Source: an uncultured Gammaproteobacteria bacterium
Lineage (GTDB): Bacteria > Pseudomonadota > Gammaproteobacteria > UBA9214
Length of the DNA stretch: 64,000 nucleotides
Direction: 5' to 3'
Assembly (NCBI GenBank): GCA_963701505.1
Contig: CAVOZZ010000012.1
Coordinates: forward strand, 80,219 to 144,218
Part shown: positions 1 through 64,000 of the stretch, piece after piece
How the letters are laid out: every line of letters begins with the position of its first letter
Position numbering within the stretch: position 1 is the stretch's first letter
The notes under the pieces: model-generated
Told to the model about the DNA's origin: nothing
What the model saw: only the letters and a program-made list of their open reading frames with translations
The model's database searches: none
Position numbers and translations under genes: made by a program

Positions 1-200
1 GTCACGGTGGTCGCGATCAGCAGTACCTGCAGACCGGGAATCATGCCGACATGCAGGGTAACCAGTGCCACAACCGCCGCGGCCAGGTAATTCAGGATGC
101 CCCCCAGCCAGGGCAGCAGAAACGACATGACACCGCAGGTCGTGGTAAATAAAACCGCTTGCCAGCGACCACTGACAATATAGGCCGCCAGTGCTTTCAT
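1..200 (-). CDS. Small integral membrane protein, 5' part only (gene continues beyond window start)
   Basis: ATG at 200 (minus) opens the hydrophobic frame MKALAAYIVSGRWQAVLFTTTCGVMSFLLPWLGGILNYLAAAVVALVTLHVGMIPGLQVLLIATTV, which stays open to base 1. It lies just downstream of rpsR, where Pseudomonas-type operons carry a small membrane protein before rplI. No clear SD. Confidence 0.4.
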   Translation of the reverse strand, partial: MKALAAYIVSGRWQAVLFTTTCGVMSFLLPWLGGILNYLAAAVVALVTLHVGMIPGLQVLLIATTV

Positions 201-247
201 GGCCGTAAACACCGGGCGCCCTGCTTTATATCTTTAGTCGGATCCAG

Positions 248-472
248 CTAGTGTGCGTCACAGTACGGCAACAGCGACAGGTATCGAGCACGCTTGATCG
301 CAGTGGACAGCTGACGCTGATACCTTGCCTTGGTACCGGTGATCCGGCTGGGTACAATCTTGCCGGTCTCTGAAACATATTGCTTCAGGACGGCAATATC
401 CTTGTAATCAATTTCCTTGGTTCCTTCCGCCGTGAAACGGCAGAATTTACGACGACGATAATAACGAGCCAT
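248..472 (-). CDS. rpsR: 30S ribosomal protein S18
   Basis: 74-aa [20 protein letters not shown]...[10 protein letters not shown] is a canonical S18 sequence. It sits directly downstream of rpsF. Confidence 0.97.
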
Positions 473-503
473 GGTAGTTCCTCTTGAATTCAGTTAGCCG
501 GGA

Positions 504-947
504 TTATTCCGCCGCAGCAGCGGCATCATCATAGTCAGCGTCATCCGTCGCCTCAACGACGTCCTCAGCAACATCCGTTTCATCCTGCGAATCATCGGAA
601 TCGGCGGCTCCCCGGTCGCGTCTTTCATCCGGGCGCTTTGCCAGCAGAGAGGGCTCGGTAATGGCCTCCTTGCGGCTGATCACCATGCTCCTGATAACCG
701 CATCATTGAAGCGAAAGGCACTGTTGAGTTCTTCCAGTACAGCGGTACTGCATTCGATATTCATCAGCACGTAATGTGCCTTGTGCAGCTTCTGGATCGG
801 GTAGGCAAGCTGGCGTCGACCCCAGTCTTCCAGCCGGTGGATAGCGCCGCCATCTCCTTCAATCGTGCCGCGATAGCGTTCGATCATGGCAGGCACCTGC
901 TCGCTCTGGTCAGGGTGGACCAGAAACACAATTTCATAATGTCTCAT
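504..947 (-). CDS. rpsF: 30S ribosomal protein S6 with long acidic C-terminal tail
   Basis: 147-aa [28 protein letters not shown]...RRQLAYPI is canonical S6. It has a D/E-rich tail ending in AAAAAE. Confidence 0.97.
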
Positions 948-1154
948 TCAAGACCCCTTGTGGATGAGTAGCCTGCTGTCTCGGCAACAGGCAAGGAGTT
1001 TATAATTCAGCTGTTATTCAGCCTTTTAAAAGAGCGCGCATTCTACGTGAGGGCCGATGGATATGCAATCAACAACCCCGCGGGCACCCATTGCCTTCGC
1101 GATGATCTGCCACCCCGTGTTCGCAGATTGATCCACTCCAGCAGGGTACTGTTT

Positions 1155-1913
1155 TTACTTAACATTCTGCAGGCGCTGGCGGCGGGCCTCGAACAGCAAC
1201 ACCCCGGCCGCCACCGAGACATTCAGGCTCTCCACCTGCCCCGCCATGGGAATCGCCAGTAAATGATCACAGTGCTCGCGGGTCAGTCGCCGCAGCCCCT
1301 TGCCTTCACTGCCGAGCACCAGCGCAACAGGACCCTGCAGGTCACTGCTGAAGAGCCCCTCAGCCGCTTCACCGCTGGCACCGTAGATCCAGATACCGGC
1401 TTCACGCAGCATGCGCAAGCTACGCGCCAGGTTCGTCACCTGGAAAATCGGCACCGATTCCACCGCTCCACAGGCGACCTTGTGCACCACCGGGGTGATA
1501 CCCGAGGCACGGTCACGCGGCAGGATCAGCGCATGCACGCCAGCAGCATCCGCAGTACGCAAACAGGCACCCAGGTTGTGCGGATCCTGCACCCCGTCGA
1601 GCACCAGCAACAGTGCCGGTTCGGTCAACGCGGCGAGGAATCCGGGCAATGACTTTTCACTGCGTTCGTACGACACCGCCCTCACCACCGCGATGACACC
1701 CTGGTGCCGGGCACCGGGAATTCTTTCATCCAGTTCCGCACGGGACGGCAGCTGCACCGCCACACCGGCCGCCACGGCTTTCTCTCTCAAGCCGTCAAGT
1801 TGCGCGTTTTTGGCACCACTGGCGAGCAGCAGTTTTTTTATCGAGTCAGGCCGTTGTGCGAGCAGTGCCGCCACCGCGTGTATGCCATACACGTACCCGG
1901 CGCTAGCGGTCAT
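1155..1913 (-). CDS. rlmB: 23S rRNA (guanosine-2'-O)-methyltransferase RlmB (SpoU/TrmH family)
   Basis: 252-aa ORF with an N-terminal YVYGIHAV and SpoU motifs (LDGVQDPHNLGACLRTA, LVLGSEGKGLR, IPMAGQVESLNVSVAAGV). It lies downstream of rnr, as in E. coli and Pseudomonas. Confidence 0.9.
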   Translation of the reverse strand: MTASAGYVYGIHAVAALLAQRPDSIKKLLLASGAKNAQLDGLREKAVAAGVAVQLPSRAELDERIPGARHQGVIAVVRAVSYERSEKSLPGFLAALTEPALLLVLDGVQDPHNLGACLRTADAAGVHALILPRDRASGITPVVHKVACGAVESVPIFQVTNLARSLRMLREAGIWIYGASGEAAEGLFSSDLQGPVALVLGSEGKGLRRLTREHCDHLLAIPMAGQVESLNVSVAAGVLLFEARRQRLQNVK

Positions 1914-2505
1914 CCGGCGACTGGCCGAGCGTGACTAAAATCTCGATGCGCCGGTTGAGGCGGCGGCCAGCCTCGGTGGCATTGCTGGCGACCGGGTTGT
2001 CATCCCCGTAACCGCTGACCGCCAGCTGCGCGGCGTTGAACCCCTGTTCGAGCAGCACGTCCGCGACCGCCCGGGCACGGCGTTGCGACAAATCGAGGTT
2101 GAAGGCCGCTGCACCGACGTTGTCTGTGTAACCCGAGACCTGCAGCTGGCGGCCGTGATAGGGTTTCATGACCTGAGCCAGTTGTGCGGCAACTGCCGGG
2201 CGCAGCACCGCACTGCCATAGTCAAACGCAGCATCCGTGGAGACATCCACGCGGGTGACACCATCGGCAAGCGGCACGACCGCAATGCCGCCATGTGTAT
2301 CAGTCACGGCCTGTTGCTGGCTTGTTAGCGTGGCGCAACCGCTGCTCACCAGCAACAGCGGGCAAAGCAAACCGGCCGCAATACCGCGCCAGGCACGCCG
2401 CCCGCTACTCCCGGGAGTCAGGACAGAAAGCAGCAGCCGCAACGGCACACAGCCCGGTAGCCGGCATGCCGGCGCTGAGCAGCGATCCGCATCACGCCGG
2501 TTCAT
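1903..2505 (-). CDS. OmpA-family lipoprotein (peptidoglycan-binding OmpA_C domain)
   Basis: 200-aa ORF with a lipobox-like LLVSSGC. The C-terminal OmpA domain reads SGYTDNVGAAAFNLDLSQRRARAVADVL...NRRIEIL. The true start is uncertain. Confidence 0.8.
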   Translation of the reverse strand: MNRRDADRCSAPACRLPGCVPLRLLLSVLTPGSSGRRAWRGIAAGLLCPLLLVSSGCATLTSQQQAVTDTHGGIAVVPLADGVTRVDVSTDAAFDYGSAVLRPAVAAQLAQVMKPYHGRQLQVSGYTDNVGAAAFNLDLSQRRARAVADVLLEQGFNAAQLAVSGYGDDNPVASNATEAGRRLNRRIEILVTLGQSPDDR

Positions 2506-4769
2506 CGTGACTTTCTCCTGCGAGACGTACTGCGTTTTCCCTTGTCCTTTTTGCTAGCGGAAGTCTTGCGCTGCTGTTTGGCACTCAATTCGAAGTCTAT
2601 CTTGCGGTCATCCAGGTTTACCTGCACCACCTTGACGTTGAGTGGATCACCGAGGCGGAAGATCTGGTTGGTGCGCTCACCGATGAGCCAGTGCCGGGTG
2701 GGATCATAGTGATAGTAATCATTGCCCAGTGCCGTGACATGCACCAGTCCTTCCACATAAATATCCTGCAACTCGACAAAGATCCCGAACGAGGTGGTGG
2801 CGGTAATAATACCGGGGTAGGTCTCGCCGATCTTGTCGAGCATGTATTCGCACTTCAGCCAGTCAATGGCATCACGGGTCGCTTCATCTGCACGCCGCTC
2901 CGTAGCCGAACAGTGTTCACCGAAGACCTGCATGTTTTCGACCGTATAGGGGAAGCTTTTTGGCTTCTTTCCTGCCAGTACGTGACGGATCGCCCGATGC
3001 ACCAGCAGGTCCGGGTAGCGGCGGATGGGTGAGGTAAAATGCGCATAGTGTTCATGCGCCAGGCCAAAGTGACCGATGTTGTCCGGGCTGTACTCGGCTC
3101 GTGGCATGGAGCGCAGCAACACCGTGTTGATCAGGTGTTCATCCGGCCGGCCACTGGCCATCTTCAGCACGGCACTGTAGTCACGGGCCGTGGGCTTGTT
3201 GCCACCACGCAGACCCAGGCCAAGTTCATTCAGGAACTCCTGCAGGTCGGCTACCTTTTCACCGGTCGGCGCCGCATGCACGCGGTTCAGGGTTGGCATC
3301 TTGTGGCGTTCCAGGTAACGCGCCGCGGCGACATTGGCAGCCACCATGCATTCTTCAATGACCTTGTGGGCATCATTGCGCACCAGCGGCACGATGCGCT
3401 CTATCTTGCGCCCGGCACCGAATACGATACGCGTCTCGGTGGTCTCGAAATCGATCGCTCCACGTTTGACGCGGCCCTTGCGCAATACCTTGTAGAGGCT
3501 GTACAACTCGTCAAGGTGCGGCAGCAGCGGCTGGCGTTTCTTGCGCGCCTGCGGATCGAGATCGACCATGATCGCCGCCGCCTCGCTGTAGGTCAGCCGC
3601 GCATGCGAGCGCATCAGGGCATTGCTGAAACGCGAGCGGATCATGCGACCTTCGCGGTTGAAGATAATTTCACAGGCCATGCAGAGGCGATCCACTTCCG
3701 GGTTCAGTGAACACAGCCCGTTGGAAAGTATCTCCGGCAGCATCGGGATCACGCGCTCCGGAAAATACACGGAATTACCACGCTCAAAGGCTTCACTGTC
3801 GAGAGCCGTATCCGGATGTACATAGTGCGAGACATCGGCTATGGCCACTAGCAGCCGCCAGCCTCCCGGCGTGGCCTCGCAGAACACGGCGTCATCAAAA
3901 TCCCTCGCATCAGCGCCGTCGATAGTCACCAGCGGCAGTTCACGCAGGTCCTCACGGCCCCGCTTGGACTGTGCCGGCACCTGTTCACCGAGGCCGGCGA
4001 TCTCCGCCTCGACCGCCGGCGGCCAGGCCTGCGGGATATCGTGACTGCGAATGGAGATATCGATTTCCATGCCAGGCGCCATGTGATCGCCAAGTACCTC
4101 GATCACACGACCCACCGGCGGCGAGCGCTTGCTGGGCTGCTCGATGATCTCCACTGACACGATCTGCCCATGCGTAGCGCCGTTGGACTCGCCGGCCGGG
4201 ACCGGAATGTCTATCGGCAGGCGCTTGTTATCGGGCGTCACGAACTGCACGCCCTTCTCGTTATAAAAACGCCCGACCACGGTGTGCGTGTTGCGCTTCA
4301 GCACCTCGACAACATCACCTTCACGTCGCCCGCGCCGGTCCAGCCCGGTAATGCGCGCCAGTACCCGGTCACCGTGAAACAGGGCGCGCATCTGCCTTGC
4401 CGACAGGTATACATCATCGCCCTCGTCATCGGTCACCAGGAAACCGAAGCCGTCCGGGTGGCCAATCACCCGCCCCTGCACCAGATCAAACTGGTCCGTT
4501 CTGGCATAGCAATCGCGCCGGTTACGGACCAGCTGACCATCCCGGAGCATGGCATTCAGGCGCCGCCGCAGTGCCTCGACGCCATCTTCATCGCGGATAC
4601 CCAGCAATGCCTCGAGATCGGCACGATTGACCGGGTGATCCGCCTCGGTGATGACCTCAAGGATCAGCTCGCGGCTGGCAATGGGCTGTTCGTAGCGTGT
4701 CGCTTCACGGCGGGCATGCGGATCACGACGTTGCGGTGTTCTGGATTTTCTTTGCTTTTTTTTGTCCAT
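2502..4769 (-). CDS. rnr: Ribonuclease R
   Basis: Intact 755-aa ORF with an RNB catalytic region (TIDGADARDFDDAV, HFGLAHEHYAHFTSPIRRYPDLLVHR), an S1 domain and a basic K/R-rich tail. Confidence 0.95.
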   Translation of the reverse strand: MDKKKQRKSRTPQRRDPHARREATRYEQPIASRELILEVITEADHPVNRADLEALLGIRDEDGVEALRRRLNAMLRDGQLVRNRRDCYARTDQFDLVQGRVIGHPDGFGFLVTDDEGDDVYLSARQMRALFHGDRVLARITGLDRRGRREGDVVEVLKRNTHTVVGRFYNEKGVQFVTPDNKRLPIDIPVPAGESNGATHGQIVSVEIIEQPSKRSPPVGRVIEVLGDHMAPGMEIDISIRSHDIPQAWPPAVEAEIAGLGEQVPAQSKRGREDLRELPLVTIDGADARDFDDAVFCEATPGGWRLLVAIADVSHYVHPDTALDSEAFERGNSVYFPERVIPMLPEILSNGLCSLNPEVDRLCMACEIIFNREGRMIRSRFSNALMRSHARLTYSEAAAIMVDLDPQARKKRQPLLPHLDELYSLYKVLRKGRVKRGAIDFETTETRIVFGAGRKIERIVPLVRNDAHKVIEECMVAANVAAARYLERHKMPTLNRVHAAPTGEKVADLQEFLNELGLGLRGGNKPTARDYSAVLKMASGRPDEHLINTVLLRSMPRAEYSPDNIGHFGLAHEHYAHFTSPIRRYPDLLVHRAIRHVLAGKKPKSFPYTVENMQVFGEHCSATERRADEATRDAIDWLKCEYMLDKIGETYPGIITATTSFGIFVELQDIYVEGLVHVTALGNDYYHYDPTRHWLIGERTNQIFRLGDPLNVKVVQVNLDDRKIDFELSAKQQRKTSASKKDKGKRSTSRRRKSR

Positions 4770-5009
4770 AAGGTAACCAGCAATCTATAAAAGGTTGGCA
4801 CGAGCCGGCACGCTCTGCGCCGGGACTTGTCGGTTTATGCGTGGAGTTCTCAGGGGACTCGCCTGGCATCATTCCCGCGGCAGCGGCATTCCGGATTGAC
4901 AGGATTCCGGCGACCTGCCCGGGCTGTAGCTGCCACGACGATTAAAACAAAACTTCCTGAGCGATTATAGCAACCTGGCAGCTGTTAGTGTGCTGTCAGC
5001 CGGGTTAAA

Positions 5010-5038
5010 TTGACAAGCCCTAAATCAGGCGGTAGAGT
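5010..5038 (+). promoter_or_regulatory. Putative sigma70 promoter of tRNA-Leu
   Basis: TTGACA (5010-5015), a 17-nt spacer, then TAGAGT (5033-5038). A GC-rich discriminator (tcgcggc) follows. The site is about 40 nt upstream of the tRNA. Confidence 0.45.
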
Positions 5039-5079
5039 TCGCGGCTCTCGGGACAGCTAACAGCCGTTCCGCCAGCCAC

Positions 5080-5166
5080 GCCGAGGTGGTGAAATTGGTA
5101 GACACGCTAGCTTCAGGTGCTAGTCGGGGTAACCCGGTGGAGGTTCAAGTCCTCTCCTCGGCACCA
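5080..5166 (+). tRNA. tRNA-Leu (anticodon CAG), encoded CCA end
   Basis: GCCGAGGTGGTGAAATTGGTAGACAC...GGTTCAAGTCCTCTCCTCGGCACCA. The anticodon arm is CTAGC/TTCAGGT/GCTAG, placing CAG in the loop. It has a long variable arm and a T-arm GGTTCAAGTCC. Confidence 0.93.
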
Positions 5167-5172
5167 CATGAG

Positions 5173-5208
5173 AAAAGGCCTGTGCCATGTATTTGCACCG
5201 GCCTTTTT

Positions 5209-5210
<2 letters not shown>
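5173..5210. terminator. Bidirectional rho-independent terminator between tRNA-Leu and purA
   Basis: AAAAGGCCTGTGC ... GCACCGGCCTTTT forms a hairpin with one mismatch. It has a T-run on the plus strand and TTTTCTC on the minus strand. It starts right after the purA stop codon. Confidence 0.6.
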
Positions 5211-6547
<1,337 letters not shown>

Positions 6548-6593
6548 TTAGCAGTTGTCCTGGCGGCGAGACAGGCACTGATGTGAGGTTCAA

Positions 6594-7782
6594 TCAGCAC
6601 ACCGGCTTCACCAGCCACTGACCCTTCTCGTTGACCAGCACCCGGTCACAACCCATCTCGGCGGCAGCGCCTTCCTGACCGGGCAAGGCATGTACCACCC
6701 GCTCGCCTGACTGTCGCAAGGCCGTTACCGCGGACCAGCAGCTCGCCATCCTCACCGGCGGGGGCGAAGATCGAACCCCTGCTGTGCACAAAGGAACGCT
6801 GACTCAACTGCATCAGCTCTCGCAGATCGGTGCTGAACCCGGTTGCCGGCCGCGAACGCCCGAACACCTTGCCAATGGCGTCATAGCGTCCGCCCCGGGC
6901 AATCTCCTGGCCACAGCCGGGAACAAACACGGCGAACACCATGCCGGTCTGGTAGCGGTAACCGCGCAATTCCGCAAGGTCAAAGTTGAGTGTTTCGGTG
7001 CCTGCTCGTTGCTCAATCAGTGAGGCGATGGCACCGAGGTTATCCAGCGCCGCCAGTACTGACTCACTGGCACCGGCCAGTTGTTCACGTGCCCGCTGCA
7101 GCACGCTGCGATCACCGTTGAGATCCGCCAGTGCCGCAAGTCGCTGACGCTGGCCGGCATCCCCGACAAAGGCCTTGAGCATCTCTTCTATTTCGGGCAC
7201 GGCCTTGCGTTGCAGCGCCTCGAACAGTTCGTTTTCCTGCTGTGCTGAAAGCTCCGCGTCCCTGGCTAGCCCTCTGAAGATCCCCACGTGACCAAGGTCA
7301 ATATGGATATCGGAGATCGACAACAACTGCAGCGACTCCAGCAGCAGCTTGATGATCTCGACGTCACTTTCGACACCCGCGTGGCCGAACAACTCGGCAC
7401 CCACCTGTAACGGGCTCCGTGAACCGCCAAATCCGTCATTGCGCGTATGCAATACCGTACCCATGTAGCACAGCCGTGTCGGCTCGCTGCGTTGCAGCGG
7501 GTGTGCATCGATGCGTGCGGCCTGTGGCGTCATGTCGGCACGCAGCCCCATCATGCGCCCGGTGAGTTGATCGGTCACCTTGAAGGTCTGCAAATCCAGG
7601 TCGTTGCCGGTGCCGGTCAGTAACGATTCCAGGTACTCGATCAACGGTGGAATGATGAGGTCGTAACCCCAGCAGGAAAACAGGTCCAGCAATTCCCGCC
7701 GCGCACACTCCAGCCGCCATGCCGCCGGGGGCAGGACTTGATCAATGCCTTCCGGCAACAACCACTGGTCTTTGGTGCTCAT
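6594..7782 (-). pseudogene. hisZ: ATP phosphoribosyltransferase regulatory subunit HisZ, frame-disrupted near 6733
   Basis: The 378-aa ORF reads WLLPEGIDQVLPP...FKVTDQLTGRMMGLRADMTPQAARIDAH (a HisS-paralog fold). The conserved C-terminus AVTALRQSGERVVHALPGQ continues in ORF 6594-6791. The position between yjeT and purA matches Pseudomonas. Confidence 0.88.
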
Positions 7783-7820
7783 GTCAAATCAGTTCTTGTC
7801 GGTACAGAGATCATCTGCAG

Positions 7821-8015
7821 TTATCTTACTATTGTCAGCATTACCACGCCGATAATCATGCTGATGAGACCGACAATGCGCAGCGTCCTGTCGTCCAGTT
7901 GTGACACCGTCTCCAGCATCTGCCGCAGCGACTGCGGGTTCAGAAACGGCACCATGCCTTCGATCACCAGCAGCAGTGCAATGGCGGCCAGCAGATCAGT
8001 CCAGATAACGTCCAT
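7821..8015 (-). CDS. yjeT: DUF2065 (YjeT-like) small membrane protein
   Basis: An ORF of about 64 aa reads MDVIWTDLLAAIALLLVIEGMVPFLNPQSLRQM...VGLISMIIGVVMLTIV. It sits downstream of hflC, as in E. coli. Confidence 0.75.
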   Translation of the reverse strand: MDVIWTDLLAAIALLLVIEGMVPFLNPQSLRQMLETVSQLDDRTLRIVGLISMIIGVVMLTIVR

Positions 8016-8022
8016 CACTCAC

Positions 8023-8048
8023 AAAAAACCCCGGGCATCAACCCGGGG
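8023..8048 (-). terminator. Rho-independent terminator-like hairpin after hflC
   Basis: On the minus strand, CCCCGGG-ttgatg-CCCGGGG is followed by TTTTTT. The T-run ends 5-8 nt before the yjeT start codon. Confidence 0.6.
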
Positions 8049-8086
8049 ATTACTGCTGTTCAGCATCACTGTGACACGGCTCGCGG

Positions 8087-8970
8087 TCACTTGCCGGAAT
8101 AATCACTGAAGTACTTGAAGAACTCGGAATCGGGTTCCAGCACCAGTACATCCTGCTTATTGGCCAGCGCCTCGCGATAGGCCGTCATGCTGCGATAGAA
8201 CTCGTAGAATTCCTGGTTTTTCCCATAGGCATCTGCATAAATCTCGGTGGCACGCGCATCACCCTCACCACGCAGGATTTCCGCATCGCGCCGCGCCTCG
8301 GCAAGGATGACGGTACGTTCCCTGTCGGCAATCGCCTGGATACCCTTGGCGGCCTCCTGGCCCTGTGCACGGTGTTCCTTGGCAATACGCTCACGTTCGG
8401 CACGCATACGCTGGTAGACGGAGTTACTGCACCTCTGCCGGCAGCTCAATCTGCTTGATGCGCACATCCACGATTTCGATACCGAACTGCTCCACCTCGC
8501 TATTGGCCATTCGTCGTCAGGTTGGTCATCATCTCCGAGCGTTGATCCGACACCACCTGCTTGATGGTGCGCTGGTCAAATTCAAGCTGCAGGCCGTTGT
8601 TTACGATCTGCAACAGGCGCAAGCCTGCCTGGCGCTCATCGCCCATGAACGAGGTGTAATACTTGGCCGGGTTTTTGATACGCCACTTGACAAAGAAGTC
8701 GACCTCGACATTCTTTTTCTCACCGGTCAGGAAGCGTTCCGGGCGGGTGTCCAGCGTCAGCACACGCTTGTCGAACTTGCGGACATTATTGATCGGCCAG
8801 GGGGCCTTGACGTGCAGACCCGGCGCGTAATCGGACTGTACGATCTCACCCAGCTGGAACTTGATGGCCAGTTGCCGCTCATCAACAATAAACAGTGAAC
8901 TCATGGCAACCAGCAAGGCAGCCGCAACCAGTAAATTATGAAATTTTTCATCATTAGCGGCTACCTCCAT
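8087..8970 (-). pseudogene. hflC: Protease modulator HflC, frame-disrupted (about 2 shifts, near 8508 and 8428)
   Basis: Fragment 8500-8970 carries the N-terminal TM and SPFH domain. A third-frame piece reads ANSEVEQFGIEIVDVRIKQIELPAEV. Fragment 8087-8467 reads VYQRMRAERERIAKEHRAQG...YFS. Confidence 0.9.
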
Positions 8971-10091
8971 CGCGGGAGGAGGTGCGTCCGCCCGGTGTGT
9001 TGGCGGACGGAGTTGGCGTAATATTGATCTGTTCGTCCTCGAGCGGCACCTCCTCAGGCAGGCTTCTGTTTTCCATCAGCTTGTCCAGCGGGATATACAT
9101 CAGATTGTTGCCGTCCTTCACCTGCATGATCACCTTGCTGGTATTGGCGAGCACGTACTCCATGGTCTCAAGATACATGCGTTTGCGGGTGATTTCCGGT
9201 GCCTTTTCATACTCGACCAGTGTTTGTGAAAAACGGCTCGCCTCACCATCTGCATTTGCAACCATCTTGTCACGGTAGGCCAATCGCTGCCTCGCGCATA
9301 CGTGTGGCATCACCACGTGCCTTTGGCAGGATATCGAGTGCATAGGCCTCTGCCTGGTTCTTGTAGCGTTCCTCGTCCTCCCGTGCCTTGATGGCATCCT
9401 CAAAGGCGCCCTGCACTTCTTCCGGCGGCTGCGGATCCTGCAGGTTGACACTGGTGATTATCAGGCCGGCCTTGTACTTGTCGAGGATGGACTGCGTCAG
9501 CTCCTTGGTCTGCTGCACGATCGCGCCACGCCCACCACTGAGAAAATCGTCCATGGAGATACCACCGATAACTTCACGCAGCGCACTTTCCGCGGCCTCC
9601 TGCAGGGTGTAATCCGGGTCACGCACCTGGAACAGGTATTCTCTGTGCATCACGCACCTGGTATTGCACGGCAACCTCGACCTGGACGATATTTTCATCC
9701 CGGGTCAGCATCTTGGCGCGGTGACTGACGGTACGCAGGTTATCGACATCGACCTTGTCGACGGTCTCGATACCACGCATGATCCAGTGTGGCCCCGGTC
9801 CGGTGATCGCGTTGAACTTTCCGAGGCGCAACACCACACCGCGTTCGGCCGGCTCGATGATATAAATCCCGAATAACACCCAGGCCATCACGGCAACAAT
9901 GGCCAGCAGACCAAAGTTCAGCGGCTTTCGCAGCGCCGTTACCACCCGTGCCTGCCACCCTTGCCGCCAAAGAATTTATTCATCCTGCTCACGCATCTTG
10001 CGCGCCAGTTCATCGAGGTCCGGCGGGCCGTCATTGCCACTCCGCCGCCCCACGGGTCTTTCTTGCCACCACCCGGTTCATTCCAAGCCAT
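8954..10091 (-). pseudogene. hflK: Protease modulator HflK, heavily frame-disrupted (about 6 shifts)
   Basis: An SD (GGAG) and ATG at 10091 give MAWNEPGGGKKDPWGGG. The frame then moves to SGNDGPPDLDELARKMREQ, to MNKFFGGKGG, to a Gly-rich linker, and to the TM/SPFH fragment (9619-9945). Fragments 9270-9698 and 8954-9451 complete the protein. Confidence 0.9.
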
Positions 10092-10161
10092 ACATTACTC
10101 CAGTTCAGACCACAAACAAGGCACATGCCGGCGACGGCATGGACCAGGATAATGGGTTAGT

Positions 10162-11482
10162 TTAAGAAGCTTGCGCAGTGCCCGCAACAATATCGACGGA
10201 ATCTGCCCTGTGAAAATCGCAGTCTCCATCGGCGTCGCGGATTATCTTGTCTATATTTCTCTGTGCCATACAGATTTCAAGCCACCAGCTGCCCTGCTCA
10301 TCGACATGCTCCGACATGACCTGTCCGACATTATAAAGCGAGGAACGGGTGCGTCCGGCATCCGGCTGGCAAGTGCAGCCAGCCATGCACCTGGGTGCCG
10401 TGAAAATGCGCCGTCAGGGCCTCTGCCAGCAGATCCAGACCGGCCCCTGTCACGGCAGACACCCACACCCGATCCACCTGTCCGTCATCCAGGTATTCAA
10501 TGCGGGGTTCGTTGCCTGAGAGATCGATCTTGTTAAACACACGAATCTGGGGTACTTCAGCGGCACCGATCTCCTGCAACACGACATTCACCTGGTCGAT
10601 ATGTGCATGCCTTTCCGGATCATTCGCGTCCACTACGTGCAACAACAGGTCAGCTGTGCGGGTCTCTTCCAGGGTGGCGCGGAAGGCCGCCACCAGATCG
10701 TGCGGCAGGTGCCTGATAAAGCCCACGGTATCCGCGAGCACCAGTGGTCCAACGCCGGTCACGTCAACCCGGCGCAAGGTCGGATCGAGCGTGGCAAACA
10801 GCTGGTCGGCCACGAACGCGTCCGCACCGGTCAGGGTATTGAACAGGGTCGACTTGCCGGCATTGGTATAGCCCACCAGGGATACCGAAGGCACATCGGC
10901 CCGTTGTCGGGCCCGGCGCCCCTGGTGACGCTGCCGTTCAACCTTGTCAAGACGCTGGTTGATCATCTTGATGCGCGCATTGATCATGCGTCGATCGGAT
11001 TCCAGCTGGGTTTCACCCGGTCCGCGCAACCCGATACCGCCCTTCTGCCGTTCCAGGTGGGTCCAGCCCCGCACCAGGCGGGTGGACAAATGCCTCAACT
11101 GTGCCAGCTCGACCTGTAACTTGCCTTCAAAGGTACGTGCACGTTGTGCGAATATGTCGAGGATCAGACCGGTGCGTGCAACCACGCGACAAGAGAGCAA
11201 CCGTTCCAGGTTTCTTTCCTGGGTTGCGCTCAGGGGGTGGTTGAAGATGACCAGATCGGCCTGGTGTTCTTGTACCGCGGCCAGGACTTCATCCGCCTTG
11301 CCCTGGCCAACAAACAATCGCGGGTCCGGTGCGGCACGCGTGCCTGTCACCGTGGCAACGGCTGTTGCCCCCGCTGAGGCGACCAGTTCGGTGAACTCCT
11401 GCAGATCCTCCTGACCGGCGCCATCGGGAAAATTGACATGGACCAGAACGGCCCGCTCACCACTATCGGGGCGTTCGAACAA
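10162..11482 (-). pseudogene. hflX: GTPase HflX, frame-disrupted near 10378 (C-terminal domain in another frame)
   Basis: The 383-aa ORF carries G-motifs (GYTNAGKST, DTVGF, NKID). The conserved C-terminal domain PDAGRTRSSLYNVGQV...WWLEI continues in ORF 10162-10386. Confidence 0.9.
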
Positions 11483-11511
11483 ACAGGCACCCCGTTCTTT
11501 GATTATTGAAT

Positions 11512-11769
11512 TCAGGCATTCCCTGCCTGAGTGTCATCTGGGGCATCATCCGAACCCGGTATGCGGACGTTGCGCGCCGGCACCACGGTCGAAATAGCGT
11601 GTTTGTAGACCATTTGACTGACTGCATTCTTCAAAAGTACAACAAATTGATCAAATGACTCAATCTGGCCCTGCAATTTGATGCCATTGACCAGGTAAAT
11701 CGAAACCGGGACTCGCTCTTTGCGCAAGGCATTCAGAAATGGGTCCTGCAAAGATTGTCCTCTATTCAT
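11512..11769 (-). CDS. hfq: RNA chaperone Hfq
   Basis: [44 protein letters not shown]...[13 protein letters not shown] is a canonical Sm-like Hfq sequence. Confidence 0.97.
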
Positions 11770-11879
11770 GTCGTTACTCCTTTTTCTTGTTCCGTATACA
11801 GCAATATTGTGATTATTGAATTCCTTTTCAACACTGTCCTTGTCAATCCTGCGCGAATGATACTAAATTTTTAGCACAA

Positions 11880-12860
11880 TCACATACTTATTTTATTATC
11901 CTGGCCATTGATTTCCAGCCAGTCGTCGAGTTTCCGGCAGACACCTTCCAGAACATGATCGTCCTCGGCGACAAAGCATTGCAGGCCGGGCTCACCCCGC
12001 AGCCAGGTCAGTTGACGCTTGGCATACTGGCGGGTCGCGATAATCGCCTGCTCGACCATCGCCTCATACGGCAGCCGGCCGGAGAGGTGGCGCCACACCT
12101 GACGATAACCGACCGCACGCATGGCAGGAAGTTCAGCACTCAAATCACCACGCTCGAACAGCTCCCTGACTTCGTCAAGCAATCCCTCTGCCAGCATCTG
12201 CCGGAATCTTGCCTCTATCCGGTCATGAAGCAATGACCTGTTTTCGGGGACCAACGCCAGTTTCAGCACCCGGTAAGGCAAGCCCGCGGCCGCTTGTTGC
12301 GCATGCAAGGCACTCATGGGCTGTCCGCTGAGTTCATAGACCTCCAGCGCCCGCTGGATGCGTTGTGGATCCGTGGCATGAATCCTCGCGGCCGATTCCG
12401 GGTCAACCGCTGCGAGGCGCGCATGCATGGCCTCCCAACCGTCACGTCTCGCCATCGCCTCCAGGCGGGCACGAACGTCCTGATCCGCGGCCGGCATAGC
12501 TGACAAGCCAAACTGCAATGCCCGGAAATACAGGAAAGTACCACCCACGAGTAACGGTATGCGGCCCCGGGCTGCGATCTCGGCCATTGCCAGCAACGCA
12601 TCTTCGCGGAATTCCGCGGCCGAATACGGTACCGAGGGGTCACGGATATCGATCAGGCGATGCGGTGCTACCTTCAGCACCCCGGCATCCGGCTTTGCCG
12701 TGCCAATCGACATATCCCGGTACACCAGCGCGGAATCTACGCTGATTATCTCCATTGGATAGCGCTTCACCAGCTCGATCGCCAGCGCGGTCTTGCCAGA
12801 CGCCGTTGGTCCCATGAGGAAGATCGCCGGTGGATGAGTGCTGATCATGTTTTCTTGCAT
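11880..12860 (-). CDS. miaA: tRNA dimethylallyltransferase
   Basis: The 326-aa ORF has a P-loop ([11 protein letters not shown]) and [20 protein letters not shown]. It lies in the mutL-miaA-hfq order. Confidence 0.93.
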
Positions 12861-12874
12861 GCTGAACAGTTGCT

Positions 12875-12970
12875 CCCTCTCCCATTGTGAGAGGGTTGGG
12901 GAAAGGGGATATATTCAGATAACCGCCTGATCCAATCCCCTCTTGCTGGCCTTCTCGCGCAGGGAGAAGG
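12875..12970. repeat. Pair of short REP-like hairpins in the miaA-mutL spacer
   Basis: CCCTCTC-N7-GAGAGGG lies at 12875-12895 and CCTTCTC-N7-GAGAAGG at 12950-12970. A related CCCCTC-N9-GAGGGG lies at 54256-54276. Confidence 0.5.
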
Positions 12971-12999
12971 GATGCTCTTTGTTTATCCGACGACTGAGT

Positions 13000-14787
13000 T
13001 TACCTGCCACGCTGGAACAGCTTGTCCAGCTCCGCCAGGCTGATCTGCACCCAGGTCGGACGACCGTGATTGCATTGCCCGCTGCGTTCGGTGACCTCCA
13101 TCTCGCGCAATAGTGCATTCATCTCCTCCATGCCGAGACGGCGATTGGCACGTACCGACCCGTGACAGGCCATGGTTGACAACAGTTCGTTGACAGAATC
13201 CTGGACCCGCTGACTGTGCCCATGCTCCAGCAGGTCAGACAATACATCACGCACCAGCATCGCAATATGCGCCTCGCGCAACAGCGCCGGCACCTGCCGA
13301 ACCATGACCCGCTCGGGACCGAGACGGTCAATCTCGAAACCCAGGGTGGCGAACCAGTCCTGACGCTGTTCGCAGACATCGGCTTCGTGCTGACTGACAT
13401 CCAGACTGACTGGCACCAGCAACGGTTGCATGCGAATACCCTCGCCCTGCTCCGCGTTCTTCAGTCCTTCATAGGTGATCCGCTCATGCGCGGCATGCAT
13501 ATCCACCAGCACTAATCCGTCACTGTTCTGGGCAAGGATATACACGCCGTGTAACTGGGCCAGCGCGAAGCCCAGTGGATACTCTTGCGGCATAGTCGCT
13601 GCAACCGCAGCCGCTGCCGGTTCAACCGGGGGTACAGCTGGTTGCGGATGCAAGGCTGCATAGCGCGACACCTGCTCCTGTACACCCAGCGACATCCTGC
13701 CCTGTGATGGCACATCGCCCTTTGCCGTCGTGATGCGCAATGCATCCAGCGACCTTGCGGGCTGTGGCAGCGGCTGGTCATTAGCGGGGCGCAGTTGTGC
13801 AAGTGCTTCATGCAGGGTCCTGAACAGGTAATCATGCACCAGGCGGCTGTCTCGAAAGCGAACCTCATGCTTGGTTGGATGCGCATTGACATCCACCGAG
13901 GCCGGGTCGATCGCCAGGAACAACACATAGGCAGGGTGTCGCCCGTGGAACAATACGTCCTGGTAGGCCTGGCGTATGGCGTGCGAGACCAGCTTGTCGC
14001 GCACCATGCGATTATTTACATAGAAGAACTGCAAATCGGCCTGGCTGCGGGAAAAAGTCGGCTGCGCCACCCAGCCATGCAGTGACAAGCCAGCGGCGGC
14101 GTGATTGATGTAGAGAGCCTGCTCCACAAAGGCCTTGCCGCATAACTCCGCAACACGTCGCTGTTGCTGCTCACGGGTGATGGCGCCCGGCAGGTGAAAA
14201 ACGGGCCGCTGGTTATGCTGCAGCCTGAAGGCAACCGGAAAACAACTCAGCGCAAGGCGCCGTACCACGTCTTCAATGTGCTTGAATTCGGTCGTCTCGG
14301 TGCGCAGGAACTTGCGGCGTGCCGGAGTATTGAAAAACAGGTCCTTTACATCGACCGTGGTGCCGGGCGTGTGGGCAACCGGGGCAGCTTCCAGTGACTG
14401 ATCCGAGCCATCACCGCGCACCGTCCAGCCGCTGTCCGCCGATGCGGTCCGTGAACTGAGCTGCAGGCGTGACACCGACGCGATGCTCGGCAGGGCCTCA
14501 CCGCGGAAGCCCAGGCTGCTGACTTGTTCAAGGTCCTGCAGCGAAGCAATCTTGCTGGTCGCATGCCGTGACAGGGCCAGTGACAGCTCGGCCTGCTGAA
14601 TACCGACGCCATCGTCACGCACTCGAATGCGTTGTTTCCCACCCTGCTCGATATCCACCTCGATGCCCTGTGCGCCGGCATCGATACTGTTCTCCAGCAG
14701 TTCCTTGACCACGGACGCGGGCCGTTCAATGACCTCACCGGCTGCGATCTGGTTGACGAGTTGTGAAGGAAGAATCTGGATGGACAT
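13000..14787 (-). CDS. mutL: DNA mismatch repair protein MutL
   Basis: Intact 595-aa ORF with the GHKL ATPase N-terminus ([37 protein letters not shown]) and a C-terminal dimerisation domain. Confidence 0.95.
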
Positions 14788-14834
14788 ATATCAAAACAGG
14801 CAAGAACTGGAATGGCTCTTACTTAAAGAACCCT

Positions 14835-14900
14835 GCCACGGAAACACACGGAAGGTCACGGAAATATTAAGGCAATTTTTCTTCTGTGTGTTTCCGTGGC
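14835..14900. repeat. Palindromic intergenic repeat, copy A (CACGGAA-unit family)
   Basis: GCCACGGAAACACACGGAAG lies at 14835-14854. Its imperfect inverse CTTCTGTGTGTTTCCGTGGC lies at 14881-14900, matching 19 of 20 positions with a 26-nt spacer. Related copies are at 20763-20847 and 35407-35442. Confidence 0.7.
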
Positions 14901-15084
14901 CAATTGTACATATATCCAGATGACACTGCTAAAGCACGCGCCATTCGGGTAAGGACAGGACCTGCTCATGATACCGCCAGGACGCACGACAGAGAAGCAG
15001 GAAGACCGGCGAACCGCTCAATCAGTGAAATAGAGCCTTCCTCGCATAAACGCCGGAGGCAAGAACGAACGGTCGGGCATTTGA

Positions 15085-16521
15085 CTAGCTGCCGCGCATC
15101 GGTGGAATGCGCAGGGTGTCGCCAACACGCAGCTGGTCGGATTTCAGGCTGTTAAAACCCCGCAGGCTGTTCAGATTCACCTGGTAGGCAGCAGCGATCT
15201 CACTCAGGGTATCCCCGTCCTTGACCGTATGCTTGCGGGCCACTCTCAAGGTACCGGGCGGCGGGTGATTATCAAAATAGTCACGAATACCGCTGAGCAT
15301 GGCCTGCGCGAGCTTTGCCTGGTGCTGGGTATTGCGCAGGTTGTCTTCTTCTGCCGGGTTGGAGATAAAGGCAGTCTCAACCAGAATCGACGGGATATCG
15401 GGTGATTTGAGCACCACGAAACCGGCCCGCTGCACACTGGACTTGTGTGTTTTACCCAAGCGCTTCAGCTCGCCCAGCATATTCGAGGCCACCTCGTGAC
15501 TAGCTGCAATGGACGCCGATTGCGACAGATCCAGCAACACTCCGGCGAGTACGTCATCCTTGTCATCGAGACTGACGCCACCGGCAAGATCGGCGGCATT
15601 TTCCTTGGCCGCTATCCAGCGCGCCATTTCGGATGATGCACCGTTACGTGACAGCACGAACACGGATGAGCCGCGCGCACGCTGGTCACGAAAGGCATCG
15701 GCATGGATCGAGAGAAACAGGTCGGCATTGTGCTTGCGTGCCTTGTCAATACGCTGACGCAATCCAATGTAGTAGTCACCTTCGCGTATCAACACCGGTC
15801 GCATACCCGGTTCCTTCTCGATAAGTGCGGCCAGTTTGCGTGCGATGTCCAGCACCACCGTCTTTTCACGGGTGCCGCGCCGCCCTATGGCACCCGGATC
15901 TTCACCACCGTGCCCGGCATCAATGGCAATGACCAGTTCACGCAATGGTGTCGAACTGTTGGTGGTCACAGTGGCGGTCGTGGTGTCGGCGGCAGTCGTT
16001 GTCTTTACCGGTGCGGGATGGTCAGGCTTATTGGCAGGTGTCGAAACGGTTGCGGATTCAGCCAGGTTTTCTGTCTTGCCGACTTCATAGAGGTCAATGA
16101 CCAGCCGGTGACCATACTGTTTATTGGGTTTCAGGCTAAATGCTTTTGGCTTCGCGCCTTGCGTCAGGTCGAGTACGATACGCAGGGTGTCCTTGTCCTT
16201 GTGCGCCGTGCGCACCCCCTTGACCAGACCACCGGCGGCTTGCGCTGCCTTCATGGAGCTTGCGGCGCGTGCAGACGCGACATCGATGACGAGCCGATCG
16301 GGATTCTGCAAGGAAAAGATCTTATGGCTCACGGAACCGCTGGTATCAAATACCACGCGGGTATGATCGGGTGCCGCCCATAGACGAACCCCTTTAAAAT
16401 CAACAGCCTCAGCACAGACTGCCGCCTGTCCGGTGAGCCAGAGACACAGCCCCGCCAGCAGCCTGATCACCTGGTGTTGTGTGCGTGATCCCCTATTCAT
16501 TGCGTGGGATTCTAGCCACAA
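15085..16521 (-). CDS. amiB: N-acetylmuramoyl-L-alanine amidase (AmiB/AmiC type; AMIN, Amidase_3 and C-terminal LysM domains)
   Basis: The 478-aa ORF has a signal sequence and the amidase_3 core (VIAIDAGHGGEDPGA...LSIHADA...ETAFISNP). The LysM domain reads HTVKDGDTLSEIAAAYQVNLNSLRGFN. The true start is probably the internal MNRGS. Confidence 0.9.
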   Translation of the reverse strand: MWLESHAMNRGSRTQHQVIRLLAGLCLWLTGQAAVCAEAVDFKGVRLWAAPDHTRVVFDTSGSVSHKIFSLQNPDRLVIDVASARAASSMKAAQAAGGLVKGVRTAHKDKDTLRIVLDLTQGAKPKAFSLKPNKQYGHRLVIDLYEVGKTENLAESATVSTPANKPDHPAPVKTTTAADTTTATVTTNSSTPLRELVIAIDAGHGGEDPGAIGRRGTREKTVVLDIARKLAALIEKEPGMRPVLIREGDYYIGLRQRIDKARKHNADLFLSIHADAFRDQRARGSSVFVLSRNGASSEMARWIAAKENAADLAGGVSLDDKDDVLAGVLLDLSQSASIAASHEVASNMLGELKRLGKTHKSSVQRAGFVVLKSPDIPSILVETAFISNPAEEDNLRNTQHQAKLAQAMLSGIRDYFDNHPPPGTLRVARKHTVKDGDTLSEIAAAYQVNLNSLRGFNSLKSDQLRVGDTLRIPPMRGS

Positions 16522-16613
16522 TTTATGGGTTAATGCAAGAAATACTGTTTAATCTCTTTGGGATAGCGTCAAGAGATAAACGCCAGTCGAGATAACCGCC
16601 CTACCTGGCAACA

Positions 16614-17087
16614 TCAGGCGTTCTCGAGCGCCCTCAGCAGCAGCTTTCCTGCCCCGGTAGCCGGCACCAACCGTGCCACGCGACCGCTGCCCGAATATTC
16701 CATATAAATGGTGAGATCTGCCGGTGGCAGGACACGCCGCTACCCCGCTCTGGCCACTCCACTATCAATAGCGCCGGTTCCTCCAGCATGTCACGCAAAC
16801 CCAGCCATTCCAGTTCTTCCGCATCGGCAAGGCGGTACAGGTCCAGATGGAACACCGGGCAGCGATTCACAGGCGTAGGGTTCAACCAGGGTATAGGTCG
16901 GGCTTCTCACCTTGCCGGTATAACCCAGCGCATGGATCAAGCCGCGCACCAGGGTTGTCTTGCCGGCACCCAGATCGCCTATTAAATAGATCACCGCCGG
17001 GGTAACGGATGCCGCCAGTCGCGCTCCCAGCTCTTCCGTGGCGGCCGCATCAAGCAGCTCACGCCTCATGCGTGTCCCTCGATGCAT
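16614..17087 (-). pseudogene. tsaE: tRNA t6A biosynthesis ATPase TsaE (YjeE), frame-disrupted (2 shifts, near 16870 and 16735)
   Basis: The P-loop fragment reads [16 protein letters not shown]...[10 protein letters not shown]. The next fragment reads [22 protein letters not shown]...LIVEWPERG. A third frame gives LPPADLTIYMEYSGSGRVARL...ENA and a stop. Confidence 0.85.
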
Positions 17088-18568
17088 TCAGCAGCGTGCG
17101 CAAGGCCGCAATGACATCACGCGCCATCAGGCCACGTTCACCCTGCCTGGCGGCAAGATCACCGGCACAGGCATGGGCACATACGCCTGCGACTGCCGCA
17201 GCATCGATCTCCATCCCCTGCGCGATCAGCGCCGCAATCACCCCGGCCAGTACGTCACCGGTACCGGCGCTCGCCATGCCCGGGATTACCAGCCGCGCAC
17301 ACCAGCGGCTCGCCACCGGCCGGCTGGATCAGGGTACCGGCCCCCTTCAGTACCGTCGTCCCCCCGTATTGAGCTGAGATCGCACGGGCGGCTGCGAAGC
17401 GGTCGGCCTGTACACGGGTCACTGTCTGGTCCAGCAGGCGTGCGGCCTCCCCCGGGTGCGGTGTCAGCACCTGCCGCTCGAAGGGTGCAGCCCCACCTGC
17501 CAGGCAATTCAGCGCATCGGCATCGATGACCCTTGGCAGGGAGGCCTCCAGCACCACCGCCAGCAGTGACTGTGCCCAGGCAGAGCGGCCAAGGCCGGGA
17601 CCGATCAATACCACCGTGGTGGAACCAAGCAGTGCCTGCAGCTCCCGGGCGATGGTCACACCATGACACATCAGCTCCGGACAGGCAGCAGCGATCAGCG
17701 CGGCATGTTCAGGGCGGGTGGCAATACTCACCCGACCCGCGCCACTGCGCAGTGCCGCCTCACCGGCAAGTCGTGCTGCTCCCAACATACCGTGGTCACC
17801 ACCGACGACCAGCACATGACCGTAATGCCCCTTGTGCGAATTGTGCAAGCGTGGCGTTGCCAGCGTGCCGAACGCTGGCTGCCGCAGCAGCGTCGCCGCC
17901 GCTGGCACCTGCCTGAGGAGATCCGGGGGCACCCCCAGATCCGCGAAGCAGATGTCACCGCAATAATCTGCGGCGGCACCGGTATACATGCCGGTCTTGC
18001 GGCCGATGAAGGTCACCGTTTGTTGTGCCTGTATGGCAGCGCCCGCCACTGCGCCGGTATCCGCCTGCAAACCACTCGGGATATCCACGGCAAGCACCGG
18101 GACGGCGGCCGCGTTAATGGCATCAATCGCGCTACGCCATAAACCCTCGACCGGGCGGTCCACACCGGTCCCCAGCAGGGCATCCACAATGATCTCGGCC
18201 TCGATCGCTGCAGTGTCAGTAAATGACCGTATCTGACCACCTGCCGAGATAAAGGCATCCCGGGCCTGGCAGGCATCGGGGTGCATCCGGGCCGGATCAC
18301 CCAGCTGGTACAGCTGCACCTGCCAGTTCGCCTCCAGTGCCAGGCGCGCAAGGACAAAACCGTCGCCACCGTTGTTGCCGGCACCACAGAATACGGCGAC
18401 ACTGCGAGCCGTGGGCCACTGCGACTGCATCAACCCCCAGCAGGCCTCGGCTGCGCGTGTCATCAGTGTGTAACCCGGGATGCCAGCGACTTCCATCGCC
18501 AGGCGGTCCAGTTCGCGCAGCTGTGCTGCGGTGTAGAGAGGCTGCGCTTGCGCGTTGCTGTCTGTCAT
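17059..18568 (-). pseudogene. nnr: Bifunctional NAD(P)H-hydrate repair enzyme Nnr (YjeF), frame-disrupted near 17280
   Basis: The ORF has an N-terminal epimerase domain (FCGAGNNGGDGFVLAR) and a C-terminal dehydratase domain. The conserved GNPGMASAGTGDVLAGVIAAL continues in ORF 17059-17316. The likely start is MTDSNAQ at 18568. Confidence 0.88.
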
Positions 18569-18705
18569 GCGGTAATGCCCAGGCGTTGGAAGGGTTCGAT
18601 ATGTACCGCAAAGCGGCGAAGTACGCAAAGAAAACACTTACAATTACACTCATCTTCCGTTGTTTCTTTGCGCCCGCCGCGCCTTTAGGCTGAAATAAGA
18701 CCATC

Positions 18706-19782
18706 ATGGCTAGCACCGGCACCCACCCTGACCCGGATCTTGATTACCGGGCACTCGGCCGACACATCAAGCGCTGGGGAGTGGAACTGGGCTTCCAGCA
18801 GGTCGGCATCACCGCTACCCGGCTGGAAAAGGATGAAGCCTGGCTGTTGCAGTGGTTGCAAGCCGGGCACCACGGTGAAATGGATTACATGCAGCGACAT
18901 GGCACTCGTCGCAGCCGGCCGGACGAACTGGTGCCCGGTACGGTGCGTGTCATATCCGTGCGCATGAATTACTGGCCCGCCGGGGCATGCACCGCCGACG
19001 CGGTACTGCAGGATCCGGCACTGGCCTACCTGTCCCGCTATGCGCTCGGTCGTGACTACCACAAGCTGATTCGCAAGCGGCTGCAACAACTGGCAACCAG
19101 GATCGAATCACTCGCCGGGCCATTCGGATACCGCGCCTTTACCGATAGCGCACCGGTACTGGAAAAGGCACTGGCGCAACAGGCCGGACTTGGCTGGATC
19201 GGCAAGCACACCAACCTGATCAACGAACGGGCCGGCTCCTGGTTTTTTCTTGGAGAGCTGTATACCAACCTGCCGTTACCGGTAGACGCGCCCGCAGACA
19301 ATCATTGCGGCAGCTGCCGCAATTGTATCGACGCCTGTCCAACCCGCGCCATCATTGCACCCTACCAACTCGATGCCCGTCTGTGTATCTCCTACCTCAC
19401 CATCGAATTACGCGGCGCTATCCCCGAGCAACTGCGCCCGTTGATTGGCAACCGCGTCTATGGTTGCGATGACTGCCAGCTGGTGTGTCCATGGAACCGT
19501 TTTGCAAGTCCGGGGGCTGAGGATGATTTTAACCCCCGCCACGGCCTGGACAGCCGCTCGCTGTTGCAGCTGTTTGCATGGAGTGAACAGGACTTTGAAG
19601 AGTATACCCGGGGCAGTGCCATCCATCGCATTGGTTATGAATGCTGGTTGCGCAACCTCGCTGTCGGTCTTGGCAATGCGCCAACCTCGGGTGCGGTGAT
19701 CACCGCACTAAGGGCCCGGCAGGAAGACCCTTCTGCGCTGGTGCGGGAACATGTGGCGTGGGCCCTGCGACAGCATTTGTAA
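18706..19782 (+). CDS. queG: Epoxyqueuosine reductase
   Basis: The 358-aa ORF has two 4Fe-4S motifs (CGSCRNCIDACPT, CDDCQLVCPWNRF) and C-terminal HEAT-like repeats. Confidence 0.93.
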   Translation: MASTGTHPDPDLDYRALGRHIKRWGVELGFQQVGITATRLEKDEAWLLQWLQAGHHGEMDYMQRHGTRRSRPDELVPGTVRVISVRMNYWPAGACTADAVLQDPALAYLSRYALGRDYHKLIRKRLQQLATRIESLAGPFGYRAFTDSAPVLEKALAQQAGLGWIGKHTNLINERAGSWFFLGELYTNLPLPVDAPADNHCGSCRNCIDACPTRAIIAPYQLDARLCISYLTIELRGAIPEQLRPLIGNRVYGCDDCQLVCPWNRFASPGAEDDFNPRHGLDSRSLLQLFAWSEQDFEEYTRGSAIHRIGYECWLRNLAVGLGNAPTSGAVITALRARQEDPSALVREHVAWALRQHL

Positions 19783-19821
19783 CGCTGGCGAGAGATCCTA
19801 TCGCCTCTGGATCGAATGCTG

Positions 19822-20682
19822 TTACCGTTTGTCCTTAAGCTTCAGGGCCTGCTCATACAGCATATTCCTGGAAGCCCCGGTAATCCGGGCGGCCAGCGAG
19901 GTGGCCTGTTTCAGTGGCAACTCCGCCAACAGTAGCTCCAGCACCTGCCCGGATACCGCATCGACCGCCGCAGGATCCCGCGGCGGCGCACCCTGCACCA
20001 TAACGACGAATTCACCTTTCTGCTGATAACGGTCTGCCTGTAACTGTTCTAGCAGCCCGTTCAGTGTCCCTGTCAGAACCGTTTCAAAGGTCTTGGTCAG
20101 CTCGCGGGCAATGCTGGCCTCACGGTCGCCTCCCAGGCAGTCACCCATGTCAGCCAGGCAGTCTTCGATCCGGTGACTGGATTCGTAAAACACCAGTGTC
20201 GCTGTTGCTGCGGCCAGCTCCTGCAGACGCTGCCGGCGTGCGGCCTGCCTGGCCGGCAAGAATCCCTCAAAGACAAAGCGGTCGGTGGGCAACCCTGCCA
20301 CCGACAGGGCCGCGACCAGGGCCGAGGGACCTGGGACCGGGACAACCCGGATACCGGCCTGTCGGGCCGTACGCACCAGGTGAAAACCGGGGTCACTGAT
20401 CAGTGGCGTGCCAGCATCCGATATCAGCGCGATATCCGCGCCTGCAAGCAGTTTCTGTACCAGCCTGTCAGTAACATCGCGCTCGTTATGTTCATGCACA
20501 GACTGCAGCGGCGTGCCGATGCCGTAGTGTGCCAGCAGCTTTTTGCTGTGCCGGGTATCTTCAGCCGCAACCAGTGACACGGCCTTGAGCACCTCGAGTG
20601 CACGCGCAGAAATATCCTGCAGATTACCAATCGGGGTGGCTACGATGTATAACACCCCGGCACGGTGATCAGGCTTGCTCAT
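19822..20682 (-). CDS. rsmI: 16S rRNA (cytidine1402-2'-O)-methyltransferase RsmI
   Basis: The 286-aa ORF reads LYIVATPIGNLQDISARALEVLKAVSLVAAEDTRHSKKLL (tetrapyrrole-methylase fold). It is divergent from lpoA, as in E. coli. Confidence 0.92.
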   Translation of the reverse strand: MSKPDHRAGVLYIVATPIGNLQDISARALEVLKAVSLVAAEDTRHSKKLLAHYGIGTPLQSVHEHNERDVTDRLVQKLLAGADIALISDAGTPLISDPGFHLVRTARQAGIRVVPVPGPSALVAALSVAGLPTDRFVFEGFLPARQAARRQRLQELAAATATLVFYESSHRIEDCLADMGDCLGGDREASIARELTKTFETVLTGTLNGLLEQLQADRYQQKGEFVVMVQGAPPRDPAAVDAVSGQVLELLLAELPLKQATSLAARITGASRNMLYEQALKLKDKR

Positions 20683-20762
20683 GATGGGCGCATCCTAGTA
20701 CGCCTGCAACGGGATAACAACGCAGGCAGAATGATCTCACGTCACAGATCTGTATTTTTTTA

Positions 20763-20847
20763 GCCACGAAAACACACGGAATCACATCAGGACTATGCCT
20801 GGCAAGATATTTATTTTTTTCCGTGTAATTCCGTGCGCCTCCGTGGC
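20763..20847. repeat. Palindromic intergenic repeat, copy B (CACGGAA-unit family)
   Basis: GCCACGAAAACACACGGAA ... TTCCGTGTAATTCCGTGCGCCTCCGTGGC. Like copy A, it ends in GGCCAA(a/t)TGT. It lies in the divergent rsmI/lpoA spacer. Confidence 0.6.
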
Positions 20848-20927
20848 CAAATGTTTATCTGTATATTTAGTAGACGTTGATTCGGCTTTTCAGTAGAGTC
20901 TGCGGACGTTCACCAATCGTGTTTTCA

Positions 20928-22847
20928 ATGCTACTTTCCGGTTTTGACCCTGCCACCGTGTTGCGCCATGTACTCACAGCCCTGATACTGGCGTCCCTCA
21001 TTGCCGGCTGCAGCACGACACCGACACGCCGTCCGGAAACCGTCAGTCCCGTGCAGCAGCAGGCGCAGGCGCTGGAGGCCAGTGGCGACTTTGCGGCGGC
21101 TGCGCAACTCTATGTTACGGCCGCATCCCGGGCCACTGCCGGCAAGGAGCAGCAGACACTGCAACTACTGGCTGCTGACAGCCTGATACGCGGAGAAGAT
21201 TTCGCCGCCGCCGGGCGACTGCTGCGTGAGATGCCGCCGACACTCGCGAGCAGCGAGCTGCAGCAACACTATGCCGTCAATATGGCGGCGCTTGCCCTCT
21301 CGGAACGACACCCCGCCGAGGCCATGGCACTGCTCGAGAAGGTACCGGTCAGTGGCACCCATGCGGCTGATGTACACCGTTTGCTTGCCGAGGCCTACCT
21401 GCAGGAGTTTCGCTATTTCCAGAGCGCACGGGAACGGGTACTGCTTGACCCCCTGCTCACAGATCCCGATGCACAGCTTGAAAACCAGCTTGCGATTTGG
21501 GAGACACTCAACCGGCTAACCGATGCAGAGTTGCAGCAATTGCGCACGGCACCCCCACCCGACCCACTCAGTGGCTGGATGGAACTGGTCGAACTGTCAC
21601 GTCTGTATCTGCAACAACCGGATGCGCTGGCGGAGGTGACACCGCACTGGCAGCAACGGTACCCCGGTCACCCGGCAACACGGGTTTTCATTCCGAAGTT
21701 ACTCGAGAGCATGACCGTGGCCGGCCAGCCCCCCGCACAGATTGCACTGTTGTTGCCCTTGCATGGCAAGCTGGCAGAAGCGGCCGCTGCCATACGGGAC
21801 GGCATACTCGCGGCCTACTACGATACACCGGACACGAGCATGCAACCGCGCCTGCAGCTCTACGACACTGGCGACACCGCCGCCACCGCGCTGGCTGCCT
21901 ACCAGCAAGCGGTACTGGACGGCGCACAATTTGTCATCGGACCGCTACGCAAGGAAGCCGTACAGGCACTGGCCATGCAACCGCAACTGGCGGTGCCGGT
22001 ACTGGCGCTGAACCAGCTGGAAGACCCTGCCCTGTTCAACCCGTTGCTCTACCAGTTCGGCCTGGCGCCCGAGGATGAGGCTCGCGAGGCTGCTCGCCTC
22101 GCCTGGCGTGAAGGCTATACCCGGACCATTGCACTGTTGCCGGAGAATGAATGGGGCGAACGGGTATATGCTGCCTTTGCTGACGAATGGCAGAAGTTGG
22201 GCGGCGTGATACTGGATACCCGGCGCTACGACGACAGCAAAACCGATCATGGAAAAATCATCAGCGATGCACTCAAGCTCGACAGCAGCGAGGCACGCCA
22301 CCAGCAGTTGTCACGCCAGCTGGGAGTAGCGCTTGAATTCGAACCGCGGCGGCGCGATGACGTCGACTTTTTCTTCCTCGTTGCCTCACCGAATCAGGCA
22401 CGCCTGATTCGACCACAGTTGAGCTTCTACCGTGCAACCACAATCCCCGTCTATGCAACATCCAGGGTATACAGTGGTCAGCCGAACGCGGCACAGGATG
22501 CCGACATGAATGGCATCATCTTCTGCGACATGCCGTGGACGCTCGACAAGGACACAAACTGGCAGCACTTGCAGCAAACGATTGCTGATTACTGGCCGCG
22601 GATGCCAGCCGCTATGCCCGTCTGTATGCACTCGGTATCGATGCCTATCGCCTGGTTCCCTTACCTTGGCAAGGGTTACGGTGGCATGTTTGGCGCCTAC
22701 CGCGGCGTTACCGGCAACCTGACACTGGCCAGCCAGGGCCTTATCAGCCGCACATTGCGCTGCGCTGAATTCAGACAGGGCCTACCGGTCGTGCTGGAAC
22801 AGGCTGGCGACGTTGAAATCCCGAACCCGCACGCGGTCAACCAGTAA
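20928..22847 (+). CDS. lpoA: Penicillin-binding protein activator LpoA; ORF open, but residues encoded by about 22601-22663 are read out of frame
   Basis: The protein has a lipobox (LIAGCS), an N-terminal TPR-like domain and a periplasmic-binding-fold C-terminal domain. An alternative frame across 22601-22663 gives the conserved [20 protein letters not shown]. Confidence 0.85.
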
Positions 22848-22861
22848 ACAGCGATGCAGCC

Positions 22862-23221
22862 ATGGACACGTTGACGCGCGGCAGGGAAGCTGAAGACCGT
22901 GCCTGTGACTATCTGCAGACGCAGGGACTGCAACTGCTGGCGCGTAACTATCGCAGCAAGCGTGGAGAAATCGACCTGATACTGCAGGATAAAGACAGCC
23001 TGGTGTTCGTTGAGGTACGCTACCGCAGCTAATCCGCAGTTCGGATCGGCAGCAGAGTCAATCGACCGGCGCAAGCAGTCAAGGCTCATCGCCTGTGCTC
23101 ATTACTATATGCAAACGCATCCGGACACCCGCCAGCAGCCCTGCCGCTTTGATGTCATCTCCATCACAGGGCCGAAGACCGCTATCGAGTGGATTCCGAA
23201 TGCCTTTAGCGCCCCGGAGTC

Positions 23222-23225
<4 letters not shown>
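22862..23225 (+). pseudogene. yraN: UPF0102 endonuclease-like protein YraN, frame-disrupted near 23025
   Basis: [40 protein letters not shown]...VEVRYRS ends in a stop. The sequence NPQFGSAAESIDRRKQSRL...RFDVISI continues in ORF 23010-23225. Confidence 0.85.
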
Positions 23226-23826
<601 letters not shown>

Positions 23827-23830
23827 ACGC

Positions 23831-24419
23831 ATGCATCCAGCCCGAACGCTTCTCATGACCATACTGACAGTCAACCTGCTGAGCGGTTGTGCTGCAGTCA
23901 TTGTCGGCGGGGCGGCCGTTGGCGCCAGTGCCGTGCATGAACGCCGTTCGGTCGGCACCATGGTTGATGATGAAGGCATCGAATGGAAGATTCAGAGTCG
24001 CTATCAACGATGACAAACCCCTGAGCAGCCAGAGCCATATCAACGTTATCAGTCTCAACGGGGTGGTACTGCTGGTAGGCCAGACACCCACCGAGGCCCT
24101 GCGTACAGCAGGCAACAAACCTTGCCAGGGGCGTCGAGAAATGTGCGCGTTGTCCACAACGAAATGACAATCGCCGCCCCTAACTCCTACATGACACGCA
24201 GCAGTGATGCCTATATCACGTCCAAGGTAAAAACCAGCCTGTTCAATGTGAAGGGGCATGATGACTTCGACCCGACCCGCGTCAAGGTCGTCACCGAGAA
24301 CGGCACCGTTTACCTGATGGGCATTCTCTACCGCAGCGGAGGCTGATGATGCCGCCAGGCAGACCAGCCAGGTCGGTGGCGTACAGAAAGTCGTGAAATT
24401 ATTCGAGTACCTTGACTAG
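23831..24419 (+). pseudogene. dolP: BON-domain outer-membrane lipoprotein DolP (YraP), frame-disrupted (3 or more shifts)
   Basis: The lipobox and N-terminus read LLSGCAAVIVGGAAVGASAVHERRSVGTMVDD. Later pieces are INVISLNGVVLLVGQTP, TSKVKTSLF...RVKVVTENGTVYLMG and GVQKVVKLFEYLD, each in a different frame. Confidence 0.85.
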
Positions 24420-24424
24420 TAGGA

Positions 24425-25219
24425 ATGAAAATGATGAAACCCTGTTTTATTGTCCCTGTCATTATTGCCGTATTGCTTGCTGAACCGGCTATTGCAGACA
24501 CGACCATCAGGCTTGGTGGCAGTGATGATGCGTCAAGGACCGTCATCCAGGTAAAGGACCACATGGCGCGCATGGCACAATCGGGGCAGCCCGGTCACGT
24601 GTTGTTCGACAAGTCCCGCCACGTGGCCATCTACGTGGACCCGGTAAAGCAGGAATACCGTGAAATAGACCAGCAGCAACTGGACAAGTACGCTGAAGTC
24701 ATTGCAATGCTGCGCCAGCAGATGGAACAGCTGTCGGCGCAACTGCAAAACCTGCCGGCCGCACAACGTGCATTCATCGAACAGCAGATGGGAATCCCCG
24801 CCGGTGGACTGCCGGACCTCGAGGTCATGGGCACTGAGGCGCGCGGCATCCACGAAGTCGCGGGATTCAAGTGCCAGCTGCAGGTGTTGCTGAGGAACCG
24901 GCAACCTGTCGGTGAAGTCTGCCTGGCGACTGCTGCGGATGCGGGCATGTCAGAAAGTGACTTTGGCACCCTCATGGCGATGATGGATTTCATGCGTGAA
25001 CTGGCCGGCACCACCCAGAAACTGGTCGGCGAACTGGGTGAAAACAGCCGCCTGTTGCTGAGCGGCCTGCAGGGTGTACCGGTTGCAATGAAAGACTACC
25101 AGAACCACATGGAATACCGGGTCACAGAAGTCTCGAGCACAACGATTCCAGCAGAGGTATTCAACAGTTACCTGGCCTACAGCAAGCAGGATCTGCTGCT
25201 CAATATGCCGACCCGGTAA
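24425..25219 (+). CDS. Secreted hypothetical protein with central coiled-coil
   Basis: Intact 264-aa ORF with signal peptide [26 protein letters not shown]-rich helix reads [29 protein letters not shown] do not recognise a family with confidence. Confidence 0.6.
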
Positions 25220-25289
25220 GCTCAATCGCGGACATAATGCCGCATCATTACCCGCTACTGCGCCACCTGGCACACCATGGATAAAGCAG

Positions 25290-26292
25290 ATGTCTCAAAT
25301 CGTTGTTTGTGCCTTATACAAGTTCGTCAGCCTCGATAATTTCCGGGCGCTGCAAGCCCCGCTGCGACAGGTCATGCTGGATCACCATGTCCGCGGCACG
25401 CTGCTACTGGCTGATGAAGGCATTAACGGAACTGTGGCCGCATCGCGCCAGGGCATCGACGCCCTGTTGAACTGGTTAGGACAGGATTCGCGACTGGCGG
25501 ATGCAGACTGCAAGGAATCATATACCGACATCCTGCCCTTCAAGCGAGCCAGGGTAAAAATCAAGAAGGAAATTGTCACCCTGGGGGTTCCCGGCATTGA
25601 CCCCCGCCACACCGTCGGCACCTACCTGAACCCGGCGGAATGGAACCGGTTGCTCAGTGATCCCGATGTGCTGTTGGTGGACACACGCAATGACTACGAG
25701 TACCGGGTCGGCTCGTTCAGGAACGCGGTCAACCCGCAAACCATCTCGTTTCGCGAGTTCCCGCACTACGTGCACAAACACCTTGATCCGGAGAAACACC
25801 GGAAAATCGCCATGTTCTGTACCGGTGGCATCCGCTGCGAGAAATCGACCGCCTATATGAAAACGCAGGGATTTGACGAGGTGTACCACCTCAAGGGCGG
25901 CATCCTCAAGTACCTGGAACAAATCCCGGAACAGGACTCACTCTGGGAGGGCGAATGCTTTGTATTCGACGAGCGCGTCACCGTTAACCATCGTCTTGAA
26001 AAAGGCAGTTACGATCAATGCAACGCCTGCCGCATGCCCATTACCCGTGACGACAAGGCCAGCGCCAGCTTTCAACAGGGCGTCAGTTGCCCCCACTGCC
26101 ATGACAAACTGAGCTGCATCACAAAAGCTGCGCTTCCGCGAGCGGCAGAGACAGATGGAACTGGCCCGTGAACGCGGCCAGGCCCATATGGGCGATGACG
26201 CCGTGGACAGCAGCGCGGCGAACCAGAGCCGTCAAACAGCAGCAAAAGAACCGTCAGCGCAACCGGCAGCGGTGAAACCGCTAGTCTCCTGA
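25290..26292 (+). pseudogene. trhO: Rhodanese-domain tRNA U34 hydroxylase TrhO (YceA/UPF0176), frame-disrupted near 26115
   Basis: The ORF reads ALYKFVSL...EGINGT...[17 protein letters not shown]...[12 protein letters not shown]. The conserved C-terminal [23 protein letters not shown] is in another frame and ends at 26292. Confidence 0.85.
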
Positions 26293-26365
26293 CGCTGTCA
26301 CGTGCCAGGCCCTGAGTTCACCGGAAACCCGGTACTCGGCATCTGCAGGGAGTAAAGGGTCCAGA

Positions 26366-26587
26366 TCAAGTGCGCAGCCGGATCTGCACAGCAGCAGAAA
26401 TGATGCCTGCCGTCAGAAACAGGGGCACAACGTTGTCGAGTACAGTGGTAACCCCGAAGGTAAATAGTTCGATAAAAGGCAGCTGAACCAGCGACGCAAG
26501 CCGCGCGACCGGTTGACTTCCTGACAGTTCCAGCGCCAGGACCTGCGCAAGGGATTTACCTGTACCCTGGGGCATCAGCCCAAACAA
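26366..26587 (-). CDS. Hypothetical small protein (possibly a fragment)
   Basis: A 73-aa ORF lies directly downstream of corA. No family is recognised. A protein-like continuation in another frame runs down to about 26281. Confidence 0.25.
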   Translation of the reverse strand: MFGLMPQGTGKSLAQVLALELSGSQPVARLASLVQLPFIELFTFGVTTVLDNVVPLFLTAGIISAAVQIRLRT

Positions 26588-26593
26588 AAAACC

Positions 26594-27669
26594 CTAGAGC
26601 CACTTCTTCTTCCTGAAATAGACAAGCAAGACAGCAGGAATTGCAATAAACGCGACCCAGAGGGTCGGATAAGCCCATTTCCACTTGAGCTCCGGCATAT
26701 AGTCGAAATTCATTCCGTAGATACCCACCAGGAAGGTCAAAGGAATGAATATTGAAGCGAATACAGTCAACACCTTCATCACTTCATTCATTTTGTTGCT
26801 AATGCTGGATATGTAGATATCCAGCAGTCCTGACAAGAATATCGCGGTATGACTCGATTGACTCTATTACACGTGTTGTATGGTCAGACACGTCCCTGAA
26901 ATACAGGTAGGTGCCCTCATGAATCAACCCGGACTCAGTACGCAGCAATCTCGGCCATCAACTCTCTTATAGGGGACATATCTCCTTTTTATGATGAATT
27001 ACTTCCCGTTTAAGCATTTGAATCTTGTTCAGCGTGTTTTGCGTCGGGCTCGCGAACAAGGCATCTTCAACCGAGGTTACGGCATCATCGAGCGCGTCGA
27101 TGAGAATAAAACCCTGGTCGACAACGGTATCGAGAATTGCATACATAAGGTAATCACTGCGCAGGCTTCTGAAGCGACTATTGCTGTTCCTGATGCGTTG
27201 CAGTAGCGGATAAAGCAGCTCATCCGTTTTTTCCTTGAAGGCAGAAAACAAAATTTTCGAGCACCAGACAGGCTTATCTGTTCATAACTGACCGAGAACA
27301 TCACCGTCTTCCGGCAGCAGGCTCTTCAGGACCAGATAAAGGTAGTCATCATATTCCTCGAGCTTGGGCCGCTGGTGAGTATTCAGAATATCTTCCAGCA
27401 CCAGCGGATGTATCCCGAACAGTTCTCCAATCTTTTCTACAACACCGACATTTGCCAGTCCCTCGATAATCACCCAGGTAACGCTGTCACTGCTCCTTGT
27501 ATTGCCAGGATTTCGTCCAGGGACTGGATCTGCCGCTCTTCAAGCACGTTCTTTACTGTAATCAACCACCGACATGCTGCGTTACTGATTCCAGTACATC
27601 ACCGACGTGAACCAGGGAACCGGGTGGAAAACCGGTTTTATCGGATGCGTAGCTCAACGATTCAGACAT
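26594..27669 (-). pseudogene. corA: Magnesium/cobalt transporter CorA, heavily frame-disrupted (6 or more shifts), low-GC
   Basis: The fragments are MSESLSYASDKTGFPPGSLVHVG, SVVDYSKE, LEERQIQSLDEIL, VIIEGLANVGVVEKIGELFGIHPLVLEDILN, YAILDTVVDQGF...KIQMLKREV and IYISSISNKMNEVMKVLTVFASIFIPLTFLVGIYGMNF (GMN motif). They are spread over three frames. Confidence 0.85.
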
Positions 27670-27676
27670 TGGCAGC

Positions 27677-29071
27677 CTAGTGCTTTTTTACATGCCGCAT
27701 GAGGCGCGTTTTACGCTTTTGCTGACGTCCGGTGAGCTTGTTCTTGCGGCCCTTGTAGGGGTTGTCACCGGTCTTGAACTCGATTCTTATCGGTGTGCCG
27801 GAAAGTTTCAGCGCCTCGCGGAAGGCATTCACCAGGTAACGTTTATAGGTGGCCGGGACGCGTTCCGTCTGGTTGCCATGGATCACGATAACCGGTGGAT
27901 TACGGCCACCCTGGTGGGCATAGCGCAGCTTGATGCGGCGACCCTGCACCGTCGGTGGCTGATGTGCCTGCACGACCTGCTCCAGGATGGCGGTTAACCC
28001 GGGTGTCGGCAGCGCGCGTGTCGCCGAGGCATAGGCCTTGCGAATATGCGGAAACAACTCGCCCACGCCGGAGCCATGCAGTGCCGATATGAAACATGTG
28101 GTTGCAAAATCCAGAAACGGCAGGCGTCGCTCTAGTTGATCGGTAATCTGGCTGCGCTGATGCGCATCCAGTCCGTCCCATTTGTTGACCGCTACGATAA
28201 GGGCACGCCCCTTCTCCGCAATATAACCGGCCAGGCTGGCATCCTGATCACTGATCTCCTGCTGCGCATCCAGCACCAGTATCACCACATGCGCCGCGTC
28301 GATAGCCTGCAGGGTTTTAATGACGCTGAATTTCTCTATGACCTCATTTACCCGCGCGCGGCGCCGCACTCCGGCGGTATCGATCAGGGTATAGGCGACC
28401 TCGTCGCGCACAAAGGGAATAAAGATGCTGTCACGCGTGGTGCCCGGCAAATCAAATGCCAGCACCCGTTCCTCGCCCATGATACGGTTGATCAATGTGG
28501 ACTTGCCGACATTCGGCCGTCCAACCACGGCGACACGGATGCTGTCCTCATCCTGTGCCTCGCCGGTCTCCGCTGGCGCTTCCGGCAACTGCGTCATGGC
28601 AAGGTCCATGAGCGTTGCCACTCCACGCCCGTGAGCGGCCGCGATCGCATGCATCTCACCCAGACCCAGCGCATAGAAATCCGCCATGGCGCTGTCCGCG
28701 TCGAGTCCATCGGTCTTGTTGACCACCAGCAGCAACGGCTTGCCGGTACGCCGCAACGCCGTGGCGATCGCCTCGTCGCCGGCGGTCAGGCCATCACGCG
28801 CATCAACCAGGAAAAACAGCAGATCCGCTTCCTCGATGGCCTGCCAGGCCTGTTGCGCCATCAGCCCATTGAGTTCATCGCTGACATCGCTCAGGCCACC
28901 GGTATCGATCACTATAAACGGTCGCTCACCAACCTTGCCATCACCGTACTTGCGATCACGCGTCAGTCCCGGCACATCGGCAACCAGCGCATCCCGCGTC
29001 CGCGTCATACGGTTAAACAGTGTTGACTTGCCGACATTCGGACGGCCAACCAGGGCGATTACAGGTAACAT
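27677..29071 (-). CDS. der: Ribosome-biogenesis GTPase Der (EngA)
   Basis: Intact 464-aa ORF with two GTPase domains ([12 protein letters not shown] twice) and a KH-like C-terminus. Confidence 0.95.
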
Positions 29072-29118
29072 GAGCGTGCGAGGATATTCAGGCAGGCACC
29101 CGGCCGGGTGCCATGATT

Positions 29119-30295
29119 TTATTGCCGCGCTGGCATGGTAAAGGCTGACAGCTTGCCTGAATTACCGTACACGTAAAGGATACCGTTCCTGACCAGCGGC
29201 TTCTCCTGGATGCCCTTGCTATCCACCTGCGCGCGCGCTGCAATATGTCCGTCATAACGCGACAGCAGGTGAACATAGCCTTCCAGGTCACCGACTGCGA
29301 CATAGTCTTCATACGGTGCCGGTGCGGTGACTTTCCTGTTGGCCAACTCATCCAGTTTCCACTCGGATGCGCCGTGTCGAGCGCGACAGCGCCCAGACAT
29401 TACTTTCAGCATCGGTGACGTACACCTGCGAGAAGTCCACACCGAGACCCACATGTGACGACATGTCCCGCTGCCAGCCCTGGTTTCCGGTTTGCGCCTC
29501 AATGACGGTGATGTGTCCCTGGTAGGTCGTCACGTACACGACACCGCCGACAATGACCGGGTCACCGTCAATATCCACCAGCCGATCGATTTCGGAACGA
29601 CCCTGCGGGATGGCAATACTGACCTCCCAGACAGGAAACCCCTTTTCCGCACTCAACCCGACCAGCTTGCCATTGGCAAAACCGGCGACCACCAGGCCGC
29701 TCTCAACGGCCGGCGTACTGGTGCCGCGCAAGGTCAGCACCGGTACCGAGCGGTCGTTTACCCAGAGCTGTTCACCATTATCAACCGACAGTGCGGCGAT
29801 GTTGCCATCGGCCGTTTGTACAATCACCTTGTCGATATCCACCTGTGGCACAGACAATACTTCACTGCTGACCTCGGCCTTCCACAACAGGGCGCCGTCA
29901 GTGGCACTTAACGCCAGCACCTCGGCGTCACTGGTACCCACGAGTACCAGGCCACTGCCCGCACCGGGTCCTGCAGACAGCGCTGCCCCTGTTTTGACCT
30001 GCCACTGTTCCTTGCCGGTTTGAGCATCCAACGCCACCACACGACCCTTGCGGTCGGCAATATACACATGGTCTTCATAGACAACCGGCGCCAGGTTGAC
30101 AAACTGCTTGTCAAGACCGACGCCTACACGCGTACTCCAGAGTTCCTTCAGGGGGATTGGATTGGCAATTTCAACCAATGGCGCGGGTGGTTCGGCATTA
30201 TCCGACCCCCCGAGCAGGCTGTTGGTCCAGCCGGACACGGTAGCGCAACCACTCAACAATGCCGCCAGCATCACGGCTGCAAGCGCTTGTTTCAC
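29119..30295 (-). pseudogene. bamB: Outer-membrane assembly lipoprotein BamB, frame-disrupted near 29380
   Basis: The protein has a lipobox (LLSGCA) and PQQ-like beta-propeller repeats. The last blades (KVTAPAPYEDYVAVGDLEGYVHLL...) continue in ORF 29119-29502. Confidence 0.88.
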
Positions 30296-30954
30296 TCGGA
30301 TGCCCCGGCGGGTGCAGCGGCTGCCACCAGCGTACTGTCGTATTTCAGTTGCAGCAGATGGCGTCCGGGTGAATCGCTGGCAGTTGCATCCAGTGCCGCC
30401 TGGTAGGCCTTGTTGGCAGCGGCCCGGTCGCCGCGTGCGGCATCAATATCCCCCCTGACCTCGGTATACAACGGATCAAAGGGCGTGCCTGTGGTCGCCT
30501 GGTCCAGCAGGGCAAGTGCGGCGTCGAAATCATCCATCGCCATCATGACACGCGCCATTCGCAGGCGTGCCGTATTGCGCATGATCTCGGAGTCGCTGTT
30601 ATCAATGACCCATTGCAGGTGCGACCGGGCAGCAGCCAGTTCGTCCGCTTCAATCTTTATCCTTGCCAGCGCCAGTGCCGCGAGTGTCGCATAGGGAGTG
30701 CCGGTATAGTCCGAAATCAGCATGGCGGCCCTCTCGGTAACCACCTGCTTGTCTCCACCCTCGAGGGCGGTCATCAGTGTGGTGTAGATATTTGATGCCG
30801 TCTCGGCGTTGCGTTCCTGGTAAGCAAACCACGCCTTGCCGCCGAACAACACGGCGAGCCCCAGGACCACACCGGTAATGATTGACCCACCATTCTCGCC
30901 CCACCATTTTTTGACTTCAGCGAGTTTCTCTTCATCTGTTAAGTGAGCGTCCAT
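30292..30954 (-). CDS. yfgM: YfgM-like membrane-anchored TPR protein (UPF0070)
   Basis: MDAHLTDEEKLAEVKKWWGENGGSIITGVVLGLAVLFGG is followed by TPR-like helices. The hisS-yfgM-bamB-der order is kept. The ORF track extends the frame to 31023, but the E. coli-like start is MDAHL. Confidence 0.75.
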   Translation of the reverse strand: MDAHLTDEEKLAEVKKWWGENGGSIITGVVLGLAVLFGGKAWFAYQERNAETASNIYTTLMTALEGGDKQVVTERAAMLISDYTGTPYATLAALALARIKIEADELAAARSHLQWVIDNSDSEIMRNTARLRMARVMMAMDDFDAALALLDQATTGTPFDPLYTEVRGDIDAARGDRAAANKAYQAALDATASDSPGRHLLQLKYDSTLVAAAAPAGASE

Positions 30955-31031
30955 CGTTACTCCTGTTGCATATTCAGAATATGCTTCAAGTAATGCGCTT
31001 TTCTGCGACCGGTAATTCTTCATGTACTGCG

Positions 31032-32312
31032 TTAACCCGCGGCAATAACCGCATTGATACGCGCAGCCACCTGCTGCTGCGGCAATGTCTCCTGTTCAGT
31101 TTCGTCGCGCAACGATTTAAGGATGACGGTGCCTTCCCGTCACCTCATTGTCACCCATCACCAGCGCAATGCCTGCACCACTCCTGTCAGCCCGCTTGAA
31201 CTGACTCTTGAAGCTGCCGTTGCCGCAGTTAGTCAGCAAGCGCAGACCGGGCATGGCGGTGCGCAGGCTGTTCCGCAAACACCATGCCGTGTTGTACCGC
31301 CTGCAGACCGTTCAGCACCAGGTACACATGCGGGTGATGCAGTGGAATGTCTGCATTGCCTGCCTGCAGCAACGCCAGCAGTCGTTCCAGGCCAAGCGCA
31401 AAACCGAAGGCCGGCGTTGGCCTGCCACCGAGGTATTCAACCAGCCCGTCATAACGGCCACCGGCGCATATTGTACCCTGCGCACCCAGCTGATCGGTGA
31501 CCCACTCGAATACTGTTTTTGTATAGTAATCGAGTCCCCGCACCAGCCGTGGGTTGACCTGGTAGGCAAGACCGGCCGGCATCCAGCAAGGCACATAGTT
31601 CGGAAAAGTGCTGCCGGGATTCGGCGTCGAGATAGTCAGGCAAGCGCGGCGCCGCCTCGATCAGGGACTGCATATCCGGGTTCTTGCTGTCCAGAATGCG
31701 CAATGGATTGCTGTCCAGCCGCCGGCGGCTGTCTTCATCCAGACGGGATTCATGCTGGCGCAGGTAGGTCACCAGCGCAGCGCGATAGTCTGCCCTGGCA
31801 GCCACCGTTCCCAGTGAATTGATTTGCAACACGGCACCCTTCAGACCCAGCCGCTCCCACATGCGCGCCGACATGAAAATCATCTCGGCATCGATATCCG
31901 GCCCGGCCATGCCGAAGGCCTCGATACCGATCTGGTGAAACTGGCGATAACGGCCTTGCTGCGGACGCTCGTGACGGAACATGGGGCCGGCGTACCAGAG
32001 GCGCTGCACCTGGTTGTGCAACAGCCCATGCTGCATGCAGGCACGCACGCAACTCGCCGTACCCTCCGGCCGCAGCGTCAGGCTGTCACCGTTACGATCA
32101 TCAAAGGTGTACATTTCCTTTTCGACGATGTCGGTCACTTCACCGATCGAACGCTTGAACAGCTCGGTCTGTTCCAGCAGCGGCAGCCGGATTTCCTGGT
32201 AGCCATAGGCATGCACCACCTCACGCAGCGTATCTTCAAGATACTGCCAGCCGGACGACTCCCCGGGGAGTATGTCGTTCATGCCTCGAACGGCCTGCAG
32301 GGTCTTGGCCAT
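31032..32312 (-). pseudogene. hisS: Histidine--tRNA ligase, frame-disrupted (3 shifts, near 31585, 31255 and 31140)
   Basis: The first piece reads [18 protein letters not shown]...[18 protein letters not shown]. The next reads [23 protein letters not shown]...GGRYDGL. The anticodon-binding pieces read [31 protein letters not shown] and then [15 protein letters not shown]. Confidence 0.93.
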
Positions 32313-32912
32313 GTGTTACACGCGTTATTGTCTGAGAGTGTTAGCGGGAATGTCATGTCGATATCAGGCGAACAGCCGCCAATCCACACATCCATCGTAT
32401 TCATTCTGTTGCTTGCGAGTTCTGCCGGCGGCAACTCCAGACGACCCGGTACTACCTGCTGTGTTTCCTGCCCCCGTGACTGGATCAGTCGTTCAGCAAA
32501 CGGGTACGCCAGCCACAGCAGTATTGCTAGCCAGCAGCAGCAGGATGATATTACGCAGCAGGCGCGCCGATGGCAGCTGGAAAAAAGGTGTTCTGTCATT
32601 TATCGAGACCACTGTCAGCGGCGGCGGGTCACCGCTTTGTTCGGCAAAGTCCCTGACTATCTCGTCTTCCGGCAGACCTACCAGTCGTGCATAGTTGCGC
32701 AGGTAGCCCTTCACGAAAATAGCTGCGGGTAATGCCGCCTTGTCGTCATTTTCCAGTGCATCAATAGTACTGACATCAAGATGCAGCTCATTGGCAACTG
32801 CACGCCTGTCGAGCTTGCGCTCTGTGCGTGCCGCTGACAGCCGCGCGCCTATCGACTTGCGATCAACGCCAGTCACGGTGCTGCTGTCATCAGTATCCTG
32901 ACTGACGTTCAT
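32279..32912 (-). pseudogene. rodZ: RodZ-like cytoskeleton protein (HTH and TM), short and frame-disrupted near 32530; periplasmic C-terminal domain apparently absent
   Basis: The N-terminus has an XRE-type HTH (IGARLSAARTERKLDRRAVANELHLDVSTIDALE). The TM segment is split between ORFs 32493-32912 and 32279-32599. The 3' end overlaps the hisS start. Confidence 0.65.
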
Positions 32913-33662
32913 TCTCCCACTCCAGCAATAACGCCGTCTCTTTACTATCAGGAAAATTATTCTTGAGAATAATTGCGTATTGTCCCCAGGCCTGATTATC
33001 GTTCAGGGCAAATTCGGTACGCACCGCCAGCCACAGGCTCTGCGGATTGTGATCGGCCACCTGCTGCAGACGCTGCAAATAGCCACGCGCACTCAAATAA
33101 TTGGCTTGCTCGAACTTGATGATCGCCATCTGCAGCAGTGCCGGTGCAAACTTCGGGTTTTTCTCCAGCGCCAGGCGGTAGTACTCGCTGGCAGCTTCCA
33201 GATCCGGTATGCGTGCCGCACACAGACCGGCATTGGTCAGTGGCACTTCCGGTGTCTGCATAGAAAGGGTTGTCCGCTGCCTTCATGAACTCTGCAGTGG
33301 CTTCCTTGTAACGGTCCCGGAAGCACAGAAACTGTCCGTAGTTGTTATGCGCCCGTGCACTGTCCGGACTCAGTTTCAGGGATTGTTTATAGTGCTTCTC
33401 CGCCAGGCCGTATTCGCCGACCTTTTCATAAAGCACGGCGATTGCATCGTGCGCAGGCGCGTAGTTTGGTTCCAGTTCCAGCGCCTTCTCCAGCTTTACC
33501 CTTGACTGCTCGTAGTTACCCTTGCGCAGGTACTCGACACCCAGTTGGGTATTCGCCTGGGCGGCCACGGCAGCGGCATTCTGCTTCATCCTTTGTTTCA
33601 GGCGAACTGGCACAGGCAGTCAGCAGTGCGCGACAATTACACAAACAACAAATCGTTTGCAT
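32890..33662 (-). pseudogene. pilW: Type IV pilus biogenesis/stability TPR lipoprotein PilW (PilF-type), frame-disrupted (2 shifts, near 33580 and 33265)
   Basis: The start is MQTICCLCNCRALLTAC (lipobox). TPR repeats follow (LGVEYLRKGNYEQSRVKLEKALELEPNYAPAH...). The C-terminal half (EVPLTNAGLCAARIPDLEAASEYYRLALEKNP...) is in ORF 32890-33261. Confidence 0.75.
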
Positions 33663-33665
33663 TTT

Positions 33666-34771
33666 TCATTGCTGGCTACCCGGGTGTTTTTCTGTAGCCC
33701 GTTCACGTCGCCGTGTCCGGTCCTGGAACTGTCCCGCCAGCTGACCGCAGGCGGCATCGATATCATCGCCACGGGTACGACGTGTAATGGTCACGACCCC
33801 GGCATTGTTCAGTATCTCGAAGAAACGCTGGATGCGATTATTGGAACTGCGCTGATAGCGGGTCTCGGGAAAGGGATTAAACGGTATCAGGTTGACCTTT
33901 GCCGGTACGCCCTCAAGGCAGCGCAGCCAGCTGGCGCGCATGGGCATCGCTGTCATTGACACCGGCGAGCATCACGTATTCAAAGGTCACGCGGCGCCGG
34001 CCCTCGCCTACATAGGCCTTGCACGCAGCCAGCAGTTCACGAATCGGGTATTTCTTGTTCAGCGGCACCAGCTGGTTACGCAGCAGATCATCAGGTGCAT
34101 GCAGCGACACTGCCAGGCTGACATCACAATCCTCACGCAGTTGCTCGATTGCCGGTATGACACCCGCGGTACTCAGGGTGATGCGGCGCTTCGACAGACC
34201 ATAGCCGAAATCATCCAGCATGATGCCCATGGCACGCACGACATTGTCATAGTTCAGCAAGGGTTCGCCCATGCCCATCATGACCACGTTGGATATAAGC
34301 TCGTTCGCCATCGACGGTCTGCCCGAGTGCCCGGGCGGCAATCCATAGCTGCGCGATAATTTCGCCGCTGGACAGATTGCGATTGAATCCCTGTTGCGCG
34401 GTAGAACAAAAACTGCAGTTCAGCATGCAGCCTACCTGTGATGACACACACAGGGTGCCACGCTCGGCCTCCGGGATATACACCGTCTCTATGCAGTTGC
34501 CATCATCCAGCTGCAACAGCCACTTCCGTGAACCGTCATCAGAGAGGTGGTCGGATACAACGACCGGCAAACGCAGCTCTGCGCAGGACTGCAGGTCGGC
34601 GCGCAGTCCCTTGCTGATATTGGTCATCGCCTCGAAATCGGTTACACCCTGACCATAGATCCACTTCATCAGCTGCGTGGCGCGAAAGGCTTTCTCCCCA
34701 CGCGCGCTGAAAAAGTCCATCAGCCCGGCACGATCAAGATCCAGCAAATTGGTTTTCATGGTATCGGTCAT
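33666..34771 (-). pseudogene. rlmN: 23S rRNA/tRNA m2A methyltransferase RlmN (radical SAM), frame-disrupted (2 shifts, near 34320 and 33925)
   Basis: The first piece reads [12 protein letters not shown]...[27 protein letters not shown]. The second reads [17 protein letters not shown]...LAVSLHAP. The third reads [12 protein letters not shown]...DIDAACGQL. Confidence 0.92.
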
Positions 34772-34793
34772 GATGGACTGAACGGGGCTGACC

Positions 34794-35225
34794 TTAGCGT
34801 GTGCGCGGGCACAGTTCCTCGTCAGCAAAGAAGTACCTGATTTCCTGTGCAGCTGTTTCCGGGGCATCCGAGCCGTGCACGGCATTTTCATCGACCGTCT
34901 TCGCGAAGTCAGCACGGATGGTGCCGGGAGCCGCATCCGCCGGGTTGGTCGCGCCCATCAGTTCACGGTTCTTGCTGATGGCATTCTCGCCCTCAAGCAC
35001 CTGCACCACGACCGGGCCTGAAATCATGAACTTGACCAGATCATTATAAAAGGGACGTCCGGCGTGCACGGCGTAGAACCCCTCTGCCTGTTCCTTGCTG
35101 AGGTGCAGCATCCTTGAGGCAATGACCTGCAGGCCATTGTTTTCAAAGCGACTCACGATCTCGCCAATCACGTTCTTGGCGACGGCATCCGGTTTAATTA
35201 TGGAAAAGGTCCGCTCAATTGCCAT
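34794..35225 (-). CDS. ndk: Nucleoside diphosphate kinase
   Basis: [23 protein letters not shown]...[12 protein letters not shown] is a canonical Ndk sequence. Confidence 0.96.
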
Positions 35226-35406
35226 GCAAAACTCCATTGATATTCTTCAGAAACAAGAAACCCGTAAGAAAACGGGAGCTTAGTGAATAAATTCAAGCGG
35301 GTAGTTTAAGCGGATGGGCAGCGAGTGGCAATGATGGCAGACGCTATTTATATCAACGTGTATCAATGGAGCCAGACTCGAATGGACAGTCTCCTTAAGT
35401 CACCCT

Positions 35407-35442
35407 GCCACGGAAACAGACGAGAATCATGAGACACGGAAC
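35407..35442. repeat. Partial copy C of the CACGGAA-unit repeat
   Basis: The sequence is cttaagtcaccctGCCACGGAAACAGACGAGAATCATGAGACACGGAAC. It shares the left flank (cttaa..accctGCCACGGAAACA) with copy A. I see no clear right arm. Confidence 0.45.
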
Positions 35443-35593
35443 CGCTTGCCCGGTAAGATCGTTGAAGATTTGCTGTGTATCATCACCCTGGCATTCCGAT
35501 GACCAACTCTGCAACTTTGCTATATTGACTGAAAGGCTGCCTTGAGCAATTGCCATTGCGGTGACTAATTGGTTCAATTGATCCGGGATCGGC

Positions 35594-36463
35594 TCAGGAA
35601 AACACACGTTTGGCGGTTTTGCCGATCAGGGCGGGGTTGCGCACCACGTGACACCCAGTTCTTCCATCAGGTCCATCTTGGCGTTGGCGGTATCGGCCTC
35701 ACCCGAGATGATCGCACCGGCATGGCCCATGCGGCGACCGGGTGGCGCCGAGACACCGGCAACAAAACCCACCACCTTCTTGCTCATGTTCTCTTTTGCC
35801 CAGCGGGCGGCCTCGACTTCCTGCGGCCCGCCGATCTCGCCGATCATGATGACGGCTTCCGTCTCGGGGTCTGCTTCAAAGGCACGCAGCACCGTGACGA
35901 AGTCGGTGCCATTGACCGGATCACCGCCAATACCCACCGAGGTCGTCTGCCCCATGCCCAGTTCGGACATCTGCTGCACGGCCTCGTAGTTGAGGGTGCC
36001 GGAACGCGACACCACGCCGATGCGGCCCGGCGTATAGATATGCGAGGGCATGATGCCGACCTTGCAGGCACCCGGGGTAATGATGCCCGGCGTGTTCGGA
36101 CCGATGATGATGGCATCCTTGCCAGCGGCATAGCGTTTCACACGCACCATGTCCTGTACCGGAATGCCGTCGGCAATCACCACGATGACGCCAATGCCGG
36201 CTTCCAGTGATTCCATGATGGCATCCGCTGCAAACGGTGGCGGTACAAAAATGCCACTGACATCGGCACCGGTCTCGGCAACCGCCTGGTGCACGGTGTC
36301 GAACACCGGCAAGCCGAGATGCTCCTGCCCGCCCTTGCCCGGCGTCACGCCACCGACCACCGTGGTGCCGTTGTTGCATGGATTCTTCGGCATGAAAGGT
36401 CGCGTGCTGACCGGTGAAACCCTGGATGATGACACGTGAATGCTTGTGGACAAATACGCTCAT
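35594..36463 (-). pseudogene. mtkB: Succinyl-CoA synthetase-family alpha subunit, most likely malate--CoA ligase MtkB; frame-disrupted (2 shifts, near 36385 and 35645)
   Basis: MSVFVHKHSRVIIQGFTGQHATFHAEE is followed by GTTVVGGVTPGKGG...PPPFAADAIMES...GIPVQDMVRVKRY...SRSGTLNYEA...MIGEIGGPQEVEAARWAKEN...GHAGAII. The last 18 aa are in another frame. The motifs resemble MtkB more than SucD from memory, and the gene lies next to mcl. Confidence 0.7.
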
Positions 36464-37629
36464 GCTGTGCCCTCCAGTGCGGCAACGACCTTGGTGGCCG
36501 CATCGTCAAGATTGTCGGCCATGATAAACGGGAAACCGGATGCCTTGAGAATCGGCGCACCCTTTTCAACATTGGTCCCGGCCAGACGCACCACGATCGG
36601 TACCTGTATGTGCAGCTCGCGCATCGCCTGCACCAGCCCCTCGGCAATCCAGTCGCAGCGATTGATACCGGCAAAGATATTCACCAGGATGGCTTTTACA
36701 TTCGGGTCCTGCAGCACGATACGGAAGGCATTGCCGACCTTCTCGGGCGATGCACCACCGCCCACATCCAGGAAGTTGGCCGGCTTGCCGTTGTGAAAAC
36801 TGATCGCATCCATGGTCGCCATGGCCAGTCCGGCGCCGTTGACGATGCAGCCGACATTGCCATCCAGTGCAATGTAGTTGAGTCCGTGACCGGACGCCTC
36901 GACTTCCTTGACATCCTCTTCATCAAAATCGCGCAGCTCGATAATGTCGGGATGCCGGTACAGGGCATTACTGTCGAAGGACATCTTTGCATCCAGCGCC
37001 ATCAAGCGACCCGTCGTCGATATCAGCCAGCGGATTGATTTCCGCCAGCAGCGCATCTTTATCCCGGAAGCAGCGATACAGTGCCTGCATAATCTTGGCC
37101 GTCTCACCGATCTGCTTGCCTGCAGCCCCATCCTGGCAGCAATCTTGCGGCACTGAAAACCCGCCAGTCCGATGGCAGGATCTACCGCTTCACGGATGAC
37201 ACGGTCCGGATCTGTTTTTGCGACTTCCTCGATATTCATGCCACCGGACGCCGAGGCAATCACGGTAATTCGTTGTGTGGCACGGTCAATGACCATGCCG
37301 AGGTAATATTCCTTGTTGATGTTGCAGGCCTGCTCGACCAGAACGCGCTGCACCAGCCGGCCCTCTGCACCGGTTTGCGGGGTGACCAGGTGGGTGCCGA
37401 TCATTTCGTCGGTGAATTGCCTGACCTCATCCAGGGAGGAGGCGACCTTGACGCCACCGCCCTTGCCACGGCCACCGGCATGAATCTGCGCCTTGACGAC
37501 CCAGCGTTCGCCGCCCAGATCTTCCGCGATGGTGGCGGCATTGTCTACATTGTGTGCAACACGGCCATTCGGGACCGGCACACCAAAACCCCGCAGCAGT
37601 TCCTTGGTCTGGTACTCATGAATATTCAA
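36460..37629 (-). CDS. mtkA: Succinyl-CoA synthetase-family beta subunit, most likely malate--CoA ligase MtkA; ORF open, but about 37010-37125 is read out of frame
   Basis: The 389-aa ORF has an ATP-grasp N-terminus (MNIHEYQTKELLRGFGVPVP) and NIFAGINRCDWIAEG, which is MtkA-like (E. coli SucC has NIFGGIVRCDLIA). The conserved AGKQIGETAKIMQALYRCFRDKDALLAEINPLADIDDG is found only in the alternative frame (ORF 36968-37153). Confidence 0.7.
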   Translation of the reverse strand: MNIHEYQTKELLRGFGVPVPNGRVAHNVDNAATIAEDLGGERWVVKAQIHAGGRGKGGGVKVASSLDEVRQFTDEMIGTHLVTPQTGAEGRLVQRVLVEQACNINKEYYLGMVIDRATQRITVIASASGGMNIEEVAKTDPDRVIREAVDPAIGLAGFQCRKIAARMGLQASRSVRRPRLCRHCIAASGIKMRCWRKSIRWLISTTGRLMALDAKMSFDSNALYRHPDIIELRDFDEEDVKEVEASGHGLNYIALDGNVGCIVNGAGLAMATMDAISFHNGKPANFLDVGGGASPEKVGNAFRIVLQDPNVKAILVNIFAGINRCDWIAEGLVQAMRELHIQVPIVVRLAGTNVEKGAPILKASGFPFIMADNLDDAATKVVAALEGTA

Positions 37630-37663
37630 AAGAATTCTCCGGAAATTTGTTGTTTAACAGCAG

Positions 37664-38638
37664 TTACTTGCGTGCCGCGAGTGATTTCTCGATCTGCGCG
37701 ACTTTGTCCACCATCACCTGCGCCTGGCGAATGGAGGCCGCGTCGATCAGCCGGCCGTCCAGCGACACGGCACCCTTGCCCTGGGCCGCGGCTTCCTTCA
37801 TGGCGACCAGGATGCGGCGCGCACGCTCGACTTCAGCCTCGGGCGGTGTAAACACTTCGTTGGCCAGTGCAATCTGTGACGGGTGTATGGCCCACTTGCC
37901 CTCGACACCCAGTGCGGCAACACTGCGGGAGACGGCCAGATAACCATCCGGATCGTTAAAATCACCAAACGGTCCATCGATCGGACGCAGTCCGTAGGCA
38001 CGACAGGCAACCACCATGCGGGAAATGGCAAAATGCCACTGGTCGCCCCAGTGACGCTCACGCCGACCCTCGCTGTCAGGGTGCGTCAGGGTGTAGTAAT
38101 CGTGTTTGCACCACCCATGTTGGTGGTGCGTGCCTGTGTCGAGGCCGCGTAATCAGCGACACCGAACACCATGGCCTCCATGCGTTCCGGGCAGGTCTGC
38201 GCAATGCTTTCGACATTCGCCATGCCCATTGCGGTTTCTATCAGTACATGAAGATTGATACGCTTGATTCCCTTGGCCGCCTCGATCTGCTCCAGCATGG
38301 TTGGAGACAAACAAGATATCCGAGGGAGAACCCACCTTGGGTATCAGGATCGTATCGAGCTTGTCGCCGGCCTGTTCGACCACGTCGACGATATCGCGGT
38401 AACAGTAGTGGGTATCCAGGCCATTGATGCGCACCGAGACACTGCAGTTCGACCAGTCGAGATCATTCAGCGCTTCAATCACGTTTTTGCGCGCCTGCGC
38501 CTTGTCATCCGGCGCCACGGCGTCCTCAAGGTCCAGGAAGACCATATCAGCACCGGCGGTGGGTGCCTTTTCAAGCATGCGTACATTGCTGCCGGGGACG
38601 GCCAGTTCACTGCGGTGCAGACGGTTTCGTAGAGCCAT
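37664..38638 (-). pseudogene. mcl: Malyl-CoA lyase (HpcH/HpaI aldolase / citrate-lyase beta-like family), frame-disrupted (2 shifts, near 38300 and 38062)
   Basis: The first piece reads MALRNRLHRSELAVPGSNVRMLEKA...FLDLEDAVAPDDK. The second reads MLEQIEAAKGIKRINLHVLIETAMG...VFGVADYAAS. The third reads HDYYTLTHPD...WHFAISRMVVACRAYGLRPIDGPFGDF...KWAIHPSQI. Confidence 0.82.
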
Positions 38639-39031
38639 GATGTACCTCTAGTCAGAATGATCCAATGCAGGGCGTCCGGCCATTCGCCTGGTGCCGGTCG
38701 ACGTGCCATCGGGACCAGGCCGGTGCAAACAAAGCCGCGTAATATACAATGTCGGGGCGAGTATTGGAATGTGGAAGCGCGCGAGCAACCGCCATGACCA
38801 CAACTTGCAAGGCACAGGGCGGACACCACACATTACACATATTATATATTATTTATCAATTGTATAGCTATATTTCTTCATGCTTTCTCTATACCTGACC
38901 AAGGGCCTTCCTGTGTACTTTTGCCTTACTTCGCAGCGGCGCTTCTATATAATCTGCACCCCCGGGACAGCACCCCGGCATCGCATGACTACCAACGGAG
39001 ACCACCAACGGCTTACACCGGGAGGCAAGGC

Positions 39032-39544
39032 ATGAAATTATTACAGGGACTGTGTGTCGCAATGCTGCTGGGCAGCCCGCTTGCACATGGCAGCAGCAGT
39101 GATCCTGGCAAGGTCATTGCCGGATGGGTGGAAAAGATCAGCCTGGTGGAACAGCCAGTGCTGCTGAAGGCCAAACTGGACACCGGTGCCAAGACCTCGT
39201 CCATCCATGCCATCAATGTAGAGCCATTCATGCGCGAGGGTGAGCGCTGGGTGAGGTTCGACCTGCAGCTGAAAGACATTGAGGATAAACAACACACCCT
39301 CCACATGGAGAAGCCCAGATCGAGGCGTGTGCGTATCAAGGATGACGATGGTGAGCATGACCCGCGCTCCGTGATTGAACTGGAGATCTGTTTTGACGGG
39401 CGCAAACACGTTACAGAATTTACACTCGCAGACCGTTCTGAATATATATACGATGTGCTACTGGGTCGCGAGTTTCTGCAAGGCATCGCGGTCGTAGACC
39501 CTGAAAGCACATTCCTTACACAGGCAAACTGCCCGGCACCATGA
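39032..39544 (+). CDS. Secreted retropepsin-like protease (Zn_protease/RimB-like family)
   Basis: A GGGAGG SD precedes the ATG at 39032. The signal peptide is MKLLQGLCVAMLLGSPLAHG. The protein carries the aspartic-protease-type motifs KLDTGAKTSS and LLGREFL. It is the first gene of a four-gene operon. Confidence 0.8.
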   Translation: MKLLQGLCVAMLLGSPLAHGSSSDPGKVIAGWVEKISLVEQPVLLKAKLDTGAKTSSIHAINVEPFMREGERWVRFDLQLKDIEDKQHTLHMEKPRSRRVRIKDDDGEHDPRSVIELEICFDGRKHVTEFTLADRSEYIYDVLLGREFLQGIAVVDPESTFLTQANCPAP

Positions 39545-39563
39545 CCGTTACGAAAACAGCAGC

Positions 39564-41093
39564 ATGAATAGCTTAACCGCAAGAGGCTGGGCAGTGGCGC
39601 TGATACTGCTTGGACTGGCGATCACGGCTTACAAGGCCTACGAACTGGGTCTGCCACTGACACCCGAGCAGCATGCCGATGTGTGGACAGTGCAGGCACA
39701 GGTAGCATTCAAGGGCAAGGGCGGGCCGGCAAAACTTTCACTGTTCATTCCTGAAAACACCCCGGGCTTCATGTTACTGGATGAGGATTTCATCTCCAGC
39801 CGCTATGGGCTGACCATAGCGAAGTCACATGAAAACCGAAGAGCCGACTGGGCGATACGCCGGGCGAAAGGCGCACAAACCCTCTATTACAGAATATCGG
39901 TGGCCCGATCAAACCTGAACGTCGACTGGGAAACGAAGCCCGAGTTCCCTACCCCTCCGGAGTACGAGGAACCCTACGCCTCTGCAATCCGCGCAATTAT
40001 CGAGGATGTGCGTGAAGAGTCCGCCGATGTTGAGTCATATACGCTGGAGCTACTCAAGCAACTCAACTCAAGCGCGCCAAATGAAAACGTGGAACTGATC
40101 CGCGACCAGGCAAGCAATGCCGGCCAGTGGACAAACGAAATCATCAACGTGCTGAAAGGTGTCCGCATCCCGGCGCGCATAATCTGGGGGATCGATATCA
40201 ACGACTCGGCAAATAACGCCACACTGCGGCCGTTGCTGCAGGTGCATAATGGCAGCAACTGGCTGAGCTTCGATCCGGAAACCGGCAGAGAAGGTATCCC
40301 GGTGAATTTTCTTGTCTGGAAAGTCGGCGACAAGAGTGTCTCGGCACTGGATGGCGGCAGTGATCTGAACATCAATTTCTCGGTAACCCGCACCTATGCC
40401 GAACTGATCGATATTGCCCGCCAGGGCGCCGCGAAACGGGATTCCTTCTTTTCTGAATTTTCCCTGCTTTCATTGCCGGTACAGAACCAGAATGCCTACC
40501 AGTTGCTGCTGATGCTGCCGCTGGGCGCATTACTGGTGGTGTTCCTGAGAACCATCATCGGACTCAAGACCTTCGGTACTTTCATGCCCATCCTGATCGC
40601 CATGGCCTTTCGGGAGACGCAGCTCTTCTGGGGCGTGCTCATGTTCAGCCTGATTGTTTCCATTGGACTGATGATTCGTTTTTATCTTGAGAAACTGTAT
40701 CTGTTGCTGGTTCCGCGACTGGCCTCGGTACTGGTTATTGTCGTGATTCTCATGCTGGTTATCAGCCTCATGACCAACCAGCTGGGAGTCGAACGCCTGC
40801 TGTCCATCTCCCTGTTCCCGATGGTCATCCTTGCCATGACCATCGAGCGTATGTCGATAACCTGGGAGGAAAACGGGGCACGGAATGCCATTCTCCAGGG
40901 CCTTGGCAGCCTCTTGGTCGCCTCGATTGGCTACGTGGTCATGACAAACGAGAACCTGATGTATCTCATCTTTGTTTTTCCGGAGTTATTGCTGGTAGTA
41001 CTGGGTCTGTGTCTGTGGATGGGCGGTTATACCGGCTATCGACTGACGGAACTGGTACGTTTCAAGGGCATGCTGGGCAAGGAAGAAAAATGA
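39564..41093 (+). CDS. Inactive-transglutaminase domain fused to 7 transmembrane helices
   Basis: The 509-aa protein has one N-terminal TM segment. A Cys-free extracytoplasmic domain of about 300 aa follows, then seven hydrophobic segments (LLLMLPLGALLVVFL ... LLLVVLGLCLWMGG). This matches the family usually linked to RimK-related ligases. Confidence 0.8.
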   Translation: MNSLTARGWAVALILLGLAITAYKAYELGLPLTPEQHADVWTVQAQVAFKGKGGPAKLSLFIPENTPGFMLLDEDFISSRYGLTIAKSHENRRADWAIRRAKGAQTLYYRISVARSNLNVDWETKPEFPTPPEYEEPYASAIRAIIEDVREESADVESYTLELLKQLNSSAPNENVELIRDQASNAGQWTNEIINVLKGVRIPARIIWGIDINDSANNATLRPLLQVHNGSNWLSFDPETGREGIPVNFLVWKVGDKSVSALDGGSDLNINFSVTRTYAELIDIARQGAAKRDSFFSEFSLLSLPVQNQNAYQLLLMLPLGALLVVFLRTIIGLKTFGTFMPILIAMAFRETQLFWGVLMFSLIVSIGLMIRFYLEKLYLLLVPRLASVLVIVVILMLVISLMTNQLGVERLLSISLFPMVILAMTIERMSITWEENGARNAILQGLGSLLVASIGYVVMTNENLMYLIFVFPELLLVVLGLCLWMGGYTGYRLTELVRFKGMLGKEEK

Positions 41094-42061
41094 GATTCTT
41101 TGCCACACCAGCGGAACTGCGCGCACGCGGTGTACTGGGAATAAACAAGCGCAACGCAGACTACATCATGCGCTACAATCCGCGCAGACTCTTTCCACTG
41201 GTTGACAACAAGCTTGAAACCAAGAAACTGGCACTGGAAGGCGGTATCGCGGTACCGGAACTCTACGGGGTGGTAGCCATTGAGCATCAGGTACAGGAGA
41301 TGGCTAGCTTGCTTGCCGATCACCAGGCGCTGGTAATCAAACCGGCACACGGCAGCGGCGGTAACGGCATCCTGGTCATCGGTGGTCGCATGGGTAATTT
41401 TTTTCGCCGGGCGAATGGCTCCCTGCTTTCAATAGAGGCCATACAACACCATACCTCAAATATTCTCAGCGGCATGTACAGTCTCGGTGGCATCCCTGAC
41501 AAGGCCATCCTGGAATACCGTGTTGACTTCGATCCGATGTTTGAACACATCAGCTACCAGGGCGTACCTGACATCAGAATCATTGTTTTTAAAGGAATCC
41601 CGACTGCCGCCATGATCCGCCTGCCTACCCGCGACTCTGATGGCAAGGCCAACCTGCACCAGGGTGCAGTCGGACTCGGGGTTAATATCGCGACCGGTGA
41701 AACCAGCTATGCTGTACACCATAATCACCTTGTCGAGCATCATCCCGATACCGGTCACGAAACCACCGGCATTGTCATTCCTCACTGGGATAACATGCTG
41801 CGGCTGGCGATGAAATGTGCAGACACGGTTGGCCTGGGTTACCTCGGTGTGGATATCGTCATCGACCGTACCCTTGGACCATTGATGCTGGAACTGAATG
41901 CGCGCCCCGGTCTGAGTATTCAGCTTGCTATCGGCCATGGCCTGCTGAATAGCCTCCAGAGGGTCGAAGCATGCCAACATTTACCAAAGAATATGGATGC
42001 ACGACTGGAATTCGCTAAAGGTATCCGTCCATGCGAAGATATAAGTGAGGTGATCAACTGA
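41090..42061 (+). CDS. RimK-related ATP-grasp ligase (alpha-L-glutamate ligase-like protein)
   Basis: The ATG overlaps the upstream stop (ATGA at 41090-41093). The protein reads MRFFATPAELRARGVLGINKRNADYIMRYNPRRLFPLVDNKLETKKLA with ATP-grasp core motifs (VIKPAHGSGGNGI, DIRIIVF, GYLGVDIVID, LELNARPG). Confidence 0.85.
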   Translation: MRFFATPAELRARGVLGINKRNADYIMRYNPRRLFPLVDNKLETKKLALEGGIAVPELYGVVAIEHQVQEMASLLADHQALVIKPAHGSGGNGILVIGGRMGNFFRRANGSLLSIEAIQHHTSNILSGMYSLGGIPDKAILEYRVDFDPMFEHISYQGVPDIRIIVFKGIPTAAMIRLPTRDSDGKANLHQGAVGLGVNIATGETSYAVHHNHLVEHHPDTGHETTGIVIPHWDNMLRLAMKCADTVGLGYLGVDIVIDRTLGPLMLELNARPGLSIQLAIGHGLLNSLQRVEACQHLPKNMDARLEFAKGIRPCEDISEVIN

Positions 42062-42077
42062 TTCGCATGTGTACCTT

Positions 42078-42123
42078 TTTTATGAAATCAAGCAACCGTC
42101 TTTTATGAAATCAAGCAACCGTC
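42078..42123 (+). repeat. Perfect 23-bp tandem duplication spanning the start codon of the next gene
   Basis: TTTTATGAAATCAAGCAACCGTC occurs twice, at 42078-42100 and 42101-42123. The first ATG (42082) gives an 8-codon uORF, MKSSNRLL. Its TGA (42106-42108) overlaps the second ATG (42105). Confidence 0.9.
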
Positions 42124-43427
42124 GAAACAGGCTGACTGCCAGAGCCTTCCTGTTACTCATCCCGCTCACCGCAACAACCGCGGCCGTCTCCGGGAAACCG
42201 CTGCAATCGCCCGCAACTGACAGCGAACAGCCGCAAGCCGGCAACCCGCAGCCAACAGAGCTCGCAGCACTGGGAGAACCTCCGGTCGCACCGAGCCTTG
42301 ACCTGAGGCAGGTTGCGCCGTTACCAAGACCCGTACCCACCGTCGAAGCCTTTCCAGAGACAGCCATACAGACAGATACCGGCCAGCAAGCCAATGCGGA
42401 GCCCGAACCCTTTGAGAACGGCGACGAGCATAAACTGGTGATCCTCGGATCGGAAGTTGCCCCGGGCACAGCCACGCGCCTGTCATGGACTCCCGATGGC
42501 AACATCTCCGGCCTGGCCACACCCACACCGGTCATGGTGATCAGGGGCAACACCCCCGGCAAGACCATGTGCATGACAGCGGCTGTGCACGGTGATGAAC
42601 TGAATGGTATCGAAATCGTGCGCCGTGTAATGTATGACATCGACCCGGAAAAGCTGACCGGTACTATTATTGGCATACCGATTGTCAATCTGCAGGGCTT
42701 CCAGAGAGGCTCCCGCTACCTTTCCGACCGCCGCGACCTGAATCGTTATTTCCCCGGCGAGGCCACTGGCAGTCTTGCAGCGCGTACCGCCTGGTCGCTT
42801 TTCAATGAAGTCATCGTACATTGTGATTTCCTGGTTGACATGCATACAGGGTCTCTGCGACGCACCAATATGCCGCAGATACGCGCCGATATACGCTTCA
42901 AGAATGTCGCGGATTTCACCGATGGCTTCGGCAAGATTGCAGTCGTACACAGTACCGGCAGACCAGGCATGCTGCGCTTCGCTGCTGTTGCCAACGGCAT
43001 CCCTGCCGCCACACTGGAAGTCGGTGAATCGCTGCGCATACAGGAAGACCAGATAGACGTCGGCGTTGGCAGCATTAACCGTCTACTGGAACACGAGGGC
43101 ATGTACTCACGCCCCTTTACCTGGGGCGAGCCGGAGCCAGTCTACTACAAGTCCAGCTGGATACGGGCCGAAAACGGTGGCATCCTGTTCAGCAAGAAGG
43201 AAGTGGGTGACCTGATCAGGGTCGACGACGTGCTTGGCTCCATTACCGACCCGATCACCAACGAAACCAGCAATATCCTGTCAACGATAAACGGCCGCAT
43301 CATTGGAATGGCCGTCAATCAATTCGTGATGCCGGGCTATGGCTGCTATCACATCGGAATCGAGGCAACAGAAGAAAAACTCGCCGACCTCGGGGTCACA
43401 GACGGCATTGAGGGCGAAGTTGAATAA
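42105..43427 (+). CDS. Secreted zinc hydrolase of the succinylglutamate desuccinylase/aspartoacylase (AstE/AspA, M14-like) family
   Basis: The signal-like N-terminus is MKSSNRRNRLTARAFLLLIPLTATTAAVSG, followed by a Pro-rich linker. The catalytic region reads MCMTAAVHGDELNGIEIVRRV...HTGS. The ORF track starts at GTG 42069. Confidence 0.8.
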   Translation: MKSSNRRNRLTARAFLLLIPLTATTAAVSGKPLQSPATDSEQPQAGNPQPTELAALGEPPVAPSLDLRQVAPLPRPVPTVEAFPETAIQTDTGQQANAEPEPFENGDEHKLVILGSEVAPGTATRLSWTPDGNISGLATPTPVMVIRGNTPGKTMCMTAAVHGDELNGIEIVRRVMYDIDPEKLTGTIIGIPIVNLQGFQRGSRYLSDRRDLNRYFPGEATGSLAARTAWSLFNEVIVHCDFLVDMHTGSLRRTNMPQIRADIRFKNVADFTDGFGKIAVVHSTGRPGMLRFAAVANGIPAATLEVGESLRIQEDQIDVGVGSINRLLEHEGMYSRPFTWGEPEPVYYKSSWIRAENGGILFSKKEVGDLIRVDDVLGSITDPITNETSNILSTINGRIIGMAVNQFVMPGYGCYHIGIEATEEKLADLGVTDGIEGEVE

Positions 43428-43694
43428 CATTGCAGTCTGCCCTGCTGACTAACAGACTGAACGACATCCTGTAACCAACGGTTGAAGGGGTACCGTCAAA
43501 ACCGTGGCAGTGAAGCCGCTCCCTGATAAATAGCCCGATGTAGCCCGTATTCGCCCCCCGCCAGTCGGCAAATTTGACTGGAAACCGCCTGCAATACATT
43601 GCTTGCCGGAACACTCCCTATTAAATTGTTCAACTTGCTGTTGCACACGTAAAGCGTGACAGCATGTTCATTTGACAAGCGGCAGGACATTTCC

Positions 43695-45437
43695 ATGGCT
43701 ACCCGGGACAAGATTTACATCGAGCAGATAAAGCTGCTCAGCGAAAACATCCCGCGCGGCCAGCTCCTCAATATGGTGATTGCCCTGGCGTTTGCGCTTG
43801 TCATGCTGATACAGTCAAGCAGAGCCGCCGTGATCTCCTGGCTTGCGCTTCTTTATGGTGTATCCCTTATCCGCCATCTCCTGCACAAATATTATTTCCC
43901 ACCGGCCAATAACAAGCCGATAACGGTCCACACACGCCACTTCTATGCCGCCGCATCGGCAATGGCCGGCACCGTATGGGGTAGCGCAATGTTCTTCTTC
44001 AAGCCGGAAACCCTGGGCGAAATGCTGCCCATCGCCTTGATCCTCGCCGGTGTGATGGCCGGGGGAATCAGCGTACTTTCCTACCTGAAGGAATCCTATG
44101 CGAGTTTTGCAACCCCCATCGCCATCACGCTAATAACGGGTTTCTTTACGATGGGCCAGCAGACGGCAACGGTTATGGGATACATGCTCATCATCTATAC
44201 AGCTGCCTGCCTGTATTTCAGCCGCTCATTCAACAAGGTTCTGACCGAGACCCTGCGGCTAGAGCATCGCAATGATGCGCTTATGGCTGAGTTGCGAAAA
44301 GAGAAAGAAATGGCGGAACAGGCTAACAGGGCGAAATCCAGATTTCTCGCCGCGGCAAGCCACGATTTACGGCAGCCGCTGCACGCGCTGTCCCTGTTGT
44401 TCGAGGCAATCAAGGAGGCCGATTCCATTGAACTCAGGAGATCACTGTATCCGAAAATCGAGATGTCCATAGAGGCACTGAGTGGCCTTTTTAATGCACT
44501 GCTTGACATATCGAAGCTGGATGCCGGTGTAGTCGAGGCAAACCTCGAGGACTTTTATATTCAGGATGTTATCAAGGCGACAATGCATGAATATGAAACG
44601 CAGGCGGAAAACAAAAATCTTTCGATGAGAGTGCATTGCAGCGACAGCATCGTATATTCCGATCGTGTCTTCCTGGAGCGCATCATCAGAAACCTGTTAA
44701 GTAACGCCGTTCGCTATACCGAGGCAGGCGGGGTGCTGGTGTCATGCCGCAAGCGTGGCGATCGTGTCATGTTTCAGGTCTGGGATACGGGGATCGGCAT
44801 CCCTGAGGCAGAAATCAGCACCGTATTCAGTGAATTTTACCAGCTGCATAATATCCACAGAGACAGAAGCCAGGGACTTGGGCTCGGTCTTTCCATTGTA
44901 CGGAGACTCTGCGAGCTGCTGGATCATCCTGTTGAACTGAGCTCAAGGCCGGGCACTGGCAGTGTAGTCACTATTCTGATACCCGCTGGAAATCCACAAC
45001 ATGTTCGGAAAGAGAATCATCCTGCAGCGGCCTCGCCCTGGGACTTGACCGGGCTATGTGTGCTGGTTATTGATGATGATATCGAGGTCCTGGCCGCGAC
45101 TTCCGTGTTGCTGAAAAAGTGGGGTTGTCAGGTAATTACCGCGCTGTCATCCAGTGATGCCCTAGACAAGATCACCGCAGCAGCGGCAAAACCGGACTTC
45201 GCGTTATCCGACCTGCGCCTGCCTGGTAACCAAAACGGCATACAGGCGCTGGATGCAATACGCAGCAGGCTGGGCACCGATATCCCTGCAATCCTGATAA
45301 CGGGCGACACCCGGCCGGAACGAATTAACCTTGCCCGGCAAAGTGGGTACAAGGTATTACACAAGCCGCTGAAACCTGCACAACTGCGTACGGCCATTCA
45401 CCAGCTGCTCACTTCCCGTGCAGTTATTACTGGATAA
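43695..45437 (+). CDS. Hybrid sensor histidine kinase (multi-TM sensor, HisKA, HATPase_c and receiver)
   Basis: About six N-terminal TM segments have no large periplasmic loop. The H-box reads RFLAAASHDLRQPLHAL, with N/G boxes (RNLLSNAVRYT, DTGIGI, GLGLSIV). The C-terminal REC domain reads VLVIDDD...LSDLRLPG...LHKP. The ORF is open from 43656. Confidence 0.88.
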   Translation: MATRDKIYIEQIKLLSENIPRGQLLNMVIALAFALVMLIQSSRAAVISWLALLYGVSLIRHLLHKYYFPPANNKPITVHTRHFYAAASAMAGTVWGSAMFFFKPETLGEMLPIALILAGVMAGGISVLSYLKESYASFATPIAITLITGFFTMGQQTATVMGYMLIIYTAACLYFSRSFNKVLTETLRLEHRNDALMAELRKEKEMAEQANRAKSRFLAAASHDLRQPLHALSLLFEAIKEADSIELRRSLYPKIEMSIEALSGLFNALLDISKLDAGVVEANLEDFYIQDVIKATMHEYETQAENKNLSMRVHCSDSIVYSDRVFLERIIRNLLSNAVRYTEAGGVLVSCRKRGDRVMFQVWDTGIGIPEAEISTVFSEFYQLHNIHRDRSQGLGLGLSIVRRLCELLDHPVELSSRPGTGSVVTILIPAGNPQHVRKENHPAAASPWDLTGLCVLVIDDDIEVLAATSVLLKKWGCQVITALSSSDALDKITAAAAKPDFALSDLRLPGNQNGIQALDAIRSRLGTDIPAILITGDTRPERINLARQSGYKVLHKPLKPAQLRTAIHQLLTSRAVITG

Positions 45438-46077
45438 GTCCATGGTGACGGGCAATACTGACACATTCAGTCCTGTTTGCAGCACCGAGTGCCCGCAACA
45501 GCGCGCTTACATGTACCTTGACAGTATTTTCAGTCAGTAACAGCATCCGCGATATCTGCTTGTTTGAATATCCGCTGGCCAGTAATTTCAGAACTTCATA
45601 TTGTCTTTTGGTGATACCACAGTTGCCGGGCACGTCATGCACATGCTTGTCATATGCCTGCAGCGGCGGCTGGCGCTGGATTTGATTATGGACTTCATCG
45701 GGTATGAAGATCCCACCCTCCATGACGGTACGGAGCGCGCCAAGCAATTTCTTCCCGGAGTAGGATTTGGGTATAAACCCCATGGCGCCCGCTGCAATCA
45801 CCGCGCTGATGGCATGCGGGTCATCTTCTCCCGAGATAATGATGATTGGCAGACAGGTATTGCGGACACGTTTGTGTTGCATGATCGACAGAGCATCCAG
45901 TCCCGGCATGTGCAGATCCAGCAGCACAAGATCCAGTGCGGCACCTGAATCCAGATGGCTCACTGCCTCATCGGCGGAGGTGGCCTCCATGATTTCAACA
46001 TGATCATCGAGCAAGTTGATAAAATGCCGTATACCATCGATGAACAAAGGGTGATCATCAACGATCAGAATATGCAC
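45427..46077 (-). CDS. NarL/FixJ(LuxR)-family response regulator
   Basis: The REC domain reads MHILIVDDHPLF...LLDLHMPGLD. The C-terminal HTH_LuxR reads ITKRQYEVLKLLASGYSNKQISRMLLLTENTVKVHVSALL. The 3' end overlaps the kinase 3' end by 11 nt (convergent). Confidence 0.9.
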   Translation of the reverse strand: MHILIVDDHPLFIDGIRHFINLLDDHVEIMEATSADEAVSHLDSGAALDLVLLDLHMPGLDALSIMQHKRVRNTCLPIIIISGEDDPHAISAVIAAGAMGFIPKSYSGKKLLGALRTVMEGGIFIPDEVHNQIQRQPPLQAYDKHVHDVPGNCGITKRQYEVLKLLASGYSNKQISRMLLLTENTVKVHVSALLRALGAANRTECVSIARHHGLIQ

Positions 46078-46319
46078 TGACAGACCCCAGTATCTGAATG
46101 CTTGTTCCCTTCTTCACTGCACCACGCTCGTGCATTGCACAGTAATTATAAACAAATCCAGTACATGAAAGTTAATACTTTTGTGTAATTGCACTCCTGC
46201 ATATTGCGCAGTACATTTTGCGCAAGCCTGAAACGAGGTTGTATCTATGCGGGCCAGGGATATGCATGCCGGCACGCACAGCAACAACGGTAACAGGACT
46301 GCGTTAACGGAGGACGATA

Positions 46320-46457
46320 ATGGACACCATTAAAGGACTGATAATTATTTTACTGCTGTTTGCGGCACCTGTGATTGCAGGAGAATACGCGGGCTACAAC
46401 ACTACTGCAGGCAGCCCGACGAACCCGGTACAGAAACCGGATAAAGATTGCGAATAA
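46320..46457 (+). CDS. Candidate 45-aa secreted peptide (not in ORF track)
   Basis: A strong SD (GGAGGA, 46309-46314) lies 5 nt before the ATG. The peptide is MDTIKGLIIILLLFAAPVIAGEYAGYNTTAGSPTNPVQKPDKDCE, with a signal-peptide-like N-terminus. It is upstream of and co-directional with the CpxP-like gene. Confidence 0.4.
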   Translation: MDTIKGLIIILLLFAAPVIAGEYAGYNTTAGSPTNPVQKPDKDCE

Positions 46458-46539
46458 TATCGACAGAGCCAGTTCCGTTGTTTTTTGACTCGCCGGTACG
46501 CATCGCAAGAGGACGGATATACGCAAGTACGGCAAGAAC

Positions 46540-47052
46540 ATGAAACATGCTGGCATCTTTTTCGCATTCTTGTTTTTTTGCACTGCTGCACAGGCAAAGC
46601 ACAACAGTGACCACCCCCTGTCTCCCGAGGACTGGAAGGAAGTCATGGAAAAAGTTGTTCTCCTGGAGAACTCTGGTCTCATGCCGACGCTGCTTCCGGT
46701 CATCATGAGCAATAGAGACATACTTCAGCTCACTGATGAACAGATAAATTCATTCCGCGCATGGCGAAAGAACAACTACACACACATGGTAAACGTCATG
46801 AATGAAATTATCGAGAAGATGGTTCAGTTTCGCGTTGAGTCCTTAAGACCAAGCGTCAGCAGTGAACAGCTCATTGCATTTCAGTCAGAAATACAGGGAT
46901 TACAGCGCCGGCTTTTGGTAATAAAACTTTCCTGCAGGGATCTTGTCATGAAAAGTTTCACCACTACACAATGGGAGAACTTTGCATTCGTCGTTTCTGA
47001 CAATCCCAGGCTTGCAAGCCTTATGTCTCAGGACAACCCGGGATCACACTGA
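46540..47052 (+). CDS. Periplasmic CpxP/Spy-like protein (LTXXQ motif)
   Basis: The signal peptide is MKHAGIFFAFLFFCTAAQA. The protein is helical with one LTDEQ (LTXXQ) motif (LQLTDEQINSFRAW). The family assignment is tentative. Confidence 0.55.
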   Translation: MKHAGIFFAFLFFCTAAQAKHNSDHPLSPEDWKEVMEKVVLLENSGLMPTLLPVIMSNRDILQLTDEQINSFRAWRKNNYTHMVNVMNEIIEKMVQFRVESLRPSVSSEQLIAFQSEIQGLQRRLLVIKLSCRDLVMKSFTTTQWENFAFVVSDNPRLASLMSQDNPGSH

Positions 47053-47332
47053 TCTGAGCAAATGCGATGGCTCAATCGTGTATCCGTATCAGGGATGACG
47101 TTAGTGCGAAGCAAACAACAAGATCCGCGCGCTTCAGGACACAGGGTGGTACGGGGAGTATTCAGGCATCAAAGAAGGTTGTGGCAGGATGCCGATCCGC
47201 AGCTATGGAAAACAAGGCCCGTGTTGCCCTGCCAGCGGTGCGGAGACCGTAACAGACTGGAGTGACAGAACTAACTAGCGGCTATGCAACACGGCCCGGT
47301 TTCCCGGACCGTGTATCCTGCTGGACTCAATC

Positions 47333-47674
47333 CTATTCAGGCAGCCTGGGAGGAGGAGGAGTTTGCTCCTTGCCACTTGAGGGATTTACCACGATGGTGC
47401 TTGGCTGGCCGCCATAGCCCGGATAGCCTCCCCAGCCACCATAAGGGCCACCCCAGCCATAGGGGCCACCCCCGTAGGGCCCGTAGCCATAGGGACCATA
47501 GCCCCCGTAGTAACCACGGCCATACCGGTAATAATCATCATCGTCGTCGTCAAACCAGTCACCCGGGTTCATCATGTTGCCCATATTGAAGGCGTGTGCG
47601 ATGTTCGTCACCGCAAGAATTGCCACGCCAAGGGCTGCTGCTGTCGCTACTGAAGTGATTTTTTTCCGATTCAT
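47333..47674 (-). CDS. Secreted Gly/Tyr-rich low-complexity protein, sulfur-globule-protein (SgpA/SgpB)-like
   Basis: A GAGG SD precedes the start. The signal peptide is MNRKKITSVATAAALGVAILAVTNIAHA. The mature part has a DDDDDD run and then YYRYGRGYYGGYGPYGYGPYGGGPYGWGGPYGGWGGYPGYGG. Confidence 0.6.
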   Translation of the reverse strand: MNRKKITSVATAAALGVAILAVTNIAHAFNMGNMMNPGDWFDDDDDDYYRYGRGYYGGYGPYGYGPYGGGPYGWGGPYGGWGGYPGYGGQPSTIVVNPSSGKEQTPPPPRLPE

Positions 47675-47854
47675 TGGCGGTTACCTCACGTTTCTCGTTA
47701 TCTAATACGAACCTGGGTTCGAACAGTTTAAACCAGTATCCGGGCGGATCAACTGTCTCTGCGCACACCTTGAAAGGGAGCCGCCCCGATGCACTTGCCG
47801 GTTAATGATAATCGGCATGCATTTTTTTATTTATTTGGCAACGTTACAATGATA

Positions 47855-47895
47855 TATACAACCATATTGTGTGATTTACAACCATATTGCATGAT
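47855..47895. promoter_or_regulatory. Two tandem 20-bp direct repeats in an AT-rich divergent promoter region
   Basis: TACAACCATATTGTGTGAT lies at 47857-47875 and TACAACCATATTGCATGAT at 47877-47895. They match at 17 of 19 positions with a 20-bp period. They are about 180 bp from each of the divergent starts at 47674 and 48077. Confidence 0.4.
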
Positions 47896-48076
47896 AATGT
47901 TATGAAACGGTGCTCTGGTACCAGGCGCAAGGAAAAAATACTCAGCTGAGCGATCTGCATAATACATTCGCTCAGAATCAGGGAAATGGTGCCCGTTTCG
48001 AATCCTTTATGGAAGGACCATGTGCCAGCAGATTGCCTGGTTTGTGGTGTCAAACAAAACCGCCCGGGGGGTAATA

Positions 48077-48817
48077 ATGAAAAAGCTGCCGCTATTGTTA
48101 ATTCTGATTCTGCCAATCATCTGTCAGGCAGAGGCCTACCAATCGACACTGTTGGTACAAACCGGTCAAATGCGCGAGAGTGATCTCATCGTGCGTACCG
48201 TTACTGACCTGGAAAGCAGCAAGATCTGCCTGGCATTTTATATTCGAACCACCGGCACGAGTCCGGTAATGAATTGTTATGATGCCGTGGGCGGATATGC
48301 CGCCAATATCAATCAGGTCGGGCACTTCAAGGAACAACAGCTGATTGTCCGTAAAATGAAGGATACCGTGAACGATGTGTCTTGCCTGGTGGCTTATGTC
48401 GGCACACCGGGGACCTCACCTTCCATTGACTGCTACAAAAGCAGAAAGTCTGCCACCGATGACCTGGTGCGAAGCGGGCATTTGCGTGAGGGCGACCTCG
48501 ATGTATACCGGGTCATCGACAAGGACAGTACCAAGACCTGCCTGGTTGCCTATGTTGCCACCGGGGGTACCGCACCTTCGCTGAAGTGCTATAACAGTCA
48601 AGCAGGAGACAAGGGTGGCCTGGTGCAGAACAGCTTTTTACGTGAGGGTGACCTCATTGTGCGCAAGATCGTCGATCGGGCCAACAATAAAGAATGCCTG
48701 ATTTCCTATGTCAGTACAGAGGGCACCTCTCCAAGCATCAACTGCTTCGATGTGGAGTCGGTGCCCCCGGCCAGCAGTGCCCCAAAGACATCCATCCCGG
48801 TCACCCCGAATCGCTGA
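48077..48817 (+). CDS. Secreted protein made of four tandem ~52-aa Cys-containing repeats (unrecognised domain)
   Basis: The signal peptide is MKKLPLLLILILPIICQA. The repeat consensus is (L/F)RE.(D/Q)L.V(R/Y)(K/R)..D......CL(V/I)(A/S)YV.T.GT(S/A)PS..C(Y/F), present four times. The C-terminal tail is Pro/Ser-rich. Confidence 0.7.
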   Translation: MKKLPLLLILILPIICQAEAYQSTLLVQTGQMRESDLIVRTVTDLESSKICLAFYIRTTGTSPVMNCYDAVGGYAANINQVGHFKEQQLIVRKMKDTVNDVSCLVAYVGTPGTSPSIDCYKSRKSATDDLVRSGHLREGDLDVYRVIDKDSTKTCLVAYVATGGTAPSLKCYNSQAGDKGGLVQNSFLREGDLIVRKIVDRANNKECLISYVSTEGTSPSINCFDVESVPPASSAPKTSIPVTPNR

Positions 48818-48856
48818 GACAAACTGCAAGCACTGGCCAGGGATTTAAAGACGGCA

Positions 48857-48888
48857 TGACATGATCCCCCGGCGGGGGGATCATGTCA
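48857..48888. terminator. Strong hairpin between convergent genes
   Basis: TGACATGATCCCCC-ggcg-GGGGGATCATGTCA forms a 14-bp perfect stem. The flanking T-runs are weak. Confidence 0.55.
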
Positions 48889-48971
48889 GTTGTGCGTTGA
48901 AATAGCGGCTGATCTTTGGTTGTTTGCACCACCCTGCACTGCCTTCCCCTGCAGACACGATGGAGTGGTTT

Positions 48972-49796
48972 TCAGAAACTGGCAGTCACATATAAAACCG
49001 GGCCTTTGTAATCGATATCATATTTGTCTTTTCTGTTAGATTTATTAATCGTCAGATCCATATTAATGTAGTTGTAACCGACACCCACACCAAAATGGTC
49101 GGTCAGACGGTAGTCAAGATTGGCCGCGAGCGTCAGGAGATTACCGTCATAGTCATCGTAATTCAGGCCAAACCAGCCGGCGGAGCCATCCAGCGACAGT
49201 TTCGGTGTAAAGGCATAGGTGCCATAGCCAAGGACATTCGGCAACGGCGCTGTCAGATCGACCGAGTCTGACTGTACACTGCCGCTCGCATTGTTGATGC
49301 CGCCACTGACCTTGAGTTTCGTATCGAACCTCACGAGGTGCACACCAGCACCGATACCAAGTTCGGCACGTTCATTCTTCAGCAAGGAATAACCGACCTG
49401 GGTGATATAAAAGTCCGTTTTGAACTTCGTATCGACGGCCAGAAAACCCGAGGCCTCAATATCTCCAAAGTCCAGATCATCGAAATTCTCACGGACGTTG
49501 CCGTTAACATCCAGACCGAAATAATCGAAGGTAAGACGCCAGCGCTCAGTAAAGCGCCAGCGTGCAGAGAATGCCGCGTTTGTTTCCGTGTCATCAACAC
49601 CCAAATCACTGGTTGTGAGCTTTTCCGTGGGGTCACCCTCGCGCGTGGAACTAAAGCTACCGTCAGCCTTCAGCCAGCTGGCCCCGAGCTTGAAGGTAAA
49701 TTTGTCATCCAGGACGGGATTAAGCGCGTTGCCGGCAGCATTGACCGAGTATGAAAGGACACTTCCAAACAGTAACGCCAATAGTCGTAGTTTCAT
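48972..49796 (-). CDS. Outer-membrane beta-barrel protein
   Basis: The signal peptide is MKLRLLALLFGSVLSYSVNA. The sequence has alternating amphipathic strands and a C-terminal ...GPVLYVTASF with a terminal Phe. Confidence 0.7.
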   Translation of the reverse strand: MKLRLLALLFGSVLSYSVNAAGNALNPVLDDKFTFKLGASWLKADGSFSSTREGDPTEKLTTSDLGVDDTETNAAFSARWRFTERWRLTFDYFGLDVNGNVRENFDDLDFGDIEASGFLAVDTKFKTDFYITQVGYSLLKNERAELGIGAGVHLVRFDTKLKVSGGINNASGSVQSDSVDLTAPLPNVLGYGTYAFTPKLSLDGSAGWFGLNYDDYDGNLLTLAANLDYRLTDHFGVGVGYNYINMDLTINKSNRKDKYDIDYKGPVLYVTASF

Positions 49797-49887
49797 CTAG
49801 CAATCTCCTGATTAATGCCCGTCATCGGCGAGCCGGATAGGCAGATTCTACCGGGTTAAGCAGAAAAATGAACTACTTTACAACAGA

Positions 49888-51234
49888 CTACCTGCTCTGC
49901 CGAGCTTGAAAGAGGTGATACCGCTCCACTACCCGCTTGCTGATTTCGCCCAGGTTCCAGCGCAGACCGATCGTAACCACGTTACCCAGGGCCTCTCCAT
50001 CAGTCAGGTGACCACCATCAAACTTCACATTTGCATAGATCATGTTCTGAAAACCATCATGTGAATAGCGCAGGCCGAGGACACCGTACTTGACTTCATA
50101 GTCACCACTCAAGGGGTCACTGTCAGGACGCAGGTAGTTCCAGCCGCCCGTCAACCATATCTTTTCACGTAGCTGGTATTGGCCGTATACCTCCCAGCCC
50201 CAGCCATCAAAGTACTTGCCCTGGTCCGTTGTTTGCTGGTTCAGCAAGCGTGATACCACGGTCCCCAGATACCATTTTTCACCAAACTGGCGGGTGCCCA
50301 CGAGGAGAGCATGTACATTGCCATCGAGTCCGGCCTCACGGATAGCGGGGTCATCACGGTCATTTATTTCCGCGAAGTTATAGGCAATCCCGAGCGAAAA
50401 ATCAGGCCTGATCTGGTGAATGCCGCTCAGGCCGACGGCCGTGCCGTAACGGGCACCATCGACAAGCGGAATGGGCTCACCCTGCTGCACCTGCAGGTTC
50501 AGGTTAAACGGTTTTATGCCAATGACCTCGGGTAATTTACCCATGTGCAGGCGTGTCTGTATGACGGACTGCGCCCGGCCCGTGCCGGTGGCACCGCCAT
50601 CCGTGCCCGCATTGTAGGCTCCGGATGCATCCCCGCCGGTACCGGCAAAGCGATCGGTAAAACCGGCCACCTTGTAATAGGTTGACCAGCTCTTGCCGTA
50701 TGTCAGGAAATAGCCGGGCGCTTCTAAACCGACATACAACAGGCGCTTGAAAAAACTGTTGCCGTCCTTCCCTTCCGGCGCGCTATCCTTGCTGTCGATC
50801 AGGAAATCCAGTTCACTCAGCAGATTGAAACCCAGCTCGGCGCGTCCGAAGACCTTCAGCTTTGGAAGCAACTGGTACTGCGCATCGGCACCCACCCGCG
50901 ATCCGCCGTCTGACAGTGCATAATCACTGCCATCGGTACTGCGAAATCGGAGGCGGTAGTTTCCATAGAGACTGTAATCATATTTTTTGACTGCAGGCTG
51001 CACGGGTACCTCCAGGGTCTTGACCTCCTGCTCGCTCATGGGGTCTTCACTGGCGCCTGCCTCACGATCAACCGCCTCCTGCGTGGCGGCTATTTCAACC
51101 TCCGTAGGCTCATCTTTACTCGCAGCCGTGGACTGTCCATCCGCAGGGGACGCACCTGAAGCATCGGCAGGACTTGCGGCATGCAGTGTCCACGGTATTA
51201 GACACAGCGCCAGGCTGATGAGGAAAACTTTCAT
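49888..51234 (-). CDS. Porin-like outer-membrane beta-barrel protein with acidic N-terminal extension
   Basis: The signal peptide is MKVFLISLALCLIPWTLHA. Porin-like strands follow (YSLYGNYRLRF, RVGADAQYQL, LLYVGLEAPGYFLTYGKSWS, VTIGLRWNL). The 20-aa basic tail after the last strand is atypical. Confidence 0.7.
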   Translation of the reverse strand: MKVFLISLALCLIPWTLHAASPADASGASPADGQSTAASKDEPTEVEIAATQEAVDREAGASEDPMSEQEVKTLEVPVQPAVKKYDYSLYGNYRLRFRSTDGSDYALSDGGSRVGADAQYQLLPKLKVFGRAELGFNLLSELDFLIDSKDSAPEGKDGNSFFKRLLYVGLEAPGYFLTYGKSWSTYYKVAGFTDRFAGTGGDASGAYNAGTDGGATGTGRAQSVIQTRLHMGKLPEVIGIKPFNLNLQVQQGEPIPLVDGARYGTAVGLSGIHQIRPDFSLGIAYNFAEINDRDDPAIREAGLDGNVHALLVGTRQFGEKWYLGTVVSRLLNQQTTDQGKYFDGWGWEVYGQYQLREKIWLTGGWNYLRPDSDPLSGDYEVKYGVLGLRYSHDGFQNMIYANVKFDGGHLTDGEALGNVVTIGLRWNLGEISKRVVERYHLFQARQSR

Positions 51235-51244
51235 GCCGGTGCGT

Positions 51245-51676
51245 TCATGACAGGCTCTTCAGCATGCGCCGGTGCAGGATGCCGGCATCAATAAACGGCT
51301 CTCCACTCTCCACAAAGCCGAATCGTGTATAGAACGGCACTGCGCTGATCTGTGCGTGCAGGAAGACAAGGGTATACCCCTGTTCACGGGCATATTCCAG
51401 TAACGCTGCCAGCATCGCCGCACCGACACCCTGCCCGCGGCAGTCTTTTACTACGGCCATTCTGCCGATGTGGCCATCCGCTTTGATTCTGCCGGCACCG
51501 ACAGGCCGCCCCCGCACATCGGTCACCAGCACATGGTGACAGTGCGAATCGTGCTCGTCCAGCTCGAGTGCTTTGGGGACCTGCTGCTCAACCACGAACA
51601 CCTGGCAGCGAACAGCAGTCAGCGAGCGTTTATATTCCTGCCAGCAACCCTCTGTCAGGTCGAACGATGAATTCAT
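51245..51676 (-). CDS. GNAT-family N-acetyltransferase
   Basis: The 143-aa ORF has an acetyl-CoA binding motif (RMAVVKDCRGQGVGAAMLAALLEYAREQG). Confidence 0.8.
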   Translation of the reverse strand: MNSSFDLTEGCWQEYKRSLTAVRCQVFVVEQQVPKALELDEHDSHCHHVLVTDVRGRPVGAGRIKADGHIGRMAVVKDCRGQGVGAAMLAALLEYAREQGYTLVFLHAQISAVPFYTRFGFVESGEPFIDAGILHRRMLKSLS

Positions 51677-51700
51677 CCCTTATAACAGCGACTGCAGTCG

Positions 51701-51901
51701 TCAGTTCCGTTCCTCTATCCACGCCATCTGAATCGCTTCCAGGATGCGTTCGCCACAATGTTGTGGATCATCGTCAAATTCATCAAGCGCCATGACCCAG
51801 TTGCGCAGATCGACAAAGTTCACATGAATGGGGTCTGCATCAGGGTGCTCCCCTTCAAGCTCAATGGCGATATCGAGGGTGTCAGTCCATTTCAGAGCCA
51901 T
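51701..51901 (-). CDS. iscX: Fe-S assembly protein IscX (YfhJ)
   Basis: MALKWTDTLDIAIELEGEHPDADPIHVNFVDLRNWV...FDDDP is a canonical IscX sequence. It lies downstream of fdx. Confidence 0.9.
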   Translation of the reverse strand: MALKWTDTLDIAIELEGEHPDADPIHVNFVDLRNWVMALDEFDDDPQHCGERILEAIQMAWIEERN

Positions 51902-51916
51902 TTCTACTCCTGAGGT

Positions 51917-52255
51917 TTAGTGATTTTCACTGACCATATTAATCGTGTATTTCGGTATTTCCACAACCAGGTCCTGGTCCGCGACAATGGCCTGGCAACT
52001 CAGGCGCGAGTCCGGATCCAGTCCCCAGGCCTTGTCGAGGAGGTCATCCTCGTCTTCATCGGACTCATTCAGCGACCCGGAACCTTCCCGAATATACACA
52101 TGGCAGGTGGTACAGGCACAGGATTTCTCGCAGGCATGCTCGATCTCGATGCCGTTTTTCAGTGCCGCGTCACAAATGCTGGTACCGGGTTCGGCATCGA
52201 TCACGGCGCCATCCGGGCAGATTTCCTCATGTGGCAGAAAAATAATTTGCGGCAT
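51917..52255 (-). CDS. fdx: ISC-type [2Fe-2S] ferredoxin
   Basis: The sequence is MPQIIFLPHEEICPDG...IEHACEKSCACTTCHVYI...SRLSCQ. Confidence 0.93.
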   Translation of the reverse strand: MPQIIFLPHEEICPDGAVIDAEPGTSICDAALKNGIEIEHACEKSCACTTCHVYIREGSGSLNESDEDEDDLLDKAWGLDPDSRLSCQAIVADQDLVVEIPKYTINMVSENH

Positions 52256-52342
52256 AACGGCTGTCTCAATTAGTGGTCAGATAAAAATGAGCGGTACCAC
52301 CCCACTCTTCCGGGGCAGTTCGCAGCAGTATCGGAGCGATAT

Positions 52343-54223
52343 TCAGGAGGGGTTGAATTCATCAAGCTTGTGTCCGGCCATCGCCTTGCGAATACTGCGG
52401 TTCATGCGCCGTTCGACATAGGTACTGCTGGCCTTTTCAACGACCTCAATTGCACGTTTAATGGCACGATAATCATCACCGCGGCGCTGCTCATCAAGCA
52501 GTTTTGCCGCTGCATCAATGGCGTTGCGTTCTGCCTCGTCCAGCAGCTCGTCACCATCAGCGGCCAATGCAGAATGCAGCGCCTCCAGCACCCGGTCTGC
52601 CTCAACCTGTTCCTCGCGCAGCCGCCGGGCATCGCGATCAGCGGCTGCAGAAGTCATGGACTCCCTGAGCATGGTCTCGATTTCGCCATCACTTAGTCCG
52701 TAAGACGGCTTGACATCGATACTGCTGCTAACGCCCTGGGTCTGTTCCTCAGCCGTTACATTCAGCAAGCCATCAGCATCGACCTGAAACGTTACCTTGA
52801 TGCGGGCAGCACCGGCCACCATTGGCGGGATATTCCGTAATTCAAACCTTGCCAGAGAGCGGCAATCCTCCACCAGCTCGCGTTCCCCCTGTACCACGTG
52901 CAACGACATCGCGGTCTGGCCATCCTTGAAGGTGGTAAATTCCTGGGCACGCGCAACCGGAATGGTGCTGTTGCGGGGGATAATTTTTTCTGTCAGGCCA
53001 CCCATGGTTTCAATGCCCAGCGACAGCGGGATAACATCCAGTAACAACATCTCATCATCAGGCTTGTTGCCTGCCAGGATATCCGCCTGAATGGCCGCAC
53101 CGACAGCGACCACCTTGTCGGGATCGATATCGATCATGGGTTCGGCAGCAAAGAATTCGGCAACCCCCTGGCGTACCAGTGGCACACGGGTAGCCCCGCC
53201 AACCATGACCACTGACTTGATGCTACTGGCGCGTATGCCTGCATCACGTAACGCACGACGGCAGGGGCCAAGTGTTCTGTCCAGCAGCGGTGAGATCAAT
53301 GCATTAAACTGTTGGCGGGACAGCTGACCTTTCCAGATTGTGCCATCTTCAAGTACAAGTTCAATTGCGCTTACCGAGTGCGCAGACAGGTCTTCCTTCG
53401 CCGCTCGTGCAACCTGCATCAGGCGGCGCATGTCTACATGACCCGCATCAGTCCCCATGCCAGCCTGCTGCATAATCCAGTCAGCCACCAGGCGGTCCAT
53501 GTCATCACCGCCAAGCGCGGTGTCACCCGCTGTGGCCATGACTTCAAATACCCCCTTGTTGAGTCGCAAAATCGAAACATCAAAGGTACCGCCACCCAGG
53601 TCGTAGATTGCAATCACACCTTCCGAACCCTGGTCCAGCCCGTAGGCAACTGCTGCGGCAGTCGGCTCGTTAAGCAAGCGCATAACATTCAGACCCGCCA
53701 GTCGACCCGCATCCTTGGTGGCCTGCCGCTGTGCATCATCAAAATATGCGGGCACCGTTACCACGACTCCGCTGAGTTCCCCGCCGAGGGTCTCTTCCGC
53801 ACGTGTCTTGAGTACACGCAGGATTTCTGCCGATACCTCGACCGGGCTGAGATCACCCGCCGCGGTATGCAATAACGGCATGCCACTGGACCCGGGCACA
53901 AATTCATAGGGCAGATACTCGCCAATGCCTTTCACATCCTCTACACCACGCCCCATCAGGCGCTTCACAGAGGCAATGGTGTTCAGCGGGTCTTCGGTTG
54001 CCGCGGCGAGTGCATCATGACCGACAATCACCTGGCCATCGGCCTGATAGCGCACCACCGATGGCAACAGGTGGCGACCTTCCAGGTCCGGCAGGGTTTC
54101 AGCCACACCGCTGCGGACAGTGGCAATCAGCGAGTTGGTAGTGCCCAGGTCGATACCTGCCGCGAGCCGATGCTGGTGCGGGGCGCTGGATTGACCGGGT
54201 TCTGATATTTGTAAAAGTGCCAT
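52343..54223 (-). CDS. hscA: Fe-S cluster assembly chaperone HscA (Hsp70 family)
   Basis: Intact 626-aa ORF with [12 protein letters not shown]...[12 protein letters not shown]...[12 protein letters not shown]. Confidence 0.96.
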
Positions 54224-54255
54224 GGTGAATAAGCCCTATCTGCTTACTAATAACC

Positions 54256-54276
54256 CCCCTCCCGTCGGCAGAGGGG
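54256..54276. repeat. REP-like hairpin in the hscB-hscA spacer
   Basis: The hairpin is CCCCTC-ccgtcggca-GAGGGG. Its style matches the hairpins at 12875-12970. Confidence 0.45.
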
Positions 54277-54325
54277 ATGCCTCGTTGAGATGATGAGGCC
54301 TGACATTTGCATACTGCGCTCGCTG

Positions 54326-54880
54326 TTAACCCGCAAGATCGTCCTCCAGTTCCAGCTCCAGTTCCATGGCCTCATCCTGCAGTTTGCGGTAGAACTGCAT
54401 CTTTGTGAGGCTGTCTGCGGCCAGCTCAAGACTGGCCACATCCCCGGCACTGAACTGCTGCTGCAAACCACTGGACAGTCGTGCGATATCATCCGCAATC
54501 CGCTCCATAATCACGCCCAGTTCAGCAAAGGCATCGGCAGCATTGCGTACTTCACCCAGGGCCTCGTGCAACTCCATCTGCTCCATCAGGAAGTTGATAT
54601 CGCTGTTCGTGTGGTGTTCATCATCGAAGCGGCGGCCAGCCAGTTGCAGCAGGTAGCGGCCACGTTTCAACGGATCCTTCAGGATCTGATAGCCCTCGTT
54701 GATCAGCGTTGCCTGTTGCATGGAAATGCGACGCTCCTGATCAGTGGCATTCGCGAACCGGTCGGGATGCACGGCACGCTGACTGTCGCGATAGCGTTCA
54801 TGCAGCAGATCGAGATCCACATCATAGGACTGCGGCAGACCGAAACGCTCAAAGTGGGTTGTGGAATGATCCGCAGCCAT
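54326..54880 (-). CDS. hscB: Fe-S co-chaperone HscB (J-domain)
   Basis: The J-domain includes HPD (RAVHPDRF). The C-terminal helical domain follows. Length is 184 aa. Confidence 0.92.
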   Translation of the reverse strand: MAADHSTTHFERFGLPQSYDVDLDLLHERYRDSQRAVHPDRFANATDQERRISMQQATLINEGYQILKDPLKRGRYLLQLAGRRFDDEHHTNSDINFLMEQMELHEALGEVRNAADAFAELGVIMERIADDIARLSSGLQQQFSAGDVASLELAADSLTKMQFYRKLQDEAMELELELEDDLAG

Positions 54881-54927
54881 GTGGGCAACCAGCAGGAAAC
54901 AAGACAGTAGTCAGCTACAGGCTGACA

Positions 54928-55251
54928 TCAGACGTTAAAACTTTCCCCGCAGCCACACATATCCTTGACATTGGGGTTGTTGAACTTGAAGCCCTCGTTC
55001 AGCCCTTCCTTCGCATAATCGAGCTCGGTACCGTCAAGGTACACCAGGCTCTTTGGATTGATCAGTACCTTGACGCCCTGGTCTTCAAATACCACATCAT
55101 CCTCTTCAACCTGGTCAGCGAACTCCATGACATAGGCCATACCGGAACAGCCGGTTGTTTTCACGGCAAGTCGCAGCCCTACTCCATTGCCGCGTTTCTC
55201 GATAAATGCCCTGACCCGTTCGGCCGCTGCTGCTGTTAACGTAATCGCCAT
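54928..55251 (-). CDS. iscA: Iron-sulfur cluster insertion protein IscA
   Basis: The sequence is [17 protein letters not shown]...[16 protein letters not shown]...CGCGESFNV. It starts 11 nt after the iscS stop. Confidence 0.93.
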
Positions 55252-55262
55252 GATCGCACCTG

Positions 55263-56483
55263 CTAGTGAGCGGCCCACTTGACCGAATCCAGATCAATGC
55301 CTTCCTTGAACATATCCCATAGCGGTGACAGATCACGCAGCTTGTTGACCTTTTCCCTCAGCAGACTGGCCACGTAATCGATCTCCTCTTCCGTGGTAAA
55401 GCGACCGATGGTAAAGCGTATGGAACTGTGCGCAAGCTCATCGTTACGTCCCAGTGCCCGCAACACATAGGAAGGTTCGAGACTGGAGCTGGTGCACGCC
55501 GAGCCTGAAGACACAGCCATATCCTTCAGTGCCATAATGAGGCTTTCGCCTTCAACGAAGTTGAAGCTGACATTCAGATTACCCGGAACGCGGTGCTCCA
55601 TGTCGCCATTGAGATAGACCTCTTCCATATCCTTCAGGGAATTCCAGAGCCGGTCACGCAGTGTGCGTATACGCGCCTCCTCTTCCACCATTTCCTCGCG
55701 TGCAATCCGGAAGGCCTCTCCCATGCCAACAATCTGGTGGGTCGGCAGCGTTCCGGAACGCAGGCCGCGTTCATGACCACCACCGTGCATCTGTGCCTCC
55801 AGGCGCACACGGGGTTTGCGGCGCACATACAGGGCACCGATTCCCTTGGGGCCGTAGATCTTGTGTGCCGAAAATGACATCAGGTCGACCTTCAGCGTTT
55901 CCATATCGATGGGAATCTTGCCGGCGCTCTGCGCGGCATCGACATGAAAAATAATATTGCGCTCGCGGCAGATCTCACCGATCGCTGCAATATCCTGGAT
56001 GACACCGATCTCGTTATTGACCTGCATAATAGACACCAGCACGGTATCACCACGCAATACAGCTTCGAACTTTTGCAGATCCAGCAGGCCGCTGGGTTCT
56101 GGGTCCATATAGGTCACTTCATAACCCTCACGTTCCAGCTGCCGGCAGGAATCCAGCACAGCCTTGTGTTCGGTCTTCAGGGTTACGATGTGCTTGCCTT
56201 TTTTCTGGTAAAAGTGCGCGGCACCCTTGATGGCGAGGTTATTCGATTCAGTAGCGCCCGAGGTCCAGATAATTTCCTTCGGATTGGCATTGATCAGCTG
56301 TGCCACATCCTTGCGCGCCTGCTCCACGGCTTCCTCGGCCTTCCAGCCAAATTCATGCGAGCGTGAAGCCGGGTTACCAAACTGTCCCTGGCGCGTGAGG
56401 TAGGTACACATTTTCTCCGCGACACGCTCGTCAACCGGCGTGGTGGCAGAGTAGTCCATGTAGATCGGTATGCTAAGGTTCAT
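55263..56483 (-). CDS. iscS: Cysteine desulfurase IscS
   Basis: Intact 406-aa ORF with [12 protein letters not shown]...[13 protein letters not shown]...[14 protein letters not shown]...SSGSACTS. Confidence 0.96.
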
Positions 56484-56514
56484 CGCAAATCACCTGTAAA
56501 AACTTCATTCAAAG

Positions 56515-57015
56515 TCAATAACCCGGCCGCTGCCTGGCGGCCGTATTGTTTAATGCGGGTTCAGCCACTGCAATTGCAAGACCGGACTGCTGACGTCTTA
56601 CCACGGCACTGACCTTGTCACGCCTGAGAAAACTGGCGAGTGTAATGCCATGCATGAATTCATGGATTTCGTTGCCCAGCCTTTCCCACAATGCGTGAGT
56701 CAAACAACGCTGGCCATCCTGGCAGTCCTCGCGGCCGCCGCACACGGTGGCATCAATGCCTTCACCGATGGCATTGATGACCTGCGCAATAGAAATATCC
56801 TCGGGTGAATGCGCCAGTCGGTAACCACCACCGGGACCACGCAAGCCTTCAACCAGACCGTCCTTTTTCAGGCGCACGAACAGCTGTTCCAGGTAGGACA
56901 GTGAAATGCCCTGCGTCTCGGAGATACCCGCCAGTGTCACCGGACCCTCGTCATAGTGAATCGCAAGATCCAGCATGGCAGTCACTGCATAACGCCCTTT
57001 GGTTGATAGCCGCAT
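56515..57015 (-). CDS. iscR: Fe-S cluster regulator IscR (Rrf2 family)
   Basis: The sequence MRLSTKGRYAVTAMLDLA...ISLSYLEQLF..L is followed by Cys ligands (CGGREDCQDGQRCLTH). Confidence 0.93.
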   Translation of the reverse strand: MRLSTKGRYAVTAMLDLAIHYDEGPVTLAGISETQGISLSYLEQLFVRLKKDGLVEGLRGPGGGYRLAHSPEDISIAQVINAIGEGIDATVCGGREDCQDGQRCLTHALWERLGNEIHEFMHGITLASFLRRDKVSAVVRRQQSGLAIAVAEPALNNTAARQRPGY

Positions 57016-57065
57016 GATGTTTACCCGTTAACACACCCGTAAGACTGTGGTAATCGGGTGAAATA

Positions 57066-57090
57066 ATAACCTACTAAATTGCTCAGGTAC
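57066..57090. promoter_or_regulatory. Possible IscR type-1 operator upstream of iscR
   Basis: ATAACCTACTAAATTGCTCAGGTAC matches the remembered type-1 consensus ATASYYGACTRWWWYAGTCRRSTAT at about 20 of 25 positions. It lies 50-75 nt upstream of the iscR start. Confidence 0.3.
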
Positions 57091-57163
57091 TAAGTATGCG
57101 GGAGACTCGGGGAACGAGCAAGGTTTTGGACCTGCTCAGAAGGGATATATGAAGCGGGGTACT

Positions 57164-57685
57164 TCAGGATTCTACACTTAACAGCGGTCTGTCCAGCGAC
57201 TCTGAAACACTGTCATCCAGCAGCATTACCTTGCCGGGGATGAAGCGGTGTCCTTGCATGAGACAATAACCCAACCATTTCTGCAGGAATCGATTCATGC
57301 GCCATTTTTCAGACAGGGTGTAACGGTTGTACATTCGATTGTAGACGGCGTGACGAACACCACGACGCCGTCCACAGGAAATTACCTCGCCCACCTGGGC
57401 ATCATGGTACATGCGTACCCGCATGTCAGGAGCCGGGAAGCTGCCTTCCTGGTCAGCAAAATAGTAGCTGAGATTGAGCGTGGTGGTGAACTTGCAGCGC
57501 TCGACGATACTCAGATGCAGATCCAGTACACCGTCGACACGTGAGACCACATGGTCAGACATGGCATCAAGTTCCGGCACCAGGTTGCGCAGGCGGATGT
57601 AATTGCACTCATATAACTCCATCAGCCCCGCGAAGTTATGTGCGGGTATGCCGTTGTATAAAAAGTGTGTCTCTGTGCAATGCAT
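57164..57685 (-). CDS. DUF1249 (YqiB-like) protein
   Basis: The pattern LMELYECNYIRLRNLVP...VRMYHDAQVGEVI...NRFLQKWLGYCLMQGHRF parallels E. coli YqiB. Confidence 0.75.
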   Translation of the reverse strand: MHCTETHFLYNGIPAHNFAGLMELYECNYIRLRNLVPELDAMSDHVVSRVDGVLDLHLSIVERCKFTTTLNLSYYFADQEGSFPAPDMRVRMYHDAQVGEVISCGRRRGVRHAVYNRMYNRYTLSEKWRMNRFLQKWLGYCLMQGHRFIPGKVMLLDDSVSESLDRPLLSVES

Positions 57686-57814
57686 GTCAGAATCATATCA
57701 CGTTAACGAGTATCTGCTTAAAAATTACAGGCCGTATAGAATGCTGGTATTTGAACGGCTATCGGCGATAATTAACGGATCTTAATCAGGCCCAACGCTT
57801 GACACAATCCTGTT

Positions 57815-59272
57815 TTGATGTCACAAAAAAATATTACAAGTGCATTGCGCAAGCATCTGCCGGAAGACTGTGTACTCACACAGCCGGAAGAGTTACGACC
57901 TTATGAATGCGATGCATTGTCAGCCTATCGGCAACTGCCCATGGTCGTTGTCATTCCCGACACATTCGATCAGGTGCGGTCGGTCTTGCGACTGTGCAGT
58001 GAACACAAGGTACCTGTGGTTGCGCGTGGCTCGGGTACAGGACTCTCCGGTGGCGCCATGCCACTGGAAAATGGTGTATTGCTAAGCCTCGCACGATTTA
58101 ACCGCATCCTCGACATCGATGTACACAACCGCGTTGCGCGGGTGCAACCCGGTGTTACCAACCTGTCGATTTCCAATGCAGTTGCTGACGATGGCCTGTA
58201 TTACGCGCCTGACCCGTCCTCGCAAATTGCCTGTTCCATCGGCGGCAACGTCGCCGAGAATGCCGGCGGGGTTCATTGCCTCAAATACGGCCTGACAACA
58301 CACAACATACAGGCGCTTGAGGTGCTCACCATGGATGGCACACACTTGACCATCGGCGGACAGGCACTGGACGCGCCCGGTTATGATTTGCTCGCACTGA
58401 TGACGGGATCTGAAGGGTTGCTGGGAGTCATCACCGAGGTCACCGTCAAACTGTTACCCCGGCCCGACATTGCACAGGTGGTCATGGCCGCGTTCGACTC
58501 TGTCGATGCTGCCGGTGCGGGTGTTACGGCGGTTATTGCCAGCGGCATTATCCCGGCCGGTCTGGAACTGCTCGACAAACCGGCCATCGACGCCGTCGAA
58601 AAGTTCATCCACACCGGTTACCCTAAACACGCGGCAGCCATCCTGTTATGCGAACTGGACGGCACACAGGCAGACGTGACAGCACAGATTGAACGCGTCA
58701 ACCGGGTATTCACAGAAGCCGGCGCTATTGATTTGCAGGTGTCGCACAACGAAGCAGAGCGCCAGCGTTTCTGGGCCGGCAGGAAAGCGGCCTTCCCGGC
58801 CATGGGCAGGCTGTCACCGGACTACTATTGCATGGACGGCACCATCCCGCGCAAGCACCTGGCCCATGTGCTGAATCAAATCAGCACCCTGTCAGAAGCC
58901 TATGGCCTGCCCATTTGCAACGTCTTTCATGCCGGTGACGGCAATCTGCACCCGCTGATTCTCTACGATGCCAACAAGGCAGGCGAACTGGAACGTACCG
59001 AAGAACTGGGCGGGAAGATTCTCGAATTATGTGTCGAGGTTGGTGGTACGATTACCGGCGAGCACGGTGTTGGACTGGAAAAAATCAACCAGATGTGCGT
59101 GCAGTTCAATGCTGCCGAACTGCAGCAGTTTCACGCCATCAAGTCCGCTTTTGATGCTGATAATCTATTGAATCCCGGCAAGGCTATCCCTACCCTGCAC
59201 CGCTGCGCCGAATTCGGCGCCATGCATGTGCATCACGGGGCATTACCACATCCCGGGCTTGAACGGTTTTAA
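57815..59272 (+). CDS. glcD: Glycolate oxidase subunit GlcD (FAD-linked)
   Basis: The 485-aa ORF has an FAD_binding_4 domain (VVARGSGTGLSGGA) and a C-terminal GEHGVGLEK. glcE and glcF follow. Confidence 0.9.
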   Translation: MMSQKNITSALRKHLPEDCVLTQPEELRPYECDALSAYRQLPMVVVIPDTFDQVRSVLRLCSEHKVPVVARGSGTGLSGGAMPLENGVLLSLARFNRILDIDVHNRVARVQPGVTNLSISNAVADDGLYYAPDPSSQIACSIGGNVAENAGGVHCLKYGLTTHNIQALEVLTMDGTHLTIGGQALDAPGYDLLALMTGSEGLLGVITEVTVKLLPRPDIAQVVMAAFDSVDAAGAGVTAVIASGIIPAGLELLDKPAIDAVEKFIHTGYPKHAAAILLCELDGTQADVTAQIERVNRVFTEAGAIDLQVSHNEAERQRFWAGRKAAFPAMGRLSPDYYCMDGTIPRKHLAHVLNQISTLSEAYGLPICNVFHAGDGNLHPLILYDANKAGELERTEELGGKILELCVEVGGTITGEHGVGLEKINQMCVQFNAAELQQFHAIKSAFDADNLLNPGKAIPTLHRCAEFGAMHVHHGALPHPGLERF

Positions 59273-59316
59273 CTCCTGCGCAAGCAACCATACATACCGG
59301 CTCTATATCCAATCTG

Positions 59317-60372
59317 ATGTCCGAAATACAAACCATCCAGGAGCAGATAAAGTCCGCGGCTGCCAGTGGTACACCTCTATCCATACAGGGCGGCAACAGC
59401 AAGCCCTTCTATGGCCGCACGCGACACGGCGAGGTCCTGTCTGTCAGGGAACACCACGGCATCATCGATTACACACCCTCTGAACTGGTGATATCCGCAC
59501 GCGCGGGCACCCCGCTTGCCGAACTGGAATCCGTGCTTGAAGAGGAAGGCCAGATGCTGGCCTTTGAGCCCGCACATTTTGGAGACCGTGCCACGCTGGG
59601 TGGCACCATCGCCTGCGCATTCTCCGGCCCACGCCGCCCCTATGCCGGTGCGGCAAGGGATTTTGTGCTGGGCATCAACTGTATCAACGGTAGCGGCGAA
59701 TGGCTGCGTTTTGGGGGCCAGGTCATGAAGAACGTGGCCGGTTATGATGTCTCCAGGACACTGACCGGATCACTCGGCACACTGGCGGTTCTGCTCGACA
59801 TCCACTTGCGTGTACTACCACGACCGGAAACCGAGATCACCCTGCAACAGGCCTGTGATGCAGCAACGGCCATCCAGCGTTGCAATGCCCTGGCAGCACA
59901 GTCGTTGCCGGTCTCTGCCAGCTGTCACATGGATGGAAAGCTGGCTATCCGCCTCTCAGGCATGGAACAGGGCGTCAAGGCAGCGGCAGCCGGCATCGGT
60001 GGCGAGATCCTGGAGGATGCGGCGGATTTCTGGCTACAGCTACGCGAGCAGCAACTAGCGTTTTTTTCTGGGGATCGGCCACTGTGGCGCCTGTCCGTCC
60101 CACCCGCAACAGAATCGCTTGCACTTGAGGGTGACACCCTGCTGGACTGGGGTGGCGCGCAACGCTGGCTCAGGAGCGAGCAACCGGCAGACATCATCCG
60201 CACCATCACCGGCTCCACCGGGGGACACGCCACCCTGTTTCGTGGCGGCGACCACAACGGTGAGGTGTTTCATCCATTGCCAGCGGAGCTGCTGGCCTTG
60301 CACCAGCGTTTAAAAATGCGCTTTGACCCTGCCGGAATCCTGAACCCGGGCCGGATGTACCGCGAACTGTAA
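59317..60372 (+). CDS. glcE: Glycolate oxidase FAD-binding subunit GlcE
   Basis: The 351-aa ORF has an FAD-binding PCMH fold (LSIQGGNSKPFYG...KNVAGYDVSR). It lies between glcD and glcF. Confidence 0.88.
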   Translation: MSEIQTIQEQIKSAAASGTPLSIQGGNSKPFYGRTRHGEVLSVREHHGIIDYTPSELVISARAGTPLAELESVLEEEGQMLAFEPAHFGDRATLGGTIACAFSGPRRPYAGAARDFVLGINCINGSGEWLRFGGQVMKNVAGYDVSRTLTGSLGTLAVLLDIHLRVLPRPETEITLQQACDAATAIQRCNALAAQSLPVSASCHMDGKLAIRLSGMEQGVKAAAAGIGGEILEDAADFWLQLREQQLAFFSGDRPLWRLSVPPATESLALEGDTLLDWGGAQRWLRSEQPADIIRTITGSTGGHATLFRGGDHNGEVFHPLPAELLALHQRLKMRFDPAGILNPGRMYREL

Positions 60373-60374
60373 TC

Positions 60375-61618
60375 ATGCAAACCTCTTTGCCACAGCAATT
60401 GTTGCAAACCGCTTCCGGACAGGAAGCAGATGAAATCCTGCGTAATTGTGTGCATTGCGGATTCTGCAATGCGACCTGCCCGACCTACCAGCTGACCGGC
60501 GATGAACTGGATGGTCCACGCGGCCGCATCTACCTGATCAAGCAGGTCCTCGAGGGCCAGCAGGCAACCCGCACGACACAGCGTCATCTTGACCGCTGCC
60601 TCAGCTGCCGCGCCTGTGAAACCACCTGCCCCTCCGGCGTGGATTACCATCGCCTGCTGGATACCGGACGCGAGCTGGTTGAGCAACGGGTCGAACGGAC
60701 CGTCGGTGACCGCCTGTTGCGGCGTACCCTGCGCATGCTGTTGCCATGGCCAGCCCGTTTTGCGCCCTTGTTACGCCTCGGCCAGGTGGTCCGGCCACTG
60801 CTGCCTGCGGCACTGAAGCAACACGTCCCTGCAAGGCGAGGACATTCCCCGAGCACTGCCCGGCAAGCCGCATGACCGGGTGATGCTGTTACTGAATGGC
60901 TGCGTACAGCCCTCACTGGCGCCACAAATCAACAGTGCAACCATTCGGGTGCTGGATGCACTGGGCATCAGCGTAGCAGTCGAAAAAGGCAGCGGTTGCT
61001 GCGGCGCCCTCAGTTATCACCTCAACGCAACCAGTGAGGCACAGGCCTTCATGCGTACCAACATCGATGCCTGGTGGCCGGCAATCGAACAGGGTGCAGA
61101 AGCCATTGTCGTAACCGCCAGTGGCTGCGCACCGATGGTCAAGGACTACGGCCGTCTACTGGCAGCAGACAGTGCCTATGCCGACAAGGCAAGACGTGTC
61201 AGCGAACTGGCAAGGGATATCAGTGAAATCATTACCGCTGAATTCAGGTCCTCGATGCCTTTGCAAAGACGGAGGCGGACAGCCGCATTGCGTTTCATTC
61301 ACCCTGTACCCTGCAGCACGCCCAGCGCATCACGGGCAAGGTGGAGAGACATACTCACCCGACTCGGGTTTACACTTAACCGCGGTCCGCAACAGTCACC
61401 TCTGTTGCGGCTCGGCAGGCAGCTACTCGATCCTGGAGCCCGGACTTGCAACCGCACTGCGCGACAACAAGCTGGCTACCTTGCAGGCCGACCGGCCTGC
61501 TATGATCGCGACCGCCAATATCGGCTGCCTGATGCACATGACTGCGCATGCCGGGGTACCGGTTAGGCACTGGATAGAATTGCTTGAACCACTGATACGC
61601 CAACAGGACACGACATAA
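60375..61618 (+). pseudogene. glcF: Glycolate oxidase iron-sulfur subunit GlcF, frame-disrupted (about 4 shifts, near 60832, 61243, 61345 and 61378)
   Basis: Two 4Fe-4S motifs are present (CVHCGFCNATCPT, CLSCRACETTCPS). CCG-domain pieces (LLLNGCVQPSLAP, RIAFHSPCTLQHAQRITGKVE, DILTRLGFTL, SHLCCGSAGSYS) are spread over three frames. Confidence 0.88.
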
Positions 61619-61619
61619 A

Positions 61620-62444
61620 ATGACCATGAGCGAGAATATTTTACCCCTGCTTATTGAACCGGATGAACTGGAGAAAACATTAACGGCTGACAATCTCCTG
61701 GTTGTTGATCTTGTGCAAGGCGGAGACCTACCGGAAGATGCATATCCCCGGCGCCGTGCACCTGGAATACCCGCAGATCATTGCCATCAGCAAGCCGTCA
61801 ATGGGTCTGGTGCCGGATGATGCCACGCTGGCCAGCGTGTTCTCCTCACTGGGCATCGACGAGCACACTCATGTGGTCGCCTATGACGACGAGGGTGGCG
61901 GTCGTGCCTCGCGCCTGTTATGGACACTCGAGGTGGCAGGACATAAACGATACTCATTGCTTAACGGTGGTCTTCATGCCTGGGCCAACGAAGGCCATCC
62001 GCCTTGACGCCACAGCCGTTGCACCGAGTTGCAACAACATTCCATGTGCGGCGTAATAACGAGCCGAGTGTCGACAGTGCCTATATCAGCGAACGGCTTG
62101 GCCATGTTGATTGCTGCCTGCTGGATGCACGCAGCCCGGACGAATACAACGGCATCAGGAAGTATGCCGATCGTGCCGGTCATATTCCGGGTGCGGTAAA
62201 CCTCGAGTGGACACAGGCCATCGATCCCGCTCGCAATATGCGGCTCAGGACCGCTGCAGAATTAAACGCCTTATTGTCGCCGCTTGGCATCACCGCCGAC
62301 AAGGAAGTGATCACCTACTGCCAGACGCACCACCGCTCTGCGCATACCTACATCATGCTCAGGCAACTGGGCTTTGAAAAGGTGAAAGGTTATCCGGGTT
62401 CCTGGTCGGACTGGGGAAACAATCCCGATCTGCCGGTCGAATAA
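61620..62444 (+). pseudogene. Tandem-rhodanese sulfurtransferase (thiosulfate/3-mercaptopyruvate type), frame-disrupted (2 or more shifts, near 61712 and 62005-62025)
   Basis: The N-terminal inactive rhodanese domain reads HIPGAVHLEY...RLLWTLEVAGH. The C-terminal active domain has catalytic-loop ITYCQTHHRSAH. The fragments are ORFs 61620-61820, 61702-62007 and 62004-62444. Confidence 0.82.
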
Positions 62445-62452
62445 ACAAACCT

Positions 62453-62520
62453 GCAGGAGCACGCGTCCCCGCCGCGATTGTTTTTTATCCACCAAATCGC
62501 GGCGGGGACGCCGCTCCTGC
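62453..62520. terminator. Long GC-rich hairpin between convergent rhodanese and orn genes
   Basis: GCAGGAGCACGCGTCCCCGCCGCGATT - 15-nt loop - AATCGCGGCGGGGACGCCGCTCCTGC forms a stem of about 26 bp with one bulge. Confidence 0.55.
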
Positions 62521-62527
62521 AATTCGA

Positions 62528-63076
62528 TTAGTATTTAAAAAAACTCTCCCGGTAATAGCGCAATTCACGAATCGAATCACGGGTATCATCCAGCGCCAGG
62601 TGCGTACCGCCTTTCCTGAAGCCACTCAGCAGATTCGGTGGCGCCCAGCGCATCATCAACTCCTTGATGGTGCTGACATCCAGGTTTCTGTAATGAAAAA
62701 ACGCCTCCAGCTTTGGCATGCAGCGCGCCATAAAGCGACGGTCCTGGCAGATACTGTTGCCACACATCGGTGAGGCACCCGCCGGGACATGTTCAGCCAG
62801 AAATTCGATTGTCTGGCGCTCTGCCTCGGCCTCATCCAGGTTGCTGTTGCGCACCCGTTCGACCAGGCCGGACTGACCATGTTGCCGGGTATTCCATTCG
62901 TCCATGGCGTTGAGCACTTCGCCGGGCTGATGGATGGCCAGCACCGGTCCTTCTGCCAGAATATTCAGTTGCGCATCGGTCACGATGGTGGCAATTTCTA
63001 TAATCCTGTCCGTGGTGGTGTCCAGTCCGGTCATTTCCAGGTCGATCCAGATCAGGTTGTTGGCATCTTGCGTCAT
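62528..63076 (-). CDS. orn: Oligoribonuclease
   Basis: The sequence is [19 protein letters not shown]...[10 protein letters not shown] (DEDDh exonuclease motifs). The ORF track extends to 63088. Confidence 0.94.
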
Positions 63077-63168
63077 GTAGCACATCATCCATTCAAAGAT
63101 TAAGGTTGAGTCGCATTGTAGCAGAGGCTAATCTGCCAGATGCCACTACACGAGACCATGTTATCGAC

Positions 63169-64000
63169 ATGAATACATTCACTTATTTATTTCTGCTTGC
63201 CCTCACCGGTTCACTGGTCGTGCGTTTCTGGCTGGCCGCACGTCAGTATGGCCCATGTCAGCAAACACCGCGACACCGTCCCCGCGTCGTTTGCCGGCCG
63301 CATACCGCTTGAAGACCACCACAAGGCGGCGGACTACACCCTGACAAACACCCGCATTGGCATGATCGCGCTGATCTACGACAGCCTGCTGCTGCTGGGC
63401 TGGACACTTGGCGGCGGTCTGGAGTGGCTGGACAACAGCTGGCGCGGCGCTGGCCTGCACCCGGTCATCACCGGCACTGCCGTGATGTTCAGCGCCCTGG
63501 TGATTATGACGCTGCTGGACCTGCCATTTTCCCTGTACCACACCTTTGTCGTTGAAGAACGCTTCGGTTTCAACCGTTCCACGCCCGGCGTGTTCCTTGC
63601 TGACCTGCTGAAAAACGCGCTGTTGCTGGTCGTCATCGGCGGACCGTTAATCGCACTGGCCTTGTGGATCATGGAGGCATCGGGTGGTCTGTGGTGGCTG
63701 TACCTGTGGGGCGTCTGGATGGTATTCACGCTGGTGATGTTCTGGGCCTACCCGTCGGTTATTGCTCCGCTGTTCAATAAATTCTCGCCGCTGGACAATG
63801 AGGCACTGAAGCAGCGCATCCAGGCGCTGATGGATAAATGCGGCTTCCGCAGCAAGGGCATCTTTGTCATGGATGGTTCGAAACGCTCCGGCCATGGCAA
63901 CGCCTACTTCACCGGCTTCGGCAGCAACAAGCGCATCGTGTTCTTTGATACCCTGCTGGAATCCCTGAACCCGACCGAGATCGAGGCGGTGCTGGCACAC
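63169..64000 (+). pseudogene. M48-family (Ste24/HtpX-like) zinc metallopeptidase, frame-disrupted near 63245, 3' end beyond the window
   Basis: MNTFTYLFLLALTGSLVVRFWLAARQ is followed by a shift to VSKHRDTVPASFAGRIPLEDHHKAADYT... Multi-TM segments follow (...FNKFSPL...GNAYFTGFG.NKRIVFFDTLL). The window ends at AVLAH, just before the expected HEXXH motif. Confidence 0.8.

What the first reader, a model, noticed from the sequence alone, without database searches (positions are those of the whole stretch)
39032..43427. Four-gene operon: secreted retropepsin-like protease, inactive-transglutaminase/7TM protein, RimK-related ATP-grasp ligase and secreted AstE/AspA-type hydrolase
SEEN. The four genes are co-directional and tightly packed. 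The gaps are 19 nt, an ATGA stop/start overlap at 41090-41093, and 43 nt.
- Gene 1 has a signal peptide plus the aspartic-protease-type motifs KLDTGAKTSS and LLGREF.
- Gene 2 has one TM segment, a ~300-aa extracytoplasmic domain containing no cysteine at all, and a C-terminal 7-TM bundle.
- Gene 3 is a cytoplasmic ATP-grasp enzyme beginning GINKRNADYIMRYNPRRLFPLVDNKLETK.
- Gene 4 has a signal peptide, a Pro-rich linker and the zinc-hydrolase motif AAVHGDELNG.

ESTABLISHED. RimK is an ATP-grasp ligase that adds glutamates to ribosomal protein S6. RimB of the Pseudomonas rimABK operon belongs to the same retropepsin-like family as gene 1. The protease + 7TM-transglutaminase + ATP-grasp triad has been pointed out by comparative genomics as a putative peptide-ligation system. 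I know of no biochemical product, substrate or phenotype for it.

INFERENCE. The ligase is inside the cell, two hydrolases are outside, and a 7TM protein sits between them. This suggests a cytoplasmically made acidic peptide or amide that is exported or sensed through the 7TM protein and then trimmed in the periplasm. The additional secreted M14-like gene and the neighbouring hybrid kinase are, as far as I remember, not part of the minimal triad.
Basis: partly seen in the sequence, partly recalled or inferred. Interest (0 to 1): 0.8.

Follow-up and report, generated by a model that had tools for sequence, protein, structure and literature searches.

The report
rloABC operon plus periplasmic zinc hydrolase
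This is an intact copy of the recently described rloABC envelope-stress operon (a secreted protease that cuts poly-glutamate, a membrane protein, and a RimK-like ligase), with a fourth gene for a secreted zinc hydrolase that lies next to rlo genes in about a third of related genomes and probably finishes the breakdown of whatever the ligase makes.

Summary
The family calls are also right: Zn_protease/RloA-like, Transglut_i_TM+7TM_transglut, TIGR02291 above its cutoff, and AstE_AspA_cat.

The claim that no phenotype is known is out of date. Genes 1-3 are an rloABC operon (Lormand et al., mBio 2025). In P. aeruginosa, RloA cleaves runs of 8 or more Glu in vitro. Loss of all RloA paralogs causes hypo-osmotic lethality, which is suppressed by deleting rloB or rloC.

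What I add:
- The fourth gene is the only recurrent neighbour of rloABC. It is present in 28 of 80 related genome loci, in three gene arrangements.
- A paralogous clade without rlo sits beside mltD-like and lpxL-like envelope genes.
- RloC-type ligases are elsewhere fused to the 7TM module, to retropepsin-like domains and to MATCAP-type carboxypeptidases.
- The hybrid kinase next door is not a conserved neighbour.

Best reading: RloC makes a cytoplasmic glutamyl polymer or tail, RloB exports or presents it, RloA cuts it internally, and gene 4 trims it from the end. The product itself remains unknown. This is a new variant of a known kind, of moderate interest.

The parts
38639..39031 (.). Upstream intergenic region shared with a divergent, frameshifted HpcH/citrate-lyase-beta-like gene. 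It is the presumed promoter region and contains an AT-rich stretch at about 38836-38900. A GGGAGG Shine-Dalgarno sequence lies 7 nt before the g1 ATG.
   Evidence: The sigma-70 consensus scan found nothing here and Rfam found nothing, so the promoter is inferred from position only.
39032..39544 (+). rloA-like gene for a secreted retropepsin-like aspartic peptidase (170 aa). Signal-like segment aa 1-20 (nt 39032-39091). Catalytic DTG at aa 50-52 (nt 39179-39187).
   Evidence: PF05618, E 1.3e-35. NCBIfam RloA3 2.4e-40, RloA 4e-25, RimB 1e-23, all below the equivalog/exception cutoffs. PDB 9g59/9g58 (RloA structures), E 2e-19 and 5e-18; K-x-DTG, R-x-VIEL and DRS are conserved in the alignment.
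39564..41093 (+). rloB-like gene (509 aa). N-terminal TM aa 4-26. Periplasmic inactive transglutaminase-like domain aa ~27-303 (nt 39642-40472). C-terminal 7-helix membrane module aa ~304-509 (nt 40473-41090), ending in a conserved tail GYTGYRLxELxRF that is predicted to be cytoplasmic.
   Evidence: PF14400, E 4e-52, and PF14402, E 1e-100. NCBIfam RloB, 459 bits. AF2 model pLDDT 78. The periplasmic domain matches the transglutaminase-like cysteine protease 3isr, E 4e-9. The Cys and His of the triad are replaced, by N185 and Arg. The single Cys is at 483. The strongest conservation is in the membrane module, including the charged residues R350, E351, R385, E428, R429, E435, E436 and E474.
41090..42061 (+). 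rloC-like gene for a cytoplasmic ATP-grasp ligase (323 aa) of the 'alpha-L-glutamate ligase-like' family. Its start overlaps the rloB stop (ATGA).
   Evidence: TIGR02291, 442 bits, above the cutoff of 314. PF14397, E 3e-89. Only distant from RimK (PDB 5zct, E 4e-4). No hydrophobic segment.
42105..43427 (+). Accessory gene for a secreted AstE/AspA-family (M14-clan) zinc hydrolase (440 aa).
- Signal-like segment: aa 1-30.
- Disordered Pro-rich linker: aa 31-110, carrying the conserved motif APSLDLRQVAP (aa 62-72, nt 42288-42320).
- Catalytic domain: aa 111-440.
- H162/E165 (HGDE): nt 42588-42599.
- N213/R214 (DLNRYFPG): nt 42735-42758.
- H247 (DMHTG): nt 42837-42851.
- E305 (TLEVGE): nt 43011-43028.
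   Evidence: PF24827, E 8e-39. Far below the cutoffs of AstE, ASPA and DoeB. PDB 3cdx, E 7e-16, with the metal and catalytic motifs aligned. Those residues are invariant in 62 relatives. In the AF2 model the core is confident and the N-terminus is disordered. Best fold matches are DoeB, 3cdx, CphZ and AstE. Linked to rlo in 28 of 80 genome loci and in 12 of 80 metagenome loci.
42078..42123 (+). Exact 23-nt tandem duplication (TTTTATGAAATCAAGCAACCGTC, two copies) that duplicates the g4 start. It creates an out-of-frame mini-ORF, MKSSNRLL* (42082-42108), whose stop overlaps the g4 ATG.
   Evidence: It is also present on an independently assembled metagenome contig, L001. It is absent from relatives L004 and L084.

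Best explanation
Genes 1-3 are an orthologous rloABC operon, and gene 4 is a lineage-variable fourth component of it.

Proposed working, step by step:
1. RloC, a cytoplasmic RimK-related ATP-grasp ligase, builds an alpha-glutamyl oligomer or polymer, either free or as a tail on a carrier. This is inferred.
2. RloC works docked on the cytoplasmic face of RloB's 7-helix module. That module passes the product to the periplasm, where RloB's catalytically dead transglutaminase-like domain holds or presents it. This is inferred from fusions and from the genetics.
3. Secreted RloA dimers cut long Glu runs internally. This has been shown in vitro for the P. aeruginosa enzyme.
4. The gene-4 enzyme is a periplasmic zinc hydrolase of the AstE/AspA branch of the M14 clan. 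Characterised members of that branch release a C-terminal amino acid from N-acyl-amino acids or dipeptides. Here it would degrade the short fragments or stub that RloA cannot cut (RloA needs 8 or more Glu), giving free glutamate. This is inferred.

Unchecked accumulation of the RloB/RloC product is harmful. That explains why loss of the proteases is lethal in low osmolarity and is rescued by removing RloB or RloC.
For: Identity.
- Profile hits for all four proteins, with TIGR02291 above its cutoff.
- PDB hits to the RloA crystal structures.
- The rloA-rloB-rloC order is conserved: rloB-rloC adjacent in 80 of 80 loci, rloA upstream in 66 of 80.

Published genetics and biochemistry (PMC12239564).
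- RloA cleaves 8E and 10E but not 6E or shorter.
- The triple rloA1-3 deletion is lethal on salt-free LB and is fully rescued by deleting rloB or rloC.

Ligase-membrane coupling.
- rloB and rloC overlap by ATGA.
- 20 of the 150 best RloC-family representatives are single polypeptides of 7TM_transglut followed by ATPgrasp_ST.
- One such fusion aligns to full-length RloB, E 5e-44.
- The 7TM module and the C-terminal tail are the most conserved parts of RloB.

The periplasmic domain as a former peptidase.
- 7 fusions carry a transglutaminase-like N-domain. P0272 and P0301 match Pfam Transglut_core.
- Four (P0301, P0364, P0368, P0369) keep the catalytic Cys motif. His and Asp were checked only in P0368, by alignment.
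- The window's RloB has lost both Cys and His.

Gene 4 belongs to the system.
- It is the only recurrent neighbour of rloABC.
- It is present in 28 of 80 loci: 18 downstream, 3 upstream on the same strand, 7 divergent.
- 10 of its 11 closest metagenomic relatives follow rloC.
- The rlo-linked copies fall in at least 3 separate clades of the family tree.

Gene 4 is probably active and exported.
- HxxE...H, the catalytic Glu and the carboxylate-binding N-R are invariant.
- An N-terminal hydrophobic segment is present in 53 of 62 relatives.

A carboxypeptidase is a natural partner.
- 15 of the 150 RloC-family representatives are proteins of about 800 aa that carry a MATCAP-type metallocarboxypeptidase region after the ligase.
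- 12 of the 15 also have a retropepsin-like middle segment, which is mostly degenerate.
- The Pfam MATCAP domain itself was checked only in P0289.

A precedent exists: the AstE/AspA-family enzyme CphZ finishes degradation of cyanophycin, another ATP-grasp-made polymer. CphZ is a fold-search hit; its role is taken from that entry's description and from my own knowledge.
Against: - No product of RloC is known in any organism.
- RloC is only remotely similar to RimK (E about 4e-4 pairwise), and its Pfam family is named 'sugar-transfer associated'. Glutamate as substrate is therefore an extrapolation from RloA's in-vitro specificity.
- Characterised AstE/AspA enzymes act on small N-acyl-amino acids or dipeptides, not on peptides.
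- Gene 4 is absent from 52 of 80 related rlo loci and from P. aeruginosa, so it is dispensable for the core function.
- A large paralogous clade lies in mltD-like/lpxL-like/Kdo-kinase neighbourhoods without rlo. That points to cell-wall or LPS-related substrates.
- Export by the 7TM module is unsupported by any structural analogue.
- Signal peptides were judged by hydropathy only.
Confidence: 0.55

Rival explanations
1. The system acts on peptidoglycan. RloC adds amino acids to a wall precursor or a wall-modifying protein. Gene 4 is a periplasmic murein-peptide carboxypeptidase or amidase, in the manner of MpaA or Csd4, which cut at the D-Glu-mDAP bond. RloA and gene 4 together tune cell-wall peptides and so cell shape and turgor resistance.
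For: - The rlo-less paralog clade of gene 4 is divergently paired with an SLT+LysM (MltD-like) lytic transglycosylase in 32 loci. It is followed by lipid A acyltransferase, Kdo kinase and heptosyltransferase genes.
- MpaA and Csd4 appear among the fold matches, E about 1e-7.
- Published phenotypes of rlo mutants are wall-like: cell shape, beta-lactam sensitivity and hypo-osmotic lysis. V. cholerae rlo is induced by the wall-damage system VxrAB.
Against: - Sequence and fold are much closer to AstE, AspA, DoeB and CphZ (E 1e-20 to 1e-16) than to MpaA or Csd4.
- The RloA substrate shown in vitro is poly-alpha-L-Glu of 8 or more residues, which is unlike stem peptides.
- Neighbourhood evidence from a paralogous clade need not transfer to the rlo-linked clade.
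Confidence: 0.2
2. RloB is a sensor or signal transducer rather than an exporter. Its periplasmic domain senses an envelope cue and regulates RloC activity on a cytoplasmic target. The periplasmic hydrolases control the ligand of the sensor domain.
For: - A 7-helix membrane module with a large extracytoplasmic ligand-binding-type domain is a common receptor architecture.
- The ligase is fused to, or overlaps, the cytoplasmic end of the 7TM module. That is equally compatible with allosteric control.
- No transporter-like structural analogue was found.
Against: - RloA's preferred substrate matches what a RimK-like ligase would make. That is hard to explain if ligase and protease act on unrelated molecules in different compartments.
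- Many invariant charged residues lie inside the membrane helices, which is more typical of a conduit or a membrane enzyme.
- Relatives carry a catalytically competent-looking periplasmic peptidase domain on the same polypeptide as the ligase.
Confidence: 0.13
3. Gene 4 is an unrelated neighbour, for example a periplasmic deacylase for nutrient scavenging, that merely happens to lie after rloC in this lineage.
For: - It is absent from most rlo loci, including the characterised P. aeruginosa operon.
- Many close homologs stand alone (L002).
- The 43-nt gap lacks an obvious Shine-Dalgarno sequence.
Against: - Linkage recurs in four different gene arrangements (three in the genome set, a fourth, convergent one in the metagenome set) and in at least 3 clades, including Myxococcota-type MAGs.
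- It is the only recurrent neighbour among 80 loci.
- No terminator lies between g3 and g4.
Confidence: 0.07

Closest known systems
rloABC operon of Pseudomonas aeruginosa (Lormand et al., mBio 2025; PMC12239564)
   Same: It has the same three protein families in the same order: a secreted retropepsin-like RloA with DTG, RloB with an inactive transglutaminase domain plus 7TM, and the cytoplasmic TIGR02291 ATP-grasp RloC.
   Different: - Sequences are diverged. The NCBIfam RloA/RloB models are of 'exception' or 'equivalog' type and score below their cutoffs.
- A fourth gene for a secreted AstE/AspA hydrolase follows rloC. It is not mentioned in that paper.
- Only one rloA copy is visible in this 64-kb window, against three paralogs in P. 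aeruginosa.
RimK/RimB (rimABK) ribosomal protein S6 glutamylation system
   Same: It pairs an ATP-grasp alpha-L-glutamate ligase with a retropepsin-like protease that trims poly-Glu. g1 hits the RimB model at E 1e-23, and g3 hits RimK-family models weakly.
   Different: - RimB is cytoplasmic and has no signal peptide.
- There is no membrane protein and no AstE/AspA gene.
- g3 scores far below the RimK cutoffs: 50 against 143 bits, and 27 against 331.
Cyanophycin metabolism (CphA synthetase, cyanophycinase, CphZ dipeptide hydrolase)
   Same: The logic is the same: a polymer made by an ATP-grasp enzyme, an endopeptidase, and then an AstE/AspA-family zinc hydrolase that splits the small end-products. 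CphZ is a strong fold match, E 1e-16.
   Different: The polymer differs (beta-Asp-Arg), all steps are cytoplasmic or extracellular without a 7TM partner, and there is no close sequence relationship. This is an analogy of mechanism, not membership.
Eukaryotic tubulin-code writers and erasers (TTLL glutamylases, CCP M14 deglutamylases, MATCAP/vasohibin carboxypeptidases)
   Same: An ATP-grasp ligase adds acidic tails and zinc carboxypeptidases remove them. Bacterial RloC-type ligases are fused to MATCAP-type domains in 15 of 150 representatives.
   Different: The ligase and hydrolase subfamilies differ. Here the erasers are periplasmic and the target is unknown.
AstE / ASPA / DoeB (succinylglutamate desuccinylase, aspartoacylase, N-acetyl-DABA deacetylase)
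   Same: Same Pfam catalytic domain, same zinc-binding motif (HxxE...H), catalytic Glu and carboxylate-binding Asn-Arg.
   Different: Those enzymes are cytoplasmic catabolic enzymes. Gene 4 has a signal-like N-terminus, a ~80-aa Pro-rich linker and an rlo context, and it scores far below every equivalog cutoff.

Membership tests
rloABC operon (P. aeruginosa type) | RloA: retropepsin-like aspartic peptidase with a DTG active site and an N-terminal signal peptide | tested here: met
   PF05618, E 1e-35. DTG at aa 50-52. Hydrophobic N-terminus ending AHG. PDB 9g59/9g58, E 2e-19 and 5e-18. The signal peptide was judged by hydropathy only.
rloABC operon (P. aeruginosa type) | RloB: inner-membrane protein with a periplasmic catalytically inactive transglutaminase domain and a 7TM module | tested here: met
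   PF14400 + PF14402. No Cys in the periplasmic domain. Triad Cys and His are substituted relative to an active-looking relative. Fold match to 3isr.
rloABC operon (P. aeruginosa type) | RloC: cytoplasmic ATP-grasp protein of the TIGR02291 'alpha-L-glutamate ligase-like' family | tested here: met
   442 bits against a cutoff of 314. No hydrophobic segment.
rloABC operon (P. aeruginosa type) | Co-directional rloA-rloB-rloC gene order | tested here: met
   Gaps of 19 nt and -4 nt. The same order is seen in 66 of 80 related loci.
rloABC operon (P. aeruginosa type) | NCBIfam name-level models (RloA, RloA2, RloA3, RloB) reach their cutoffs | tested here: not met
   RloA3 138 against 210 bits; RloB 459 against 900 bits. 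These are narrow Pseudomonas-level 'exception' or 'equivalog' models. The result shows divergence, not a different family.
rloABC operon (P. aeruginosa type) | RloA cleaves poly-Glu of 8 or more residues; loss of RloA is hypo-osmotically lethal and is suppressed by loss of RloB or RloC | not testable with these tools
   Only residue conservation could be checked. K48, D50, R112 (RxVIEL) and R135 (DRS) are retained in alignments to the crystallised RloA proteins. Mapping these to the published K46, D48, R114 and R137 is my inference.
RimK / RimB (rimABK) | RimK equivalog score; cytoplasmic RimB without a signal peptide | tested here: not met
   TIGR00768 50 against 143 bits; PRK10446 27 against 331; RimB 84 against 200. 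g1 has a signal-like N-terminus.
AstE/AspA family (PF24827; M14 clan) | Catalytic domain with the zinc ligands H-x-x-E and a distal H, a catalytic Glu, and Asn-Arg binding the substrate carboxylate | tested here: met
   PF24827, E 8e-39. H162, E165, H247, E305, N213 and R214 align with 3cdx and 6twl and are invariant in 62 relatives. Fold E 4e-20.
AstE, ASPA or DoeB proper (specific enzymes) | Equivalog-level similarity and cytoplasmic location | tested here: not met
   DoeB 61 against 403 bits; AstE 26 against 306; ASPA 28 against 180. Signal-like N-terminus plus linker.
M14 murein-peptide carboxypeptidases (MpaA, Csd4) | Closest sequence or fold relationship to these enzymes | tested here: not met
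   They rank 42nd-48th in the fold search, E about 1e-7, well behind the AstE/AspA-type structures. Activity is not testable here.

The most novel reading that the evidence does not exclude
The four genes encode a complete make-export-cut-trim cycle for a periplasmic poly-alpha-glutamate, which would be a previously unrecognised osmoregulated polyanion of the Gram-negative envelope, functionally comparable to anionic periplasmic glucans. RloC would polymerise it on the cytoplasmic face of RloB and RloB would translocate it. RloA and the gene-4 enzyme would set its length and amount. Gene 4 would then be the first periplasmic oligo-glutamate carboxypeptidase of the AstE/AspA family. Its conserved linker motif (APxLDLKxVAP) might dock it to the RloB periplasmic domain.
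Probability: 0.3. Interest if true: 0.7.

Novelty: new variant of a known kind. Interest (0 to 1): 0.45.

Why it matters
The rlo system affects osmotic survival, biofilm formation and beta-lactam tolerance in P. aeruginosa, yet the molecule it makes is unknown.

A fourth, recurrent partner from an enzyme family with well-understood chemistry narrows the search. That family releases a C-terminal amino acid from small N-acyl or dipeptide substrates. It predicts that the periplasmic end-products are short acidic peptides that must be cleared. It also supplies a simple enzyme whose substrate specificity can be assayed.

The fusions of the ligase to the 7TM module, and to a retropepsin-like segment plus a carboxypeptidase domain, give independent support for a physically coupled writer, membrane and eraser machine.

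Tried and rejected
- **Hybrid kinase and response regulator.** I tested whether the hybrid histidine kinase (43656-45437) and the NarL/ErdR-like response regulator (45427-46077, minus strand) belong to the system. No kinase homolog lies within 10 kb of rlo in any of 80 loci, including the closest relatives. Rejected.
- **Riboswitch or leader RNA.** The Rfam scan of 38400-43800 at E up to 1 found nothing.
- **Promoter and terminator scans.** They were uninformative: one internal promoter-like hit, below the shuffle expectation, and no + strand terminator inside the operon.
- **Fold search of full-length RloB.** It gave no solved analogue for the 7TM module. Only the periplasmic domain matched.
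- **Iyer et al. 2009 (PMC3268129).** This is the comparative-genomics source for these Pfam families. It is not held, so I could not check whether the AstE/AspA link was noted there. Text searches for RimK with succinylglutamate desuccinylase, and for inactive transglutaminase with aspartoacylase, found nothing relevant.
- **K. pneumoniae CfmP paper.** It concerns a TupA-like ATP-grasp and is not this family.
- **Cluster look-up.** The host is only placed as an uncultured gammaproteobacterium through its nearest loci, L004 and L005.
- **Linker motif as a marker of rlo linkage.** It is enriched in rlo-linked copies (18 of 41 against 8 of 69) but not exclusive to them, and the comparison is confounded by phylogeny.

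Full report
**Observation**

- The four ORFs are real and intact: g1 39032-39544, g2 39564-41093, g3 41090-42061, g4 42105-43427, all on the + strand.
- The gaps are 19 nt, an ATGA stop/start overlap, and 43 nt.
- g2 has a single cysteine (C483), in its last membrane helix. It has one N-terminal hydrophobic segment, and hydropathy and an AlphaFold2 model (pLDDT 78) agree on a C-terminal helical bundle.
- g1 and g4 begin with hydrophobic, signal-like segments, and g3 has none.
- The operon is bounded by a 393-nt intergenic region upstream and a 228-nt one downstream.

**Families**

- g1 matches Pfam Zn_protease/RimB-like (E 1e-35). Its best NCBIfam hits are the RloA3, RloA, RloA2 and RimB models.
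- g2 matches Transglut_i_TM plus 7TM_transglut, and the NCBIfam model 'osmotic stress tolerance membrane protein RloB'.
- g3 exceeds the trusted cutoff of TIGR02291, 'alpha-L-glutamate ligase-like protein' (442 against 314 bits).
- g4 matches AstE_AspA_cat (E 8e-39) but is far below the cutoffs of AstE, ASPA and DoeB.
- g1 also matches the two RloA crystal structures, 9G58 and 9G59.

**What is already known**

The NCBIfam names led to Lormand et al., mBio 2025 (PMC12239564).

- In P. aeruginosa the triad is called rloABC.
- RloA is a secreted retropepsin-like dimer with a basic substrate channel. It cleaves runs of 8 or 10 glutamates but not 6 or fewer.
- A mutant lacking all three RloA paralogs dies on salt-free medium. 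It forms little biofilm, is more sensitive to cell-wall antibiotics and is misshapen.
- Deleting rloB or rloC rescues these defects fully (osmotic) or partly (the others).
- The product of RloC and the physiological substrate of RloA are not known.
- A Shewanella transposon study found that disrupting the RloB-type gene causes over-production of membrane vesicles (PMC12096838).

**Gene 4 is a recurrent accessory of rlo**

A scan of one genome per species with an RloB alignment returned 80 loci at 46-86% identity. I ran tblastn with the window's proteins against them.

- rloB and rloC are adjacent in 80 of 80 loci.
- rloA lies directly upstream in 66 of 80.
- A gene-4 homolog lies within about 2 kb in 28 of 80. 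Of these, 18 are directly downstream of rloC, 3 are upstream on the same strand (Litorivivens and one other), and 7 are upstream and divergent (Oceanococcus, Abyssibacter, and MAGs labelled Myxococcota or Deltaproteobacteria).
- Clustering all flanking ORFs showed that gene 4 is the only neighbour family that recurs beyond single lineages.
- The hybrid kinase never recurs.

In the reverse direction, I looked at the 80 closest gene-4 relatives on metagenome contigs.

- 10 of the 11 most similar follow rloC.
- Two more distant ones are convergent with rlo.
- 68 have no rlo nearby.

A neighbour-joining tree of the catalytic domains puts the rlo-linked copies in at least three separate clades.

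A large sister clade (34 loci) has a different conserved neighbourhood. It has a divergent SLT+LysM (MltD-like) gene upstream, and a lipid A acyltransferase, a Kdo kinase and a heptosyltransferase downstream. The family as a whole is therefore envelope-associated, and one part of it has been recruited repeatedly to rlo.

**Gene 4 protein**

- The AF2 model has a disordered N-terminus (aa 1-107) and a confident core.
- The best solved-structure matches are DoeB, the 3cdx AstE/AspA protein, the cyanophycin dipeptide hydrolase CphZ, AstE, aminoacylase-3 and aspartoacylase.
- Classical M14 carboxypeptidases, including MpaA and Csd4, come later in the list.
- H162 and E165 (HGDE), H247, E305, and N213 and R214 align with the metal, catalytic and carboxylate-binding residues of these enzymes. 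They are invariant in 62 relatives.
- 53 of 62 relatives have an N-terminal hydrophobic peak.
- The enzyme is therefore predicted to be active and exported. It belongs to a branch whose known members release a C-terminal amino acid from small N-acyl or dipeptide substrates.

**Ligase, membrane module and erasers are physically linked elsewhere**

A full-library search with RloC found 464 representatives at E up to 1e-30. Among the best 150:

- 20 have a 7TM_transglut module fused directly in front of the ligase.
- 7 of those also carry an N-terminal transglutaminase-like domain. Four of the 7 (P0301, P0364, P0368, P0369) keep the catalytic Cys motif. The His and Asp were checked only in P0368, by alignment.
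- 34 have a retropepsin-like segment after the ligase.
- 15 are proteins of about 800 aa whose C-terminus matches the MATCAP region of P0289, a zinc carboxypeptidase domain confirmed by Pfam in P0289 only. 12 of these 15 also have the retropepsin-like segment, which is mostly degenerate.
- One fusion aligns with the window's RloB over its whole length (E 5e-44). That alignment shows that RloB has replaced the catalytic Cys by Asn185 and the His by Arg.

These fusions argue three things:

- The ligase sits at the cytoplasmic end of the 7TM module. The ATGA overlap and the highly conserved cytoplasmic tail of RloB fit this.
- The periplasmic domain descends from a peptidase that acted on the same product.
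- A zinc carboxypeptidase is a natural third enzymatic partner of this ligase and endopeptidase pair. That is the role I assign to gene 4.

**Mechanism proposed**

1. RloC makes a glutamyl oligomer, polymer or tail.
2. RloB translocates or presents it.
3. RloA cuts long runs.
4. Gene 4 removes what RloA cannot cut.

Only step 3 has been shown, and only in vitro and in another species. Steps 1, 2 and 4 are inferred. The published epistasis, in which the product of RloB and RloC is toxic when the proteases are missing, fits this order. A fixed periplasmic polyanion would also explain hypo-osmotic lethality, but that is my inference.

The main rival is a peptidoglycan-directed role. It is suggested by the mltD-linked paralogs and by the wall-like phenotypes.

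**Comparison and novelty**

- The triad is a member of the known rloABC kind.
- The four-gene form with a secreted AstE/AspA hydrolase is not mentioned in the rlo paper or in anything I could search.
- I could not read Iyer et al. 2009.
- I therefore rate it a new variant of a known kind. Interest is moderate: it does not overturn anything, but it gives a concrete handle on an open question, namely what RloC makes.

**Caveats**

- The window's assembly, or the genome itself, carries many frameshifted housekeeping genes.
- The four ORFs discussed are intact, and gene 4 is 100% identical to an independently assembled contig.
- Only the 80 best of at least 579 RloB loci were examined, so the 35% figure applies to relatives at 46% identity or more, not to the whole family.

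Noticed in passing
window 42078-42123: An exact 23-nt tandem duplication (TTTTATGAAATCAAGCAACCGTC, two copies) duplicates the start of gene 4. It creates an out-of-frame 8-codon mini-ORF, MKSSNRLL* (42082-42108), whose TGA overlaps the real ATG. It is also present on an independent metagenome contig (L001) and absent in relatives L004 and L084. Its effect on translation is unknown.
   Followed up: partly
window 5209-6502, 35626-36463, 36460-37629, 37664-38638, 60375-61566 (mostly minus strand): Several housekeeping genes are broken by frameshifts:
- purA;
- the sucD/mtkB-like gene;
- the sucC/mtkA-like gene, with two compensating shifts near 37000-37110;
- the HpcH/malyl-CoA-lyase-like gene.

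The glcF-like gene (60375-61566) also appears split into two ORFs in the ORF listing, but I did not check it for a frameshift. These are either assembly indel errors or pseudogenes. The rlo region is unaffected.
   Followed up: partly
window 42288-42320 (gene 4 aa 62-72); same motif in L003-L028, L084-L104: A short, strongly conserved motif, AP[NS][LIV]DL[KR]x[VI]AP, sits inside the otherwise variable, disordered Pro-rich linker of gene-4 family proteins. It is present in 18 of 41 rlo-linked copies and 8 of 69 unlinked copies. It may be a docking peptide, but its partner is unknown.
   Followed up: partly
L120-L163 (for example L140 3766-5673, L157 5628-6566, L160 5891-6469, L143 7703-8767): A paralogous clade of the gene-4 family without rlo has a conserved envelope neighbourhood. 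It has a divergent SLT+LysM lytic transglycosylase, then a lipid A acyltransferase, a Kdo kinase and a heptosyltransferase.
   Followed up: yes
proteins P0243-P0392 (RloC-family representatives): RloC-type ATP-grasp ligases occur in several fusions:
- 7TM-ligase fusions (20 of 150), some with an active-looking transglutaminase-like domain;
- ligase followed by a retropepsin-like segment (34 of 150);
- proteins of about 800 aa with a MATCAP-type carboxypeptidase region after the ligase (15 of 150), 12 of which also have the retropepsin-like segment;
- ligase-TPR fusions of about 1000 aa (about 9-10 of 150).
   Followed up: partly
window 47333-47674 (minus strand): A small secreted Gly/Tyr-rich protein (113 aa) with a run of six aspartates (DWFDDDDDDYY). 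It gives a weak hit to the glycine-rich protein family. No link to rlo was established.
   Followed up: no
window 43656-46077: A hybrid sensor kinase with a NahK/ErcS-type C-terminal half is convergent with, and overlaps by 11 nt, a NarL/ErdR-type response regulator. It is not conserved next to rlo in any related locus.
   Followed up: yes

What the first reader, a model, noticed from the sequence alone, without database searches (positions are those of the whole stretch)
47333..47674. Secreted Gly/Tyr-rich protein resembling sulfur-globule envelope proteins
SEEN. The 113-aa ORF has a GAGG SD and a Sec signal ending AHA. It carries an Asp6 run, then YYRYGRGYYGGYGPYGYGPYGGGPYGWGGPYGGWGGYPGYGG, and a Pro-rich end.

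ESTABLISHED. The sulfur-globule proteins SgpA and SgpB of purple sulfur bacteria are small, Sec-exported and rich in regularly spaced Gly and aromatic (Tyr) residues.

INFERENCE. This is a candidate structural protein of a sulfur-globule envelope, which would mark the host as a sulfur-storing oxidiser. The assignment rests on composition only. No sox or dsr genes lie in this window, although rhodaneses do.
Basis: partly seen in the sequence, partly recalled or inferred. Interest (0 to 1): 0.6.

Follow-up and report, generated by a model that had tools for sequence, protein, structure and literature searches.

The report
Sgp-like secreted protein with propeller partner
This small exported glycine/tyrosine-rich protein belongs to an unannotated family found only in bacteria that store sulfur globules, and it is always encoded next to an equally unknown secreted partner protein, so the pair probably forms an accessory part of the globule coat, though this has not been shown.

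Summary
It is transcribed in three sediment metatranscriptomes.

It is not a member of the known SgpA/SgpB family (Pfam SGP). The genome carries three canonical SGP genes elsewhere, plus an oxidative dsrABEFHCMKLJOPN operon, so the host is genomically a sulfur-storing oxidiser.

The query belongs to an unnamed superfamily. Its members have a Sec signal, then a mature N-terminal module A|F[ND][MF]GNMMNPxxW[FM], then an acidic/Arg block, then disordered Gly/Tyr/Pro repeats.

All 11 named carrier genomes tested also have canonical SGP, and 5 of 6 carriers in a 401-genome class sample do so against 12% of the rest. All six class-sample carriers (counting the window's genome) and six of the named ones have dsrA.

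The query's subfamily ends PSTIVVNP…PPPRLPE. It is coupled one-to-one with a divergently transcribed, secreted orphan protein of 246 aa (four β-propeller-like blades, two Cys each). The whole pair is duplicated in this genome.

The most likely role is an accessory sulfur-globule envelope pair, but this is inferred, not shown. A canonical Sgp transcript is far more abundant.

The parts
47333..47674 (-). Gene for the 113-aa Sec-exported Gly/Tyr/Pro-rich protein (GNMMNP-module family, subfamily with the PSTIVVNP...PPPRLPE tail); the stop codon is 47333-47335
   Evidence: ORF. 386 homologs. Alignments A1 and A4. RNA contigs with no mismatches.
47591..47674 (-). Signal peptide, residues 1-28 (MNRKKITSVATAAALGVAILAVTNIAHA), with cleavage predicted after AHA
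   Evidence: Read from the sequence. Single helix at residues 2-28 in the AF2 model. A28 and F29 are nearly invariant.
47552..47590 (-). Mature N-terminal module FNMGNMMNPGDWF (residues 29-41), the signature of the whole superfamily
   Evidence: P37, W40 and F41 are invariant and G32, N33, M34, M35 nearly invariant in 93 sequences. The same module heads proteins with four different C-terminal designs.
47534..47551 (-). Asp6 acidic block (residues 42-47)
   Evidence: The acidic/Asn block is conserved in position across the family.
47408..47533 (-). Gly/Tyr/Trp/Pro low-complexity repeat region (residues 48-89), predicted disordered
   Evidence: pLDDT 41-45. This is the only part that aligns to canonical SGP profiles.
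47336..47407 (-). C-terminal tail QPSTIVVNPSSGKEQTPPPPRLPE (residues 90-113); proposed docking site for the partner
   Evidence: I94, P109 and P112 are invariant and T93, V95, V96, N97, P98 and E113 nearly invariant. A tail of this kind co-occurs with the partner gene in 15 loci; 44 loci have neither and none has the tail without the partner.
47684..47687 (-). Shine-Dalgarno GAGG, 9 nt before the ATG
   Evidence: Sequence. The RBS region is conserved in the closest relatives.
47279..47705 (-). Approximate extent of the transcript (monocistronic)
   Evidence: Metatranscriptome contigs X18 47279-47703 and X6 47369-47705, both with 0 mismatches. Contigs carry no strand information, so the direction is inferred from the ORF.
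47675..48076 (.). Shared divergent intergenic region between the two genes (402 bp)
   Evidence: It is 72-78% identical at DNA level to the paralogous region on contig C5. No motif is conserved across distant relatives.
48077..48817 (+). Partner gene: a secreted 246-aa protein. It has a signal peptide of about 18-20 residues, then four repeats of about 52 aa that form four-stranded beta blades (residues 26-69, 78-121, 130-173, 182-225), each with two invariant Cys, and then a Pro-rich tail. An upstream ATG at 48020 is probably not used.
   Evidence: Conserved neighbour in 22 loci at 58-86% identity. AF2 pLDDT 82.4 and pTM 0.75. Only weak beta-propeller fold hits. Only 35 hits among 1.84 billion representative proteins. 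Transcribed.

Best explanation
**What the gene encodes.** The gene encodes a small periplasmic, intrinsically disordered Gly/Tyr/Pro-rich protein. It is a functional relative (analogue or very distant relative) of sulfur globule envelope proteins, but it belongs to a separate, so far unnamed superfamily.

**The superfamily.** Members share a module placed directly after signal-peptide cleavage (A|F[ND][MF]GNMMNPxxW[FM]). An acidic/Arg block and YGxPYG-type repeats follow.

**The proposed mechanism (inferred).**
- The N-terminal module is a common targeting or anchoring element.
- The disordered repeat region contributes to the proteinaceous coat around periplasmic zero-valent sulfur.
- In this subfamily, the conserved C-terminal tail (PSTIVVNP...PxP[RK]xP[EQ]-COOH) binds the co-encoded secreted four-blade, disulfide-bearing beta-propeller-like protein. 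Together they would form a two-protein accessory unit of the globule envelope.

**Shown here:**
- the gene, its export signal, its disorder and its transcription;
- the family and its motifs;
- its restriction to genomes that carry dsr and SGP;
- the one-to-one genetic coupling with the partner, and the duplication of the pair.

**Inferred, not shown:** location on globules, physical binding of tail and partner, and an accessory (minor) role.
For: 1. **A real family.** There are 386 homologs with invariant non-repetitive positions.
2. **Distribution by name.** The 74 loci among 185,579 species genomes are, wherever the record names more than a class or phylum, from sulfur-oxidising Gammaproteobacteria. 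These include Thiocapsa, Thiocystis, Thiorhodococcus, Lamprocystis, Imhoffiella, Thiospirillum, Sedimenticola, a tubeworm endosymbiont and Thiogranum. Two MAG records carry discordant labels.
3. **Co-occurrence with canonical SGP.**
   - 11 of 11 named carrier genomes have 2-6 canonical PF17228 genes.
   - In an even sample of 401 genomes of the class, 5 of 6 true carriers have PF17228 against 46 of 395 others, Fisher p = 1.5e-4.
   - 12 of 12 genomes tested have dsrA, 11 of them carriers.
4. **The own genome** has dsrABEFHCMKLJOPN and three canonical SGP loci, one of them interrupted.
5. **Shared build.** It has the same repeat unit as canonical SGP and the same overall plan: a Sec signal ending AxA, an acidic block, RGYGRGY, YGxPYG repeats and a Pro-rich end.
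6. **Size and disorder.** The mature protein is 9.2 kDa and predicted disordered.
7. **The partner.**
   - It is a conserved neighbour of every tail-bearing member with enough flank.
   - The pair is duplicated as a unit on contig C5, with the partner at 82% aa identity.
   - The partner is secreted, confidently folded into 4 x 4 beta strands, and has 8 invariant Cys.
8. **Transcription.** Both genes are transcribed in sediment metatranscriptomes.
Against: - There is no experimental localisation for any member of this family. [quoted passage not shown]
- The query matches no Sgp model.
- In one RNA sample a canonical Sgp gene has contig depth about 109 against about 3.5-4.6 for the query, so the query is not a major coat transcript. 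Contig depth is a rough measure.
- One carrier genome (G326, a contaminated MAG) has no PF17228 hit.
- Co-occurrence with sulfur storage is also what any lineage-restricted envelope protein of these clades would show.
- Tail-partner binding rests on gene linkage alone.
Confidence: 0.55

Rival explanations
1. It is a generic periplasmic or cell-surface structural or stress protein of these gammaproteobacterial lineages, unrelated to sulfur globules. On this view it is a glycine-rich envelope filler or matrix protein, and the partner is its chaperone or anchor. The association with sulfur storage would be phylogenetic, not functional.
For: - The only Pfam signal is a sub-threshold match to the plant-type glycine-rich protein family GRP (23.2 bits, cutoff 30).
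- Its neighbours are envelope genes: an OMP beta-barrel at 48972-49796 and a secreted 170-aa protein at 46540-47052.
- The transcript level is modest.
- The globule proteome of A. vinosum lists no such protein (PMC10386293).
Against: - The family spans several families of sulfur-storing bacteria, including phototrophs, free-living chemotrophs and animal symbionts. It was seen in only 6 of 401 sampled genomes of the class, all 6 with dsrA and 5 of them with SGP.
- It shares the YGxPYG repeat of true Sgps.
- No neighbour other than the partner is conserved.
Confidence: 0.22
2. The pair is a substrate plus a processing or binding protein. The propeller-like partner would act on the Tyr/Pro-rich protein, for example through peptide binding, cross-linking or turnover, as the propeller domains of prolyl oligopeptidases gate peptides. 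Alternatively the partner is a lectin-like binder of another ligand and the Gly/Tyr protein is only its tether.
For: - The fold hits are propellers of prolyl oligopeptidases, sialidases and the RSL lectin.
- Gene linkage with a Pro-rich C-terminal tail is strict.
Against: - TM-scores are only about 0.2, and the 246-aa partner has no room for a catalytic domain.
- There is no sequence relative in PDB or Pfam.
- This reading is compatible with, not exclusive of, a globule location.
Confidence: 0.13
3. It is a periplasmic metal (Cu(I)) handling protein. On this view the Met-rich MGNMMNP motif and the Asp run bind metal ions, as the Met motifs of CopA, PcoC and CusF-type proteins do.
For: Three Met within seven residues, followed by six Asp. 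That Met-rich motifs bind Cu(I) is my own general knowledge, not tested here.
Against: - No copper-resistance genes are adjacent.
- No His/Met repeats are present.
- The distribution follows sulfur storage, not metal resistance.
- Most of the protein is Gly/Tyr repeat.
Confidence: 0.04

Closest known systems
SgpA/SgpB (CV1/CV2) of Allochromatium vinosum, and the Beggiatoa Sgp ALG67575.1; Pfam PF17228 'SGP'
   Same: - Sec-exported and small (about 9-13 kDa).
- Low-complexity and rich in Gly and Tyr, with regularly spaced Pro.
- Shares the YGxPYG repeat unit.
- Has an acidic block plus an RGYGRGY stretch and a Pro-rich C-terminus.
- Found in the same genomes.
   Different: - No PF17228 match.
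- The mature N-terminus is FNMGNMMNP instead of WWGP.
- It lacks the GDFNFGMSGSGRGYGRG core and the (A/V)P-rich ...APAAPAQ tail.
- It has its own PSTIVVNP...PPPRLPE tail and a dedicated partner gene.
- The transcript is much less abundant.
SgpC (CV3, Alvin_1325) of A. vinosum
   Same: - Similar mature size: 8.5 kDa reported for CV3 (PMC10892978), 9.2 kDa here.
- SgpC is the 'second kind' of small globule protein that coexists with SgpA/B.
- One depositor annotated a tubeworm-symbiont member of the superfamily as 'sulfur globule protein CV3' (QYZ66959.1).
   Different: - I could not obtain the SgpC sequence, so there was no direct comparison.
- Indirect evidence argues against identity. RefSeq calls the superfamily members of Allochromatium, Thiocystis, Thiorhodococcus and Lamprocystis 'hypothetical protein', although the NCBI annotation of Thiocapsa bogorovii does carry a CV3 name (PMC10892978).
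- UniRef labels sibling proteins 'CV1', which shows these labels are driven by composition.
- The best-matching genome of the Chromatiaceae sample (81% identity to the A. vinosum query) gave only one hit to the family query.
SgpD (Alvin_2515) of A. vinosum
   Same: - A Sec-exported protein shown by mCherry fusion to sit on globules.
- It is non-essential, and its gene is transcribed on its own (PMC10386293).
- It provides the experimental template for testing this family.
   Different: - SgpD starts with Trp and has two long, confidently predicted helices.
- It is almost confined to Chromatiaceae (PMC10386293).
- The query is disordered and has no helices.
Plant glycine-rich proteins, Pfam PF07172 'GRP'
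   Same: A signal peptide followed by Gly/Tyr-rich low complexity. This is the only Pfam model that gives any score (23.2 bits).
   Different: The score is below the gathering cutoff of 30 and comes from composition only. GRP is a plant family with no relation in motifs or context.

Membership tests
Pfam PF17228 SGP (SgpA/SgpB type) | Match to the family HMM over the gathering score (26.7 bits) | tested here: not met
   No hit at E <= 1. The genome's true members score 35-55 bits in the genome scan, and two of them score 55-65 bits as proteins.
Pfam PF17228 SGP (SgpA/SgpB type) | Mature N-terminus WWG(P/G) and the core motif GDF(N/S)(F/M)xMSGxGRGYGRG | tested here: not met
   The query starts FNMGNMMNP and has no such core. 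hhalign aligns only 23 repeat columns.
Pfam PF17228 SGP (SgpA/SgpB type) | Sec signal peptide; small Gly/Tyr-rich protein with regularly spaced Pro | tested here: met
   Signal ending AHA. 27% G, 15% Y, 15% P with YGPYG repeats.
Sulfur globule proteins in the functional sense | Physical presence in the envelope of sulfur globules | not testable with these tools
   This needs globule proteomics or a fluorescent fusion. The only support here is co-occurrence with SGP and dsr.
Sulfur globule proteins in the functional sense | Host forms and oxidises stored sulfur (rDsr system and Sgp genes present) | tested here: met
   dsrA at 636 bits. dsrEFH and dsrC confirmed. Operon order. Three PF17228 loci.
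SgpC / CV3 (Alvin_1325) | Sequence similarity to the A. vinosum SgpC protein | not tested
   The reference sequence was not obtainable with the tools. Indirect evidence is negative.
SgpD (Alvin_2515) | Trp-first mature protein with two long alpha helices; restricted to Chromatiaceae | tested here: not met
   The query is disordered with no helix outside the signal peptide. SgpD description from PMC10386293.
Pfam PF07172 GRP | Score over the gathering cutoff (30 bits) | tested here: not met
   23.2 bits.
GNMMNP-module superfamily (defined in this report) | Signal peptide followed directly by [FWVM][DN][MF]GNMMNPxxW[FM], then an acidic/Arg block and Gly/Tyr repeats | tested here: met
Partner-linked subfamily (defined in this report) | C-terminal PSTIVVNP...PxP[RK]xP[EQ] tail, plus an adjacent gene for the four-blade secreted protein | tested here: met
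   Tail at residues 90-113. Partner at 48077-48817. Association counts are 15 with both, 44 with neither and 0 with the tail alone.

The most novel reading that the evidence does not exclude
The GNMMNP module is a transferable 'globule address' shared by a whole hidden class of sulfur-globule proteins, including members in the model organisms Allochromatium and Thiocapsa. In chemotrophic sediment bacteria and tubeworm symbionts, the tail-bearing subfamily recruits a dedicated four-blade, eight-cysteine periplasmic protein to the globule surface. There the partner would either handle sulfane sulfur through its cysteines or control the growth of the coat. This would be a previously unrecognised two-component system of the sulfur globule envelope.
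Probability: 0.2. Interest if true: 0.75.

Novelty: new variant of a known kind. Interest (0 to 1): 0.55.

Why it matters
Sulfur globules are a major store of energy and sulfur in phototrophic sulfur bacteria, sediment sulfur oxidisers and the symbionts that feed tubeworms and clams. Yet only four coat proteins have been studied, all in one organism.

This locus points to a second widespread set of Sgp-like proteins that current annotation either misses or labels inconsistently. These proteins carry a sharply conserved N-terminal module that could be a targeting signal.

The locus also points to an orphan secreted partner protein that is a concrete and testable candidate for a new globule-associated function.

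Because members exist in cultivable, genetically tractable Chromatiaceae, the central claim can be tested with published methods (mCherry fusions, globule proteomics).

Tried and rejected
1. **Equating the Chromatiaceae coiled-coil members with SgpD.** Rejected. SgpD starts with Trp, is helical, and is described differently.
2. **Finding the SgpC sequence for a direct comparison.** Not achieved.
   - The papers gave locus tags only.
   - The Beggiatoa supplement prints canonical Sgps only.
3. **Looking for a conserved RNA leader or promoter motif upstream.** Only the RBS region is conserved among close relatives. The promoter and terminator scans were no better than shuffles.
4. **Checking the pairing from the partner's side.** The contigs carrying the two full-length partner clusters break 90-170 nt upstream of the partner gene, so nothing could be learned.
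5. **Fold and sequence searches for the partner.** The fold search gave only weak propeller hits with TM about 0.2, and no solved structure is related by sequence. NCBIfam gave only a negligible chance hit to the partner and nothing to the query.
6. **The raw 18-nt pattern scan.** It gave 11 positive genomes, but 5 of these genomes, plus one of four hits in a sixth genome, were chance matches in unrelated frames and were removed.
7. **A broad literature search** for Gly/Tyr proteins in symbionts found nothing relevant.
8. **Copper-binding and bacteriocin readings.** Considered and judged unlikely from context and distribution.

Full report
**1. Observation**

- GAGG lies 9 nt before the ATG.
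- Residues 1-28 form a typical Sec signal ending AHA. AlphaFold2 models them as a single helix.
- The mature protein reads FNMGNMMNPGDWF, then DDDDDD, then a 42-residue Gly/Tyr/Trp/Pro stretch, then QPSTIVVNPSSGKEQTPPPPRLPE.
- It is 85 aa and 9.2 kDa, with net charge about -5.

Only 6 of 8,437 long ORFs in the genome have a comparably Gly/Tyr/Trp-dense stretch. I take these to be the six Sgp-type genes found by the composition screen.

**2. A real family, not only a composition**

A search of 5.8 billion proteins found 386 homologs, many of them full-length at 45-95% identity. Those that carry a name are called 'hypothetical protein'.

In 93 aligned sequences, the conserved positions lie outside the repeats:
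- P37, W40 and F41 in the N-terminal module are invariant, and G32, N33, M34 and M35 are nearly so.
- I94, P109 and P112 in the tail are invariant, and T93, V95, V96, N97, P98 and E113 are nearly so.

AlphaFold2 with this alignment predicts no order outside the signal peptide (mean pLDDT 53, and 41-45 in the repeats).

**3. Relation to known Sgp proteins**

- Pfam gives only a sub-threshold composition match to the plant GRP family. NCBIfam gives nothing.
- The Pfam model SGP (PF17228) does not match the query. It does find three loci elsewhere in the same genome (C6, C10 and C7, the last interrupted by a stop or frameshift).
- A fourth SGP-like gene on C7 escapes Pfam.
- Canonical Sgps from this genome, from Thiocapsa, Thiorhodococcus, tubeworm symbionts, Sedimenticola and Thiogranum, and the experimentally supported Beggiatoa protein, all begin A|WWG. 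All carry a GDFNFGMSGSGRGYGRG-type core and end in an Ala/Pro tail.
- A profile-profile comparison of the two families aligns only 23 columns of the YGPYGYGxPYG repeat.
- SgpD is a different, helical protein (PMC10386293).
- I could not obtain SgpC for a direct test. Public names for superfamily members are inconsistent ('CV3' once, 'CV1' in UniRef, otherwise 'hypothetical'). RefSeq does not name the Allochromatium member as CV3, which argues against identity with SgpC.

**4. The superfamily and its distribution**

A scan of one genome per species (185,579 species) with the peptide pattern [MF]GNMM[NK]P[GS] gave 74 loci. Wherever the record names more than a class or phylum, the organism is a sulfur-oxidising gammaproteobacterium:
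- Chromatiaceae: Thiocapsa, Thiocystis, Thiorhodococcus, Imhoffiella, Lamprocystis, Thiospirillum.
- Sedimenticola and Sedimenticolaceae.
- A Lamellibrachia endosymbiont.
- Thiogranum.
- MAGs labelled Ectothiorhodospiraceae.

Two MAG records carry discordant labels: L011 'Halobacteria archaeon' and L081 'Alphaproteobacteria'.

All the proteins share the module directly after the signal peptide, but their C-terminal designs differ:
- (a) PSTIVVNP...PPPRLPE, the query's type.
- (b) ...PPPPLPQ, in tubeworm symbionts.
- (c) a coiled coil ending WPSAPAFRPMNQY, in Chromatiaceae including an A. vinosum strain.
- (d) long GGPGGYGG arrays, some with the module repeated twice.

Co-occurrence with sulfur storage:
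- All 11 named carrier genomes tested have 2-6 canonical SGP genes, and none of the 14 control genomes does.
- In an even sample of 401 genomes of the class, I first removed chance matches of the DNA pattern. That left 6 genomes carrying the family.
- Five of those six also have SGP, against 46 of the other 395. Fisher p = 1.5e-4.
- All 12 genomes tested have dsrA: 11 carriers plus a same-genus genome without the pattern.
- Within the GTDB family that contains Thiorhodococcus drewsii, 60 of 121 genomes have a homolog.

**5. The host**

The genome (2.56 Mb, 83% complete) has dsrA at 636 bits. It is followed by dsrB, dsrEFH, dsrC and genes in the order and size of dsrMKLJOPN. This is the oxidative layout known from A. 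vinosum.
- No soxB reached the cutoff.
- DNA and RNA runs that hold the stretch come from estuarine, marine and freshwater sediments.
- A same-genus genome is deposited as an 'uncultured Ectothiorhodospiraceae bacterium'. This follows from matching contig lengths.

**6. The partner gene**

This was the main new finding.

The gene transcribed divergently from the query (48077-48817, 246 aa) is the only conserved neighbour. It occurs in 22 loci at 58-86% identity, so it is better conserved than the Gly/Tyr protein itself.

Its presence tracks the C-terminal tail of the Gly/Tyr protein. Among loci with enough flank:
- 15 have both the tail and the partner.
- 44 have neither.
- None has the tail without the partner.
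- The four apparent exceptions are explained. Three are frameshifted nanopore assemblies. In the fourth locus the partner lies beside a second family member that does have the tail.

In tubeworm-symbiont genomes the partner lies in tandem upstream. In the window's own genome the whole pair is duplicated on contig C5, with the partner at 82% aa identity and the Gly/Tyr paralog equal to P0040.

Structure and relatives of the partner:
- It has a signal peptide, four repeats of about 52 aa with two invariant Cys each, and a Pro-rich tail.
- AlphaFold2 gives a confident model (pLDDT 82, pTM 0.75) of four four-stranded beta sheets.
- Foldseek finds only beta-propeller proteins, at TM about 0.2.
- No solved structure is related by sequence.
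- Among 1.84 billion representative proteins only 35 match, and only two clusters are full-length. The partner is therefore an orphan family.

**7. Expression**

Exact-match RNA contigs cover the whole query ORF in three independent sediment metatranscriptomes.
- One contig of 425 nt spans 47279-47703, which suggests a monocistronic mRNA.
- The partner gene is also covered.
- In run X6 the canonical Sgp gene on C6 has an exact contig of depth about 109, against flanks of 3-11. The query has depth 3.5-4.6, like its neighbours.
- In X18 the query region is the deepest part of the 7-kb stretch examined (7.5-9.4, including contigs of related organisms), and its exact-match contig has depth 6.3.

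Contig depth is a poor measure of expression. Still, the query is clearly not the dominant Sgp-type transcript.

**8. Interpretation**

The most economical reading is that this is an Sgp-like protein of a separate, unannotated superfamily. It works in the same compartment and most probably on the same structure as canonical Sgps.
- The N-terminal module would be a shared targeting or anchoring element.
- In this subfamily, the C-terminal tail would be the docking site for the co-encoded four-blade protein.

I put this at 0.55. The family, its motifs, its distribution and the gene pairing are shown. The globule location and the physical interaction are inferred.

The main rival (0.22) is a lineage-restricted envelope protein unrelated to globules. 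A substrate/processing-protein reading (0.13) and metal binding (0.04) are less likely.

**9. Novelty**

The general kind is known: exported Gly/Tyr-rich proteins of sulfur-storing bacteria.

I found three features described in no family library or paper I could search:
- the GNMMNP module;
- the subfamily tail;
- the obligate partner.

Hence 'new variant of a known kind'.

Earlier notes of this scan describe other Gly/Tyr proteins of sulfur oxidisers in pump and ParA clusters. This locus has a different context. I used one note (e1-4467235) only as a lead that SgpC-like proteins are of the (GYPGYGGWG)n type, which resembles C7:267533 in this genome and not the query.

Noticed in passing
genome contig C5:77805-79286 (outside the window): A second copy of the whole divergent pair. 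The partner lies at 77805-78542 (-) with 82% aa identity. A 128-aa Gly/Tyr paralog lies at 78900-79286 (+), ends QQRTIVVNP...PPPRLPE and is identical to P0040.
   Followed up: partly
genome contig C7:30786-31197 (outside the window): A canonical SGP gene interrupted by an in-frame TAG, with the C-terminal part continuing in another frame. It is either a pseudogene or an assembly error in a repetitive gene.
   Followed up: no
genome contig C7:267533-267934 (-) (outside the window): A fourth Sgp-like gene. It starts A|WWG, has (GYPGYGYGG)n repeats and an AP-rich tail, lacks the SGP core, and is missed by Pfam and NCBIfam. It may be the SgpC-like type.
   Followed up: partly
window 46540-47052 (+): A 170-aa protein with a signal peptide and no family match, convergent with the query gene. 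It is not conserved next to homologs elsewhere.
   Followed up: partly
window 48972-49796 (-): A 274-aa outer-membrane beta-barrel protein (Pfam OMP_b-brl, just over cutoff) immediately downstream of the partner gene. It is not a conserved neighbour.
   Followed up: partly
L060, L079, L082 (uncultured Gammaproteobacteria and Chromatiaceae MAGs): In some family members the GNMMNPSRWMGG module occurs twice in tandem before long GGPGGYGG arrays. This suggests the module is an autonomous unit.
   Followed up: no
L043:5968-7107 (Sedimenticolaceae MAG chromosome): A giant 379-aa member with about ten QGYGYGAPMMQGPQYQ repeats followed by MGGMQGQQG repeats.
   Followed up: no
L011 (CAVYIJ010000001.1): A 428-kb contig labelled 'uncultured Halobacteria archaeon' carries the gammaproteobacterial gene pair at 64-70% identity, so the record is probably mislabelled or mis-binned.
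   Followed up: no
L011, L015, L030; L128-L131: Long-read MAGs show frameshifts inside the Gly/Tyr repeat genes. Short-read contigs carrying partner genes (L128-L131) end 90-170 nt upstream of the partner gene, possibly because an adjacent repetitive gene broke assembly. This family is therefore probably under-counted in public assemblies.
   Followed up: partly
G223 (same-genus genome), loci L123-L125: One genome carries three family members of three different C-terminal types: a repeat-only type, a long type with a coiled-coil segment, and a PAIVVNP...PPPRPPE type.
   Followed up: no

What the first reader, a model, noticed from the sequence alone, without database searches (positions are those of the whole stretch)
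48077..48817. Secreted protein composed of four copies of an unrecognised ~52-aa two-cysteine repeat
SEEN. After a signal peptide, the mature protein is four tandem units:
- ...MRESDLIVRTVTDLESSKICLAFYIRTTGTSPVMNCYD
- FKEQQLIVRKMKDTVNDVSCLVAYVGTPGTSPSIDCYK
- LREGDLDVYRVIDKDSTKTCLVAYVATGGTAPSLKCYN
- LREGDLIVRKIVDRANNKECLISYVSTEGTSPSINCFD

Each unit has two invariant Cys residues spaced 16 residues apart. A Pro/Ser-rich tail follows the last unit.

INFERENCE. I cannot assign this repeat to any domain family I know. The regular Cys pairs suggest four disulfide-stapled beta-hairpin or beta-sandwich modules, possibly lectin-like or adhesin-like. The gene is paired divergently with the Gly/Tyr-rich gene.
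Basis: partly seen in the sequence, partly recalled or inferred. Interest (0 to 1): 0.6.

Follow-up and report, generated by a model that had tools for sequence, protein, structure and literature searches.

The report
Four-repeat beta protein with Gly/Tyr partner
This is a real, expressed gene for an exported protein made of four 52-residue two-cysteine beta repeats that match no described family. It always sits back-to-back with a secreted glycine/tyrosine-rich protein, and the pair occurs only in sulfur-oxidising sediment bacteria, so it may be an undescribed accessory part of their sulfur-storage machinery.

Summary
Window 48077-48817 (+) encodes a 246-aa protein: a Sec signal peptide, four gap-free 52-aa units, each with two Cys 16 residues apart, and a disordered Pro/Ser tail.

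- **Repeat signal:** the units are 37-46% identical in register (z = 27 against shuffles). dN/dS is 0.15-0.21.
- **No known family:** no Pfam, NCBIfam or PDB sequence match reaches threshold.
- **Fold:** AlphaFold2 gives a confident compact all-beta model (pLDDT 88, pTM 0.84) with 16 strands, four per unit. Foldseek finds only weak, local matches to beta-propeller blades (TM at most 0.27).
- **Distribution:** the family occurs only in uncultured Gammaproteobacteria. All 10 carrier genomes in a 400-genome class sample have dsrA (background 31%), and 8 of 10 have canonical sulfur-globule protein genes (background 14%).
- **Partner:** in every locus examined the gene is divergent from a secreted Gly/Tyr/Trp/Pro-rich protein. 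This partner resembles sulfur-globule proteins in composition but does not match their Pfam model.
- **Inheritance and expression:** the pair duplicates and diverges as a unit and shares a conserved intergenic tandem repeat. Both genes are transcribed in sediment metatranscriptomes.

Most likely reading: a two-protein extracytoplasmic module, plausibly an accessory part of the sulfur-globule envelope. The function remains inferred.

The parts
48077..48817 (+). CDS of the four-repeat protein (246 aa plus stop)
   Evidence: Translation; 539 homologues, all 'hypothetical'; dN/dS 0.15-0.21; RNA contigs at 47934-48165, 47948-48261, 48270-48454 and 48290-48530.
48077..48136 (+). Sec signal peptide (residues 1-20, MKKLPLLLILILPIICQAEA, cleavage after A-E-A)
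   Evidence: Read directly from the sequence. The A-x-A motif is conserved in orthologues while Cys16 is not. pLDDT is below 50. No signal-peptide predictor was available.
48140..48295 (+). Repeat unit 1 (residues 22-73; Cys51, Cys67)
   Evidence: four strands E26-34, E37-44, E49-56, E64-69.
48296..48451 (+). Repeat unit 2 (residues 74-125; Cys103, Cys119)
48452..48607 (+). Repeat unit 3 (residues 126-177; Cys155, Cys171)
48608..48763 (+). Repeat unit 4 (residues 178-229; Cys207, Cys223)
48764..48814 (+). Disordered Pro/Ser-rich C-terminal tail (residues 230-246)
   Evidence: pLDDT below 50. Length and sequence vary between orthologues, with two near-invariant Pro.
47333..47674 (-). Divergent partner gene: 113-aa exported Gly/Tyr/Trp/Pro-rich protein. 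Conserved features are the mature N-terminus FNMGNMMNPxxWF, an acidic run, GYGPYG/GPYGWGG repeats and the C-terminus TIVVNPS...PPRLPE.
   Evidence: Present next to the four-repeat gene in every locus examined. RNA contigs at 47279-47703 and 47369-47705. Not a Pfam SGP member.
47857..47889 (+). Tandem 20-bp-spaced direct repeat TACAACCATATTG (47857-47869 and 47877-47889) in the shared divergent promoter region. It overlaps a -35-like TTTACA (47875-47880), with TGTTAT at 47898-47903.
   Evidence: Conserved in all loci of the window's own family. Exact copies in the 2.55-Mb genome occur only at the two module loci. RNA contigs of the four-repeat gene begin just downstream, at 47934 and 47948. The promoter assignment is inference; the consensus scan did not call it.
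48857..48888 (+). Perfect 14-bp GC-rich hairpin 40 nt after the stop codon (terminator-like, no strong T tract)
   Evidence: I2; sequence.

Best explanation
The gene encodes a Sec-exported, compact all-beta protein built from four ancient 52-residue repeats. Each repeat is a four-stranded antiparallel meander, probably stapled by one disulfide between strands 3 and 4. The protein works outside the cytoplasm together with the product of the divergent neighbour, a secreted low-complexity Gly/Tyr/Trp/Pro-rich protein. The two genes form an autonomous, co-regulated, co-inherited module. The module occurs only in Gammaproteobacteria that oxidise stored sulfur through reverse Dsr, and the partner has the composition of sulfur-globule envelope proteins. 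The most likely role is therefore an accessory component of the periplasmic sulfur-globule envelope or matrix, in which the folded four-fold protein binds, organises or chaperones the repetitive Gly/Tyr-rich partner. Shown: the anatomy, conservation, pairing, distribution and transcription. Inferred: disulfides, physical interaction, globule localisation and function.
For: Anatomy and reality of the gene. Confident compact fold of 16 strands: pLDDT 81.6 / pTM 0.75 for the full protein and 87.8 / 0.84 for the mature core. The partner lies next to the gene, divergently, in every locus examined: the window, its paralogue, five MAGs found by the search for related loci, and the 17 loci from the whole-genome searches, which include four other families. 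Flanking genes differ between loci. The two pairs in this genome co-diverge. The C5 pair is closest to the L006 pair (89% for the four-repeat protein, 84% for the partner) and the window pair to the L003 pair (95% / 92%). The shared intergenic tandem repeat is conserved and unique to the module loci. Distribution: 25 of 54 genomes of the order; 10 of 400 class-level genomes, in 5 families. All 10 carriers have dsrA, against 124/401 overall. Eight of 10 have Pfam SGP genes, against 58/401 overall (Fisher p = 4e-6, not corrected for phylogeny). This genome has three canonical SGP genes. The partner shares the signal peptide, the GYGPYGYG motifs and the keratin / plant glycine-rich-protein-like composition of those proteins. 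Both genes are transcribed in four sediment or estuary metatranscriptomes. In three of them the pair is almost the only part of a 20-kb stretch that is covered.
Against: There is no direct evidence of localisation or interaction. The partner does not match Pfam SGP (0/14 members at E <= 10), and the hhalign similarity is confined to low-complexity repeats. The association with SGP is largely explained by the association with dsr: about 43% of dsrA-positive genomes have SGP. Only five independent families carry the module. The module is dispensable: 11 of 26 high-quality genomes of the order lack it. The module-specific cis element is absent from the canonical sgp genes. In the best-covered metatranscriptome the canonical sgp gene has a word depth of 109-225, against 3.5-5 for the module, so the module is not a major coat protein there. 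No sulfur-metabolism genes are consistently adjacent. DsbA-like genes exist, but no DsbB was found in this 83%-complete MAG, so disulfide formation is unproven.
Confidence: 0.45

Rival explanations
1. A general cell-envelope or periplasmic structural or stress module unrelated to sulfur storage. The Gly/Tyr-rich protein would form a matrix, coat or condensate in the periplasm or on the cell surface, and the four-repeat protein would be its folded scaffold or chaperone. The restriction to sulfur oxidisers would then reflect shared ancestry and habitat (sulfidic sediment) rather than function.
For: In the window the pair lies in a block of exported and envelope genes: a CpxP-like protein, a two-component system, an outer-membrane beta-barrel and a porin. 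Distribution is patchy and accessory. Expression is moderate compared with canonical sgp. The partner fails the SGP model. Only five families carry the module, so the dsr association is statistically weak after allowing for phylogeny.
Against: All ten carriers have dsrA against a 31% background. The partner's composition and motifs match those of this genome's canonical Sgp proteins. The envelope-gene neighbourhood is not conserved in other genomes.
Confidence: 0.3
2. The eight cysteines are functional rather than structural. Each cross-strand Cys pair would reversibly carry sulfane sulfur (persulfide, trisulfide or polysulfide bridges). The protein would then be a periplasmic sulfur carrier or an anchor for sulfur chains at the globule surface, docked there by the Gly/Tyr-rich partner.
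For: Both Cys are invariant in every unit of every orthologue. They lie on neighbouring antiparallel strands. By general structural knowledge this geometry often gives strained, redox-labile disulfides; that point is inference. The family is restricted to dsr-positive sulfur oxidisers whose periplasm sees sulfide and polysulfide. No DsbB was detected.
Against: Invariant Cys pairs are equally expected for structural disulfides in an exported beta protein. There is no resemblance to known sulfur-carrier folds such as SoxYZ, rhodanese or TusA/DsrE. Model coordinates could not be inspected, so the geometry is unverified.
Confidence: 0.1
3. One reading: a secreted lectin- or adhesin-like protein in which each repeat binds a carbohydrate or surface ligand.
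For: Internal four-fold repetition is typical of multivalent lectins. Weak Foldseek hits include the propeller lectin RSL and sialidase propellers.
Against: Those hits have TM 0.18-0.26 and E around 1e-3 to 1e-2, which is blade-level similarity only. No carbohydrate-related genes are consistently nearby; glycosyltransferase genes flank the pair in only one of the contexts examined (L033). This idea does not explain the strict pairing with the Gly/Tyr-rich protein.
Confidence: 0.07
4. A glycine-rich bacteriocin (the partner) with a periplasmic immunity protein (the four-repeat protein).
For: Gly-rich small exported peptides include class II microcins (general knowledge). There are sub-threshold hits to the CdiI_N immunity domain in 36/42 members, best E 3e-5.
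Against: The partner has an ordinary Sec signal peptide and there is no dedicated exporter. Both genes are strongly conserved across families (58-95% identity), unlike fast-diversifying toxin/immunity pairs. The CdiI_N hit covers only 38 residues, lies below the curated cut-off in the window's own protein (13.3 bits against 25), and its recurrence is not independent evidence in so conserved a family.
Confidence: 0.03

Closest known systems
Sulfur-globule envelope proteins SgpA/SgpB/SgpC of Allochromatium vinosum and relatives (Pfam SGP, PF17228). This is the closest match for the partner gene and for the module's proposed role.
   Same: Small, Sec-exported, low-complexity proteins rich in regularly spaced Gly and aromatic residues. 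They share GYGPYGYG-type motifs with this genome's own SGP genes and occur in dsr-positive sulfur oxidisers. Periplasmic targeting of Sgp proteins by signal peptides is described in PMC10386293.
   Different: The partner does not match the SGP model (0/14). It has its own conserved termini (FNMGNMMNPxxWF ... TIVVNPS..PPRLPE). It is always coupled to a folded Cys-containing protein, which is not described for any sgp gene. It is expressed far below canonical sgp in one metatranscriptome.
Beta-propeller repeat proteins, such as the propeller domains of prolyl oligopeptidase/PREPL, bacterial sialidases and the RSL lectin; four-bladed hemopexin-like domains are the formal analogue
   Same: Tandem repeats of about 50 residues, each predicted to form a four-stranded antiparallel meander, in one compact domain. 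Propellers dominate the Foldseek hit lists.
   Different: The best TM-score is 0.27 with rmsd 12-20 A, so there is no global match. No propeller family in Pfam matches. The strands are unusually long (8-9 residues). Each unit has an intra-unit Cys pair.
SgpD (Alvin_2515) of Allochromatium vinosum
   Same: A Sec-exported, non-canonical protein shown to coat sulfur globules yet dispensable for their formation (PMC10386293). This is a precedent for accessory globule proteins that the SGP model does not detect.
   Different: SgpD is predicted to be helical or coiled-coil with Pro-spaced repeats (PMC10386293). It has no sequence or fold relationship to the all-beta four-repeat protein.

Membership tests
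Pfam SGP (PF17228), sulfur globule proteins: tested on the partner gene | Match to the family HMM above the gathering score (26.7 bits) | tested here: not met
   A whole-genome scan with PF17228 at E <= 1 finds three or four other loci but neither partner gene. 0 of 14 partner orthologues hit SGP at E <= 10.
Pfam SGP (PF17228), sulfur globule proteins: tested on the partner gene | Small Sec-exported protein rich in regularly spaced Gly and aromatic residues | tested here: met
   Signal peptide ending A-H-A / A-Q-A; 33-53% G+Y(+W); GYGPYG/GPYGWGG repeats. Weak hits to plant glycine-rich protein (Pfam GRP) and keratin head. hhalign gives 96% probability over the repeat region only.
Pfam SGP (PF17228), sulfur globule proteins: tested on the partner gene | Physical location in the envelope of periplasmic sulfur globules | not testable with these tools
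   Needs microscopy or proteomics. The organisms are uncultured MAGs.
Beta-propeller fold: tested on the four-repeat protein | Repeats that each form a four-stranded antiparallel sheet (blade) | tested here: met
   DSSP on two AlphaFold2 models gives 16 strands, four per 52-aa unit.
Beta-propeller fold: tested on the four-repeat protein | Blades arranged in a closed ring, giving global structural similarity to solved propellers | tested here: inconclusive
   Propellers top the Foldseek lists but with TM <= 0.27 and rmsd > 12 A. No hemopexin-type four-bladed hit appears in the 50 rows shown.
Beta-propeller fold: tested on the four-repeat protein | Sequence match to a known propeller repeat family (WD40, Kelch, PQQ, FG-GAP, hemopexin, BNR and others) | tested here: not met
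   No such family appears at E <= 1 in Pfam for the protein or for 42 orthologues. NCBIfam finds none.
Any described protein family or solved structure: tested on the four-repeat protein | Profile hit above the curated threshold | tested here: not met
   In the window's own protein the best Pfam hits are DUF2977 (19.5 bits against a cut-off of 21), CdiI_N (13.3 against 25) and DUF4807 (13.6 against 27), each over a short segment. Across 42 orthologues the same three families recur at best E-values of 1.2e-4, 3e-5 and 0.015. A PDB profile search with the whole-protein alignment and with the single-unit alignment gives nothing better than E = 1.1. phmmer against 1.84 billion representatives finds only the family itself, plus three low-complexity or repeat hits judged spurious.

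The most novel reading that the evidence does not exclude
The four-repeat protein is the missing proteinaceous sulfur handler of periplasmic sulfur globules in a group of chemolithotrophic sediment Gammaproteobacteria. Its four invariant cross-strand Cys pairs would carry or terminate polysulfane chains, as organic end groups or persulfide/trisulfide shuttles. The Gly/Tyr-rich partner would dock it to the globule surface. That would give a new fold and a new mechanism for depositing or mobilising stored sulfur.
Probability: 0.08. Interest if true: 0.85.

Novelty: new variant of a known kind. Interest (0 to 1): 0.5.

Why it matters
How periplasmic sulfur globules are built, bounded and mobilised is still poorly understood. 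Only four envelope proteins are known, all from one purple sulfur bacterium. Here a conserved, transcribed two-gene module is restricted to dsr-type sulfur oxidisers that are abundant in marine, estuarine and freshwater sediments. It pairs an Sgp-like low-complexity protein with a folded, cysteine-bearing repeat protein of an undescribed family. That gives a concrete, testable candidate for a new globule-associated component. The confident model has no global structural neighbour, so the repeat is also a candidate for a new domain family entry.

Tried and rejected
- **Pfam and NCBIfam** on the protein, its neighbours and 42 orthologues gave only sub-threshold noise.
- **PDB sequence-profile searches** with the whole-protein and single-unit alignments found nothing.
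- **Foldseek** of two AlphaFold2 models against PDB, and of the first against BFVD, gave only blade-level similarity. The fold class (closed four-bladed ring or another packing) could not be settled because model coordinates are not exposed.
- **Distant phmmer hits:** P0148 and P0151 are SprB-like repeat proteins that match only an 'ATGGTAPY' segment, and P0153 is an unrelated repeat protein. I rejected all three as spurious.
- **Single-unit profile** against 400 genomes of the phylum, to look for other architectures of the repeat, matched nothing outside this genome.
- **Shared regulon with canonical sgp genes:** exact copies of the intergenic tandem repeat occur only at the two module loci, so this was rejected.
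- **Sigma-54 promoter** in the conserved intergenic element: rejected on spacing and on the absence of the GG/GC dinucleotides (reading). The sigma-70 consensus scan calls nothing there either.
- **MITE or inverted-repeat flanks**, as noted for an orthologue elsewhere, are absent in this window.
- **Conserved neighbours beyond the pair:** none. A multihaem cytochrome/TPR gene recurs in only three loci.
- **Literature search** for such a protein in sulfur-globule work found nothing relevant.
- **Organism names** could not be obtained; all carriers are unnamed MAGs.

Full report
**1.

The ORF list shows a + strand frame from 48020 to 48817. The start at 48077 is preceded by GGGGG-N5 and is the start shared by orthologues, whereas the sequence upstream diverges. 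Residues 1-20 form a typical Sec signal peptide ending A-E-A. Its Cys16 is not conserved and has no lipobox, so cleavage by signal peptidase I to give a mature YQSTLLVQTG... end is the natural reading (sequence inspection).

The eight remaining Cys lie at 51/67, 103/119, 155/171 and 207/223. The spacing is 16 and the period exactly 52, with no indel. In register the four units are 37-46% identical. The summed BLOSUM62 score is 27 standard deviations above 5000 shuffles. DNA identity between units is only 44-58%, so this is an ancient internal quadruplication, not a recent slippage. A profile of 44 non-redundant units has D23, C30, G39, T40, P42 and C46 invariant. dN/dS against the paralogue and two orthologues is 0.15-0.21. 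A perfect 14-bp hairpin follows the stop codon.

**2. No described family matches**

- Pfam and NCBIfam give nothing above threshold for the protein.
- Among 42 orthologues, only short sub-threshold matches recur (CdiI_N, DUF4807, DUF2977). In so conserved a family, recurrence is not independent evidence.
- Profile searches of all PDB sequences with the full alignment and with the single-unit alignment return nothing better than E = 1.1.
- phmmer against 1.84 billion cluster representatives finds 32 proteins. These are the family itself (full-length members down to 58% identity) plus three distant hits. Two are SprB-like repeat proteins that share only an 'ATGGTAPY' stretch, and the third is an unrelated repeat protein. 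I regard all three as spurious.
- The unit profile finds no other architecture in 400 genomes of the phylum.

**3. Predicted structure**

AlphaFold2 with 42 homologues gives pLDDT 81.6 and pTM 0.75. The mature core alone, with 50 sequences, gives pLDDT 87.8 and pTM 0.84. Both models have 16 strands, four per unit: a long hairpin of 9 + 8 residues, an 8-residue strand carrying the first Cys, a 7-residue loop holding the invariant G-T-x-P, and a 6-residue strand carrying the second Cys. The two Cys are thus on adjacent antiparallel strands, consistent with one intra-unit disulfide. I could not inspect coordinates, so this remains inference. DsbA-like genes are present, but no DsbB was found in this 83%-complete MAG.

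Foldseek against PDB (twice) and BFVD returns mainly beta-propellers: prolyl-oligopeptidase family, sialidases, nucleoporins and the RSL lectin. The values are weak, with E at best about 4e-4, TM <= 0.27 and rmsd > 12 A. The units therefore resemble propeller blades locally. The high pTM says they pack into one domain, and no solved structure matches globally. Whether the domain is a closed four-bladed ring is unresolved.

**4. The gene is half of a conserved two-gene module**

The divergent neighbour (47333-47674, -) encodes a 113-aa protein. It has a signal peptide, a conserved mature N-terminus (FNMGNMMNPGDWF), an Asp run, GYGPYG/GPYGWGG repeats and a conserved C-terminus (TIVVNPSSG...PPPRLPE).

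The same arrangement is found in:

- the paralogous copy on contig C5 of this genome;
- five MAG contigs from the species collection;
- all 17 loci returned by the whole-genome searches, including four other families.

Two partner genes look frame-shifted inside the repeat (L023, L025). Genes beyond the pair differ from locus to locus. The two pairs in this genome co-diverge. The C5 pair is closest to the L006 pair (89% for the four-repeat protein, 84% for the partner) and the window pair to the L003 pair (95% / 92%). Pairs are therefore inherited or exchanged as units.

The roughly 400-bp spacer carries a 20-bp-spaced direct repeat, TACAACCATATTG (47857 and 47877). It is conserved in all loci of the family. 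In this genome it occurs exactly only at the two module loci. A related GATTT(T)G(A/G)CACAA element is seen in the distant families.

**5. Where the module occurs**

All homologues come from metagenomes or MAGs and are annotated 'hypothetical'. DNA and RNA runs that hold the locus are from sediment, estuary and freshwater-sediment samples.

| Sample | Genomes with the gene |
|---|---|
| The window's own order (one family, six genera) | 25 of 54 overall; 15 of 26 high-quality genomes |
| Evenly drawn class-level sample | 10 of 400, in five families |

Among the 10 class-level carriers:

- All ten have dsrA, against 124 of 401 in the same sample.
- Eight of ten have canonical Pfam SGP genes, against 58 of 401 (Fisher p = 4e-6).
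- Only one has photosynthetic reaction-centre genes, so most are chemolithotrophs.

There are two caveats. Only five families are independent. SGP is itself found in about 43% of dsrA-positive genomes, so the SGP enrichment adds little beyond the dsr association.

This genome has three canonical SGP genes. Their products share the partner's style (signal peptide, GYGRGYG...GPYGYG). However, the partner fails the SGP model (0/14), and the hhalign match covers only the low-complexity repeats.

**6. Expression**

Contigs from four metatranscriptomes, identical to the window, cover both genes:

- Partner: 47279-47703 and 47369-47705.
- Four-repeat gene: 47934-48165, 47948-48261, 48270-48454 and 48290-48530.

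In three of the libraries these are almost the only covered parts of a 20-kb stretch. That argues against DNA carry-over and for above-average expression. In the best-covered library the canonical sgp gene reaches a word depth of 109-225, against 3.5-5 for the module. The module is therefore not a dominant coat protein in that sample.

**7. Interpretation**

Firmly established: this is a real, expressed gene under purifying selection for an exported all-beta four-repeat protein of an undescribed family. It is obligatorily paired with a secreted Gly/aromatic-rich protein, and it is confined to dsr-type sulfur-oxidising Gammaproteobacteria.

My preferred mechanism (confidence 0.45) is that the pair is an accessory component of the periplasmic sulfur-globule envelope or matrix. 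The pseudo-four-fold folded protein would bind or organise its repetitive partner.

Rival readings:

- a sulfur-independent envelope module (0.30);
- a sulfane-sulfur carrier using the Cys pairs (0.10);
- a lectin or adhesin (0.07);
- a bacteriocin/immunity pair (0.03).

An earlier follow-up in this scan, on an orthologue in another genome, reached essentially the same anatomy and reading. It is not independent evidence.

Noticed in passing
window 47857-47889 (and L002, L015-L025): The 20-bp-spaced tandem repeat TACAACCATATTG between the divergent genes is conserved across the family. In this genome it occurs exactly only at the two module loci. Each unit contains a short ACAA-N5-TTGT palindrome. 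This is probably the binding site of an unidentified dedicated regulator.
   Followed up: partly
L004 6851-7348 (same sequence as L016 885-1382): One MAG carries a third gene directly downstream of the four-repeat gene. It encodes a 165-aa secreted Gly/Tyr/Pro-rich protein with the same mature N-terminal motif (AFDMGNMMNPSKW) but a charged, helix-like C-terminus (EAEIRRLKERLRQLE).
   Followed up: no
L023 786-1106; L025 (partner ORF); G042:C7:366109-366844; G437:C45:7038-7736: Some copies look damaged. Two partner genes change frame inside the GY repeat. One four-repeat gene is split into two overlapping frames, and one contains an in-frame TAG. These could be assembly errors in repetitive DNA or real decay of a dispensable module.
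   Followed up: no
G000:C6:11924-12229 (L010 1492-1896): The canonical sulfur-globule protein gene of this genome is very highly represented in metatranscriptome X7 (contig word depth 109-225, against 3-11 in its flanks). The organism is therefore actively making globule coat protein in situ.
   Followed up: partly
whole genome G000: No DsbB (PF02600) was detected, although three DsbA-family loci are present. Either the gene lies in the missing 17% of the MAG or another DsbA oxidant (for example VKOR-type) is used.
   Followed up: no
L006 7615-9858; L031 4546-6918; L032 1570-4377: A large multihaem cytochrome (c554-like) fused to TPR repeats lies next to the pair in three otherwise different contexts. 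It is not present in the window.
   Followed up: no
window 44000-50000: GC content falls to 0.49-0.53 around the module, against 0.55-0.62 in most of the window. Together with the patchy distribution, this is compatible with horizontal acquisition of an envelope-gene block. No flanking inverted repeats or mobility genes were seen around the pair.
   Followed up: partly
window 46540-47052: A 170-aa secreted helical protein lies upstream of the partner gene and next to a hybrid kinase / LuxR-type regulator pair. It has no family hit (best Pfam E = 0.11). No RNA contigs covered it in any of the four metatranscriptomes.
   Followed up: no
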